Below are positions 1-64,000 of a stretch of DNA of 64,000 bases, piece after piece; the first letter of the stretch is position 1, and each line of letters starts with the position of its first letter. The position numbers were made by a program, and so were the translations under genes. The stretch comes from Oopsacas minuta (Eukaryota; Animalia; Porifera): contig JAKMXF010000301.1 in NCBI GenBank assembly GCA_024704765.1, forward strand, positions 155,807-219,806, read 5' to 3'. A model generated the notes under the pieces. The model was not told the origin of the DNA, did not search any database, and saw only the letters and a list, made by a program, of their open reading frames with translations.

Positions 1-70
1 TTTAGGAGTTTCAGGATTTTCACCACAAGCTAAAAGTTAACAACCGTAAGACAATTGTTTGCCACCCACA
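1..70 (+). repeat. Exact copy of 2826-2895; probable chimeric read segment
   Basis: TTTAGGAGTTTCAGG...GCCACCCACA is identical to 2826-2895 and is followed immediately by the Nextera mosaic end. Confidence 0.9.
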
Positions 71-89
71 AGATGTGTATAAGAGACAG
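71..89 (+). other. Nextera/Tn5 19-bp mosaic-end adapter (library contamination)
   Basis: Exact AGATGTGTATAAGAGACAG, with no Tn5/IS50 sequence nearby. Confidence 0.97.
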
Positions 90-539
90 ATATTATAACA
101 AAATATGTTCTAAGGAGTAAGCAGTTGTTGGATACACATAAATGTTAAAATCACTTTGATATATTAAGAAATACAAAAGTTATGATGTAAAGTAGTCCGA
201 TGGTAATGACAATCCATGGTCCAAAATTTCGATAGAGTGCCATTGCCTTAGTATATAGAATGCTATGGGTAATCGCATCGATGTTGTATTGTTATGGTTG
301 TAAATAATATTCAAATTCATAGTTTTAGAACAAACCATTTTACAATGATTGAGAATAAATATAGAATCGTAAAATTGGGATAGAAATCCCAATAAAGCGA
401 ATATAATTCATATCCGGTAAATCGGGATAAGAAATCCTAAATAACCGATTATGAACTTTAAAATATTCGGGTTATCGGGATAAAAAATCCCGATTAACCC
501 ATTCAATGTCCCAATTATCCTACAATTTTTCTATGTAAA

Positions 540-614
540 AAATCTGTTCCCAACCATTGTCCCGCTTAAGCGGATATCCCGATTATCCGTGTCCCTATTA
601 AGCGGCTTCTACTG
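540..614. mobile_element. Solo terminus of a pogo/Tigger-like element
   Basis: Reverse complement reads TA-CAGTAGAAGCCGCTTAATAGGGACAC; a related end TA-CAGTAGAGTCTCGTTAATAGGGACAC lies at 33166-33191. No matching partner end was found. Confidence 0.45.
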
Positions 615-1007
615 TAATTATATGATAGATCATTAAGATACAGGCTGTTCTCGACGTTCGCTGTTTCGATTAATCACTGATTTCAGTATTCGGTATTCGT
701 TAGGCCAGTTGCGTGAGATTTTAACACACATTAATATTATTGGGCCAGGGATAGTCTTTCACCGCGAGATTTTAACTAATTTATATTAATTCTTCATTGA
801 TATTGTGCTAGTATGAAATTTTAACTCTTACTTATCGGCTACATTTTCTTACTCCTATTGTAAATAATATGGTAATCTACGTACATACATTTTCCATTGG
901 TTTACGTAGGTTTATACGATTGATGGTCTTACTACTTTTTCTTCCAAAGAAATTGTTAGAAAACCCTGTTTCGGGCATTTCATATAGAATCCGTTCTCCA
1001 AGCTAAA

Positions 1008-3722
1008 AGATGTTAGCAGAAGAATACGAAGATACTAGAATCTTTTTTACACAAGATCTGTATCCAACAGCTGTCTTCCAATCTAAGATTACATGTCATG
1101 CCAAAAAGAACTTTCGTGTGAAGGCTTCACAATATGTAATCGGAGAGAAAACAAACTTTTCAAGGTAGATTTAAAAGAAGATTCTAGAACACAATGACCT
1201 TGTTCAGTTTTTTATTGTATGTTAACTTTCTAAAGATCAACTTATTTCATTATTCAAACCAGACACATAATTACTGAATGATAAGGGTTGCATTTTCGGC
1301 ACATGGATAAAATTGCGAGGGGAGCCAGTTTTGCAGCCCTGCTCTAAATATCATGGTGCTTATAGTGAGATAACTAATAATTATATATTATTCTACAAAA
1401 TCTTTTAACATGTGTGATTAGGTGATCAATAGTGGAAGTAATTGCGCTCATTAGAGGTTGTCTGCTCAGACCAAGTATCTCATATTATCAGACGCTACCA
1501 TGACAGTGCTGCACGTCCTAGAATCAACACTACATTCAAGTGTATCAAACACGAATATTTCTGGCCAAGGGATCAGCAAAGATGTTAGAAATTATGTAAG
1601 TTTTATTAATATTTACAATTGAAATGCTCATCCAACTCCAAGTAATCCAACTGAATTGATACCAATGTGTTATCTTCCTAGAGTTATTAACTGTCATAAA
1701 TTACTCGCTCTAACCCCGTTACAATATTGTATCAAAATAGTATCTGTTAGATATGCCAGCGTAGTTTTTCCTTTAATGAATTAGGAATCAAACTGTATAG
1801 AACCTGTTTGCTCGAGTTTTTGTGGCGAAAGTGCTGGATATAGTTGCATCTGTTATCACACACCTAACCTCAAGGGAAAAATCTGTTTGAGTTAGCGTCA
1901 ACTGCACATCGAAATAGTATATTATATTTCCAAGTCTTATTCTTTCATGAGCAACGGACCTACCGCACTAGTTGTGTCGCTCATGTCATAGGTGTGATCT
2001 GCACATTACTCATATTTTGCAAATACGTATGACATCTCAGACACTGTTTCTGGGTAATTCTTAGTCGAAACAAATCAATTAATTGTTGTTTTGAAATAAA
2101 TTAGAATCACCATGACTTCTGGACCCACCAAGCAGAATTAAAATGATTATATTATTCTTGAAGGGTTTTAAACTTAGATCTTGTAATGATTATTTTTGCT
2201 TTAGTCATTACGCAAGGTTTCAAATCTGTGGTATGCACACTTGTACATCACATCATTCATGTGTTTGTAGATTACGTAATACCTCTTTCTCCTTAGGTCC
2301 AATCTTGTCGTAATTGTCAATTGACTGCTTCACTACAGCCTCAGCCTCAAAGGAAACTGCAACCAATTCCTCCACCTGACCAACCCTGGAAGCACATCGG
2401 TATTGATCTGGTCTGTGATTTGTAGGAGAATACTGAAGGGTATAAACATAATTTGTCGCAAGTTGTTATTTGCCCAAATTCTGTGCAGTTCGCCCATTGA
2501 AAACCAAGACCAGTAGAGAGGTCTTGACTCAGCTGGAGAGCATATATTTTACTCTAGGAGTGCCTCAGATAATTCAACTATGATCAAGGACATGAGTTTG
2601 TCAGCAAGGTGTGTTACTTTTTTAATTTAAAGTAGCCTATATGTATGTAATTAACTAAATTGGGCGAGACTGGTCACGGTAGGTTGCTTGGAGAGGTCAA
2701 TTTAATTATAAATTAATATACAGTTGAACCTGCAGATAATCCTACATGTAAATAGTTTCGGATTTATATAGATATTCAACTATAGCTATTATAGTATTAG
2801 AATACCTGAATTTTTCAAATCTAAATTTAGGAGTTTCAGGATTTTCACCACAAGCTAAAAGTTAACAACCGTAAGACAATTGTTTGCCACCCACAAAGTA
2901 ACGAGCTTGTCGAAGCGCGCAATAAAATCATCAAAACATAAGTAGTATATAGATTACTAAATTCAACAAGTCATAATTGTTTTATTGCCTTGCCTACTTT
3001 AATAACTCCACAAAGTGCTAGTAGAAATAGGTACAGAGTGGCAGAGTAAATTATAAGCTGCTGTTCTAGCTGCTAACACTTGATGGAAGAAATCAACAGA
3101 CTACCCACCATTCTATCTGATGTACGGAAGAGAAGTTAATTACAGTCTTCTACTCGACCATTCTAACATGTTTCATTTTGAGGAGGAGGAAGAACTGAAC
3201 AATCTACAACTGCAAACTTCTAGCGATGAAGATGATGATGATACTTTCTCTCCAGTACTTGAAAATTCTGATGGATGGATAGAATCTTTGATGGAACTTC
3301 ATCCAGCACCAAATTACATGCACAAGAAAATATTCACAAGGGACAACAAACACAAAAATACCTATTCGATGATAGGGTTAACAAGAACAGGTAATCAATC
3401 ATGTAGCTATTAACTTTTGATAATCAATTACGTAATCACATTTCCCAGTACGAGCACAAAGCAAGGAGATCAGATATCGTTCTTAACATGCTAAAAGCAA
3501 AGAAAATTCATGGAACCAAGAAAGGAGGCAAATACATTGGTCCCATGACAGTATCTAAAGTGACAGAGAGTCATGCATTGGTTCTCAAGGAAGGTAGTGA
3601 TTCCAAATTAGGCAAGTATCCATTACACTTGACACGACAATATGTTCCGCGATCAGAAGCCAAATCGCCTAAACGTAAATGTACGGATGTCCCTACAGAT
3701 GTGGTGACTAAGAAATTCAAGG
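1008..3722 (+). pseudogene. Ginger A transposase exons (H2C2 zinc finger, DDE core, GPY/F region), with stops and frameshifts
   Basis: Manual translation of GT-AG separated blocks gives YHDSAARPRINTTF, CRNCQ..QPIPPPDQPWKHIGIDL, GVPQIIQ.DQGHEF, HPQSNELVEARNKIIK, AAVLAANT..KSTDYPPFYLMYGRE and KYIGPMTVSKV. Confidence 0.8.
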
Positions 3723-3782
3723 TATGTACATATTCATTTCATTGCCCTAAGCCTTTACTTTACCACGTTTCATTTGCTTATA

Positions 3783-5090
3783 CAGGATGACAATTAAGTT
3801 CTGATACACGAATATACTCTGGTTTTTCCTAAACTAGTTATTCTTTCAATCTAAATTTTCACTGACAGTTAAAGCATATTATAATAAATCTTCCTTTCCA
3901 ATTGTATTCGATATAACCGCCTTTTACCTTTACTACAGCTTTAAGTCGTCCTTGAAACCGTTGGACAGATTTACGGAGTTCTTCTTGCAGAATTTTCTGC
4001 TATTCTGTAATCAAAGACTTCCGCAGAGATTCCAAATTTCTATGCGGAGTAGCGCAGGCTCTGCTCTGTAAAGTCCCCCAGACGAAATAGTCAAGTGGAT
4101 TCAAATCCAGACTTGAAGGAGGCCATTCTTCCTTGGACAAAAGTCAATATTTTCCCCTAAGAGTCAGGATTGAGTTGCTTTCAAGGCATACGCTGGCGCA
4201 GAGTCCTGCTGGAATATCCAGGGTGTGTTTTTGAACAAGGATGAACCAGCAGATTTGATTACAGGCTCAAGAATCAAATCTCTATATGTTTGCGAGTTAA
4301 TTTTGACCCCTTGTGGGACAAAAATCAACTTTGTCCGAGAATCTGCGGACACCCCAGCCCAGATCATCACAGAAAGCGGTCTTTGCACTCGATCAATGAA
4401 TTTAATGCTCTCAGGGATGTCTTTGCATGAGGACGCAATATTTCTGTCATTTTGACGGTTAGTTGCTTCTTCTACCGTAAAAATCTTTTTGTCCGAAAAC
4501 AATACCTGTTCATTATCTTCAATTACGAGGCGCCGCAGAAGCCTTTTGCACCTTTCAAGTCTTTTACCCGAAGAGTGGGAGTGAGATGATGAACTGTATG
4601 CCGTTAGAGTGATTTAAGTCCCAAGCCATCATGTATCACCTTTCGCAATGTTTCGCGATTAACAGAGCACTCCCTTGCCATCTTCCGGATTGACCGCCTG
4701 GGATTTCGGCCGATTTTACAGCGGAGTTTTTCCCTTAGTGCTCTCGTACGAACTGTAGTCGGTCGGCCAGAACGAGGCTTGTCCTCCACACTTTTGGTAT
4801 CGTTATATCGTTTAATAGTACGATGAATGAATAATCTGTTGATCTTTTCACTTGTCAGCTTTTTCAAAATCTCGCTCTGTGTGCTCCCGGTCGTAAATAA
4901 TGAGATAATTTTGACCTCTTTACTTCCACGTTGAAATTTCTGATTTTATGCGTATATAGATTTAGATTACTGTTTGAGCATAACAGGAAGACATATATGT
5001 TAGAATTTAAATGATAGAAATGGTAATATAATACATTTGAAACGTATCAGATCTATCGGAACTATGTATCAGAACTTAATTGTCACCCTG
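3783..5090 (-). mobile_element. maT/DD37D-type Tc1-mariner element (defective), inserted in Ginger A
   Basis: TIR CAGG(A/G)TGACAATTAAGTTCTGATAC with TA on both sides. Minus-strand ORF pieces: KPRSGRP HTH, FSDKKIF..NRQNDR, VMIWAGV, FQQDSAPA, WPPSSLDLNPLDYF. Confidence 0.9.
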
Positions 5091-5551
5091 TATAGAAAAG
5101 TGAAAAGGAAGTAACTATGCTTCCCGGCAATTGGAAATTTGGCATCTCAAAGGAATCGCTCCTCAACGAACTAGAAAATTTCAAGATTCGCTCGCTTATA
5201 TTGTTGTCTACATTGTCTATGACCAAATCAAAATTTCTCAATTATCTCTTATTTTCGGAATAACGTACACTTATACACTATTCTTTTAGTTAGCATTTAC
5301 CGATCTCAAGAATCGTGGAATATATCTCCCGAAATTTCACACGACATTGAAAAGTCACGTAATTTAAAGGCTTCTGCATCCTGATGTGATCGTGTAACAG
5401 GTATTAAAAGATTGCAGCCATCTAAACATGAGGCCTACACAAGCCTGAGACTACGTTGATAAAGTGTTATATGCACTGGTAATGCTCTTGAGTCACTTAT
5501 ATGAATAATTAAAGTTATCATATGTTGCTACCAACTATACTAATTTAGGAA

Positions 5552-6248
5552 ATGGACTTCATAGAAAAGCATTTATTCAACCTAAGAGTAGATGAACTTT
5601 CACACCTCGATATTCACCATCTAGAGTCTGATAACCCCATCATTACCCCCATTACGACTGAGTGGCAGAAAGAGAAGTGCAATCTGTTAGAAATCCAATT
5701 CCAACAACCAACTGACCAACATTCTACTATGGCAGGGCGTAGAACGCGAGATTATGAGCCGTGGAAGTGCTCCAGTATTGAACGTGATGGCAACTGTCTC
5801 TTTAGATGTCTGTCTAAACTCATTTCAGGAAGTCAGGAGTATCATGCCAAGATCCGGGGTGAGATCTGTCGCTATATGGTGAGTTATGGGAAGGATGTTA
5901 TTAATTAGTACTTCAATGAGGGACTACCACTCCCTCTCGCCATATTAACAGTACTTGCATGAGCAGCATGGCAGCTGGGCCACTGATGCTGAATTAATTG
6001 CAGCCTCCGCACTACTCGACGCTGATATCTATGTTGTCAACAAAATTTATCGAACAGAGAGAAGCTTAGATACTGAAATCCGGTGGTCACGTTTGAGAGC
6101 CTCCAACAACTACACTAACAACCCTGCTCTATACATTACAAACTATTCTAACCAGTATGAGCCAGTCTACAGAATGTTTAATAGTAAAAATCCGGCCTTC
6201 TTCTTCAGCGATAAAACTCTTATTGAAACACTGATTCATAAGCATTAG
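5552..6248 (+). pseudogene. OTU-like cysteine protease domain at the 3' end of the Ginger A ORF (one in-frame stop, one frameshift)
   Basis: RDGNCLFRCLS catalytic Cys motif, GSWATDAELIAASALL, and YITNYSNQYEPV. The expected His of HYEPV appears as Gln. Confidence 0.75.
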
Positions 6249-6261
6249 CCTCTACTTTGTT

Positions 6262-6391
6262 TTCGAAATCGCTCAAAGGCAAGGTACCTCGAACTTTGTG
6301 GGGACCTCTGCTCGAGGTTATTCAGCCAAGGCAATCCCTACCATGGCGAGCCCAGATAATGGAAACGCGACCTGCAATGGCACACCCCTAG
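6262..6391 (+). repeat. 130-nt conserved non-coding block, copy A (putative structured RNA)
   Basis: Gap-free alignment to 44565-44694 with about 17 mismatches counted by eye (~87% identity). It starts 14 nt after the last stop codon. Confidence 0.85.
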
Positions 6392-6446
6392 TCCTAGTGG
6401 CGAAAACAAGAAGTAATACCACGTAAATACACCAATTCAATTAACT

Positions 6447-6505
6447 CAAGTGTATTGCAAGAAAGGCAAAGGAACTGACGAGTCCAAGCCGGGGTGAAAC
6501 ACTTG
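6447..6505 (+). ncRNA. Type III hammerhead ribozyme fold, copy A (partly decayed)
   Basis: Stem III CAAGTG/CACTTG; GUA cleavage triplet (6452-6454); stem I TTGC/GGAA with one mismatch; core CTGACGA; stem II GTCC/GGGT (two G-U wobbles) closing loop AAGCCG; then GAAA. Confidence 0.7.
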
Positions 6506-7949
6506 TTCTCCTGTCTGTCATGTGTTCTTGCTGTTGGAATTCCAAATGATTTATGTGATAACTATAAGAAGGTCCGAAACGTCTAATTGGTAAATGGTTG
6601 ATATGATACCATTCTTAAGGCAACCTCGATGTCCTGGTCTGTGTCTGGTCGCGTGTTTGTGCATGCCAAAACAGTACAATTCAATGTAAGCCTATCCGTC
6701 CAAACTCACCCAAGTTACCGATCAAAGTACACCACACAAGGATACGCTAACTCTCACGGTGGCGCCACAAACATATCTGAACCAAGTATATTCGACCGAA
6801 GTACCCTGACTCAAATACGACAGTCTCGCCAATATATATGTATACCATATACACAGGAAGATAAGGATGACTTATTCACAGATATTGCATCTGATCATAT
6901 TAAATACTACATTTGATTTATAATTATTGTAACTTATTAAATGTACTTAAAAATTTTTAAAATTGACTTCGTTTTGTTTTAGAATATTTCATGATTTTCA
7001 GTCGCTACTGATGCATTAATATAGATGAGTTAAAATTTCACGGTAAAGACTATCCCTGGTCTAATAATACTAATGAGTTAAATCTCACGCAACAGGCCCA
7101 AACACGATATTATCAGTATTCGGTGGGCAAATCGAATAATATCAGTATTCGTTTGGCTGGTATTCATGAATGTTGATAATCGGTTGGATCAGTTTCAACC
7201 TTATAAATAAGTAAGTTTACTCTCTTATGCTCACACAAGTAATATTTTGAAGTCAATGAATATAATTAACCTTATTATTGTGTAATTATACAATAATAAA
7301 ACCTCCAAAATGAAAGCCTCTAACAAGTTAAACTTCCAAAATATGAAAACTTTTTATAAATCCAAAATTTCCCCATTCTGTTAAATATTAATTAACATCC
7401 AAATTGTGAACACCTTTGAAAAGTGAAATGTGAACACCTAATCTGGTCCCAATTGACCAAATTGCATTGGATATCACCTCTAAAAAGTGAACATATTCGG
7501 TGGCTTCATTAGACAAAAGATTAGAGTTAATATTTAATGTAAATTCTGAATTGTAATTCATCATGAATAAGAAGCCCTCTTCCAGTTTAAGACTTCACAC
7601 ACTTATCTAAACATTCAAAGCATAACAAATTGCTAATATCATAGACTCCTTTAGAGAAAGACTGAAATGTGGCGATCTCGGGGTTTTTAAATTGAGTCTG
7701 AGAGGCTCCAATTAAAAAATTGAAAAAGCATTAGAACCTATATTTAACCTGTGGTTGGGGGCCAGACACAAACCAGGAAGCTTAAAATAAGAGTGTTGGC
7801 CACATTTCCCTTTGACCTTAGGCAGATATGAACTTCCTGTTTTCAAACACATTTCCTTATGTTTTCCTTATGTTTTTGGGATATTAGCATGTTTTGTGCA
7901 GTGACTGCATGGTAATGTTTTATTTATCTTGTTGCAAATATGTCTACAT

Positions 7950-8200
7950 GTTTATTAATATTGATTATGCATGATAATGTTTCATATGTTAATACTTTTG
8001 GAACATACTTTACTTGGATTGATTCTCTGATATTTTGATTGAACCTTTCCAGCTTATGATCTAACAGGATCTTTGTTTTGTTTTCAGCTTTTGTGACAAT
8101 ATGCCACGTCGTTGCAGCTGTTTTGGTTGTAGAGGAAACTATGATTGGACGCCTTACCTTAAGGTCATATCCTTCCCAAAAGATCGTGAGTAGTGGAAGA
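7950..8200 (-). pseudogene. Possible GIY-YIG endonuclease C-terminal remnant (Penelope-like)
   Basis: ORF 7924-8274 contains TAATTWHIV..ENKTKILLDHKLERFNQNIRESIQV, resembling the H..KIL..RKIRESI pattern of Penelope endonucleases. The similarity is weak. Confidence 0.3.
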
Positions 8201-8269
8201 GATGAATATTGGCAATGCCGAATGAAAAAGAAAGCTTGAGGTGCTTGAAGAAGATATATATTTGTGAGA

Positions 8270-10450
8270 GACATTTCAATTGTGAATGGGTGTCAGTAAA
8301 GGATGGAAAGCGACCAAAGAACCGCCATCAATATTACCTGGAGTACCGAAATCAGTTTTGAAGCAGGTCACCTCAGCTCCACGCCCATCATCATCTACAT
8401 CAGAATCAAGAGCTAAGAAGGTGCAGGCAGTTAATGAAGATACAGACAAGATCTAAGATTTCGACAGTTCTCGACCAAAATAAGCTCCTATTTTCCTGAC
8501 TTTAACTTCATAAAAGACCAGAAAAACCTGTACCTATCAAGAACTGACGCTATTGGACAAACTATCAAGCAGTTCTTTCATTTCCTCAAGTCAGTTCACC
8601 ATTTGGATTCCTATTCTTGAATAGAGTTGACAAAAATAGTATTGAGGTGTCCAAGCTACTATTACCTTTGCAGAACAACAGCTTGCTCTCAAATGATCCT
8701 AGATTGGATACATAACTGACTAGGTAAACGCCTATGAGTACACAAGCCAAGAAATTCTTGAGCACCCAACAAGCCAGCTCTGTAAGATAATCGAGGCGCA
8801 CGAGCTTGCTCATTTCGCCTTCTTTCTGTCGCAGCTGTGCCTTACGTATGTTTAAACCTCCTGATGGACGCCGATTTGATACTGATACTATGATTGTTGT
8901 AGTGCAGCTTCACAAGAAATCACCCAGGCATCCAAAATGATTCGCCGATTCAGTTTAATCATTCTACCAACAACAGAAAAGGAAACAGACGCTTGCTAGG
9001 AGCTGCTGGATTCCAACCTCAAAACTTTGTTTGACCAGCTTAAGCTATAGCAGCGTTTGCTAAATTTAGTGTTTGACGAGGTAAAACTGGTCGAGACATT
9101 GCGATTTTCTGGAGGGCATGTTCTAGGATACTCTCAAAATACTGCAGCGGGTGGTGACCATGAAATTCTTGCTTCACATGCTATGGTCGTTGAAGTTACC
9201 TGCCATTTTGGTGGTCCACGCTATATTCTACGTGTTTTGCCCTGCAAAAAAGCTAACTTCGGATCAGCTGAAAGAACTCCTTATCGAAGCAGGTTCAGCT
9301 GTAGTTGGTTCTGGCGGTACTGTGATTTCTTTAATATGAGACAATTGCAACACCAACCGCAGTGTTTATTCAAAACTTCGAGGACCTGGAAGTTGTCAAG
9401 TGCTATCCATTCAAGAAAATCTATGCTCTTAGTGAACGATTACATGCACATCTTCAAAAATATACGCAATTACTGGATTACAGTTGATAGCAAGACACTC
9501 ACATTTTAGTAGATGGCAATGAGTACAAAGCTTACTGGAGTGATATTCAGAAGCTTTATGAGATCGACCGAGCTACTCCTATTCGCTTAACCAAGCTGAC
9601 ACACACCGCTGTTTATCTTAGGCCTCTTCAACGGCAGAGCGTACCACTGGTATGTCAAGTGTTCAATGACAAGACTGTCGCTGCCTTGAAGACGTTCAAG
9701 GGTTCACTGGGCATCGGCGAAGGGACCATCATTCTCACCCAGACAATGAGGAAGTGGTTCAAGATAATTAATGTGAGAGACCGTTTCTCAGCTATCCGTC
9801 TTCGCAACGAATCCAGACAGCCTTGGACAGCAGACTGTACAAGTTTCACTTGGCTGGAAGAGGCCTGCCAAATTATATCTACCAGCGCATGGCAAGGAGG
9901 TGGTGGTCATAAGCTGAAGCTAACTAAGCAAACTACTGGAGCCTTCACTGTGTCCACACTTAATAATGTAGATGCTGCCAAATTGCTTCTGGCGGACAAA
10001 GACTTTGACTACATTCTCCCGGCTATATTCGCAGATGAAGCCTTGGAAAAGTTTTCCGCCAAGCCAGGCAAAAGAAGAGGTGGAAACTTTTACATTGACG
10101 TAGTTGACATTATGGCTGCAGATAAATTGTAAGCTTGCAAACACTCAGTTAGCATGACATTATGCCAGAATCTAGTTCTCGTATGCTTGATTGTGATAAG
10201 AATTGTACAACTTCTGAAAATCCAGCTGAGCGAAGTGAATTCATTGACGAGAGCACTACTCAAGACACTCAAGAACTCTGAGGTCTGAAGATGCCCTTAA
10301 GCATAAAGTTGTTTATTTCGCCGTTACCTTGTTTACACATATAGTGATAGCACTAGTATGGAGGACCATTGGTGATAAAGATGGTAACGAGGTGTCATCT
10401 GAGTTCCTAGATAATTTGAATGGTGGTGGACTGAGTGTGTCGACTATGTC
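8270..10450 (+). pseudogene. P-element/THAP9-like transposase remnant
   Basis: PSILPGVP (THAP end-like), LVFDEVKL, LICDNCNTN, HIFKNIRNYWIT, QSVPLVCQVFNDKTVAAL and FADEALEKF, spread over several frames. Ends not identified. Confidence 0.7.
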
Positions 10451-10740
10451 AATCGTCTTTTTTTGTACACAATGCCTATAATTTGCATAACCAGACTAAA
10501 ATGCGTTGCCGCTTTCATTTTGCTGAGCTATTATCCTTTGTAGATGCACCTTTAGCAGGTAATAAGGCTGCATGTACTACTTTAGCTAACATTCTATTGA
10601 AAGCTCATGTCCTCAATGTAAATGACAAAGAAAAGTCTTTCGGATGCCTCAAGAGGCAAGACAAGCTCTCTAACAAACGATAGGCATAGACAATGGTGTC
10701 ATATACATAGTGTGTGATATACATATAATATAATTACATA

Positions 10741-10859
10741 CAGTAGAACTCGGATAAGACCTACCTCCTCAAGAAGTCTAAAAACATACGTACTATCCGA
10801 GTGCACATACTAAGCTGAAGTACGTCTTATCCAGGGTACGTGCCAACCGAGTTCTACTG
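10741..10859. mobile_element. 119-bp MITE with pogo-type ends
   Basis: 13-bp TIR CAGTAGAACTCGG / CCGAGTTCTACTG with TA on the left side, plus an inner inverted motif GGATAAGAC/GTCTTATCC. Confidence 0.7.
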
Positions 10860-11289
10860 AATATGACAATAAATATCAAATTTGTGCTGCTATACACTAC
10901 TGCGTCTCATTACAATCAGTCATCTTTCACCTTAAATAGTTAGACAGAAAAAACGAGCAAAAATTACCAATATTCACCCATTTGACCTTTAAGATGACCC
11001 CAGGTGGTGTTGACAATGGTGCCATTGAACTCGCTGTCCTCAAAATCCCTAGGTGGACCCGAGATCGTGTTTCTAGCCTTTCTAGAAGTCATTATAGCCT
11101 AGGACTCAAGTTAATCCTTCAGACCCAAGTTAAAAACCCCGAGCGTGGGAGGATTCAGTCCTTCTCTAAAGGAGTCTATGGCTTCTATACATTATATCTT
11201 TAGATTAATCAGGTCATTCATATTTTTATACTATACATCGTCAGTCAAATTATTCATAACCTAATTTCGAAATGTCCTCTGGAACTAGT

Positions 11290-12090
11290 AAATCACAGCT
11301 CTCACTTGAAAAAGATAAGCAATGATTAATGACACAGATAGTGGTATGTCTCAAAGAAATTATCTGAGAAGTACAATTTGTCTTTGGGTGCAGTCAACAA
11401 GAAGTGAAGAGAAAAAGATACATTACTGATGCACATGACTTGAATGTAAACCCAAAATCAAAGCAGATGACAATAAACAGCAAGTTTGAAAAATCAATGA
11501 AGAAACACTCGCCTAGTTTCATCAGCTAGAGCTAGGAATATTCCGATCAGTGGACCTGTTACCCAAACAAAGGCCCAGAAGTCACTAAGTTTCTTGTAAA
11601 TGGGAGTTCAAGGAGTCCAATCGATGGCTGGAGACTTTCAGTAATCGCTACCAAATAAATTTTTGTCTTTATCTGGAGAGAGTGCTGGAGTGGACATGGG
11701 TGTCGTCGCATGCTGGCAACAGGCTCTGAATGGTGTTGTGAAAGGGTACAACTTAGATGTTATCTACAACTGTGATGAAACCGGGATATTGTTCAGATCT
11801 ATTCCAGCAAAGTCTTATGTGGAGAATAAAGACACAACTCATGGCATCAAACGTTCGAAAGAACGTATCACGGTTTTGCTTTGCTGCAACATGTCTGGCA
11901 CCGACAAATGTAAACCAACGGTTATAGGGAAGAGTCTTAGATCGCGCTGCTTCAAGAACATTGATCCTAAGTCACTCCCTGTGGATTACCAGGGCAACAA
12001 GAAAGCTTGGATGAATTCTGCCCGTTCACTCAGTGGCTAAATGATTTCGACAAAAAGATGCGCTTCCAAAATTGTCGAAAATCTTTCCCT
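11290..12090 (+). pseudogene. Tigger/pogo (CENP-B-like) transposase remnant
   Basis: RARNIPISGP, LSGESAGVD, IYNCDETGIL, KERITVLLCCNMSGTDK and NKKAWMNS; frameshifted and truncated. Confidence 0.8.
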
Positions 12091-12799
12091 GACTATGAAT
12101 GTTGCACTTCTTCCGAAATCTGGTAATGAGAGGAAGACACGACAACTTAGGTTCAAGGGACACGAATTGAATGAATGGAAGATCAATTAATAATCAATTA
12201 CCAATAAACAGAAAATGTGAGGTAGCATGAAATCAATGGATTCAACTAAGATGCAAATGTTTGTGTAAAATACGAAAATGGTATTCGATTTTGGATCCGT
12301 TGTGTTTTGTTGTTGTAAATTTTATTCATGTAAAATAGCAAGCAGCCTTTGGACACAATCTTTGGGCATGCTGTAAAACTGAATTTGGGTACTCTAGTTT
12401 CTCCACTTCAATGAAATAACGAGACTGTGACCTCACGTATTTGTACACCACATCCCTTTATTTTTCGATGCATCATGCTCGATCAACCAAACGGCGATGC
12501 AAAGAACGATCTTCTAGTATAATACTATCAACTTGATTTGAAGATGAGCTATTCCACTTAAATAAAGTGTTTTTACGGTGGAAATTATTGTATTATTGAC
12601 GCCCTACCCTCGATAAACACAAGATTTAAGAAGTTAGGAAATATCATCAGGATAATTTGCAAAAGCCTTAAAGACGAAGTTGATAAAAAATTTTATCCAC
12701 GAACACACGACTACTAAATATGCATGACCTGGTGGCTACTGAAGCAAGATATCTTGTGTAGAACAAGATTTGATACTCCTTACCTAGACATTCAACAAC

Positions 12800-14350
12800 C
12801 GAGCGACCAACATCTATACAAAAAATGATTGTGTTTGATAACACATGCAAATATTTTGATGATATGAAGTCGTACACAGTATCAGAGTTTCATTCCATAA
12901 TAGAAACACTTGGAAATGACAAATACTCAAATAAAATGACCAAATTTAGGTAAAGGGGAAGTACTATAACACATCGCAGCTGGTGAAGAAACAATGTGAG
13001 AGAAATTGAATTATACTGGACATAGATGAAATTTTTTATGAGAACTGGTATCATGAAAAACTAACTTATCTAAAGAGACAAAGCTTATAAGAAAACAGCT
13101 GCAAACCTTTCAAAAGAAGCCATTAAGAACCACGAATATGAATTTTCTTCATACCCTTCAGTCGACGGGATTATTTGTAAGAAAACATGGATGTACATGA
13201 TACACAGAGTAGTCATTAACGACCCCGGTTCGGCGTAACTCTTTCAAATTTATTATGCCGCTCCAATTTGGACTTGCTAATGCCAGTGACAACCGTTTCT
13301 CATCCAAATAGTTGAGCACTTTGCTGTCTAGGCTTTGTTTTTCAATAAGTTATCATGTTGTAAGAATGTTGGTTTTTCTAAATCTCATGTACCTTATTAA
13401 TTAATAACATATCATCAACATTGCACATCTTATTTGTTATAACTATTCCTTTTCAAGGACAGTAGGGGAACTTCCTATAAAAATAATATCAAAGTATAGT
13501 TCAAAGATCAATTAATTTATTCAAATATGTGATTCGGTACAAGCATAAAATCATGAAGCATGGTGCTATCGACGAGATTATACATCCAGACGGACCGTCT
13601 TTCTTACACTTAGTTACAGATAATACATCACGATCTTCTACAGTCGATGGTACAAATACCCACCATGACATAAATTCCATCGCGATTGCGATAGTTTATC
13701 CAGATGTACTTATTGGAAGGAGTAAAATTCCAAGCAAAAAAAGAATAGATCACAGCAACATAAAATTAATTGTCTAGTAAACTTAAGCAATTCACAATTG
13801 ATCGACGTGCTGTTATTTTGACAAGAATCGAATGAATATTTCTTCATTCAACTATTTTAATGAATATGTATCCCCTCCCTGAAATACTGTATGTTGGATC
13901 ATTCACTTCTCTAGTTGTTTATTTGTTCTTTGGTATAGTTCACATTTCAAAAACATCCGGAATAATCTGATTAGTGCTCGTTTCTTTCAGTTTCCCAAAA
14001 ACAAATACAACTTCAAGAAATAGCCTATTGTTCCAGCGGGTGATGTATTTTGGTCTAACCTTCAGAAGGTTACGACGCAGACCTATCTCTTAATTTCCAT
14101 GTTAAAAAAGCTCCATCGTTACACTACCATGCATTTCAAAAAATCAAAACAATCCGTTTCACTTGCTCTAGCTATTAGTGAAATAAAACTTCATCTGCAA
14201 TGACGAATATCTTAAGGATAAAGACAGTGGAACTCCAGCATTTTTAGAGCTCATAAATATGTGGTGGCTGCTTGCCAATTCAAAAGAACGTTATCATCCA
14301 GGTAAATTTGGAAATGCTATGACACTAGATACACTGAAAGATAAATTTAT
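12800..14350 (+). pseudogene. Remnant of an unclassified transposase-like protein
   Basis: Fragments FIMPLQFGLA..RFSSK*LSTLLSRLCFS and HLVTDNTSRSSTVDGTNTHH resemble a DN.D..T.DG..T.H motif I recall from repetitive invertebrate hypothetical proteins. Superfamily not assigned. Confidence 0.4.
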
Positions 14351-17300
14351 CCTTCTCTTAGAAATGAATAAATGGCTAATTACTTGGAAGCATTCTAAGA
14401 AAATGGGCCTCCCAAACAAACACATTTGAAACTGTACTAAATACGTACAAATGCTGCTATTGCTGATCTAGCAGATGACTTAGTATGCGTATATGTGATT
14501 ATGTTTATGTTTGCCGTCATCATTAAATAGCAGCTAACCACAATACTGAAGACTGCAAAAGTTTTCCAGATTGATTCACCACACCCAATTACCCCATATT
14601 CAGTGAAATTTGTAGCTTTCAAACGTAGGTTTCCCCGCTGGTGGAAAAGTAAAAACTGCCCTCTCTTTTTTTATTTAATTCCTCGGCTGGTTCCGATCTG
14701 TAGTATAGAGTAGTCTATACCGCATCATATATCGTTCTGAGAACGAAGTTTGGCAAAACTAGCTCCGCGGTTAATATGTAAAGCACGTTTTGCCTTCGTC
14801 AGAATGTGAAACTAGTTTTAAATGTCGTACATGAATCTACAGTATCTGCTCTAAGTATTCAAAATTGCCAAAATCGTGTAATTAATAAAGCTACACTTCA
14901 GATTTCTTTGAATTATCTCTTCTCAGTAGTAAAATGTACAACGGAAAATGGTCCATACAAGCATGTTCGTTTATATGATCGACCCGCTCAACCATTCAGT
15001 TTTAACGACAATCGCTTTTCCTTCTTAGATCGTATAGAATGCCTAATTCATCAATCAGCAGGATTTCAGTATAGACTACTTGAGCTTACTAATCATGATG
15101 GTCTGAAATATCTCTCTCAGCTTGAATTGAATTCAATAATCACTGTTTTCGAAGGAAATGCAGAATTGATGAGGAAATTCTTTGAAGGACCAGCTCTACA
15201 GAATCAATTGGATCTTGGGTATTCTGTTGATGGTAGATGTTAGAGAGAACAATGCCCCTCTTGCAAGTTTAATAGGTCATCTATTCTTTACAAACTTGAA
15301 TTCACTGAAGCAGCTTATGAGTTTATCTATTGGATCTTCATGGGAGGGAGTGGCTTTCAAAGCGATTTTGAAACTATTTACGTTCCTCTTACCGTAGGAC
15401 ATATACGTTCTATGGAAAGGCGTATCCCCGTGCTATTTGTGGTCACTATATATTTGAATCAGCTGTTCTCTCACTGGTATTAGGAGCATTTTGGAGTAAT
15501 TTGAACGTTGAAGAACAAAAGGCCCTAAGAATTGGGTGTTTTAGAGACTAATAATCATGACATAAGTAATACTGCTGTTGAATTGGTTACATTGCCAAAG
15601 AAAGTAAGACACAACTTTCAATTGCATGTCATACATCAGTTCTATGGTTAAACTACGCTCCATATGTTTTCATTGTACAAGAGTTCGTACGCGCAGAGCG
15701 GACGAACAACTGGCCATTACAGTTTTCTGCAACTTAAAGCTTGTTAAATCTATTCGCTTTTATAGGATATAATAATTATGTGGACACCTGCCGTCATTAT
15801 CTCCAGGCAATAACTGCATTGGAAAAATCACCCAGATTTCTATCAAGAGTTCATGTCGGACAATCACACCATCAAGCGCACTAACAATAAATTGGTAGGT
15901 ATAATGGACTGATTCATCCATAGACCAAATTTTGATAAAGTCATTCAAAGGGTAGGAGTTCCATTGACAAAGGAATTACTGGAGAATGTCTTAAGCGCAT
16001 GGATTTAAATGTGTGCAGAACTTGATGGCCATTGTTGTTGTAGAGAGAATTCGAAAATAAATTTGCCCCAAACTACTACAATTGCGAGCTATGACCCGAC
16101 CTAATTGTAATAAGTAAAAGATGCTATTATGCTGGCACACAAAAAAACACAGCTAAATAATTCGTTATCGACAAAGTTGACACACTAGAACCTGCATCTA
16201 CCTAAATCACTACTAGGTGGCTCGGCTGTAAGAAAAATGAAAAGTTTAATGAGATCCACAAAAGATACCAGCCACCCAAATCGGTCTTTAATGTTTCACA
16301 GACAGTACAGATAAACGATCTCCTTTCTTGTACATTTGAAAGGAATGTAGCTTGTCAAATTATGCGTACCAAGAAAATTTTGTGATACCATGCGGTGAGG
16401 TTTGAGATGAAATATCTCAAGAATATTTCTTGTCATAGTGATCGATTTAAGGTATTATGTGTCGCGGAACAGATCTCCATCCGACTAGTGAATTCACTGA
16501 CAGAGAAGTGACTTTAAGCTTGGAAAACAAGTATAGGTAATTAGGACTTAAGTTAGGAGAGTAGGGGGATGATCAAGTTTTTACATCCTCATTTCATAGA
16601 TGTATGCGGCGATCTGTTTAGAACATCAAGATGTATTATCGGGTATGGGAAGCATATAATATGTTTGTAGGATCATTTGAATATTGGAAAAAATGTGTCA
16701 TCCATGGTCACTACAATTACTCTGGAGTGTACTAACTTCATCCGACAAAGTCTTGATATTTTATAGGAAAGATCCCATTGTCAAAATTCTGCAAACGTAT
16801 ATTCGGCATGTTACAGAGCTTCCAAATTAGGCAATTTTGGGAATAATGTGTCTAAACGAATCTGGTGACGTCATTTGGTCGTTAAAGGCAGATGCGGCCC
16901 TCGCCGCACCAATAATTCAGAATTTCTGTTATTATTTATAGTCAGATGTGATGAATGCCCCACCAATACGATGTACCTCGCCGTACAAATAATTTCTTGC
17001 TTCCTACGGCCCTGATTAAGCCAATTGGTACAACAGACTCCACATGTACAACTTCTTCTTCATTCGTAGTGCCGAAATTTAGCAAAATACAACATATATG
17101 CGTCTGAAGTGTGGGATACAGTGTGAGATTTTGTGGGAATAGGTGATCTGACTTGGATATTAACCCAAAATTAATGTGTGCATTCGATTTTAAACTATTT
17201 TCAACCTATAAATATGCTATTATTAGTTCTTAATGAACTTATAACATGTCTAACCTAGTCTCAAGCTTAGGCAATATTTGAGATTTGAAAACCTGAAAAC

Positions 17301-17471
17301 CCCTAATATTTATTCTTCAAACACCCTTGAGATATTACAACATTAATGGATTCTCGGTTATTGAATGGCATTTATCAGTATTCCCATGCATTATGGGATA
17401 AATTTTAGCTCGTTTGCAAACAAATTATATGTAATATTTGTTCTCAAGGATTTTTATCCGTCTATTTATAT

Positions 17472-19624
17472 CAGGGTTGGAAAAAATCGTGATTTTTTAT
17501 TTAAATCAAATTTTTTGATTTAAATCAGATATTTAATTTAGACACTTTTAATATTATTTGAATGCTGGATTTAATGAAACATACAAACTGCTAACTACAA
17601 TACTCTTTAATGTAACAGTAAGAATATAACTTTTTAATTAATTGATAACTATATAATTATCGAAAAATTAACTTGACAAATAGATTATTTATGCGTATTA
17701 AGGAGTTTGTATAAAAATACAAGCTTCCCAGCTTTAACCGTTCCCAACCTGTTCCTCACTTTGGAGTGAACAAAACCAAAGGTTGAAAACATTCGCTCTA
17801 CTCCAACACTTGATGCTAATCCTCCAAGTATCTTGCGACAAAGTACTATAACATCGCTTTCCAGGGCGCTTTCTGAGACTCCCACCATGTAAGGGGAGAG
17901 ATAGTTTTTAAAACTTCTTCTGTAAACATGAATGGCTTGAATGGACCAGCTTCAGCTTTGAAGTTAATCACAGTAGGCAAACATGATGTATAATCCAGAC
18001 TGTATAATTCTAATACTGCATCAACCTCGTCTTTCGACAAATTTATACCCCTGTATCTTGAATCTATTAAGTTAGACAAGTAATGGGCAGCGGTTAGCGC
18101 TTGTTTGTAGCGGTCTTATACTTTATGAGTGACAATAGAGGGCATTAATGAATCCATATCTCTCTTCAGTGCTTTTCAACCTTCAACAGCATCACTCAGT
18201 TTGCAACCGTCACTCTGCACTTTATCAAGAGCGACAGCGATTGGCTTCATCCGTTTTAGATAGTCCTCAGCATTTCTCTTGATGTTAATATTTTGCACTT
18301 TCATGGCGATCGTACCGTTAATAGTGTCGCGATGTTCCTCGTACACTTTGAGGACCATTGTCCAGTTTTCCAAATAGCATTGCAGAGAATCCGCGATAGT
18401 GTTCCAGCGAACTTCTTGTGGTGGTACTAGTTTCTTTCCGACAGCAAATTTATACCATGCAGCTGGGAGATGGGTGTTCCTAAATATTTCACGATCTGAA
18501 CAATGTCTTCCTTCAAGCTTGGAATTTCAATATCTTTGGCCAATAGATTAAGATAGTGAGCAAAACAACCATAGGATATGATGTTTGTATCGGTAGTAAC
18601 ACTATCAGATGTCAGTTGTCGCCGCATTTTGACCATATTTAATGCGTTGTCCGTGATAAAGGTACCTACTTTACAACTGTATCTCTGTACAGTCGATATA
18701 ATAGCAGACGTGGCCACTTCTTGTAGATATTCAGCAGTGTGTGCATGCCTGATGTATCTACCGTTTCGGTAAGATAACTATCCCCATCGGATGTTGTCAC
18801 TGACACGCAGACAACTGGCTCGTTATGGATATTACTCCATCCGTCTAACATCATGGATACATTTTTTCCGTCAAGTTGTTCCTTGCACTGTGATTGCATA
18901 GCAACATAAGCTCGTCGAGTAGTTCATTGCCAACATTGTGTCGATTAGGAGGATGGTATCCAGGACGAAGCATAGCCATTAACTCTAAAAATTCAGGATA
19001 TTCAACAATAGTGAAAGGTGAGTTAGTTGCACAAACAAACCGTGCTATTTGGCGATCAATGGCAGCTTTTTCAGTTGTTGATGTTTGCACAACAAAGTTA
19101 GTCATACTTGACAAGACGGATTTCTGTTTCTTTGCTTGTGATACTAATCATATATCTGCCACACTACGTTTCCTCTGGGAGAGAGCTTGGATTTTCGGAT
19201 TCAAAATGCACAATTCATCATCAGTGGAGTCGATAAATTCAGCACACACATTATAATGTTGCTTTAACCTAGCAACTAGTCCTTGCATCTCCTTCCCACA
19301 CTTCAGGCATGTTGCACGACACCCTGCTTTGCCAACTTCTTTTTTCGTATCAAAATACTTCCATACGTAGTCACCCTTTCGTCCAGTCATAATGACTATG
19401 CATTCACATGCAAGAGATTCCATATTTATATGCAATACATCATAGTAATGACTTAAATAGTTTGTAGCCGTTACTATGATTTAGTAATGGCTTCAATCTA
19501 TTGAAAACAAAGTACCATTCTATTGTTCTCTGAAATCATGACACTATTAGCGAAGGGTCAAAATTTAAATAAATCAAAGATCATCATGTTGATTTTTTGA
19601 AGTGATTTAAATCAAACTACCCCG
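17472..19624 (-). mobile_element. hAT transposon with BED zinc finger (defective)
   Basis: End CAGGGTTGG with a degenerate opposite end, and 8-bp TSD ATTTATAT/ATTTATGT. Minus-strand fragments: VWKYF..CLKC..LKQHYNVC, MLDGWSN, CFAHYLNLL, RW, ASSVGVERMFS. Confidence 0.9.
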
Positions 19625-21972
19625 ATTTATGTCCCGATTTAGGCTTCTTGACCTACATTTTAGGTCCCCGATCTCACAATGCAATATTTGCGAGTTGAAT
19701 AGTCGACAATTTCGCATAGTATATCTTTCTAATTCTCATGCTCATTAATTTCTGGACCCGCCCAAGACGCCCACTTATACTTTTCTTGGCAGTGAATGTA
19801 TGGTGCACACCGGGTACAACTATAGTATTGTGTCGGAAGGTGATTCTCTTTTAAACGACACTAGGGGTTATTTTGAAGTCATAGAACTCGTGGAAAAATG
19901 AACAGACAACTTTAGAACACTAAAATCGGACTAAATTTGACAAAATTATAGTCAATTTACTATATAAGCAAAAGTCTATGGGATATATTGCAATAACTGG
20001 ATAAAGCCAATTTATACTCTATGTGTTGTTTGTATTCACTTTGCTTATGCATACTACTCTCACACGTTCAGCATTACTATGAGTTTGTATTTTATGTTTT
20101 ACAGGAGTAAAATCTTATGGTTTACTGTATGCATTATAACAAATCCTAGTCCGCTTCCAGTAGTATTTGTCCGAAAAATGAAGTGGGAGACGTTCTTAAA
20201 CTTATTATTAAGCCTGGGCATTCTGTATGGGCCCCCAGCACACTCCTAATACTATACTACGTCTATGACTAATCACTATAGTGTCCTTATATCTTTTACC
20301 AGTGCGATGTATCAATTTCTGGCGCGATTTGGGGAACTGAGAATGTTCAGTATTGCGCTCTGGCTTTTCCATTGCAATATAAATTAGCGATAGCTACTCT
20401 ATTCTTCTCCATTTGCCTAGAATATTTAGATCTCCTTTGAATACTTCAAATATATATATTGTACTTATCTCACACTATTCTGTTCAATCAAGTTTTTAAT
20501 AAGGAACTACACTTCATCAAACATATGGGATTGAAATTATTTGCCACCCAGTGTAACATTTTTTAATTAATGTATTTCTAATTCATCAGTATCATTTTAT
20601 GAAGTATCTAATTCAGAATTGAATTCAGTATAGGTATTGTTATTCAAGTTTATCTATAAATAGGGCTGGCTGATATAGAACACTCAAAATTTAGAACTCT
20701 GTTATTCTTGATCCATAATTATTAATACCACAGATTACATCATAGTCCCATTTCCAGAAGTGAAACTAAAATCTGGCGCCATATTTGAAATCTACCGAGT
20801 CGATTTACTATTATGCCATATTTTAACATATATCTTCAGTTTAAGTACCTATTACCTCATAATCGCGATTATGCCACCTGTGTGTGATACCGGCTAAACT
20901 TATAAACCGGACATTTCGAATTATGCTACTATGTGCGATACACACTTCACATAGACAACTTCTTATTCAATAATTATACATTTTATAAAGAATTACTTGA
21001 TAGTTTTAGAGGCTATAATGCCCAGAATTCGAGCGTCCACAGTCCATACAACGTTATCATTATACACGAATTTTTAAATAGTTGGATAGATAGACTTAAT
21101 TTAACGTGGATGCCTGTTCACAGTGTGATAATTCTACATTTACCTCAATACAATATCCAGTAAATGGAGCCAGAAATATATAATCATACAACAACAATTT
21201 CCGCAAAATGATTAGTAAGTACACTAGTAATATCCAAAAGTAAATATGTACTGGCAAAGTTTATTACTAGCCTATCAACTGAAAATTCCAGTGGTCATTA
21301 TTTGAATTGATTAGAGTGAAGGTGTCTGTGTCATAATTATCAACTTTCGAAGGAGTCGGAGTGAGATGTGAATGGATATCACCAGTTAAGGTAGAGGATA
21401 CGAAAAGAAGATCTTTGGACATCTCTGTGATGTTCGTTGGTAAAATCTTTGAGTGGCTCCTACCAATTTTTATCATATTACCTTTACAGGTCAATAATAC
21501 GCCAAATTCATCGCTAGCATTGAACATAGAATCTTTAGCATTGCTTGAATTAATTCTGGGCATTTGAGTGTTTGTTAAGGTATATATATCCAATTTGGGA
21601 TATCACAATTCGTGACCTGCAATTCCGACTTTCAATTTGTGAAATTAATTGGTTGAAGAATCAGTTACTTTTACAGTCACTCATTAGCTTTGATTCAATA
21701 TTCTTTCATTGAGCAACGTACACATTCTACTTATGTTATATCCACTGGAAAATAGGATCTAATATTGATAGGGACCAGAGAAGCACAAGTAAATATATGT
21801 TATAATACATGAAATCAGTTAACACTATTAGCTAGCATAAATTAAATATGTACAGGTACGTATTGATAGGTCTACTCGCAAAAGTACACGCAGTGTTCGC
21901 GTAATGTAGGCGGAACGTACTATATAATATGTAGAATATTTTACTCTGATTGCGAATATAATTTACGTGATA

Positions 21973-22416
21973 ACGAGTGTGAAGTTGGCTGAATATTCGA
22001 CCAGCAGTACTTCAACCATTAATTTGACCAACTTCCCATGGTCAGAATGTAAATATTTTTAGGTCATTCGAAAGAAGAGATACGGACGTTTCTGAAAATA
22101 AATGTATATTTTGTAAACTTTAATTTTTTCTAATAGAAATTGGTGCATCTAACCAGCAGTAGTTCACATAGGAATTTAGTATACTTAAACAAATTATTTT
22201 TTCCTGAAATCATGGGCATGTATTCCTGCTGTATGGACGTTTATGTGTTTAAAATATTATGGTAAATAAGCAAAGATTGTTGAGATATTTACATTTGAAA
22301 ACTGGCTTGTTAGAATCGAGTCTCTATTAGATTTGTACTAAGCACACAAATTTAATGAAACATTCTAATCCATTCTAACTATAGTAACGCATATAGATTA
22401 CTGCAATATCAACTGT
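21973..22416 (+). repeat. Left long TIR of the MULE
   Basis: Reverse complement of 27499-27943 with only a handful of differences. Confidence 0.95.
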
Positions 22417-22848
22417 CTGATGTAATACGAAATGATTTGTGAATCTAAATATAGTTTTATTTATTGGTGAATTGATATTCAGTTCATAAATACGAAAACA
22501 TTGATCAAAATTCACAAAATACATCAGATTATAAGATTTTATGATCCTTGCATAGTCTTGATTTGTTGTGTTACGAGTTGAGTTGATGTATTCAGTTGTG
22601 TACCTCTCAAGTAGGCAGCAGAAGTTTTGAAGCTATAATGACTCACATATATATTCTAGGTAGATCATATTACCTTCACTTTTACTGTCATCAAAGTCTA
22701 TTTCTATCGCCCTCCAATTTACTTTCCAACAATTTACAAATTTCATCGTTATTCTGTTGACATGGGGTTTTTGTATTATTACGAAAAACTGTATTATAGC
22801 TAAGCTACATTTAAGGAATCAAATATTATTAGACCTCTATTGTTGTAC

Positions 22849-23550
22849 CTATACTATAATCTTGTCTAAAATTTCTAAAACAGGTTCATAGTGATTACCT
22901 GTATGTACAATATATATTGATCCATTAGCATTAGCGGGAGGCGAATTCAATACCTCATCAAATGAAGAACCTTTGCCGGAGAATACATTCCAACTATTTC
23001 CTGTCTCTTTCATAAACACCCATATGTCAGTCTTAAATAGAAGCGCTGCTGTAAATAGTTCCAAATCTCCACCCCAAACTCCATTGCCTTTGATGTTTGT
23101 TTATTTATATAATCTATTGTGTTCCTATAAGTATTTGGGTATTTGTTAGTAATAAATTTTCCACATTTTCTTTTAGCGAACTTGACATACTGTCTACAAT
23201 GCATTACGTATTATATGAGAATTGTCTGGCGAACCTGACACGGAATATGCTAAGGAAGAAAATAAGCAGTTCCCATCTCCAGGAATATACTGAGTTCTGC
23301 TAGGTATATAATAATTCAACGGCCTGTTCATTTGACTATTAATATTATTTATTCCTAGACTTACCCTGACATTAAGTAACGTGTTACAAATATCTAACTT
23401 TCCTGTGTAGGAGATGGGATTATAACTTGGAAGATCATAATTTAAAGTGCACCATTCCATTAGATCCAAATCTGTTATAATTTCAACGTTATTAACTGAG
23501 AGGACAACATCTGGGCTCGTGTTTCTTACAGAATCTTTGTCAATATTCAT
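22849..23550 (-). pseudogene. OTU-like protease domain at the C-terminus of the MULE ORF
   Basis: IPGDGNCLFSSLAY, then WGGDLELFTAALLFKTDIWVF and IYIVHTGNHYEPVL; both Cys and His motifs present. Confidence 0.8.
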
Positions 23551-26500
23551 TTTTTTGTGTGGAATTACAAAATCAGACTTTTTTCTCTTATTATTAACTT
23601 TCCCTCCCGTTTTATTTACATTTATTGCTTCAAAAACTTTATCTACCCTACTTAGATTAGGATTGATGTAACTCTGTTGGCATTAACTTCTGCGACACCA
23701 TTTTTCTTTGGAATTTTTTTCATTTTGTATTTCTAATTTCCTTTTCCTACTTTTAAATATGTTGGTAGCCAAAGGATGAAATCCAAAATTAAATGCATCA
23801 ATTCTGCCATTCGCATATTCATACATTGTACGTATAAAATCGCCAGCACTTGGGTTTACCTTCATTTCTAAAATTGGATGTTTGACTATTCTGAACCAAT
23901 TTTCTGCATTTGCATTACTAGCCTTACACAGGTTTTCATTGCTCCTAGACAGTATAATTCCAGTCCAAAGAGGTACAATTGGCATATAATATGTCAGCAG
24001 AAATTCTAAATTTCCAGAGAATAACATGGATTTGATCGATTGCCTTTGTGAATTACATGATCTGTGCAATTAAATTTTCTCAGAGTATAGAAATGTCTAC
24101 CAAATGGTGATTTACAACGATAAGTGGTAGGATTCTCTTTCGTATCAGTATCAAGTTCAAATTCTCCTTCGTTTTCTAACTGTAATTCTATTTTACCCTT
24201 CACTAAATCGTTTAACTCTACTAAACTTGAACTGACAATTTCGGTTGAATGCTCAACTGATAAAACATTACACAGTAATATGAAAAGTCGATTTATTTCT
24301 CTCATCGTAATACTTCTCAAAATTGCAGCAAAGACATGAAGGATTAGTTGTTTTAGAGTTTTATCGATTTTGAATTTTTTGACAAGTTCTGACTCAACTT
24401 ATGCATTAAGTGAGCAGAACATACATGAATTACAGTGAAGACATGCACATCAACCGATCTTTCGTCTGAATTTACATTTCTCCAACAACTCTCTAAATAC
24501 CCTAAAATATTAATTTTATTAAATGCGATACATGTGCTATGAATCAATGCCCAACTGTAATCTATTTCCACTCTTGTTATGAGTATTTCTTTGTGTAGAA
24601 TTAACTTTGAATTCAAGTACCATTTGTTAAGGAAGTGGGTTATCTCAGCAGTTCCTTGGTCCGAACTTATCATTTCTGCTACAGGGATAGGTGTAATGTG
24701 GTAGTCGGGATGTTGTGAGTTAAAGCATAATAATAAATAGATTTGGTGCAAAACTGGAGTTTACGTATAATGGAACCTGTAGCATCCAAATGTAAAACTA
24801 TATCTTTAGTTAAATATTTCAACACCTCTATCTGCCTCTTCATATATAGATGCATAATGAAGGGTTCCTTAACAAAATATTGAATGTAACCAGGTATTGG
24901 CTTTTCACTAAATAAGTTACGATAATATTCTTGAGTGATAGAAATATCTGTAATTAGATCATTAGAAAATCTATTAGATGATATAGCTTCAGTTTTTATC
25001 TGTCTCAAGCATTCTTGAGACCTCAGGTTAGAAAATTACCTCTACAATATTCCATTGAGCTACTTTGACAGTTGAACTGTTTATGAAAAATATTTGTGAC
25101 AGATGTGTGCTGAAGATTTTCTCCATAAATTTTTCACAAACTACCAGATATATGACGTGTATGTACAGTCTCTCCATCAGAATGTTGTAAGGAGAGTAAA
25201 CCACTTACTACATATTGTATTGTGATTGTTTCGTAGTTACAAGCTCGTCAACACAAAACTCAAATTTGTAATAATTATAAAACTTGCATTCAGCAGATGC
25301 TCGAAAGTAGGGCGCATTTATTTTTGGCTGGAAGACTTTTTAAACCAATAATTGTTAAATTTAAGAACACATGCTGGATATATTTTAGATATTTTATTGC
25401 TAACCACAGCTGTCCAATCTCTATTCAACATATCTCTACCTTGTAAATCGATAAAATGAAAACTATCCCATTCACCAATCTCAAGAAGAAATTCTCCATT
25501 GACGTTTGACTCTGGTGTCATAAGAAATACATCAGATTTATCAGATAACGGGGCTATTTGGTCATTAACTGTATTTGAGATAATATTGTTGCATTTGATA
25601 GGATCTTCATCTTCAAAATCCTCATCAACACGAAGATGAGGAGTATTTTTCAGAGCCAGGGGTTGGTGACAATCCGGGGAAATTTCTATTCCGCATATCC
25701 TAGCATTAATGCAATTAGTATAGAGAGCTTTAAATGCCTCAATACCAATACAGGAAAACTGGTCTCGCAATTTGACTACCCAATGAATAAATAAACTCAT
25801 CTGATCTTTGGTCAGAAGCAAGTACTTATTCTCAAACAATATAGTTGATTTACAATCAATTTTATGTAGAACTATCCACATTAACAACATGGCTGTCTGC
25901 TCAATGACTTGATGTTCATACTGACTTTTTGGAAAATTATTTACGAATGAACTACACTGTACAAATTCAATGCTTTCTAATTCCCAAAAACATTCGTAAG
26001 AATTTGGACTCCGATAACGGTAAAAGTTACAACCATCAATCCACAACTGAGCCTGGTGATTGTTGTAATGATAATATTCGACTAAACTACTACTATCATT
26101 ACATCCGCAAAGGTCGATACTGTATTGCTCATCTCTCAAATCATAGTAATGAGATGGGTCTGATGCAGCTGAAGACCAAATTACCATTAGCCTATCATCT
26201 AACAAATCCTGTTCAATTGACTCTCAACATATTCCTTCATGATGATCATGAAAAGAAAACGCAGATTCCAGGCAATGGACAATATCTCGATAAATTGTGG
26301 CAGTTTGAAGAGATGGCAAATCCACTATTGAGAAAGAGTCGAGACTATAACTCACAATCAATGATTTGGTTGTACTTTGTGGAGGTGGTGGACATAGAGA
26401 AAGCGATTTACACGGTATGAAATCTATAGATGGCTGAGGCGAGACTGATAGATCGATTATTCGCTCGAATAACACACGTATATCGTGTGAATTATTTTTC

Positions 26501-27498
26501 CATTTCAAATAAATAGATTTTCGTTGAGCCGGATAATTGCGGCCATGTAGTTTTTTACAAATAATGCCCCAAATAGAATCACTAACGCTAGGACCAACAG
26601 AAAGTGAACTCGCAACCTCTTTGTATGAATTGAAAGTGGATTCGATACACAAAAGCAACAGCTGAAGGTCTCGTGGAGCTAAAAAAGGAACATAAAAATA
26701 CTATATGCGCCGTACTCACCAGAAAACGTGTTAAGATAAATCTAACTTTTGTTATAGCAATTGATAATTACACATCAAGCACGTGTTCCGATGAGACGGA
26801 AATAATTTAAATAGGAAGAAAGGAAGTTACATTTTGAAATATTGATTCCACTTGAAGTAATGAAACTATTTGGTTCCATTGAAGGAGGGTCGAAACGAAA
26901 GTATGATTCTAAATGTGGAGAAAATAATACAATCTTTGATATAGGGAAGAATTTAGATACCTTTTTCCTCGAATAGTAGGTAGCCCTCTTCGAATAATCG
27001 CCCCCCTAAAAGAACCTCGAAATATATAATAGTTCCGGAGTACTATTCGAGAAAAACTGTATATTGAAAATAGACAACAAACCTAAGTCAATAAGACTTG
27101 TATTAGAGTTTGGAATTGTAGAATCGTGAAAGATTTTTTGATGAAAGTGATAAAAATAAAAGAGTTTGTTAATGAATGGATGAAATATAAGACAATATTG
27201 ATACAATTACCAAAGGACTATTTCAAGAGGTTTATACTTCAGTAACAGTGTTTTGTATTTCAAATGGGGAAGTTATCATATGAATATGTATATTAGAATG
27301 ATTTCATGGTACATCTAACATTAGTTGATTAAGTCATTGAAATTTAGCAAATAACTCCGAATTATTCATTTCTACTAGACATTTAAACTTTGATTATTAT
27401 TTAATCTATTTTGGAATATATGGAAAGTAAATGCAATGGCATTAATTGAAAGTATATTCTGATCTTTGAGTAATTCATAATGAGTCAACTGAGATCAA

Positions 27499-27943
27499 AC
27501 AGTTGATATTGCAGTAATCTATATGCGTTACTATAGTTAGAATGGATTAGAATGTTTCATTAAATTTGTGTGCTTAGTACAAATCTAATAGAGACTCGAT
27601 TCTAACAAGCCAGTTTTCAAATGTAAATATCTCAAAAAGTTTTGCTTATTTTACCATAATATTTTAAACACATAAAAGTCCATACAGCAGGAATACATGC
27701 CCATGATTTCAGGAAAAAATAATTTGTTTAAGTATACTAAATTCCTATGTGAACTACTGCTGGTTAGATGCACCAATTTCTATTAGAAAAAATTAAAGTT
27801 TACAAAATATACATTTATTTTCAGAAACGTCCGTATCTCTTCTTTCAAATGACCTAAAAATATTTACATTCTGACCATGGGAAGTTGGTCAAATTAATGG
27901 TTGAAGTACTGCTGGTCGAATATTCAGCCAACTTCACACCCGT
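27499..27943 (-). repeat. Right long TIR of the MULE
   Basis: Reverse complement of 21973-22416. Confidence 0.95.
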
Positions 27944-28349
27944 TATCTGATAAGACTTCGAACATCAAAGTTATTCTAAATTTAACACCATTTCTAACGC
28001 TATCTGGTGACCAAACAAAATTCAATAATGGGATTTGTCACTTTTTCACGTAGGGGCAAAGAATGACAAAAACCATAAATGAAAAATATGAGGAAATTAC
28101 CTTCCCACCATGTATAATAGAATTTTATCTAAATTTTCCAGGCATAAAACAGAAATTTTGCGGGACTAATCCTCTCTTATTTGTTAATCATTTTTTAGTT
28201 TTTTAATTTCTCTATTATTTAGTGATACGATCGAATAATTTTTTTCTCCTACTCGTTAAGTGTTTATTAGTTTATACAATATGCTTACTTTCTTTGTGTT
28301 ATTTGTTTCGCTGTATTATGTTTCGCATTTCTAGTATATCTTCCAGAAA

Positions 28350-29423
28350 ATGGCTACCTCAAATTTGTCAAGTCCCTCACTCGATATTATTCCTCAATAT
28401 AAGATTTCATCTTTCCAAGATATTCCTAAACCAAGAGTTTATTGTTCTGTTTGTTCAATTGATAAACGAATCTTCGTAATTGGAGGTTGTGATTCTAAGG
28501 GTAAATCTCTGAACACAACATTTGTATATTCTGAATCTTGTAATTGGGAGATATGGCCCAAAATTCCTCGAAACCGTTCTGCTTCTACATTAGTATTGAC
28601 AAATAATTCAATTTTTTTGATTGGCGGTGTCGATGAGAATCAAAACGCAATTATAGAGGTCGATTCCTTAAACTTTGTTAGCCAAATTTGGAGAACAGAT
28701 TTTTCACTCCCTGTTGGTGTGGTTGGATGTGGTGCTTTTTTATATGATAATAAAATATTTGTTGTTGCTGGTGCAACAACTGATAATATATCTCAGAGAT
28801 TCTTTGGTTATTTTGATATTCTGAATTGTTTATGGGTTAATCTCCCAGATATTCCTACCGCAAGATACGCGATGTCAACATATGTATATGATGATTTTCT
28901 ATATGTAATCGGTGGGAGAGATGTCTTGAAACCTATGGTTGAAATTGAAGCCTTTGATTTAAAGCAGTCAATTTGGAAGACATTACCATCTATCCCTAGT
29001 AGAAGAGCTTATTCCTGCACTTTGGGTTATAAGAAATATATATATCATATTGGTGGTGTGAGTGAAGGAGTTGGTACTTGGAAGCCCAATGTCCGGAAAC
29101 TATGTGAAAGATTTGATATCTCAACTTCTCAATGGGTTAAACTTAAGCCATTGAAATATCGAAGAACAGATTTTGCTGCTTGCATAATAATGGATAAAGT
29201 AATTGTTGCTGGAGGAGTATCAGAGCAGAATGATCAGTTAGTACCAATTTCAGATGCTGAATTATATAGCTACGAAAAGGATAAGTGGGAATCAATTGTT
29301 TCATTATCGATCCCTCGGTGTAGCATTTCATGTTGTTCATATCTTGCTGGAATGTTAATTATTGGTGGAATGGGACCAGGAGGCCCACAGAAAAAAGTAG
29401 AATTCATTCAGATCTCTAGCTAG
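28350..29423 (+). CDS. KLHDC8: Kelch domain-containing protein 8-like (six-bladed kelch propeller), intronless host gene, 357 aa
   Basis: Six GG..W kelch repeats collinear with recalled KLHDC8A/B motifs: PRVYCSV, GGCDSKG, GGVDENQ, PSIPSRRAY, RRTDFAA, PRCSIS, GGMGPGGPQKKVE. The ORF is intact. Confidence 0.88.
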   Translation: MATSNLSSPSLDIIPQYKISSFQDIPKPRVYCSVCSIDKRIFVIGGCDSKGKSLNTTFVYSESCNWEIWPKIPRNRSASTLVLTNNSIFLIGGVDENQNAIIEVDSLNFVSQIWRTDFSLPVGVVGCGAFLYDNKIFVVAGATTDNISQRFFGYFDILNCLWVNLPDIPTARYAMSTYVYDDFLYVIGGRDVLKPMVEIEAFDLKQSIWKTLPSIPSRRAYSCTLGYKKYIYHIGGVSEGVGTWKPNVRKLCERFDISTSQWVKLKPLKYRRTDFAACIIMDKVIVAGGVSEQNDQLVPISDAELYSYEKDKWESIVSLSIPRCSISCCSYLAGMLIIGGMGPGGPQKKVEFIQISS

Positions 29424-29800
29424 TCTAGTATTTATTTTATGCACTTTAATTATGTTTATCTTATTGTATTTACTATTTATAGGTTCGATTTTTTTTCAGC
29501 CCGTGCTGAATTGTCATCGACCATGTGTAGTTCCCTGTTGTCAATGCAGCATTTCAAAATCTAATAATGAAATCCTTATTGAACTGGTTCATTTTCCATA
29601 TTTGTCAGATTTCAGTATTTGTGGAGCGGTTGTATTGTAAGCCTCTGAGTATTGACAAGTAAAAACATAATCTATAGAATCGCAAAAATTCTGCTTATGT
29701 CACCAAAATATGGAGTGGTCAATGTGACGTCATTATATTTAGCCAGATGGAAATGTTAGAACCTCCTATAATATATTATCATATATAGGTGGTATCCTCT

Positions 29801-29842
29801 CACAGTGTGGCACAAAGGCGAAAATGAGGGATTAGCCAAATT
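29801..29842 (+). repeat. 3' TIR: heptamer + 23-bp spacer + ATTAGCCAAATT
   Basis: CACAGTG (29801-29807), TGGCACAAAGGCGAAAATGAGGG, ATTAGCCAAATT (29831-29842). Confidence 0.85.
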
Positions 29843-29992
29843 GCAACTTCAAATCGATAATATTTGTATTATACTTATATATATAAAATCAACCCCATAC
29901 ATTTCACTGGACAAGTCAAATTTCAATTATCTCACTCGAAATATGTGAGGATGACGTCACCACTAAAATCACTAATTCATAATTTTAATAGA

Positions 29993-32030
29993 CTACAGGT
30001 ATTCATAAAGGGTATCCTGTTCAGATGTTTCAAGCATGCTATCTTCGTTTGATTTAGCCTTTCTAATACTTTTGTGACGATTTAAAACCAATACAGGGTC
30101 ACTGAACCACAAAAGTCTGACTAAAATATCACGAAAGTTGTCAGAAAAGGATGTTTTTCTTGGTAAATTTTCTCTATACCTTCTGACATACTTATTGTAA
30201 GCCTCTAAACATTCTTCAGAAAGGTTTTGTAGTCCATAACCATGGTTATAGCGATAAATTATTTGAAAACAATGAGCAAGCAGTTTACGAAAAGAGGGAG
30301 AGATGCTTACCCAAGGAAAGTGATTCAAAACAATTTCATATGTTTCCTTGCAAACATTTTCAAGACCATGGCAATTAATGTGGTCTTTGCTGTTAACTAT
30401 CCTCAAAATCACCGAGAGGTTGTTATGAATGATTTTAAGGATTGGTTTATCAACTGGGTTAATAGTGGAGGTTCTCGATCTGAAGAAATCGCTTTTATCT
30501 CGGAAGCAGTCTCATGCAACATGACCAGTTGTTGAAGTCCCCCTTGACTAGATGGAATATCGATTTTGATACTACATTTTCCTTCTATAATTGATCTTAT
30601 TCGTTTCAAAGAATCCTGTACTTTTGTGCATGTAGGTGCCCACTTTTTACAACATGCGTCTAAGTGATATATGAGTAACATATACCACCTGAAGACACAG
30701 AGCTACGCATGCAATGGAGAAGCTACTAAGATGTTTATTTCGGAAGTAGAGTGGTGAGTAGGGCAAATATTTCTTCCTCATTAATATCGTCAAATAGTTG
30801 ATTAGCATTAATAATGTATCTATTAATTGGAAAACCTGATCTGGCCCACTCTAAACTATTGATTTCCTTTCCTGTGGCCGTGCAAAGATGACATGATGCA
30901 CCGCCCGCTCCATCAAATAGACCTGCCATTTTGGTATCAAATATAGATCGAATAATTTCTACTTCTATGTGACCATTTTCAACTGCAATTCCTTGTTCTA
31001 CAAGTAATTTAGTTGCCGGATTTATGAGTGTATCCATAATAAATTTAACGTTTTCGTGATTTTCCTTCAACGCAATTAAGCAGACTGCCCTGAATGAAAA
31101 AGGTGAATTGGTGGAAGTATTGGCGTATAATGGGAAACCTGTGTTATCTGTTATACTGAGAACTTTAAATCCGAATAGAATAATATTGTGTGTATCTAAA
31201 CCTAGATTTGAGTTCGCTTGGTTGTAAGACTTGTGTGAGCCTCATCCAAATAGACCGTCTGCATTTCGAACTGACAAAGGATATTGTGAGTTGTTTACAA
31301 TGGAATCGAAGCTTAAAAGATGTCGTTGGATTGTTAGTTCGAGTATTTCGAAATAAGGAACTGATACACCAATAGAGTGACCTTCAAGGTTAATGACAAA
31401 TAAAACGCTCCGTAAAAGAGAAATTTCTTGACGGTATTGCGATATTACTTTATACGATGGGGATAGATATCTTGTTTCAGTAATTTCTTCAACTGTGTGT
31501 ATTTGAATGCTCCAATTTCGAGAAGATCTATTATATAACTTGACATAGGTGTCGAAACTTTCTTTACATTTCGTACGTGCCTGTTGCGATTATTTCTTTG
31601 CATATACTGGAAGTTTCTCGATCATATTCCTGATTAGAAATTAATTCCAGAGCTAAAGCAGCAACTTTCTTATCGTCAACCTGCTCCCTTTGGGCAACGA
31701 ACTGAATATGCTTTAGCAAACGTTCAAACGGTTTCGAGCAGCTTTCATTGTGAGTTTGAATAATGGTTTTCTGATCTTTGTTAGATTCTCTTCAATAAAT
31801 GAGTGCTGCTCAGGGATAGAATCGACTGTGTCAATCGACATTTGTGATCCAGAGTTACAAGTAGTGACTAAATAAAACTCCATACCCTCCCAACATTTAA
31901 GTTGTAAATCTTCTGGTAATGATCTCTGGATTTTCGAAGATTTCTTAATTTCCAACGAATAGTTCAAACAGATCATCTGACAAGGAATGAACTTCAATTA
32001 TCTGACGAGCTGCACCAGAACAATTCCAAC
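29993..32030 (-). pseudogene. RAG1-like transposase pseudogene (NBD-like region, DDE core, Zn-binding motifs)
   Basis: RKPLFKLTMKAARNRL; NADGLFG*GSH (first Asp region); NSPFSFRAVCLIALKENHE; RSIFDTKM..GASCHLC; PWVSISPSFRKLLAHC; LSEECLEAYNKYVRRYRE..RKTS..SDP. Several frameshifts and stops. Confidence 0.88.
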
Positions 32031-32660
32031 CATGTGATTTAAAATATCGTATGCTTCTTTTTGTGAAATAAATGTTTTATCCATTGAACTGGTGGAAAGA
32101 AGTAATGTCTACTAAGTATCAATAATTGGATAAATAATACAAGTTTGAAATTGAGCCGGTTCCAGGGAATTTGGATTGAAATTCGAAATGGTGGGGAATG
32201 GGACGCAAATAATTGTATAAAATTATGGGTAATACAGTACTTTAACATTGTTAAAAATATAGAGGCCCCATACTGTACCCATTTAAAAATCTACCTGAGT
32301 ATGTCGAAATACATCCCGATATTTGATAATTTTCGGGGCTTCGAAAAGAGTTCTCTCAAAATTTCTATTAAGTTTGGGAGATATTAATGTTCAAAGTTAT
32401 GTATGATAGGGAATACTTATAAATGAATCACGAATTGAATTACTTGCAAATAGGCATTTTGATTGCGTCTACTGTTAGAATTTATGATAACGTAATTATA
32501 GTTCGGAAAATGTTTTGAAACCTTATAAAATTACGTCATTAGATAATGAGAATTTAAATCCACAAATAGAAGCTGAAACACAGTAAACACAATATAGTTG
32601 TATTCTCGACAGACTCTTTAACAATATTACAACATTTACAGGTAGTTATGAGACTACAAA

Positions 32661-32693
32661 AATTTGGCTAATTCTAGATGATGCCACACTGTG
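32661..32693 (-). repeat. 5' TIR: heptamer + 14-bp spacer + ATTAGCCAAATT
   Basis: Reverse complement reads CACAGTG, TGGCATCATCTAGA, ATTAGCCAAATT. Confidence 0.85.
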
Positions 32694-33489
32694 CCTCTAG
32701 AGCAAGAATCCTGATTATTTAGAACCACACCTTAACAATCCTTACAACGTCATGCTACATTTCGTAGAAGTGCAAGATTTCAACCCCAAATTCTTCTTTA
32801 AATGGTGCTAAATCAGTATCCTACATTTAATCCACCTAATGATCGACATTAATTAGACTTAATGTTATTCTAATATATTGAAATTTCTTTAGAGTGGCCT
32901 AATTTCAAAAATGTCCAATTTTTGGAATTTTTAGAAATTCCGAAATTTATTTTCTAAAAAGTGTCAGATGCAATGTGTTGTAACTTCGAGAATTCTATAT
33001 GCTAACAAGGAACCTGCATGTTTCAACTCATTGGATACTTTTCGAAATTTGGTCATGAATTCATTTGTGAAACTGACTACCCTCACTACAAACATATTGT
33101 GAGATTTCCAATTATTGTCACAAAAGTTTTAGACTAAATGATGTAGATAATTCATGAAAAATATACAGTAGAGTCTCGTTAATAGGGACACCAGAAGACT
33201 GCCGAATTCGTACTCCTTACCAGGAGTACGTATTATCCGAAATAATTTACATTAATAAAGGAATGTAGTAAGCTCTTAGTTCACGAGCTTTTCTTGTGAT
33301 TCTTTGCGACATACGCATGATTTTTTCTGACATATAGACCTGATCTCAACACGTAACTACTATCTGAGATCAATTTAGATCCTTCTGACGTTCTGGGTAT
33401 ACTTGCAACCCACCTCTGGAAGAATATTTAAAAATATCATTAACTTAGAAATATAGCCCTGGCTAGAGTAACAATTTTATATAATATAT

Positions 33490-33658
33490 CAGGGGCCGTA
33501 GCCTTCGGTCCGGTTGGTCAGGTTTCAACCTGACCAATTTTACTACCAAATTTTCCAATAAATCACCAACTGGTCCAGTTGTAGAAGTTTACCTGATCAC
33601 TTGGTCTTGGTTATCCTGTTTTCGACCGGACCACTAGTGTTTCATGACTACGGCCCTG
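33490..33658. mobile_element. Short hAT-like MITE
   Basis: Ends CAGGGGCCGTAG / CTACGGCCCTG with inner inverted GGTCCGGT/ACCGGACC; no TSD recognised. Confidence 0.5.
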
Positions 33659-33835
33659 CCAGTAAGGGGAAGGGGTAGCAAGCGAGCATTTGTTTTCATT
33701 TGAAAATCCCGAAACACCACCTGTTTACATCACAATAATCTTTAGACAGCCTACTAAAACTACTTGAAGTGACAAAGCCAACAATATCAGTAGTATTGGG
33801 TTGGGTTAACCGATGTTGTCAGTATTCCGTTAAGT

Positions 33836-35547
33836 CGGTGGTCGGAAATTAGGGGCAAATTACCCCATTGGGGGTAATTTCAGGTTTACTGAAGGTAACG
33901 AGACTTATCCGGAATAAAATAGTATGAACGGAACTTCGTGCCCACAAAATGAGTGCAGCCAATTCAAAATTTCAGTAATTAATATTATAATAATAGCAGC
34001 AATCATTTTTATCAATTCGTGTGTATTGATATATCTTGCTCAATTTTCACTTCTAATCTCCTTTACAGCATGATAAATTCTAGAAAGCGTGTATTCAAAG
34101 ACGAATTCTTGGAGTATGGCTTCATCGCAACAACCGAATAAGGAGTTATAAAGCCGCAGTGCGTCATCTGTCTGGCTGTGCTGTGTCCGAAGTCCCTCAA
34201 ATCATTTCAGCTTCAGAAGCATTTGCGCAACAAACACCCTGAACTTGCGGACATGCCAAAGGAATTTTTCGCCCATAGAGAAGTCAAGTGAAAAAACAGA
34301 GGCGGGATCTCATACCAAAGTGACATTTGATCAGCGGGACTCCTTAAGAGCAAGCTTGGAAGTCGCATGGCTTATAGCTCGTGCAAAAAGCCGCACAACA
34401 TTGGTGAGGAACAAATCAAGCCGGTTGCAACAAGGATGACAGAGATTATGTGTGGGAAGGAGCAAGCAGCAAAACTTGGAAAGGTTTCATTGTCAGCAAA
34501 GACGGTTTCGAAGAGGTTGGACGTGTTGGTACAGAACATCAAGGAACAGTTGATCATTTCCATAAAGAAGAGTCGACAGTTGCAATACAATTGGACGAAA
34601 CTACGGATGTCGGGAGCGATCCCCAGCTCATGGTATACATCAGATATCGAGATGAATGCAGGATCGGAGAAGAGATGTTGTTCTACAGCCCACTGGAAAC
34701 TAGAACCCGTGGTGTCGACATTTTCAACATGATTGACAAATTTTTTACATCGACAGATGTTGATTTGTACTGGACTGATTGTATTGCAGTTTCAACCGAC
34801 GGAGCTCCAGCCATGGTTGGGATAAACAGGGGATTTGTCGCCCTAGGTGAAGAGAGAAAACCCAAGAATCATGTCCACACATTGCATGATTCACCAACAG
34901 GCATTGGTTGTGAACGCATTGGACCCGATCTGGAACAATTAATGAAAGATGTGACCAAGATCATCAACTTGATCAAGGCCCAGCCACTAACCTCCCGATG
35001 TTCCGCCAATTCTGTGATGAAGCAAATTCGGAGTCTCTACTTTGCTCTTATACAGTGAGATACGGTGGCTGTCATGTGGCAATGCCCTGGAGAGACTTTA
35101 GATCCTGAGGCTGAAGTTAATATTTTCTGACGGACAAGAAGCACTGCCTGGCCACCCACTTTCAAGAGACCATGTGGCTGTCTCGGTTTGCATATTTAGT
35201 GGATTTTCGGGCACTTGAACGAAATCAACACTAGTCTACAAGGTCCAAATCATAGCATTATTCTGATTAACCAGAAGATTTGTGCATTTAAAGCAAAACT
35301 CGAACTTTGGACAATGAGAGCTGTGGGAGGGAAGATTGCATCTTTCAGCCGTCTCGCGAAGTACCTCGAAGACAACGAACTACATGCTAAGAAAAGAATT
35401 AGATTCATTAGTTTTACTCAGGTTGTCTCGTCTATAAATGAAGCAGCTTGTTATTTGTGTTTATTAATATAGTTCCTGAATTCGGGGTAACGGTGATGCT
35501 CTGAGCTCTGAAATGGGGTATTAGTAAAACATAATTGCCGGCCACTG
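33836..35547 (+). mobile_element. hAT Buster/ZBED5-like element (internally deleted, defective)
   Basis: Perfect 8-bp TSD CGTTAAGT with central TA; ends CGGTGGTCGG / CCGGCCACTG. Fragments: YGF..PQCVIC, AKKPHNIGE, IQLDETTDV, STDGAPAM, EIRWLS. Confidence 0.9.
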
Positions 35548-37224
35548 CGTTAAGTCAATTGTATGCTTCTATTATCAGCATTCGGTAAGGATGCTATTCA
35601 TGAATACTAGTTTTTGGTTCAAACGATTTCAACATTCATACTTGATCTTTATTCCCAAGCAACCAAGCACTTCAAAATCTGAGAAATTCTAGGAAACATA
35701 CAAAAATTCAGAAATTTAAGTGTGAATTCTCTTAGGATTTGCGGCAATGGTGCGGAAAGATATTTGTATTACAGTACACCCTAGCTAATCCGACCTACAC
35801 TGTTCCAATTTCCAAATATATCGTTGGGATTAATGAAATCCATTGAAACAATAGTATTGGATATACGAGTATAAGTACAATTCCGGAAACAGTACAAATA
35901 GGGAAAATGTGTATGCTGAATTTTGTAATTGTCCGCAACATTATTGAATACAATTTCTTATGAACATTTCCCAAAATTATATCACCTTTTGGCCTGTTCA
36001 GATTTGCGAGGGTTCGGAATTACGAGTTTCAGATTTCTATGAGGCTACTGAATATGGATTACATTTTGCAAATATTCACCAAAACTTGACAACCTGTATA
36101 CTGTGGCCAAAACAAATATATAGTACATACCCGACCCCACACCCTAATGACATAAAATATACAGAGCATTAAAGGAACATGCTCCTATTAAACCAAACAA
36201 CTAATAAATTTCATGGTTATTCTGCATCAAATTCAGTGTTCTTTGCTATAAAAAGTGGAATCTGATACACTTTGACGTTGCATATTTAGAAATTTCCAGA
36301 ATGGATAATGGTTAAATCAGAGAAGCAGCGGTCCGGTCCGATTTTTCTTAAGTGCTCCGAACCGATACATCAGTCCTGATGCATTGGTCTGGGACAATAC
36401 ATGATCCTCGATCAGACAAACGATGCACATACGTAAATTTGACAAGGCTAGAGAAGGATAAAAATCTCAAATCACCCCCTGTACCAACGGAATTTCATTA
36501 AATTAATTAATATAGTGAGTCTTGAATCTATAATTTTCTACCAAATAATTTCGCATAATATGATGTCTCTTTATTATGAATAACATTTTTTGTCCCTTGA
36601 TGATTACGATTAGCGAGTCTGACTGCATAGTGTATAAACGGTATTTACCCAAGTCTGAAATCCTAAGTTAATGGCTATCTATCTACTATAATCTATACTA
36701 TTATAACTCTGTACTATCGCGCTTCGTTTGTTAAGTCGCTGCGCGACAGCTTAGTGACTCAGGTTAGCTTGAATATTAAAGAGCTAAATTTCTTAATGGT
36801 TTGAGTTGTTACGAAACCGGGTATTATACTCTGCACTACATGCCTCGACGATAAATATTTTCGGAAATTTACATTCTATTATCCATAGTCCATCCAAATT
36901 CCATTAATCGAAATTTGGATAATTTGTATTTTTAAGGTCATGATGACGTAATAATCCTATAAGAAGTTAGCTTTACATAAGAATCACAGCGCCAGCACTT
37001 TTGTCAAATTTAAGAGTACCTGTGATTCAAATCTCAAACTTCTATCATGTATAGTAGCTGAACAGTGGTGAATAATGTGATTTTCGAAGATCTACAAAGG
37101 TGACAATAACGTCATATTTTCGGTGTAGGTGGGAATTTCCGTCCCAGACCCGAACTTATCTGAGCCAGGCTAAATACCCCTATTCTTCAATCAACTATGC
37201 ACATACAAACTTATATATATATAT

Positions 37225-38300
37225 ATATATTACAGCCTACGAAACTAAAGCCTATTCACGATATTTAACCATGGATTACTTCAAGTCTATAAAATTTGAA
37301 CTACAATTCAATTTATATTGATAAAACAAAATCTGTGTATTTATGCTCGAATAATGTAATATTGATAATTAATAAATTACAGAAGCCATATTATCCAACT
37401 ATTAGGGTTTGAAATGACGTCATTTGTTTGGTTAGAAGGGCAATATGTTGTTAAAAATGCACTATTTTTATAGCTCTGATAAACGATCACTAGTGCTTCT
37501 TCGATTCCCGGAATTAATATCAAGTGTTCACAGGATGTTTATATATATTATATAGTATTGTTGTCATTATAAATTGTCACGTAGCTGAGTTATATTAGAT
37601 ACCATGGATGGGACATATTTGGTAAAATCCCTTAATAACTCGATAGTCGCTAGTGTTATTATCAAATAGGTCCAACCAATGTGTACTATAAACCCAACTT
37701 CCCATACCCTTGTATTATATTTTCATACGATATCTTGAAGTATTATTGCGTAATCTTGATAATGACCAAACATGGGCATAATTACAATTACGCCACACCG
37801 GTTTGGGAAATCTTATGTCAATGCATTACAAGGATATGGGAAGTTGGGTATATAGTACATACTGGTTGGACTTATTTGATAATAACTCTAGCGACTATCG
37901 AGTTAATAAGAGATTTTACCAAGTAATTCCCATCCATGATATCTAATATAACTCAGTACGCGACAATTTATAATAACAAAAATTAATATTATATGTATAA
38001 ACATCCTGAGATCACTTGATATGAAGTCTGGAATCGAAGAAGCACTAGTAATCGTTTATCAGGGCTTTAAAAATGGTGAATTTTAACAACATATTGCCCA
38101 TCTAACCAAACAGATGACATCATTTCAAATTGGTAATACTTGGATAATATGCCTTGTATAATTTATTAACTATCAATAATACATTTATTCGAGCCAAAAT
38201 ACACCAATTTTATATAATCAAGAAAAATGTAACTCCAAATCAATTTCTTAGACTTGATGTAATCCATGGTACATGGAATTCTAGACCGTGAATAGGCTAT
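37225..38300. repeat. ~1.1-kb imperfect foldback (long inverted repeat)
   Basis: Arms ~37225-37710 and ~37830-38300 are reverse complements, e.g. CTAGTGCTTCTTCGATTCC versus GGAATCGAAGAAGCACTAG. No ORF. Confidence 0.65.
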
Positions 38301-40758
38301 AGTTACGTAGGCTATGTATAAATATATATCTATATATGACCATCGTTATTTAAGGCCATGCTACTGACCAGAATTTAATAACCATGGATAACCTAAAGTC
38401 CATTAAATTTGATAGGCAATAATATTAATCAGGATAATACAAAATTGGTGCATTTTGGCCCGAATAAATGTAATATTGTTTGTTAATAATTGACACAAGC
38501 TATGTTACCCGACGAGGTCAAAATAACGTTATCTGATTATTAAAAATGGGAATATGTCGTGAAAATGTGCAATATTTTTAAGCTCGTCAAATTATCAATA
38601 GATATCGCTTCGTCGACTCTAGAATCAATACCAATTGATCCAAGGATGTTTTCATACAAAATCTCAAGCAATTGATAGGCCTGTCGCATAAGATTTTGAC
38701 CCGCGTAGGATTTTGACCCGCAAGTAGCAATTGCAAATCAAGTCATATCAACATTTCATCCCTAGTCACATAGTATTCGTATTTATACATGTGCGACTTC
38801 CTAAATGCATACACTAACATTTACTTTGTGTCTAGATTTCAACATCAACACTTATATTTACTTTTGACATTTTTCATTATGGATGCGACAGAGTATGAAG
38901 TAATTCGTGGATACCTCCAGACGAATATTATCCACCAGAAATCAAGAGTGATCGCTACAGAAAGAAGAATTTTGTCAGAAAGTGTAAGGGGATTTACTTT
39001 CAAGAGAATAAGCTAATGAAGGTATATTCCTGAATGATATTTTGATTTATACTTATTTCCGGGACATAATTAGAAATCTTGAGGCAACTACATATCTGCG
39101 AGGAGGCAGATATGTAGTTGCCTCATTAAATTTGCGTACCATAGGGAGATGAGAAGGGCGAAAACGCTAGGGGACTCCTCTGCCCCTCAATGCTACCTAC
39201 AACTTCTGAGTTTAGCTAAAATAATTTTCTTGTAGATTTTCAGAAAGAAAAATGGCTGCGTGAAATACTTGGAGATTCGACTAGTCTCAGAAATTGACAA
39301 CATTATCGGATTCTATCACAATGTCTCATCCTGGAATCAACACTACCATTGATGGAATCCGAAACTAATATGATTGGAATGGTATATACAATGATGTTGG
39401 ATCCTACGTGAGTTACTAAATTACGTATTTCTTTCATACATGATTTTCCAAGAAGATGTGGCCGAGAACACAGACTTACTAACCCTCCAGGGATCCCTGG
39501 ATTACAAATATTGAAAATCCAGGGATTTAGCAACGAAAATCTAGGGAAATTTGCAAATGGGGTTGGTATGTCTGAGAACAGCATGTAGTTTATAGTTTGA
39601 GGTTATTCACCTTGTAATTATTCTACTGTATACAGCTTTATTTGTGCGATTGTAAAATTAATATTGTGCGATCTGATGATATTTAGTATACCGGTGTACA
39701 ATTTTATCATATGGAAATCTATTTGTACGGTGCAACCAACCATGTATCTAACAACTAATGATCCTTGCGGTAGTTGGTAATTGGGATAGGTAGTGGGAGT
39801 ATGTCACATAAACATATTTGCCAACCTGAGTGAAGAAAAAGCGGGACGGAATGCTAATTTAGCGGGACATCTGGGACGTAGCAAATTACATTAGACTGGA
39901 CTACAAACTGACAATTAAATCATTTCCCGTTCTAGATCCGAACTTGCCATGACTGTCAAACTTCTGCTGCTCTACCTCCTCAGCCACAACGAGAGCTTCA
40001 ACCTATTCCTCCTCCTGAAGAACCATGGTGTCATTGTGGAATTGATCTCATATGCAATATGTCTCGCACTGTACTTGGATTTCAGCACAATCTTATCATC
40101 GTGTGCTACCTGAGTAAATTTGTAATTGTTCGACCACTCAAGACTAAAACTTCTAAAGAAATATTGGATTGTTTACAAGAAATTTATCTCTCATTCGGCG
40201 TACCTAACATCCTCCAACATGAACAGGGAACAGAATTCTCAAGCAAGGTAACCCATATTTTATGCATACTCGAGATTAGTAATAGTAAATACACCAAGTA
40301 AATTATTCCAGATACACAATACACTTACTATATTGGATATACGTACGTAACATGTTGCATTGTCAATTGTCAGTGCATTGCTTCAATATATACCCTGGTA
40401 AGAAATTGTGCACCTTGGTGGCCATATTTAAGAACCGTGTGGAAAATTGGATTATAATTTATGTTAAATACTAATAAATAAGAATTTACGAATTAATGCT
40501 ACTACCTTCGGATGGAAATTTTACCTTATTAATCGTTAAGTCTTTCTAACTATTGTTGAACAAGACTAAGCACATGCGCGTAGTAGATTGTTATCGTTCT
40601 CTTATTTACTTTCAAAATAGGAATTTCAGGAATTTCACAAGATAAATGTCAACACCAGAAGAACCACAGCACACCACCCACAAAGTAACGGACTTGTTGA
40701 GTCACACAACAGAATATTGAAAACATGAGTATTAATACTAATTATAAATATATATATA

Positions 40759-42112
40759 CAGTGCCGGTCAAAAAGAATTACTCAAATGAATGTATACAGT
40801 ATAGTAAATGTCAAATTGTATACACTGACCAGATAGTTGAATTCTTGCGAAACCATACTCAGCATATGTATTTTGACAAGTAACATACCAACACAGCTAA
40901 TCCATTCATTATATTTGCACAACTTACAGTTTTTATTTTGTATTCTTTTTTTTTCCAATTTATCTGTTTTTATCGAATTTTCAATGCCTTCTAAACTCCG
41001 AATTTCCATTGAAAATCGAGCCAACCTGATCCTACTTTCAGAAAGTGGCCATACTCAGAGGGAGGTAGCTAAAATGGTTGGGTGTAGCCAAAAAAGTGTA
41101 GCCGAGATCCTTAAGAAACACAGGCTGACTGGCACGGTAAGAGACCTCGCTATTTCGGGTAGGCCTCGTGTCACAACCAAAAGGCAAGACAATTTATTGG
41201 TCAGAAAATGCAAAAAGGATCGATTTAAGACTGCTACTCAGATCAAAGCTGAAGTGTTATCAGAATGTTCGATAAAACTTTCCACTTCAACAGTTCAGAG
41301 AAGGTTACGAGGGGCTGGACTGTTCGGACGAAAACCGCGAAGGAAGCCCCGCCTTACTACCAAGCACAAAAGAGACCGACTTTCCTTCGCAAGATCGCAC
41401 AAGAATTGGAATACTGAAGAATGGGCAAGAGTTGTGTTCAGTGACGAATCTAGGTTCCTTCTGTATACTAATGACGGGAGAGCCTACGTCAGGAGGATGA
41501 AAGGGGAGGAGTTCTCAGAGAGGTGTCTTCAAAAAACTTGCAAGTTTGGTGGAGGTGGCATCATGGTTTGGGGATGCTTTTGCTGGAGTGGCGTAGGACT
41601 CTTGTGGAAAGTATCTGGGAACCTCAAGACAAATTCCTACATTGATATATTGGAAAATGCACTAATCTCAAGCGTTGATTTGCATTCTCTACATTCTGAC
41701 TGGACCTTTCAGCAAGACAACGCCCCATGCCATAAGTCAAAGGGTACTAAGCAATGGTTTGGTGAGCAAAAAATAGAGGTTATGAATTGGCCTGCTTAGT
41801 CACCTGATCCAAATCCGATTGAGAATCTCTGGGATCACATTTCCCTCAGAATTCAAGAGAAAAGCCCATCCAACCACTCAGAGTTGTGGAATGCCATATT
41901 AAGCACTTGGGATAGCATTGACATTAACAGGCGCCATACTCTAATTGAGAGTATGCCGCAAAGATGTAAAGCTGTAATTCAAGCAAGAGGAGGTACTACT
42001 AAATACTAACAACAATTTACTTGATGATAATAAAGCATTATTGTTAAAATCAGTCATAGATATAAGAATTTGGGGTAAATTTATTCTGAGCAATTCTTTT
42101 TGACCGGCACTG
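40759..42112 (+). mobile_element. Tc1 (DD34E) element, 1354 bp
   Basis: 26-bp TIR CAGTGCCGGTCAAAAAGAATT(A/G)CTCA, flanked by TA. Confidence 0.95.
40984..42009 (+). pseudogene. Tc1 transposase, full length except for one premature stop
   Basis: MPSKLRIS..GRPRVT..FSDESRF..GIMVWG..FQQDNAPCH..WPA*SPDPNPIENLW..RGGTTKY*. TAG at 41797-41799 replaces the usual Gln of WPAQSPD. Confidence 0.92.
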
Positions 42113-43286
42113 TATATTGTAAGCCTTACATACGTTTAATACACGTCGTTTATAATTAGATAGCTTTGAATCAATTTAGCACTTTTACAAATAGAAAAAT
42201 CAACAAGATGCAATCTGATGGGGACACTGAATGGACAGAGAAATTACAGACAGCAGTACTTAGCAGCAAATACTCAAACCAAAATCTCTACAAGCTACAC
42301 ACTCATTTATCTCATGTTTGGGAGAGACTTTGATTCATCTAACCTTCTCAATCTTATCACTTCTCCAACTAACCCCGGATTACTAACCGAAGCTGATATC
42401 TCAGAGGCAGAAGTATCAGAAGATGAGAATATTCAAATGGATGCAAACGAACCACGCCCATTTGACTTTCCTATAATTGATAACGAATGGATAGAAAATC
42501 TTTCCTCTACACGTAAAGCTGACAGGATGACTGGTATTGAAAACATCAAGGCAAGTCAGAAAGTTCAAACGAAAACATATGACAGCAAAGTTAAACACAA
42601 CAGGTAAGAAATAACGAAACACATTCTTGTGTGATGTAACATGTTGGAATTTCACACATCATCTCTTACTAAAATTAAATTAAATTCACTGACTGTTGTA
42701 TAATCAGGTAAATATGAAATAGTCTTGAATCGGAACTAATTTATTGTTTCCTCAATTATATGAATTCTTAAATTCCAAAACACTTACTTTAGTTATATAA
42801 TTAGCATCATTACAAACTGTACGTAATTGGCACATTATTTTCTTTGTATAATCATTGTGTAAACTTAGATCAGAATTTGTGGAAGGAGATGAAGTACTTG
42901 TACATAATATAAAGAAAGCCAAGCGACTCACAGGAACAAAAGATGCAAAGAAATATTTGGGACCATATACGATAGAGGAAGTTAAACCAAGCCACCTAGT
43001 TGCTCACAAAGACCCAGATAGCAAAACAACAAAATTACCTATCCATCTATCAAGAAAATATCATTCTCGCATGAACGAAAAACGGCAGGTTCGAACGAAG
43101 ACAGGCAAATCAAAGAAGCCCAAAAGATCTTGCAAATTCCCTTCTAGCGGTAAATATATTAGCGAGACAATATTGTACTGAACTATAACTAATTGACTCA
43201 GCCCATGATTAAGTACATATAAACTAGTTGTGTTCTGTATTGATTTGATTAATACGTAATAGCAATCCTACATTTCACATATTTAT

Positions 43287-44541
43287 TTGTATTTAGATTC
43301 TTTGGATGATATATTGAACCTGGATACCATGGAAGAAACATTTGAAACACCGCAACAACACTCAATCTATGAAAATATCGACTCTGAGCTACTTCAATTG
43401 AAACCTCGAATACTATCAGCTCTTGTCAATAACACATACTTAACCCAACTACATGAGAAACTCGCTACAAAAGCTGCATCTCTAACTTCATTGAATTTAC
43501 TATATTCTTACCATCCACCCAACGAACTAAATTTTGAGGTTAAGGAGAAACTTGCTGTATCAGCCGGTGATTGGTACGCAGAATATCGTTCCTCCTATCC
43601 TACTGAAATACCTGAAGAGACACGAAGAGATCTGGACTATCCAATTGCTGTTCTATTACCAGTAATAATTGAGTTGATATTCCCAACTGAGCAAGTTCAT
43701 GAGATCATTGAAATACCAGAACAATCTATACAAAATGCATCAGATCTTATCCCATATCCTAAATGGGGAGGAGAGTATAACAACATCGTGCAATCTAACA
43801 CCTGTTCTATCGACAATATATTGGCTATTCTTAGTTCGAATAAAGCAACCATCATAGACTCACTGAAGTTAATCGGAAGTACACATATTGAAGCTAAATT
43901 CCACTACATATTCCAATTGGCTGCTAATTGTGAATTTGAGAAACTTCGAGAATATGTTGCTACTGAAATTGGGCTTGAAGTTATTTATGATTCCTCAGGA
44001 TTGATGCGGTCTTACGATTTCTTTGGATCAGAGGGTAACACCATCAAATATTTACGAACAGAGATTTGTGTAACGACAAATATTTCACTATCTTCCAATG
44101 CCACCAATGCACCAATATCTTTGAGACACAATCCATGATTAGTAATATAGGAGGCGTTATTACAAACCTGGAATCATCTGTTAATCGAAGTCTCGTTCCT
44201 TTTAAATGCAAGTCTTGTGGATCAACTACTGCTGTCTTAGAGAGGATATCTGGTCAATTCAAGTCAATACCTGTCATGCTAACAATTGAAATCGGACATC
44301 TACCCGAATTGCCAGACATTTTTGCAGTGATATTGACAAACACTTTACCATCAGTCACTACCAACTTGCTGGCTTTAGTACATTGAGTATTAGACACTTC
44401 TATTCAATCCTTTACCAAAACGGGCAATTCTATAAATATGACGGAATGAGAGAACCAATTATCCATTTTGGGACTGTGACACTTTCATCGGATCACTCAA
44501 TACTGTATTCTACCTCTTGCACTCTTCTGACTAATTCTTAA
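43287..44541 (+). pseudogene. USP/UCH-like cysteine protease domain at the 3' end of the Ginger B ORF (frameshifted)
   Basis: Cys-box-like SNTCSIDNILAIL, CHQC and CKSC zinc-ribbon pairs, PVMLTIEI, and His-box-like RHFYSILYQNGQFYKYDGM, in USP order. Confidence 0.55.
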
Positions 44542-44564
44542 CGATTCACGACTCTTTTCCATCA

Positions 44565-44694
44565 TTCGAAAGCGCTCAAAGACAAGGTACATCGAACCTT
44601 GTGGGGACCTCTGCCCGAGGTTATTCAGGCAACGCAATCCCTATCATGATGAGCCCAGACAATGGAAACGCGACCTGCAACAATACATCCCCAG
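44565..44694 (+). repeat. 130-nt conserved non-coding block, copy B
   Basis: Homologous to 6262-6391; starts ~24 nt after the last stop codon. Confidence 0.85.
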
Positions 44695-44714
44695 TGACGA
44701 ATATCATCACTCTA

Positions 44715-44782
44715 CCATCTAAGTATTTTGCGAGAAAGGCAGCGCAACTGACGAGTCTACGCCGAGACGAAATACAGCATGG
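44715..44782 (+). ncRNA. Type III hammerhead ribozyme, copy B (canonical core)
   Basis: GTA-T-T | stem I TTGCG/CGCAA with loop AGAAAGGCAG | CTGACGA | stem II GTCT/AGAC with loop ACGCCG | GAAA-TAC. Stem III extends through CCAT-CT/AG-ATGG. Predicted cleavage after 44727 (AUU). Confidence 0.9.
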
Positions 44783-46744
44783 AATCAGATACAAGCGAGT
44801 TTCTTATCTATTTGTTATTTTTTAATGTCTCCTTGTCTGTGGCCGTTCGGGAACCGTTAGCTCCTCGTGTGTCTGTTAAATTACGATTTATTGTACATAA
44901 TCGTTTATGTTGCAGCTTACAGTCAAATTTGGTGTGATCGCAATCACATTAAACTCGCTCAAACACTGCACACATAAACAAAGTGAGGTTAACGTTAAAA
45001 GTTTAGCGTTAGGGGGTGGCTGTAAGGGGAAGGAGGAGGCCACCGCAGCTGACTTGTTTTGTTTATAGAAATCTAGTGTTTTCCAGGAGTATGCAGCGTG
45101 CCAGAGGCTCGCGGTTTTCACCACAACTCTATATGTGTATCAACATTATACCAAGCTCCCGTAACAAATGCATAGTCTACGCTTGTCCAATAGATGAACA
45201 TATTTCAGTGGTATATTCCTTAAAGCTTGTTAGAAAGTATAGAGAAATGGGCAAAGATGAACTCGCCTACAATTCGTACTTAAGATATTCCGAATATTGA
45301 TTATCACGCTAATGCTTGTAATATTTTTATTATTTGATAGAATATATTGCAATATATAGATTGACATGTTAAATTATATTATTTATTATGAGTTATTAAA
45401 TACAATTATCAAATACCTACCACCTTCTGTCCAAGTAATATAATTATAAAAAATTTATATACACTGTCCATTTTTGGCATTTTGGATAATAATGTACATT
45501 TGTGATACGTAGAGGGAACATAGTTTATATGTTATCAAACAAATTCACTACTTTCTAGAATCCAACTCTAAATTGACTTATTTATTCAGTTACGTATACG
45601 TATAGCTAATCTAAAATTGAATTACATTACATATATTTAGTGGTAATTACGTAATGATAGTGTATGGAATTCGAAAAAGTCAAATGACAGAGAAGTAAGA
45701 TTACTTTAGGGTCAAAATCCTACGACAATAATACATTATATGCGGGTCAGAATCCTACGACAATATATGCGGGTCAAAATCCTTCGCATATATTACATCG
45801 TAGGATTTTGACCCGCACCATGGATATGCTACTAGGATTTTGTATTGCGGGTCAAAATCCTACGCAACAGGTCTCTGGTTCCAAAGTTATAGTAGTGACC
45901 ATGGATGACATTTTTCTGCTAATAATCGCTTATAATGTTATGGCCTTTCATCTTGCAAACATATTGTATAGCCCGACTTCCAATACCCTGATAATACATT
46001 TTGATATGATGTATCCAAGGATTATTGTACAGTCATCAATAATACCATATATAGTCATTTTCAAGATTGCATCATAATTTTCAGCGATGTCATATCATGT
46101 ATTATTATCGGTGAACGGGAAGTCGGGTTTATATCTTATGTTTGGAAGATTATCGACCATAAAAATATATGTGGTCAGGCTATAGTTGAATATTACTAGA
46201 AATGTGTCATTTATGGTCACTACAATAACTCTGGAACCAGAGAACTTTATTATGGCAATTTTTGGACATATTGTATGAAAGTCTCTATGGATAATTTGAT
46301 AGAGCTTGAAAAATGGCGTATTATTACAACATCTTCCCAGTTTGGCCAATCAAATAAAGTAATTTCGATCTGGGACTTGTCGGATGTCATAGCTTGAATT
46401 AATATTAATCATAGCCTACTAAACATAAGGCCATTTTTACTGAGCCAAATGCGCTTGGACAAGGATAAGATGAAGTCATTTTCTTATACACCCATAACAC
46501 AACTCAACAAGATTTCTCATCAGAGATCACATACATTTATCTTAGCATACTTTTGAATGTTGAACTCGAATCTGCAATGAGAATTTCTCTAGCACGTCTA
46601 GTTATTCTGAATCCAAGATCCATTTATCAATAGTATAGTATTACCTAGTTACTAAATTGCTATATGAGCATACCTATTTTGATTCAATTATCTGGAATAT
46701 AAATGATTTTACTTATTTGAATTCAAGCAAATCAAATTATAAAC

Positions 46745-48409
46745 ATGCATCGTAATTGTAGAACTCATCCCGACAATTTCTGTTACGTTTGTGGTCTTTT
46801 TTACGTAAAATCACAAAGACGACCAATCACAAATCAATTAAAGAACATATACAAATTGTACTTCGAATGTCCACTTGGTGACCAAGACAAGTCGTGGGCA
46901 CCACATGTTATATGCACTTCTTGTTCAAGTGGACTACGTGATTGGTTGAACAAAAGGAAAGTTTCAATGCCATTTGCAATACCCATGGTCTGGAGGGAAC
47001 AGAAAAATCACCTTGATGATTGTTACTTTTGCCTTATCGACATTACAGGATTCTCAGCCAAGAATAAGCACGCTCTTGTTTACCCAGACTTGGATTCTGC
47101 TCGCAGGCCAATTCCACACGACATCTCATTACCAATCCCAATTCCCAAACCACAGCAAATTAAAATCAGGTCTGATATGGTGGAAGATGTTCATGCAGAT
47201 TCTACAGATGCTAATTATGTCCCGGAAGATGAATTACTAGAGCCACAAACATTTACACAGGGAGAATTGAATGACCTGGTCAGGGATCTAGACTTATCTA
47301 AAGACAAAGCTGAACTCCTTGCATCCAGGCTCAAACAGAAAAACCTACTCGACAAAGATGTCCTGGTATCCCACTATCGCAAGTGAAATTTCGATCTCGC
47401 TCAATACTACACCACTGATGGTCCACTGTGCTATTGTAATGATATCGAAGGACTCTATGCAAACCTATTACAAGAAGATTCTTCCTCTGATTGGCGCCTT
47501 TTCATCGATTCGTCAAAACGCAGTTTGAAAGTTGTTCTGGTGCATAACAGAAATCTAAAGCTTGGCGTTCCAATTGCTCACTCCGTCTATCTCAAAGAAA
47601 CCTTCGTCAATTTGCAGGAAGTTTTGGAGGCAATACAGTATAGAACACATATATGGAATATCTGCGGTGATCTTAAGATAATCGGGCTATTGATGGGCTT
47701 ACAACAAGGTTTTACAAAGTATTGTTGTTTCCTATGTCTATGAGACAGCCGAGCAACTGGTGAAGATTATAAAAATTGTGATTGGCCGAAGAGAACCTAT
47801 GAAGTGGAGAAAACCAATTTACAGCATTCGCCATTGGTAGATCCAAACAAATTTTTCTTACCCCCACTTCATATTAAACTTGGATTAATGAAAACATTCG
47901 GTAAAACAATGGGCAAAACAAATTCAGCAGGATTTCTGCATTTGGTAGGCAAATTTCCGAAACTAAACGAGGCAAAGTTAAAAGAGGGAGTATTTGTAGG
48001 ACCACAAATCAGACAAGTATTCAGGGATCCAGATTTCGAGAAAATATTATCCGAATTAGAAAAGAGTGCTTGGAATTCTTTCAAATGGGTTTGTGAAAAC
48101 TTTTTGGGCAACAAGAAGTCGTCCAACTACGGAGAAGGAGTGGAAACCTTGCTTAACGCATACGAGAAGATGAGCTTTCGCATGTCGCTAAAACTTCACT
48201 TCTTGCACTCTCACCTTGATTTTTTCCCTGAGAACCTTGGTGCTGTAAGTGATGAACAGGGTGAGAGATTCCACCAAGACATACAAGAGATGGAAACCCG
48301 ATACCAAGGTTTCTGGAATGAGGGCATGATGTCCGATTACTATTGGAGCCTCTTCAGAGATAATCCCAACAAGATATATAAAAGGAAGTCGTACTCTCAA
48401 CACTTTTAA
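46745..48409 (+). pseudogene. Chapaev3-like (CMC) transposase pseudogene
   Basis: CRTHPDNFCYVCG, LGDQDKSWAPHVIC, PMVWREQKNHLDDCYFC, PPLHIKLGLMK, GVFVGPQIR, HSHLDFFPENLGAVSDEQGERFHQD; frameshifts and stops. Ends not found. Confidence 0.8.
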
Positions 48410-48999
48410 TTTAGTTAGCTACCTTTATACTCCTAGATGGATATGTATTTCCCCTTAGTTTGTGAGTAGTTGATACATGCATGAATGTGAATAATTATAT
48501 GTAAGAGCTAGGATAATAACTGATATTATCTTGGCATTAATCTAAAACATCGAAACGTTGATTTATTTCATGGCTATCATGTAAGAAGACAAAAAGACAG
48601 CCACTACCATAAAATAACAGGAAAAATTTAGGAAATACATAAAATCGTTGACTTGTAGATGGAAAGAAAACTGGACGTGCTGGAGAGAATCTGAAAGCAG
48701 ATTTGAATTCAGCGTAAAAACTAGCTTAGAATATGTCAATCTAATACTTGATGAGAAAATGAAGTTAAATTTTGTTGACCTGTGTAATCTAAATATATAT
48801 TTTTTGAATAAAACTGATATTGTAGTCAGGTTTATCAATAATTTCCTGAGATTTGTATTGTGAATTAATGTTATTCTAAATTCAATTTCTAATCATTTTA
48901 ACATACTTTGCTTTTATAATATTAGCTCATTGTTTATAATTTCTTTGACACATGCATAACTCTTGTTCTGCTCCCAGATGTACTACTTGATACTACAAT

Positions 49000-51900
49000 G
49001 ATCATAATGGTGGTGCAGTGTTTCACATTCCTTCTGGCCCGCAAGATATCATCCATAAGTGGAAACGATTTCTGCATAGAGATGGTAAGTATTTCTTTAG
49101 AACTTGGACATAAATTAAATTGATATTTCTACGATTTAGGCTTAATTTGTCATTACCTAAAAGTGTAATTATATGATAGATCTTCACACGATGAAAAACA
49201 TTTTGTTTGTGCTAGCACTTTGATTCTGATGATATAGTTTGTACGCAAATTTATCTTGACATTGATGATCAAACGAAGATACGATCAATAAAGGCTACTC
49301 TGAAGAAAGGTGCAATACCTAAATATCTTCCTGGTTATCCTGATCATCTTAATGATCTCACCATTAAATATTCAAGGTTTGATAGAGACAAAAAGAAACG
49401 TGATTTACAGATCCAAGTATGCCAAGTTGTGCCAAATATTTAAGTTGTAGTCTCACATGTTTTATGGTATTGTACTATATAGGCAATTAAACAGAGCGTT
49501 GATGTATTTGAAAAAGTGCAGAGAAAATTCACTGTCTCTAATTTAGATGACATAAACACTAAATCACATGACATAATGATCCCCCAAAAATGGGTTGTTT
49601 GGAATATGGGTGATGTAATTAGTATCGTCCATCCAACAACAAATAGTGGAGCTATATCTGTACAAGATAGTTTCACTATTGACAAATTTCTTCAAGTGAG
49701 ATGTTACCATTATGAAATATTAGTGAATCTATCAATCAAATCTATGTGTGATATGCGTCAAATCTCTACATTGATTGATGAATTGCCTAATTACACTGAG
49801 TATAATGCAGTTGATATTGGTAAGACATATTCCCCATCCACTCTACAGTTTATAAACATTGTTTCGAACATTACCTAACTCTTACAATCTATTTAGAGCT
49901 TTCACATTGCATTTCTTCCATGAAACAAGCTATTTCCTTGCTGGAACAAGTATTCGATCAGACTGGTAGGCTTCATAATACCGTTAAAGGACAAAAGTAT
50001 TTGACCACTTGCCGTATTTATACTAAATATATCAAACTAAAATCGAATTACTCTGATGTATTAAAAAACTATTAGTTATAAAGCAGAGAAATTGCGTGAA
50101 CAAGATTTATTTATGCAGATTGACGGATATGGATGTATAAGAATATAACAAAATATTTGCATTCTGAAATAGTCGAATACTTTTGTCTTTTAACTGTATA
50201 TAAGATATAAATTCATGTGAGTACAATTACAAGTTAAATTATGGTTCTAGGTACCTACAAGTTCCCCAACCTATTTTCCCAGCTCTATTTTATTTTGTGC
50301 CAGCTAGAAAACTCTACTGTAAAGAAAATACGTCGCCGGTATAATATGGTTACAATGATATTATCTTTAAAGTGTCATTTATCATCTTCTGCTTGTTACA
50401 GACAACTTCGCAATATGGATTGTGTTTCTCTGCCTCACGAATAATCATTATTTCGGTTATATTCTGACTTTGGCCTTGACACGGATTTCTTGACTTATCT
50501 CGGAGCAGAAACAACCGAATTTAAACAGTATGAACGTCATGTTTGCCTTAACATTGATGAGATTCATGTGAAATCTTGCATTAGTTATAAAGGTTCGTTG
50601 TTGTATTATTTCAATTCATGAAGTCATTTTATATATTTTGTGTTTATAGGAGGAAGTTTATTGATACTGCTGAATGTTCAAAATCAGATGAGATGGAAGC
50701 AGCCAAAACTCTTTTATGCTTTATGGTTACCAGCTTGTATAAGAAATGGTCTAGTGTTGTGCGTTTGTTCCCACTAACTAATCCTAAAGCAACAGATTTA
50801 CTTCCAATTACTCAGCGGATAATTTGTGATATCGAAAAGTCTGGATTAATTGTAGATGCGATTGTCTCAGATAACTATCCTTTGAATGTGAATCTTCAAG
50901 TTACTTGGGAATAACACAGATCTTCTACCCTGTGTCCCTCATCCCAATAGTAGTGGACGCTCTCTTTATTTAGTTTTTGATTTTGTACACATCATCAAGT
51001 CTATTAGGAATATTTGGGTCAATCAAAAAGATGATGACTGTACATTCTTTTATCCAAACTTTGAAGATATTTCCAATTCTACTCACCCAGTACGATTGTC
51101 AAAAACATATTTTCAGGTATTTTAATTATTAAGATACTTCATCTACACTTTTTACTTCATTTAGCATTTGAGGCTACTATTCAAATTAGACCAATTTTCT
51201 GTTGCAAAACTAGCACTAAAGCTAAATTACAAATCATGCTGGCCATCTGTCCTAGATAAACAGAATGTTAAGCTTGCACTTCGGATAGTTGATTACGCTA
51301 ATGTAGCTGCCTTGACCTTACGGTAATCGAAAGATTATATTCAAAGCTATCGGACTGGTATAACTTCGATTTGTCAAGTCTGGAAGCTTTTCAATGTCAA
51401 CACTCCTTGGAAGGGCGTTCGTCTCAATGATTGAGATTCTCTACCACTTGTGCAGGATGATCACAGGTTTAATTTTACATCTATAACAGTTCGTTGGCTA
51501 GAGTACTGGAAAAGCTTACCATTTACACGAGGAAAACTAACAGCTCAGACCTTGCTAGCTTTCGCCATTCAAGCGTTGCTCTACCAAAACTTTTAGAATA
51601 TTTGACTGGAGGATGTGGATTCTCTTATATATTGTCATCTTTGATACAAATTGATCCAATTGAACACCATTTTGGATTATATAGACAGGTGTCAGGATCG
51701 AACTATAATGTTTCTGTATGTCAAGTACTAGAAAGTGAAAGGCTACTACTATAACTGTCCAATATTCTCAAGTTATCTCATAGGAAAGATTATAACCGTA
51801 AAGATAGAGGCTCCTTTATAGAATTTATCAGTACATTTCAAATCCAGGATAACGATATTGATCTTCGTTGTACAACTAGTTGTGGTGATAGGAGGATGCT

Positions 51901-52400
51901 AATCACTTTGCATGTGTTCTCTCTTTGAAGATTTTCCCCCCGAATTCTGAAACAAGACAAGCTCTAGCTTTCGTCGGAGGGTATGCAGCTTTTTCTTTGA
52001 TAAGGAAATTAACTAAAAACTTCAGAATTGTGTACAAAATGTTACTCTCTGCTAACTGAGGATAAGTCTATAGAGATAGGAGATCTAAATATTAATTTTC
52101 GCTAATCAATTCCTAGATCGTGGCGGATTTAAATGGCCATCTAAACAAGTTCTTAATTCTGTTTTACAATCTGGAAAGTGATTACAATATTGAACTTTCG
52201 CCAATTCTCAATGATTTTCTACGATCGGATTCAAGATCAATATTGGTGCAGCTAACTCTTCTTAAACTTGATAGTGAGGAGTTTGAAGAGTGTTTCGATT
52301 GCTGTACAGAAGGAAAAGGCTTATTCCATTCACTTTTGACAACAGTAGCCAATTGTTTACTTAACAATAAGGTCAAAAATCCAAATATCCCCACTACCTA
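49000..52400 (+). pseudogene. THAP-domain P-element-like transposase remnant with introns
   Basis: VFHIP..W, VC..HF, LKKGAIPKYLPGYP, SSACYRQLR, LNIDEIHVK, KTLLCFMV, SDNYPLN, DFVHIIKSIRN, DKQNVKLA, QIDPIEHHFGLYRQ. Confidence 0.78.
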
Positions 52401-52599
52401 TTCCAAAGAAATCAAAGGAAATATCTCAAATTTTCTTCTAAATAATTTAATTGTATTCATCATTATATTTATAGTGTAATATTTTATACTTGTATTTGTA
52501 CTAGGAAGCAATTAAATACCCATACTGCTATATTTATGATAATAATACTAAAATAAGAAGAAGAATATAGTAATTTGTAATGATATAAATGTGTTGTAG

Positions 52600-53110
52600 T
52601 CTAGAAGGGGGCGCTGCTTTAGTTCGAATTTTAAGGTTGTCATTAGTTAGAATCAATTTTTAGTCTATTGTAACAAGTTAGAATCAATTTTCAGTCTATT
52701 GTAACAAGTTCGAATCGAATTCAGGCTCTTGTCACAAGTCAGAATCTACTTTCCGAGATATCGCATGGCAAAACGAGGCCCGGCAAAAACTTTTTATTTT
52801 AGTAATTATAAACCCGTACCATTGGGAGTGGACTGGGGATTTAGTTCACTACCTTATGGATCTGGGAGTTTTCATTTGTATTCGTTATTAAGCTACCTAG
52901 GGGCGGGGATGTGGACTTCATAGTAATTTCGTGTTTGGATGGACTTTTGTTGGACTAATTATTAGTAAATTCTGCAGAATGGTGGACCATGATTTTTTGT
53001 TTTAAAACTTGTGACAGCAGTCGGGAAATCGATTCTAACTTGTTACAATTCAGAACATTCTAACTAATCACAACCTCAAAATTCGAACCAATGCATGCAC
53101 CTCGCCTAGA
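52600..53110. mobile_element. ~500-bp non-autonomous element with inverted ends and short internal tandem repeats
   Basis: GTTCGAATTTTAAGGTTGTCATTAGTTAGAAT (~52622) versus TTCTAACTAATCACAACCTCAAAATTCGAAC (~53059), plus about 2.5 copies of a ~31-bp unit at ~52646-52720. Confidence 0.45.
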
Positions 53111-54911
53111 AAAAGTCGACTAGATCTTATCCCTGGTAAAATTAGTGAAATGGCCTTATGTTTAGTAGGCTATGTATTAACCAACAATGATACATTTATT
53201 CGTGCCTAAATGTACCAATTTTGTATTATCGTGAATACTATTGTTGCCGATCATATTTTTGGACTTCAAATAATACATGGTTTCGAATAATTGTAAGGCC
53301 CTATATGACGATGGTAGCGATCTATACCATTAAAACGCAAATAATCTATGTATATGTTGCAGTGTAAATGCGAGTTTGGTGTGATTGCAATCACACCAAC
53401 TATCTAGTGTACTTGCAATCACACTGGTGTACTCGCAATCACACCAACCTATTGGTGTAAGTGCGAGCTTTAAATAGAATCAATATATGTATATTGCGTA
53501 TTCATTGTCTTCCGTAGCTCATTTTATGGAATAAAAGTCACTGTGGATGACATCATTGACATGGCTAGTTTGATGTTTATCAAACACAGTTTACGCACGT
53601 AGAGATGATGATTTCCCCATTTCTATTTTTGATACATTCTTAATAGTATCTTGTTTCAATAACAAACTCCATTAGCTGGGCAACGCATCAGTTATTGTGG
53701 AATAGTAACTCAATTTTCTATGAAGCATGTTATTGTAATTCGGAGATGTTGTATAGGAATGTGATATTATGTCAACTACCAAAATAATTATATATTTTAA
53801 ACCTAAATTAGTGTATATCAAATTATTTCATATAAATTTAAGTCATACAAAGCTTTAAAAATACACTTACACTTCATGAAGTAAATGAAATATTTCTAGA
53901 TAGCCATCGAAATAAGGCCTCAATATTAGATGGTAAAATGTATACTATATTTACTGGTCGCGGTGGCGCTGCTTGTCAGTGTTGCTTCGCAGGTCAAACT
54001 GATGTGTCAGACCCTGATGTTGTAATAGCAGGCTTTCCGCTTAATTGCACATTGCAAGCGATCAAAGATACAGTCGTAGAGCTAACTTCTGATGGAAAGG
54101 AGCATACAGCTTATCCTTCCAGACAACGAGCTGGAATCACTCATGAACCTGCAAGTTCAATTGAAGTCTTTCCTAAGCATCCTTACACTCATACTTACGT
54201 ATACTTTATTGGTTTCTGAAAATATTTTCCTGGATAGCAACGGGAAGATGTAGCTGGGCTGATTATGAAATTGTTAGGAACAGCCATAAACTGATTACAC
54301 AATGGATTAAAGAAGTTACGAATATTCAGTTTGACCAACATGGAGGAAGTAGGAATACTAGCACTGGTAATTTATCCGTTAATTATTTTCTGATGATCTC
54401 TCTTTTAAAACAGCGCTCTCCTTATACCTCAAGAAGTTGAAAGTCTTAAATTTTTGCATAGTAATATTTCTGCCCTTCTTCCAGGTTTGGGCTTTAACCC
54501 TGGATAAGTATATAGGTTCAGCCCCGCCTAAAACCCGGTTTAACTACGGTTAATCAAACTATGGAAGTTTCTCCTTTTCGAAACTCAATTTTAATATTAC
54601 TTTATCCATATAATAATTTGGGAAAGAATGATTTAGTTCGCACTAGATAACGTCTGGTTTAAAGTCAATTGTACGATTGCAGATCATTTTTAATGAAGGC
54701 TTAAAATATTTTCTGTGTTTACAATTTAATCAATTTATTGTTTTGAAATCCTAAATTAGAGTCTCTACCACAGTTTAGGTAGTTGATCCAATTATATGAG
54801 GTTTAGCATAGTGTAATAACCAATTTTAACCATAATATAGGGTTTAACATAGTTTAACACACTAAATGATGTTTAAACCGGGGGGTGAGTTAAACTAGCC
54901 AGCCCTGTTTT

Positions 54912-55290
54912 CTTCGTGTAGCAATTTCCTCTCAGAACATCCATGTTGGTAACTTCAAGACACTATGCGAAGAAAATCTTTTTCTGTTAGATCATTACCC
55001 CCTGGGTCTCAATAACTCTCACAGTACATAAATTTCTATCACATACCTATCAATGTATTGAACTGAATGATAATCGTTGCCTTAAGAAATTCTCTGAAGA
55101 AGGTTTGGAGCAGGCATACGCAGGTTTAGCTTGTATCTATGGCGAAAATCAGATTTTCTTTCAGAAGAGAAAGATATTCTCCCGAATATACGTATTAGGA
55201 GGGCCAGTACTCAATGAGAAGTTTCATAAGTGTCTCAAATGTTAGAAATGTGGAGAGTTGGGACATCAATGAGGTTGTAAAGCGGAATAA
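54912..55290 (+). pseudogene. Second RAG1-like/Transib C-terminal remnant with zinc-finger-like tail
   Basis: LRVAISSQNIHVGNFKTLCEE..HYPWVSITLTVHKFLSH..KKFSEEGLE..IRRF..RKS..GPVL..C*KCGELGHQ*GC; collinear with the 29993-30412 translation. Confidence 0.72.
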
Positions 55291-57013
55291 ACTGTGAAAG
55301 TTCAGATATTGATCGTATGTCAAATACTTGCTAGAAGTCAGTGATAATGATTAAACAACTGTGGTGAAACATTATGATCAGTTAGCTTGTATTTTGTGAG
55401 TCATGTAAATAATAGTTAAGCATTAAAACAGACAAATTTCTTCGTCCTTTTGGCAGTGGGTTATTCGCTTCCAGTAGAGGAAATTTTCATAATACCATCT
55501 TGTCAATATTTATATTGAAAAGATTCCAAATATGTAGGTGTATCTAAATCTACAATTGCTTTTTATCTGAATCAATTTACATGAGTGTTGTACTATCTCA
55601 TAGTCTCACCAAATTATGTTAATTTTTGAGCCTTTTGGTATCATATTTTTTGTCAGCCAACTTAAATTCTTACAAATATTATTTCATCCTTCAAAATACT
55701 ATCAAACTTATACTGGTTGGAGTTCTAATGTTACTTTTACAACTCAAACCCAATTTCCTTTAAATATAATTATTTTCTATACTTAAATTCTGTGATGATA
55801 CAGCAGTACTATGGGTTATATAATATGATAATGCAACTTATTTTGTTGTGGACAAAAGTTTCTCTCAATTTCTCGCACTATTTAGGAAATCTTTCGGGGC
55901 TGAACACGAATTGACCAAGTTTATGTTATCGCTCTGGGCCGGTTCATCGTTCTGGACTGATCCATCGGTCTGTACCCGTCCGGACCATCCAGAAAATATA
56001 ATGATGGTCCGGTCCGGTCCTGTCGATGAATTTCCTGGATCACCTGCAAACACTGGGTTAAATTCAATCTAAAAATAAAGAAAAGGAGCGCGATTGGAGC
56101 TTCATTTATCCTGCAGCGGGAGCTCTGTTGATATGATATTAAATTTTGGGCCAGTCCTGTGAAACCAGTTAACTTGTGATATTTGATCCTGCTCATCTAT
56201 CACCACTTCAAAAACAAACTCAAAAAACACCTATTGAGCAATCTTATATGATAACTTGTTAATATCTTCTTTCTTTCCCCTATTTTGGTCATTGACGCCA
56301 TTATATTCACTCTGTAATAGTCACGATTATGCACTGATTCTGGATTATTATTAGTATTCTGGCTTCATTGCAAGATCTATTTATAAAATTATACTCTTGA
56401 ATGGTATAAATTTTTCGCTGTTAATTGCATATTATTTATTTCTTAATTTGGAAAAAATTGCACACATTTTGACCTGTGGATGGTATGTTATTGCATACAT
56501 AACTTTATGACCTCAGTATTCTGGACAAGAATTAGCAAGAGGACGGCACCATTAAAGACCTATACCTTCTGCCTTACCAGGGTTCTCGCCATGATTATGT
56601 AATAGGGGGATGCACCGTACACACTCTGTGTACAATACGCGTTAAAATACACCCTTAAGGAATAAAGAAGTATATTGCCCGTTTTTTGGGTGAATATATA
56701 ACATCGAATTACTAGGCTATTATACGGTGTTACGGGATAATTCTACTAGAAAAGACCTTTCTTAATTATTGTAGTGCGACTGTTTTAGATTACACTGCTC
56801 AACAATTTTTTTTTCATTTTTTGTTGCATGAGATTTTTCAATTGATTCTATATAATTTTGGGATGCTGATTTCAAATCTGCAATCAGTTTCTTTCTGCAT
56901 GCTCTAGTTTTCATGCAATCGACAATTTAAATTTTTTCGTTTGTGGTACTTATTTAGTACATAAATCTGATCTCCACCAAATACTTTTTATCTATCAAGC
57001 CATTTTTCTTAGA

Positions 57014-57178
57014 TTGTAGCTGTTACTATGATATAGTAATGGCTTCAATCTATTGAAAACAAAATCACCACTCTATTGTTCTCTGAAAACATGACACTAT
57101 TAGCGAAGTGTCAAAATTTAAATAAATCAAAAATCATCATGTTGATTTTTTTGAAATGATTTAATTCAAACAACCCTA
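57014..57178. mobile_element. Terminal fragment of the 17472-19624 hAT family inside the Chapaev3
   Basis: About 90% match by eye to ~19462-19624, ending in CAACCCTA (hAT end TAGGGTTG). Confidence 0.8.
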
Positions 57179-57356
57179 AGTGATTGTAGTGAAGTATCGT
57201 GGATAGATGCAGCAGAATAGGCATTTAAGCTGTATTTTTCCGCTCGTCTGCTGGTAGCCTTAATTAGAACCAAGGTTTTGTTATTCAGTTTGTTTGTGTT
57301 AAGTTACATAGATATCAACAGACTTTCTTTCGATTCTTAACTCTTCAGATTTGATC

Positions 57357-59077
57357 ATGGCTTCTTCTAGTAGACATAAATGCAAAAATAACCCTGATTC
57401 ATTTTGTTACATCTGTGGTGTGTATACGCTTTCGCGTCAAAGACGAAATATAACATCGTTTGTGAAGCGTGCCTACTAGCATACTTTGGTATCCCTCTTG
57501 GTGATCAAGATAAGAAATGGTCTCCTCATATTGTGTGCCATAACTGCGAAGAAATGCTCCGAGACTGGACAAAAGGAAAGCGGAAGGGTCTGCCTTTTGC
57601 CATTCCAATGGTGTGGCGTGAACCCCAAGACCACACGACTGACTGCTACTTTTGCATGGTCAATACAAAAGGTGTTGGCAAGAAGAGCCGACAAACGCTT
57701 TCTTATCCTAGTATACCATCAGCTATGCGACCTGTCCCGCACTCTGATAGACTTCCTCCTACGGTCTTTAGTGGTTTTGCTTTTCCTGATGATGGAGAAA
57801 CTAAATTGGAAAGGGAAGAGATCGTAGAAATGGAATATCAAAAAACAGACACAGAATCAGAATCTGAAGATTCTTCTCGTGAAACCAGAGTAACTGTCCA
57901 GCAGTTTAATCAATCAGAACTGAATGACTTAGTACGTGATTTAGATCTGCCCAAGCAAGCAGCTGAGCTCTTCGCCTCCAGGCTCAAAGAAAAACAGGTG
58001 CTGGATCAATCTGTAAAGGTTTCCTTTTTTCGAAAAAGAGAAGAACTCCTTCTACCCTATTTTTCAGTGGAAAATAAGCTGGTATATTGCAACGATATTC
58101 CTGGTCTTCTCGGACAACTGGGTATCTCCTCATATGATCCAGGAGAATGGCGATTGTTTTTGGACAGTTCCAAGCGCAGCCTCAAGTGTGTTCTTTTACA
58201 CAATGGAAATGTTTATGGAGCTGTTCCAATTGGTCACTCCACTGTCTTGAAGGAACAGCATGATGACATTAGAATTGTTATGGATTTACTCGGATATCAT
58301 GATCACAACTGGATCATTTGTGTTGACCTCAAAATGGTTAGTTTTCTGCTAGGTCAGCAAAAAGGATACACTAAATTTCCATGTTATCTGTGCATGTGGG
58401 ACAGCAGAGCACGTGAAAAACATTGGATACAGAAGGAGTGGCCCTTACGTGAAACATTTCAAGCTGGCATGCCTAACGTAACACACGACCCGATCGTAAG
58501 CAGAGACAAAATTGTTTTTCCACCCCTGCACATCAAGCTAGGTCTGATGAAACAGTTCGTTAAAGCCCTAAATCCTGACAATGAATCCTTTCATCATCTT
58601 GTGTATACTTTCCCTGCTTTGTCATATGATAAAATAAAAGCAGGAGTGTTTGATGGACCACAGATACGTACACTTATTCGCGACAAAAACTTCATTCAGA
58701 AAATGAATGTCAGGGAGAAAGCTGCATGGCTATCTTTTGTGGATGTTATACAGCACTTTCTTGGTAACAGAAAAGCTCCAAACTATGAAATGCTTGTATC
58801 CAAGATGCTCTCAGGGTTTCGTGATTTGGGATGCAACATGAGCATAAAAGTACATTTTCTGTACAGCCACCTGGACAAATTCCCTGAAAACCTTGGGGCT
58901 GTCAGTGACGAACAGGGAGAGCGTTTCCACCAGGATCTTATGACAGTGGAAGAACGTTACCAAGGTCGATGGGATCGACATATGATGGCAGACTATTGTT
59001 GGGGCATTAAACGTGACTGTCCTCACAAAGCGTACAAACGCAGAAGTTATAAGAGGAAATCTTGTCCAGATTTGTAG
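57357..59077 (+). pseudogene. Chapaev3 transposase, near-intact (one frameshift near 57476)
   Basis: ATG at 57357: MASSSRHKCKNNPDSFCYICG...KRAY, then shifts into the long ORF (LAYFGIPLGDQDKKW...SDEQGERFHQD...RRSYKRKSCPDL*). Confidence 0.85.
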
Positions 59078-59551
59078 AATATTTGAATCTTTTGCATCTT
59101 GTCATTGATCGCTTTAAGTTACTATTGTAGATTGCCATCGTTCTTTTCTACGTTATTTTGCAAAAAAAAAATCAATTTTTACATGCATATTACCAGCAAA
59201 ACTGTTGTTTTTTTACATTTTTTAAAACATTTGTTGCCCATCTGTCTACAAATACAATTTCTATTGGCAACATAAAAGTTTTTTGGCACCTATTTTTGTT
59301 TTGAGGCTAGTTATTCAACTGTAAGCAGAACATCATTTGACAAATCATGTCACTTTTTCAAAAAATATGAATTTTGTGCAAAAAATTTAAAAATCTCGAT
59401 TTGCAAAAAATCTAGAGCTTGCGGAAAAAAACTAAGGTCGGATTCGGATTCAGCGCCCCAATATTAGGTAAAAACAAGTGTTGGTAGAAATGCAACAAAA
59501 TTTTTGTTGAGCAGTGTTATTTAACTGCGTGATTTAGAGCTGAATCCTGAT

Positions 59552-61630
59552 ATGCCGCTAAAAAAGCTTAAGCTTTCTGGGGGACAACAAAATATTGGGC
59601 ATGAATCCTTCACATCACAAGAATCTATCGAGCCGAACTCTGATACTGATTGTCCCTGCTCTGAGTCATCTTCTTTTGTAAAATTGGATGCGGGTTCTTT
59701 CAGTGAGTCTGAATCCTCTAGCTCAAGACGTGGTACTACAACTTCCTGGAGATCGTTTGGAGAGTCAAAATGGCGTGATATTTATCCGCAGTTATTGTTG
59801 AAAGAAGATGGCCATTACTGTCAGTAATGTATCCACAATAAACATGAAGTTAGAAGCCGTTCGGGAGTGTTTATTACTATGCCATTTACAGGAAACAGAC
59901 CTGACAAACTTGGGAGACATGAGTCGTGCAAAGCTCACGCAGATAGTCAGATGGTTTATCAGGAGTGGAAGACAGAGTAGCAAATAAATCTACTGTAGTA
60001 AGCATGGTGGAAAGAAGAAACATACTGACAGTAGACGAATTTGCCTTCTGTGCTATGCGTTGCATGTACTATCTCAACAAACATGAAATAGCCCATACCA
60101 CAAATTTTTCAGATCTGAGAGAGTTGTATGTACTACTAGGTAACAAGAGTCTATCAGTGCTGAAATAATCTGGCAATACAAACTATGAATCCGAGCAGAT
60201 AATGGGAGAAATAGTTGAAGTGATAGGCATAACTCTAGAAGAGGAGATTCTCAGTGAAGTAAATAAATCGCGTTTTTATTCTATCATCCTTGTGAGGCTA
60301 CAGATATATCTGTGACTAAACAGCTTGGTATTAGTATTCAGTATCTGGATAATAATTCAGTTGTTCGCACCAGGAATCTAAAATTGCTAGAAATCATCCA
60401 TGGAACAGCAGATGTAATTACAGAAGCCGTGATTTCCTACCTAGCCTCTAAAGCACCAGTTACACTTGATATTAGCAAGCTAGCAGGTGGTGCTACTGAT
60501 GGAGCCTCAGTCATGGTGGGATGTGAACATGGTGTGGTGACTAGAATCAAGCAAGTAGTGCCTACATTCATCGCTACACACTGTAGTGCACATAGGTTAT
60601 CTCTTGCAACCTGTGATACTTGTAATGCATCTACAATGATCCAAAGATTCCAACGAATTCTGAATCAAATCTATGTCTTTTTTTCAGGGAGTACTGTGCG
60701 TACTTCAGAATTTGTGAGATGCAAAAGGCACTGAATGAACCTCATTTGAAGTTACAACGCCCTATAGAGACAAGGTAGCTGTCACATCAAGGTGCAATAG
60801 ATGCTCTTCGAAGAACCATAAAGGCTGTATATGCAACGTTATAGCATGAGGCTGCTGAGGGAGAAGCAACTGCCCATGGGCTTTGCAATGAAATTGTAAA
60901 CCCTACATTCATTGCATCACTACTGCTTCTCTCAAACATTCTTGCTATACTGGGGAACCTTTTTCGAACATTCCAGCTAGCACAACTCAACTTACTTGCT
61001 GTGGAGCAGTTAGTTGAGGATGCTAAAGTAGCATTATGTGTGATTAAAGAAGACCCTCTACATGGTGGATATATGATGGACCTAGAAGCAACAATGAAGA
61101 AATTGAAGTTACTACTCCACTTGAAGAAACTAGCTTTATTAAGAATGCCAAATCATACATTGGTGTCATCATAACTAATTTAGAGAATAGGTTTCCTCAT
61201 GTTAGAACACTCACGCTGCTTGGATACTTTGATCCACGAAATGTCCAATCTGCTACCCAAGTTAACATGTTGGAGATTGGAGATACATTACAGATCGACG
61301 GGCATAAACTTTGGCAAGAGTACACAGGGTACAAGTCATTTGTTCAAAGCTTGCCAATGCCTTGGAGTGTGGAGGTAGCTGTTCATGTTATGCATTCCCC
61401 ACCAAACAGAGAAACGATGGCAGTAGCATATCCACTAATTTCAAACATTTTGGGACGTATTGCAGTATTACCTGCATCGAGTGCGCAGGTTGAAATACTT
61501 TTTCTACTATGAAAAGGATTAAATCTGCACAGAGAAACCGTTTGAAATCTAAAACATTGGATCACCTTATGCGAATTTCTATTGAAGGTCCCTCTGTCCA
61601 AAACTGGGACCCATACCCAGCTCTAAAGAA
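59552..61630 (+). pseudogene. ZNF862-like hAT transposase pseudogene
   Basis: Zinc-finger-like YCQ*C..RHESCKAH, HEIAHTTNF, ATDISVTKQL, ATDGASVMVG, HCSAHRLSLA, LPASSAQVE..MKRIKSAQRNRL. Confidence 0.85.
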
Positions 61631-63467
61631 AGGGAATCTATGGGTAATAGACGAATACAGATTTCTCGATCTCATGATTCGCATACTAGTGACTCTGAAT
61701 GCTGAATTAAATTATTATCTGATTATCATATTATTATTTAGAATTTTCATAAATATCCATTGTATAAGTTATAGTGGAATACTATATGGGGTATATTAGG
61801 TGTGTTATACACAATAGAGGGGTACACTATGTCTATTTAGGCACGATAGGGGGGTGCATAATCACAATAAGGGGGTGCTGGGCTCCCAAAAAGGCTTCGC
61901 GAGAACACTGTGCCTTACATCACGTATATATTTTAAAGCGCTTGCAGACTTTCCTCATCGTTAAATAGCTCAAATTACTCTACTAATCGCAGACTATATA
62001 TTACAGAAGTGTTTAGGCAGTTTTTAGGCGGACTTTTGATGCTCCTAAATAATCACATTAGGGACCAGGCAAGAATAGACCTTCCCTAAATCAATATACT
62101 TCCTCTGAATATTTTGAACAGCTCCTGACTGATCTTGTCATTCTAATCACTGAATGTAGGGAAAATATTCCGTACATTTTAAGAACTCTTAAACCGCCGT
62201 ACATTCCTAGATTTCTTGAAATTATTGATCGCTTGCTGCACCTGCTTGTACTTTTGAATCTTATATCCAAGCGATCATGAAATATCCAATTACTCCTCCC
62301 ATTTATTGTGATCTGCAACCTCAATATTTTCGTTTGATACGCCACTTCCCCCATACCCCGTCACATAATCGCTCACTCTTTGCTCCCTCCCTTTTCCAAA
62401 CCATGGATCCGACACTGATTATCCTATCACATATGTTGACAACGTTCGTACAACTTTTGAGAATTTTACTCCTAGATTCCATAGTATTGTTTCAATGCAT
62501 TTCACTAATCCGAACGAATGAATTTGCAATTAGAACAGTACTATTTGGATTAGCGATGGTATACCATAATACATTTATCCTTCCCAATATGCTACGATGA
62601 GATATTATCGCAACTATTAAAATTCCCTAGAACTGATCTAACTTATCCCAGGCCCAAGTCCATCAATAATTATCATTTTATTAGTGTATAGAATGTTATG
62701 ATTTCGTTATTTGAAGAATACAGTAGCATATTGGTCAAAAATGACTCAATGTTCTGACAGCATAAGGTAAAAAAGAATTAAGTGCATTCATACATCACGT
62801 ATCGTTCTGTTTCGAGTTTCCATCAAGATGATCTACAAATCGAGTTTGACATTTTGGAATTTAACATTAGAGAGGGCAATGAATGGAAATCTTCTCGCTT
62901 ATGAGAAATTCATTCCTAACAATACATCGATGAAGTGTTACAAAAACCGCGGAAGGTAAAGAATAAGTCGCGAGCAGCCAAACAAGACATAAAAGTTTAA
63001 CGCGAATACTCCTCCAACGGTATTCCCACTAAAAGCGAGGGCTGCCTGTAGCTATTTGGAGTGGAAGATTGATTAGAATTGAAAGATTAATATGATTGAA
63101 ATCATGTATGACGTGATGTGACAAGTGGAAGGCTGAATTAACACGAAATTTGTGAATTAGATAGTCAATTGTTATAAAATAAAATGTAAGCACACTAAAA
63201 AATTGTTGATATTTCTAGCCGTTCTACGAAATGTACATCGCGGCCACCAAAGGGACTCCATTTTTGGAACCAGTGATCTTAAATACACTCAGCTCAGCGA
63301 ATCCCCTGTATATTACATAATAAAATATTTACACGTGACTCACTGAAGCCATTACATATAATTATTGCAATTATATATGCAGTGCCTTTCCACTAGCCAT
63401 AAACTATTTAATAGGCTATTATACTACTACACTCAAGGTTAGATAAAATGCATTGGATATTAGAAAT

Positions 63468-64000
63468 TTATATTGAATAGAATAATTCATGGCGAGAATA
63501 GCTGTGCTGTTGATCATTATCAATATTAGGATAATTTGGAACCAAGGAATCTTGAAAACTAATATAGAGACTATTATAATATCTCCAATATACATCTCTA
63601 ATTTTTCTCGCTGGATGCATTAGACCTTGAATTAAATACAGTATTAATTGACTTGGGCCAATTGCATAAGAAAGTCCTTCAATTGCATCTCGTACAGCCA
63701 TAACCATATGGGGTGAAGTTTCAAATATATTAGGCCATACAAAATTTAACAGGTGACGAAGTGCATCTTCACACCCAAGACCAAATACTCCTAGTGACAT
63801 GTGTTTTACTGCTGAACATGAAGTTTGTCTGTGAACAAGATCCCTATCCATCAGTGCATCTTCGAGTAATGGAGTTACCGCATAAATATAATCCTTTCCC
63901 ATTTCGCCGATATATTCAAAGAGGAATGACATTGACTTCAGAACTCCGTGTTGTACATTCAATTCCGGAAGTCTGTATTCATTCATGAGGCCAGGAATTA
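63468..64000 (-). CDS. SF3B1: Splicing factor 3B subunit 1, C-terminal part (5'-truncated by the window edge)
   Basis: [54 protein letters not shown]...[11 protein letters not shown] closely matches the conserved SF3B1 C-terminus; the frame stays open to 64000. Confidence 0.97.

Follow-up and report, generated by a model that had tools for sequence, protein, structure and literature searches.

The 64,000-nt stretch of the Oopsacas minuta genome analyzed here (the window) carries a type III hammerhead motif at 44715-44782, behind the gene of a Ginger1-like DNA transposon. The observation that this motif is a genuine type III hammerhead is confirmed, as is its location within the 3′ UTR of a Ginger transposon, placing a known ribozyme class in a new genetic context. 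The motif occurs in many copies, holds its position behind transposase genes, and is conserved, with covariation, across lineages, superfamilies and species. We propose, with a probability of about 0.5, that it is a cis-acting type III hammerhead in the transcribed transposase 3′ UTR of a glass-sponge Ginger1-like lineage, with a Mutator-like version, and that the 3′ end made by the ribozyme would set or limit transposase output.

The hammerhead at 44715-44782 and its relatives in the genome

The motif lies on the plus strand with its core at 44720-44778, and was delineated by its core, helices and covariation; cleavage is predicted between 44727 and 44728. Direct reading of the sequence places the 5′ strand of helix III (GUAU) at 44723-44726, with U16.1 at 44726 and U44727 as H17, immediately before the predicted cut. 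Helix I pairs UUGCG (44728-32) with CGCAA (44743-47) in five perfect pairs, and its 10-nt loop 1 reads AGAAAGGCAG. The core CUGACGA (44748-54) is followed by helix II, where GUCU (44755-58) and AGAC (44765-68) form four perfect pairs, G10.1-C11.1 included, around loop 2 (ACGCCG). GAAA (44769-72) is directly followed by UAC. Helix III is open and consists of four pairs plus an extension of CCAU (44715-18) with AUGG (44779-82) beyond an internal loop. All defining positions (C3 U4 G5 A6 N7 G8 A9, G12 A13 A14, A15.1-U16.1 and H17) are present at 44726-27, 44748-54 and 44769-72. A reading made earlier from the sequence only had described a complete core, perfect stems I and II and an extended stem III, and each of these details agrees with ours.

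The window copy scores poorly by itself. In a cmscan against Rfam RF00008 (Hammerhead_3) all 54 model positions align, but with 18.7 bits (E = 0.17 for 301 nt searched) the copy stays far below the gathering score of 48.5. The gathering score is reached nowhere in the window, nor by any copy in the genome (best 36.9 bits). The long loop 1 of 10-11 nt is counted as an insertion by this model. For the isolated 59-68 nt, the hammerhead fold has an energy of -6.7 kcal/mol and the minimum-energy fold -11.5 kcal/mol, so that another fold is preferred by about 5 kcal/mol. In addition, the U at position 17 is private to the window copy. The other 29 of 29 fetched family copies have A there, as do all sequencing contigs (apparently DNA) at the equivalent of 44727; the private A-to-U change nevertheless leaves a residue that is still permitted at this position. 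The hammerhead described in the sequence-only reading stands as a motif, with the qualifications that U17 belongs to this copy and that the isolated stretch has a different minimum-energy fold. Sequencing contigs also place the hammerhead region in a second organism (run X5).

The window copy by itself would not convince, and the case depends on its relatives. The 241 nt surrounding the motif occur at least 40 times in the genome at 83-97% identity. In 30 copies that were fetched, homology extends from at least 1.5 kb upstream, through the motif, and up to the equivalent of window position ~45870. The hammerhead therefore belongs to a long repeated element and not to a small independent repeat. 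It lies within the element in all 30 copies; the core is intact and helices I and II are perfect in 17, and the remaining 13 are damaged. Had most family copies lacked the motif, or had it appeared as an independent repeat, the sequence-only reading would have been in difficulty; instead, most copies carry it inside long elements.

A search of the whole 61-Mb genome with RF00008 returned 19 matches, the top one at 36.9 bits (E = 5.9e-5). Most of them, including all of the best-scoring ones, belong to groups of the window hammerhead family. Group A has CAAGUGUA followed by UUGCG, group B is the window type, groups C and C2 have the core CUGAGGA, and group D has a GUC cleavage triplet, helix I UUAAG/CUUGA and the core CUGAUGA. 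A core-pattern search added an orphan variant, F (locus L087), with helix I UCAGG/CCUGA and helix II GCCU/AGGC. A family model built from 17 of these sequences found at least 105 matches in the 61-Mb genome. A half-motif pattern (core, helix II and GAAAC) gave 23 matches, compared with none for a reversed control pattern.

The window itself holds a second, homologous hammerhead in another Ginger element, copy A (6447-6505, plus strand; 23.8 bits with RF00008 and 75.7 bits with model R1). Two pairs of its helix I are mismatched and 10.1-11.1 is a G-U pair, whereas three sister copies (L063-L065) are intact. Its relative position in the element equals that of the hammerhead in the window's main copy, as the sequence-only reading had noticed.

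These data bear on the simplest alternative, that the motif is a chance match to a short consensus. The 18.7 bits of the window copy, its E value and its minimum free energy fold would fit such a match. The motif is nevertheless above chance because genome members reach 36.9 bits, the pattern search gave 23 matches against none, and the stems covary. The covariation, the pattern control and the recurrence of the motif at an equal position in other assemblies refute a chance origin, to which we assign a negligible probability.

Two transposon superfamilies as hosts

The hammerhead at 44715-44782 resides in copy B of the Ginger1-like transposon, which occupies 38682-45869 on the plus strand (7188 bp including a nested insertion). 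Its termini were located by a pattern search for inverted repeats, and the homology of at least 30 copies stops at ~45870; GGCC and GGTC flank the element. The 5′ terminal inverted repeat, starting with TGTCG, and a subterminal GGATTTTGACCCGC repeat lie at 38682-38721. Subterminal repeats and the 3′ terminal inverted repeat (45847-45869, ending in GCAACA) occupy 45707-45869 at the other end. The 3′ end of the repeat reads ...GCGGGTCAAAATCCTACGCAACA, and its reverse complement matches the sequence at 38682 with three mismatches (20/23); no such match was found in shuffled sequence. The inverted ends thus have the form TGT..ACA over 23 nt, starting with TGTCG at 38682 and with TGTTG, in reverse complement, at 45869. 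Both ends are accompanied by a 14-nt subterminal repeat, found seven times in their vicinity. The exact inverted repeat falls at the short end of the published Ginger1 range (~40-270 bp). The Ginger1 target duplication CCGG/CCGT is not seen at the flanks of copy B, which are GGCC/GGTC with one mismatch; the 4-bp length fits. The 3′ flank is GNNC in 29 of the 30 copies, mostly followed by T.

The Ginger gene is divided among several exons. One of them (39936-40298, plus strand) encodes the end of a zinc finger (CHDCQ) and the start of the catalytic core. Its product matches an NCBI Oopsacas minuta protein with Pfam rve (PF00665) at 100% identity, and relatives carry Integrase_H2C2 as well. The window copy reads HEQG where a relative from another assembly (L094) reads HDQG. 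A further exon (40621-40725, plus strand) encodes the motif HPQSNGLVE, common to copy A (2828-2947), and matches Pfam rve_3 at E = 8e-4, below the curated cut-off. A nested Tc1/mariner element (40754-42117, plus strand) follows, with 41-42 nt inverted ends at 40754-40794 and 42076-42117 and an ORF (40837-41799) with HTH_Tnp_Tc3_2 and DDE_3 domains. This insertion breaks the gene, and the window copy is therefore a dead element. Beyond it, an exon at 42852-43178 (plus strand) is translated into a GPY/F-type integrase C-terminus (..EGDEVLV..KYLGPYTI..) that is 41% identical to copy A (3476-3682).

The gene ends in a protease-like C-terminal domain in three overlapping frames (43263-44541, plus strand) with its stop codon at 44539-44541. 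Homologues elsewhere stop at the equal place, ~25 nt before a conserved non-coding block. In a modelled relative, the top structural matches are all USP-fold proteases, although the model is of low confidence (mean pLDDT 54). No Pfam OTU or Ulp1 match was found for the domain in copy B, and look-ups in the protein atlas and a PDB sequence search gave no match for the C-terminal domains.

The features of the element match those of Ginger1 (Bao et al., PMC2836005), save for the flank sequence and the OTU/Ulp1 match. The sequence-only reading had named the host a cut-and-paste Ginger transposon, and this holds: the element has 23-nt inverted ends and an intron-split Gypsy-type integrase with rve, H2C2 and GPY/F. 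In sense orientation, the hammerhead follows the stop codon at a distance of 178 nt, and ~1.09 kb separate it from the element's 3′ end, close to the ~180 nt and ~1.1 kb first estimated.

The D-type hammerheads have a different host. They lie ~205 nt past an ORF that ends in a PHD finger. At the representative locus L091, Pfam PF20700 (Mutator) matches positions 17-457 with 47.4 bits (cut-off 26.5), and the hammerhead is at 1467-1535. The Mutator domain is thus ~1 kb upstream of the D-type hammerhead on the same strand, and the full domain is found in homologues (P0007 and P0019). In most of the ~29 D copies the shared sequence begins no earlier than ~100 nt before the hammerhead, so that the partial copies may be deletion derivatives. 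The 3′ UTR of the Mutator-like element is unusually structured (z = -4.2), with a 12-pair hairpin that stops a few nucleotides before the ribozyme. Loop 1 of both group D and group C contains AAGGCG, suggesting that these hammerheads may share an origin rather than having converged.

The sequence-only reading had considered that the ribozyme might be a relic of retroelement ancestry. This idea is weakened by a related hammerhead behind a Mutator-like transposase without retroelement kinship. Another idea is that one ribozyme trims multimeric transcripts, from tandem copies or excised circles, into unit-length RNA monomers that circularize, as in retrozymes and viroid-like RNAs. The type III hammerheads of plant LTR retrozymes do so (PMC4918200, PMC7761336), and the integrases of Ginger are related to the ones encoded by Gypsy elements, the mobilizers of retrozymes (PMC2836005). 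Against it, each element has a single hammerhead, outside the terminal repeats; there is no tandem arrangement among 30 loci; the elements are coding and 5-7 kb long; and the Mutator-like host has no retroelement link. We regard unit-length processing as very unlikely.

Conservation and constraint across sponge lineages

Loci in three other ENA assemblies were reached through proteins related to the integrase exon. In two of them, neighbouring host genes share 90% and 65% identity with their O. minuta counterparts, and the flanks of locus L094 have no long match in O. minuta; the other assemblies are therefore taken to represent different species. Intact hammerheads lie behind Ginger genes in two of the other assemblies (L094, L095 and L099). 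At L094, the hammerhead is ~110 nt past an OTU ORF and downstream of an rve exon, both domains scoring above the Pfam cut-offs. This locus is without the conserved block, and a repeat search found no inverted ends there. L095 has both the hammerhead and the block. L099 also has both, with a block 92% identical to that of the window and proteins ~50-65% identical. Horizontal transfer of elements could inflate apparent conservation between assemblies.

Other loci depart from this arrangement. The L092 hammerhead is a decayed copy. L093 and L102 have kept the block, and their hammerhead is reduced to a remnant beginning GACGAGC. Five loci (L096-L098, L100 and L101) have neither block nor hammerhead. 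The ribozyme is therefore dispensable for some Ginger lineages. We conclude that the hammerhead belongs to several Ginger lineages but not to all, and that block and hammerhead are separable.

Constraint on the structure was assessed in an alignment of 12 family-level sequences drawn from groups A, B, C, D and F and from two other assemblies; an alignment of 17 sequences agrees with it. Helix I is 98% and helix II 100% paired in the 12-sequence alignment, and for the four innermost pairs of helix III the value is 98%, with pairing in 47 of 48 cells. Overall pairing is 88%, compared with 27-41% when the partners are slid. Both-sided changes occur in 9 of the 19 tested pairs, giving compensatory support for the helices. 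N7 (C, G or U) is the sole variable core position, and position 17 is A, C or U, which matches what the hammerhead consensus allows.

The sequence-only reading had also pointed to complementarity between loop 1 and loop 2. In the window copy, GGC (44738-40) in loop 1 is complementary to GCC (44761-63) in loop 2. This complementarity is found in groups A, B, C, F, G and H, whereas group D does not fit. The candidate contact is thus conserved in most groups, with no both-sided change in any of its pairs in the family-level alignment. Paired loop changes at L029 and L030 were rejected as covariation, as they fall at a CpG site in decayed copies.

When Ginger families A, B, C, C2 and E are compared, the block and the hammerhead are the sole alignable parts; the upstream, spacer and downstream DNA cannot be aligned. 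Taken with the compensated helices, this pattern indicates that the hammerhead is probably kept under selection in the 3′ UTRs of DNA transposons.

The conserved non-coding block lies between stop codon and hammerhead (44565-44695 in the window copy and 6262-6392 in Ginger copy A, both on the plus strand). It was defined by identity across lineages, is ~131-135 nt long and starts ~25 nt past the stop codon; the spacer between it and the hammerhead varies in length and sequence. Between Ginger lineages and assemblies with 40-65% protein identity, the block is conserved at 85-95% identity. Being more conserved than the transposase protein, it is of interest in its own right. A coding role was considered and rejected: variable sites are spread evenly over codon phases, and the ratio of synonymous to nonsynonymous changes is ~1:2 in all three frames. 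As a structured RNA, it shows no compensatory change in the 33 pairs proposed by RNAalifold, and its folding energy is ordinary (z-scores of -0.3 to -0.7). It matches no Rfam family at E values up to 10, and a tRNA-like fold was not recognized in it. Metagenome scans with the hammerhead pattern and with the block core gave no matches.

A hitchhiking module without present function could account for part of these data. A hammerhead from, for example, a retrozyme-like or viroid-like RNA element would have been captured once or a few times, persisting as the master copies are young and the module is short. Related hammerheads in Ginger, in the Mutator-like element and at the orphan locus L087, which is flanked by 50-nt direct repeats, do point to a module that moves between contexts. 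The hammerhead also occurs without the block (L094), the block without the hammerhead (L093 and L102), and individual copies decay freely, 13 of 30 being damaged. Neutrality leaves unexplained, however, that the hammerhead is alignable and compensated amid unalignable non-coding DNA and beside proteins that are only 40-65% identical, and that core variation is confined to N7. We therefore consider a functionless hitchhiker unlikely.

Proposed function and known hammerhead systems

Transcription, cleavage and an effect on the mRNA are what we infer from this arrangement. The transposase gene would be transcribed and the hammerhead would fold in the RNA. The RNA would then cut itself after position 17, at a distance of ~110-205 nt from the stop codon and before the first AAUAAA or AUUAAA hexamer. 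This would leave a coding RNA with a 2′,3′-cyclic phosphate and without a poly(A) tail, whose last ~150 nt would be the conserved block in Ginger or a strongly folded hairpin region in the Mutator-like element. The 3′ end made in this way could set or limit the output of transposase.

The distance from stop codon to hammerhead is 178 nt in copy B, ~200 nt in copy A, ~110 nt at L094 and ~205 nt in the Mutator-like element. In nine representatives, the 250 nt that precede the hammerhead contain neither AAUAAA nor AUUAAA, a result that is statistically weak. The first such hexamer comes 166-497 nt past the hammerhead in these representatives, and C2 has none within 900 nt. Because poly(A) hexamers, where present, follow the hammerhead, the cut RNA would be without a poly(A) tail.

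One stretch downstream of the hammerhead is conserved. CAAGCGAGTT at 44792-44801 (plus strand), ~15 nt past the hammerhead, is a 5′-splice-site-like motif that reads CAAGTGAGTT or CAGGTGAGTT in relatives. In the form CAAG(U/C)GAGUU, it alone is conserved beyond the hammerhead in four B-like lineages, which come from three assemblies. Its resemblance to a splice donor or U1-binding site suggests that the transcript may continue and be spliced. Cleavage could compete with splicing or U1 binding at this motif.

The ribozyme could alternatively serve to insulate the coding RNA by separating it from the inverted repeat, the subterminal repeats at the 3′ end and the host DNA alongside. Double-stranded RNA from the two paired ends of read-through transcripts, and with it silencing, would then be avoided, with any consequence for the poly(A) tail of secondary importance. 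Read-through transcripts across inverted ends trigger RNAi against Tc1 in C. elegans. The two superfamilies are unrelated and have nothing but the terminal-inverted-repeat architecture in common, yet in both the hammerhead is invariably placed behind the gene and 0.56-1.1 kb inside the 3′ end. The region downstream of it is unalignable between families and so is not itself a selected product. The inverted ends are short, however, at 23 nt plus subterminal repeats, and some Ginger lineages manage without the ribozyme. Insulation seems to us an improbable main role.

Returning to the 3′ end made by the ribozyme, we speculate on a bolder form of the proposal, to which we lend only modest credence and which is rather unlikely as it stands. 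The hammerhead and an upstream element could form an exchangeable 3′ module in at least two superfamilies of glass-sponge DNA transposons. The type III hammerhead would make the mRNA 3′ end without polyadenylation, and the upstream element, the ~135-nt block in Ginger and long hairpins in the Mutator-like element, would replace the stabilizing or export role of poly(A). A protective 3′ structure is unsupported for Ginger because the block has neither a thermodynamic nor a covariation signal. If true, such a module would be a ribozyme-based expression strategy not known for eukaryotic DNA transposons.

The 3′ end of MALAT1 arises from RNase P cleavage at a structured RNA, mascRNA, with no polyadenylation, and its upstream element is a proven triple helix. 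By analogy, a conserved element might likewise lie at the new 3′ end of the transposase RNA; here the cut would be autocatalytic, and any structure in the block is putative.

Our full-text literature search found no report linking hammerheads to Ginger, to DNA transposons, to terminal inverted repeats with a transposase, or to sponges, and the O. minuta genome paper mentions no ribozyme. The sequence-only reading was aware of no description of the hammerhead-Ginger pairing, and we likewise found no paper on it. The genomic hammerheads of eukaryotes have been linked with retroelements, satellites and viroid-like RNAs, and those of animals are nearly always type I. Reviews describe type III as chiefly a feature of circular RNA agents and of plants, with metazoans having type I (PMC7761336). 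In a 2020 review and a 2026 preprint, type III is assigned to circular RNA agents, LTR retrozymes and plants, whereas animals and Penelope-like elements are listed with type I. The sponge elements widen the habitats of the type III hammerhead to cut-and-paste DNA transposons, in two superfamilies and several sponge species, and have a bearing on how these ribozymes spread among mobile elements.

The type III hammerheads of viroids, plant virus satellites and plant LTR retrozymes (RF00008) have the same core and the same three-helix junction with an open helix III, in 59 nt, and closed loops on helices I and II could touch in both. Here, by contrast, the host is a glass sponge, and each element, a coding DNA transposon, has a single copy in its interior, not one placed in LTRs or in tandem repeats. 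The sponge motif also has a long loop 1 (10-11 nt), and its score remains under the Rfam gathering value. Retrozymes are defined as non-coding elements with a hammerhead in each terminal or tandem repeat, whereas the sponge elements carry one per 5-7 kb of coding element, with no tandem arrays seen. Penelope-like elements and metazoan non-LTR retrozymes are likewise mobile elements with hammerheads in animals, near the 3′ or terminal region. Their hammerheads are type I, often dimers, and reside in retroelements (PMC7229834, bioRxiv 10.64898/2026.07.22.740005), whereas those of the sponges are type III and reside in terminal-inverted-repeat DNA transposons.

Ginger1 (Bao, Kapitonov and Jurka 2010, PMC2836005) shares with the sponge elements the TGTNR ends, a Gypsy-type integrase with H2C2, DDE and GPY/F, introns, a length of 5-7 kb and, putatively, an additional cysteine-protease domain at the C-terminus. 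A ribozyme is not among the features given in that paper, and where Ginger1 has CCGG/CCGT, the sponge elements are flanked by GNNC (GGCC/GGTC). Lineage B also differs in its C-terminal domain, appearing USP-fold-like in a low-confidence model rather than OTU or Ulp1.

The rodent Clec2 ribozyme (Martick et al.) is a hammerhead in the 3′ UTR of a coding mRNA too, upstream of the poly(A) signal, where removal of the tail is expected to lower expression. It is split by hundreds of nucleotides and occurs in host genes, whereas the sponge hammerhead is contiguous and occurs in multi-copy transposons. The sponge elements may thus offer a natural system in which ribozyme cleavage replaces or opposes the polyadenylation of a coding mRNA.

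Conserved block behind the Ginger stop codon

The Ginger elements carry a non-coding block of ~135 nt directly after the transposase stop codon. This block occurs in both window copies (44565-44695 in copy B and 6262-6392 in copy A) and at Ginger loci from assemblies of other species (L093:12353-12490, L099:10816-10946 and L102:10810-10940). It is 85-95% identical between lineages and species, while the corresponding transposase proteins share only 40-65% identity. The block matched no Rfam family, a tRNA-like fold was not found in it, it shows no covariation, and its folding energy is not unusual. Depending on the locus, a hammerhead is present or absent beside it. Directly 3' of the block at two loci from one assembly (L093:12490-12525 and L102:10945-10985) lies the pattern GACGAGC...(G/T)AAA(C/T), which by its sequence looks like a hammerhead that lacks helix I and the cleavage site.

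In B-like lineages, the splice-donor-like motif CAAG(T/C)GAGTT is all that is conserved 3' of the hammerhead. It is found at window positions 44792-44801 and just 3' of the hammerheads of three Ginger loci from other species (L092, L095 and L099). An acceptor-like TTGCAG follows ~120 nt past this motif in the window (44911-44916).

C-terminal domain of the Ginger transposase

In the C-terminal domain of the copy B lineage (window 43263-44541; also in proteins P0088, P0089 and P0093), two CxxC pairs accompany the motifs NTC and HFY..YKYDG. A structure model of low confidence (pLDDT 54) matched only USP-fold proteases, with USPL1 as the top hit. If the modeled fold is true, the domain would represent a third kind of ubiquitin/SUMO protease in Ginger transposases, besides OTU and Ulp1.

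Hammerheads outside Ginger

Elsewhere in the Oopsacas minuta genome lies a related type III hammerhead with a GUC triplet and a UUAAG/CUUGA helix I (L061:1001-1059, the same stretch as L091:1472-1530). It is ~205 nt downstream of a gene for a Mutator-like transposase with a PHD finger at its end (ORFs in L091:17-1267), and a 12-pair hairpin is located just 5' of it. There are about 29 copies of this Mutator-type hammerhead, most of them apparent deletion derivatives. In an orphan variant on the - strand of another locus (L087:1491-1559), helices I and II are fully compensated, with the GGC/GCC loops retained. No Ginger block adjoins this variant, and it is flanked by 50-nt direct repeats placed 349 nt apart.

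Neighboring repeats and the Ginger target site

Window positions 1-71 and 2826-2896 form a 71-nt repeat (100% identity, 2825 nt apart) that includes a portion of the integrase exon of copy A. Possible sources are duplication, nested insertion combined with rearrangement, and an artefact of the assembly. An imperfect palindrome of ~380 nt (45869-46246, 66% self-complementary) directly adjoins the copy B 3' end. Its arms also match window 16625-16726, so it is probably another small inverted-repeat element.

Some B copies (L007 and L021) contain subterminal arrays of ~35-nt repeats just inside the 3' inverted repeat. GNNC follows the Ginger 3' end in 29 of 30 copies and is succeeded by T in most (copy B at window 45870-45874, and fetched family copies L002-L030), and copy B has A-GGCC as its 5' flank. 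From these flanks, the target site looks to be AGNNCT, in contrast to the CCGG/CCGT target published for Ginger1.
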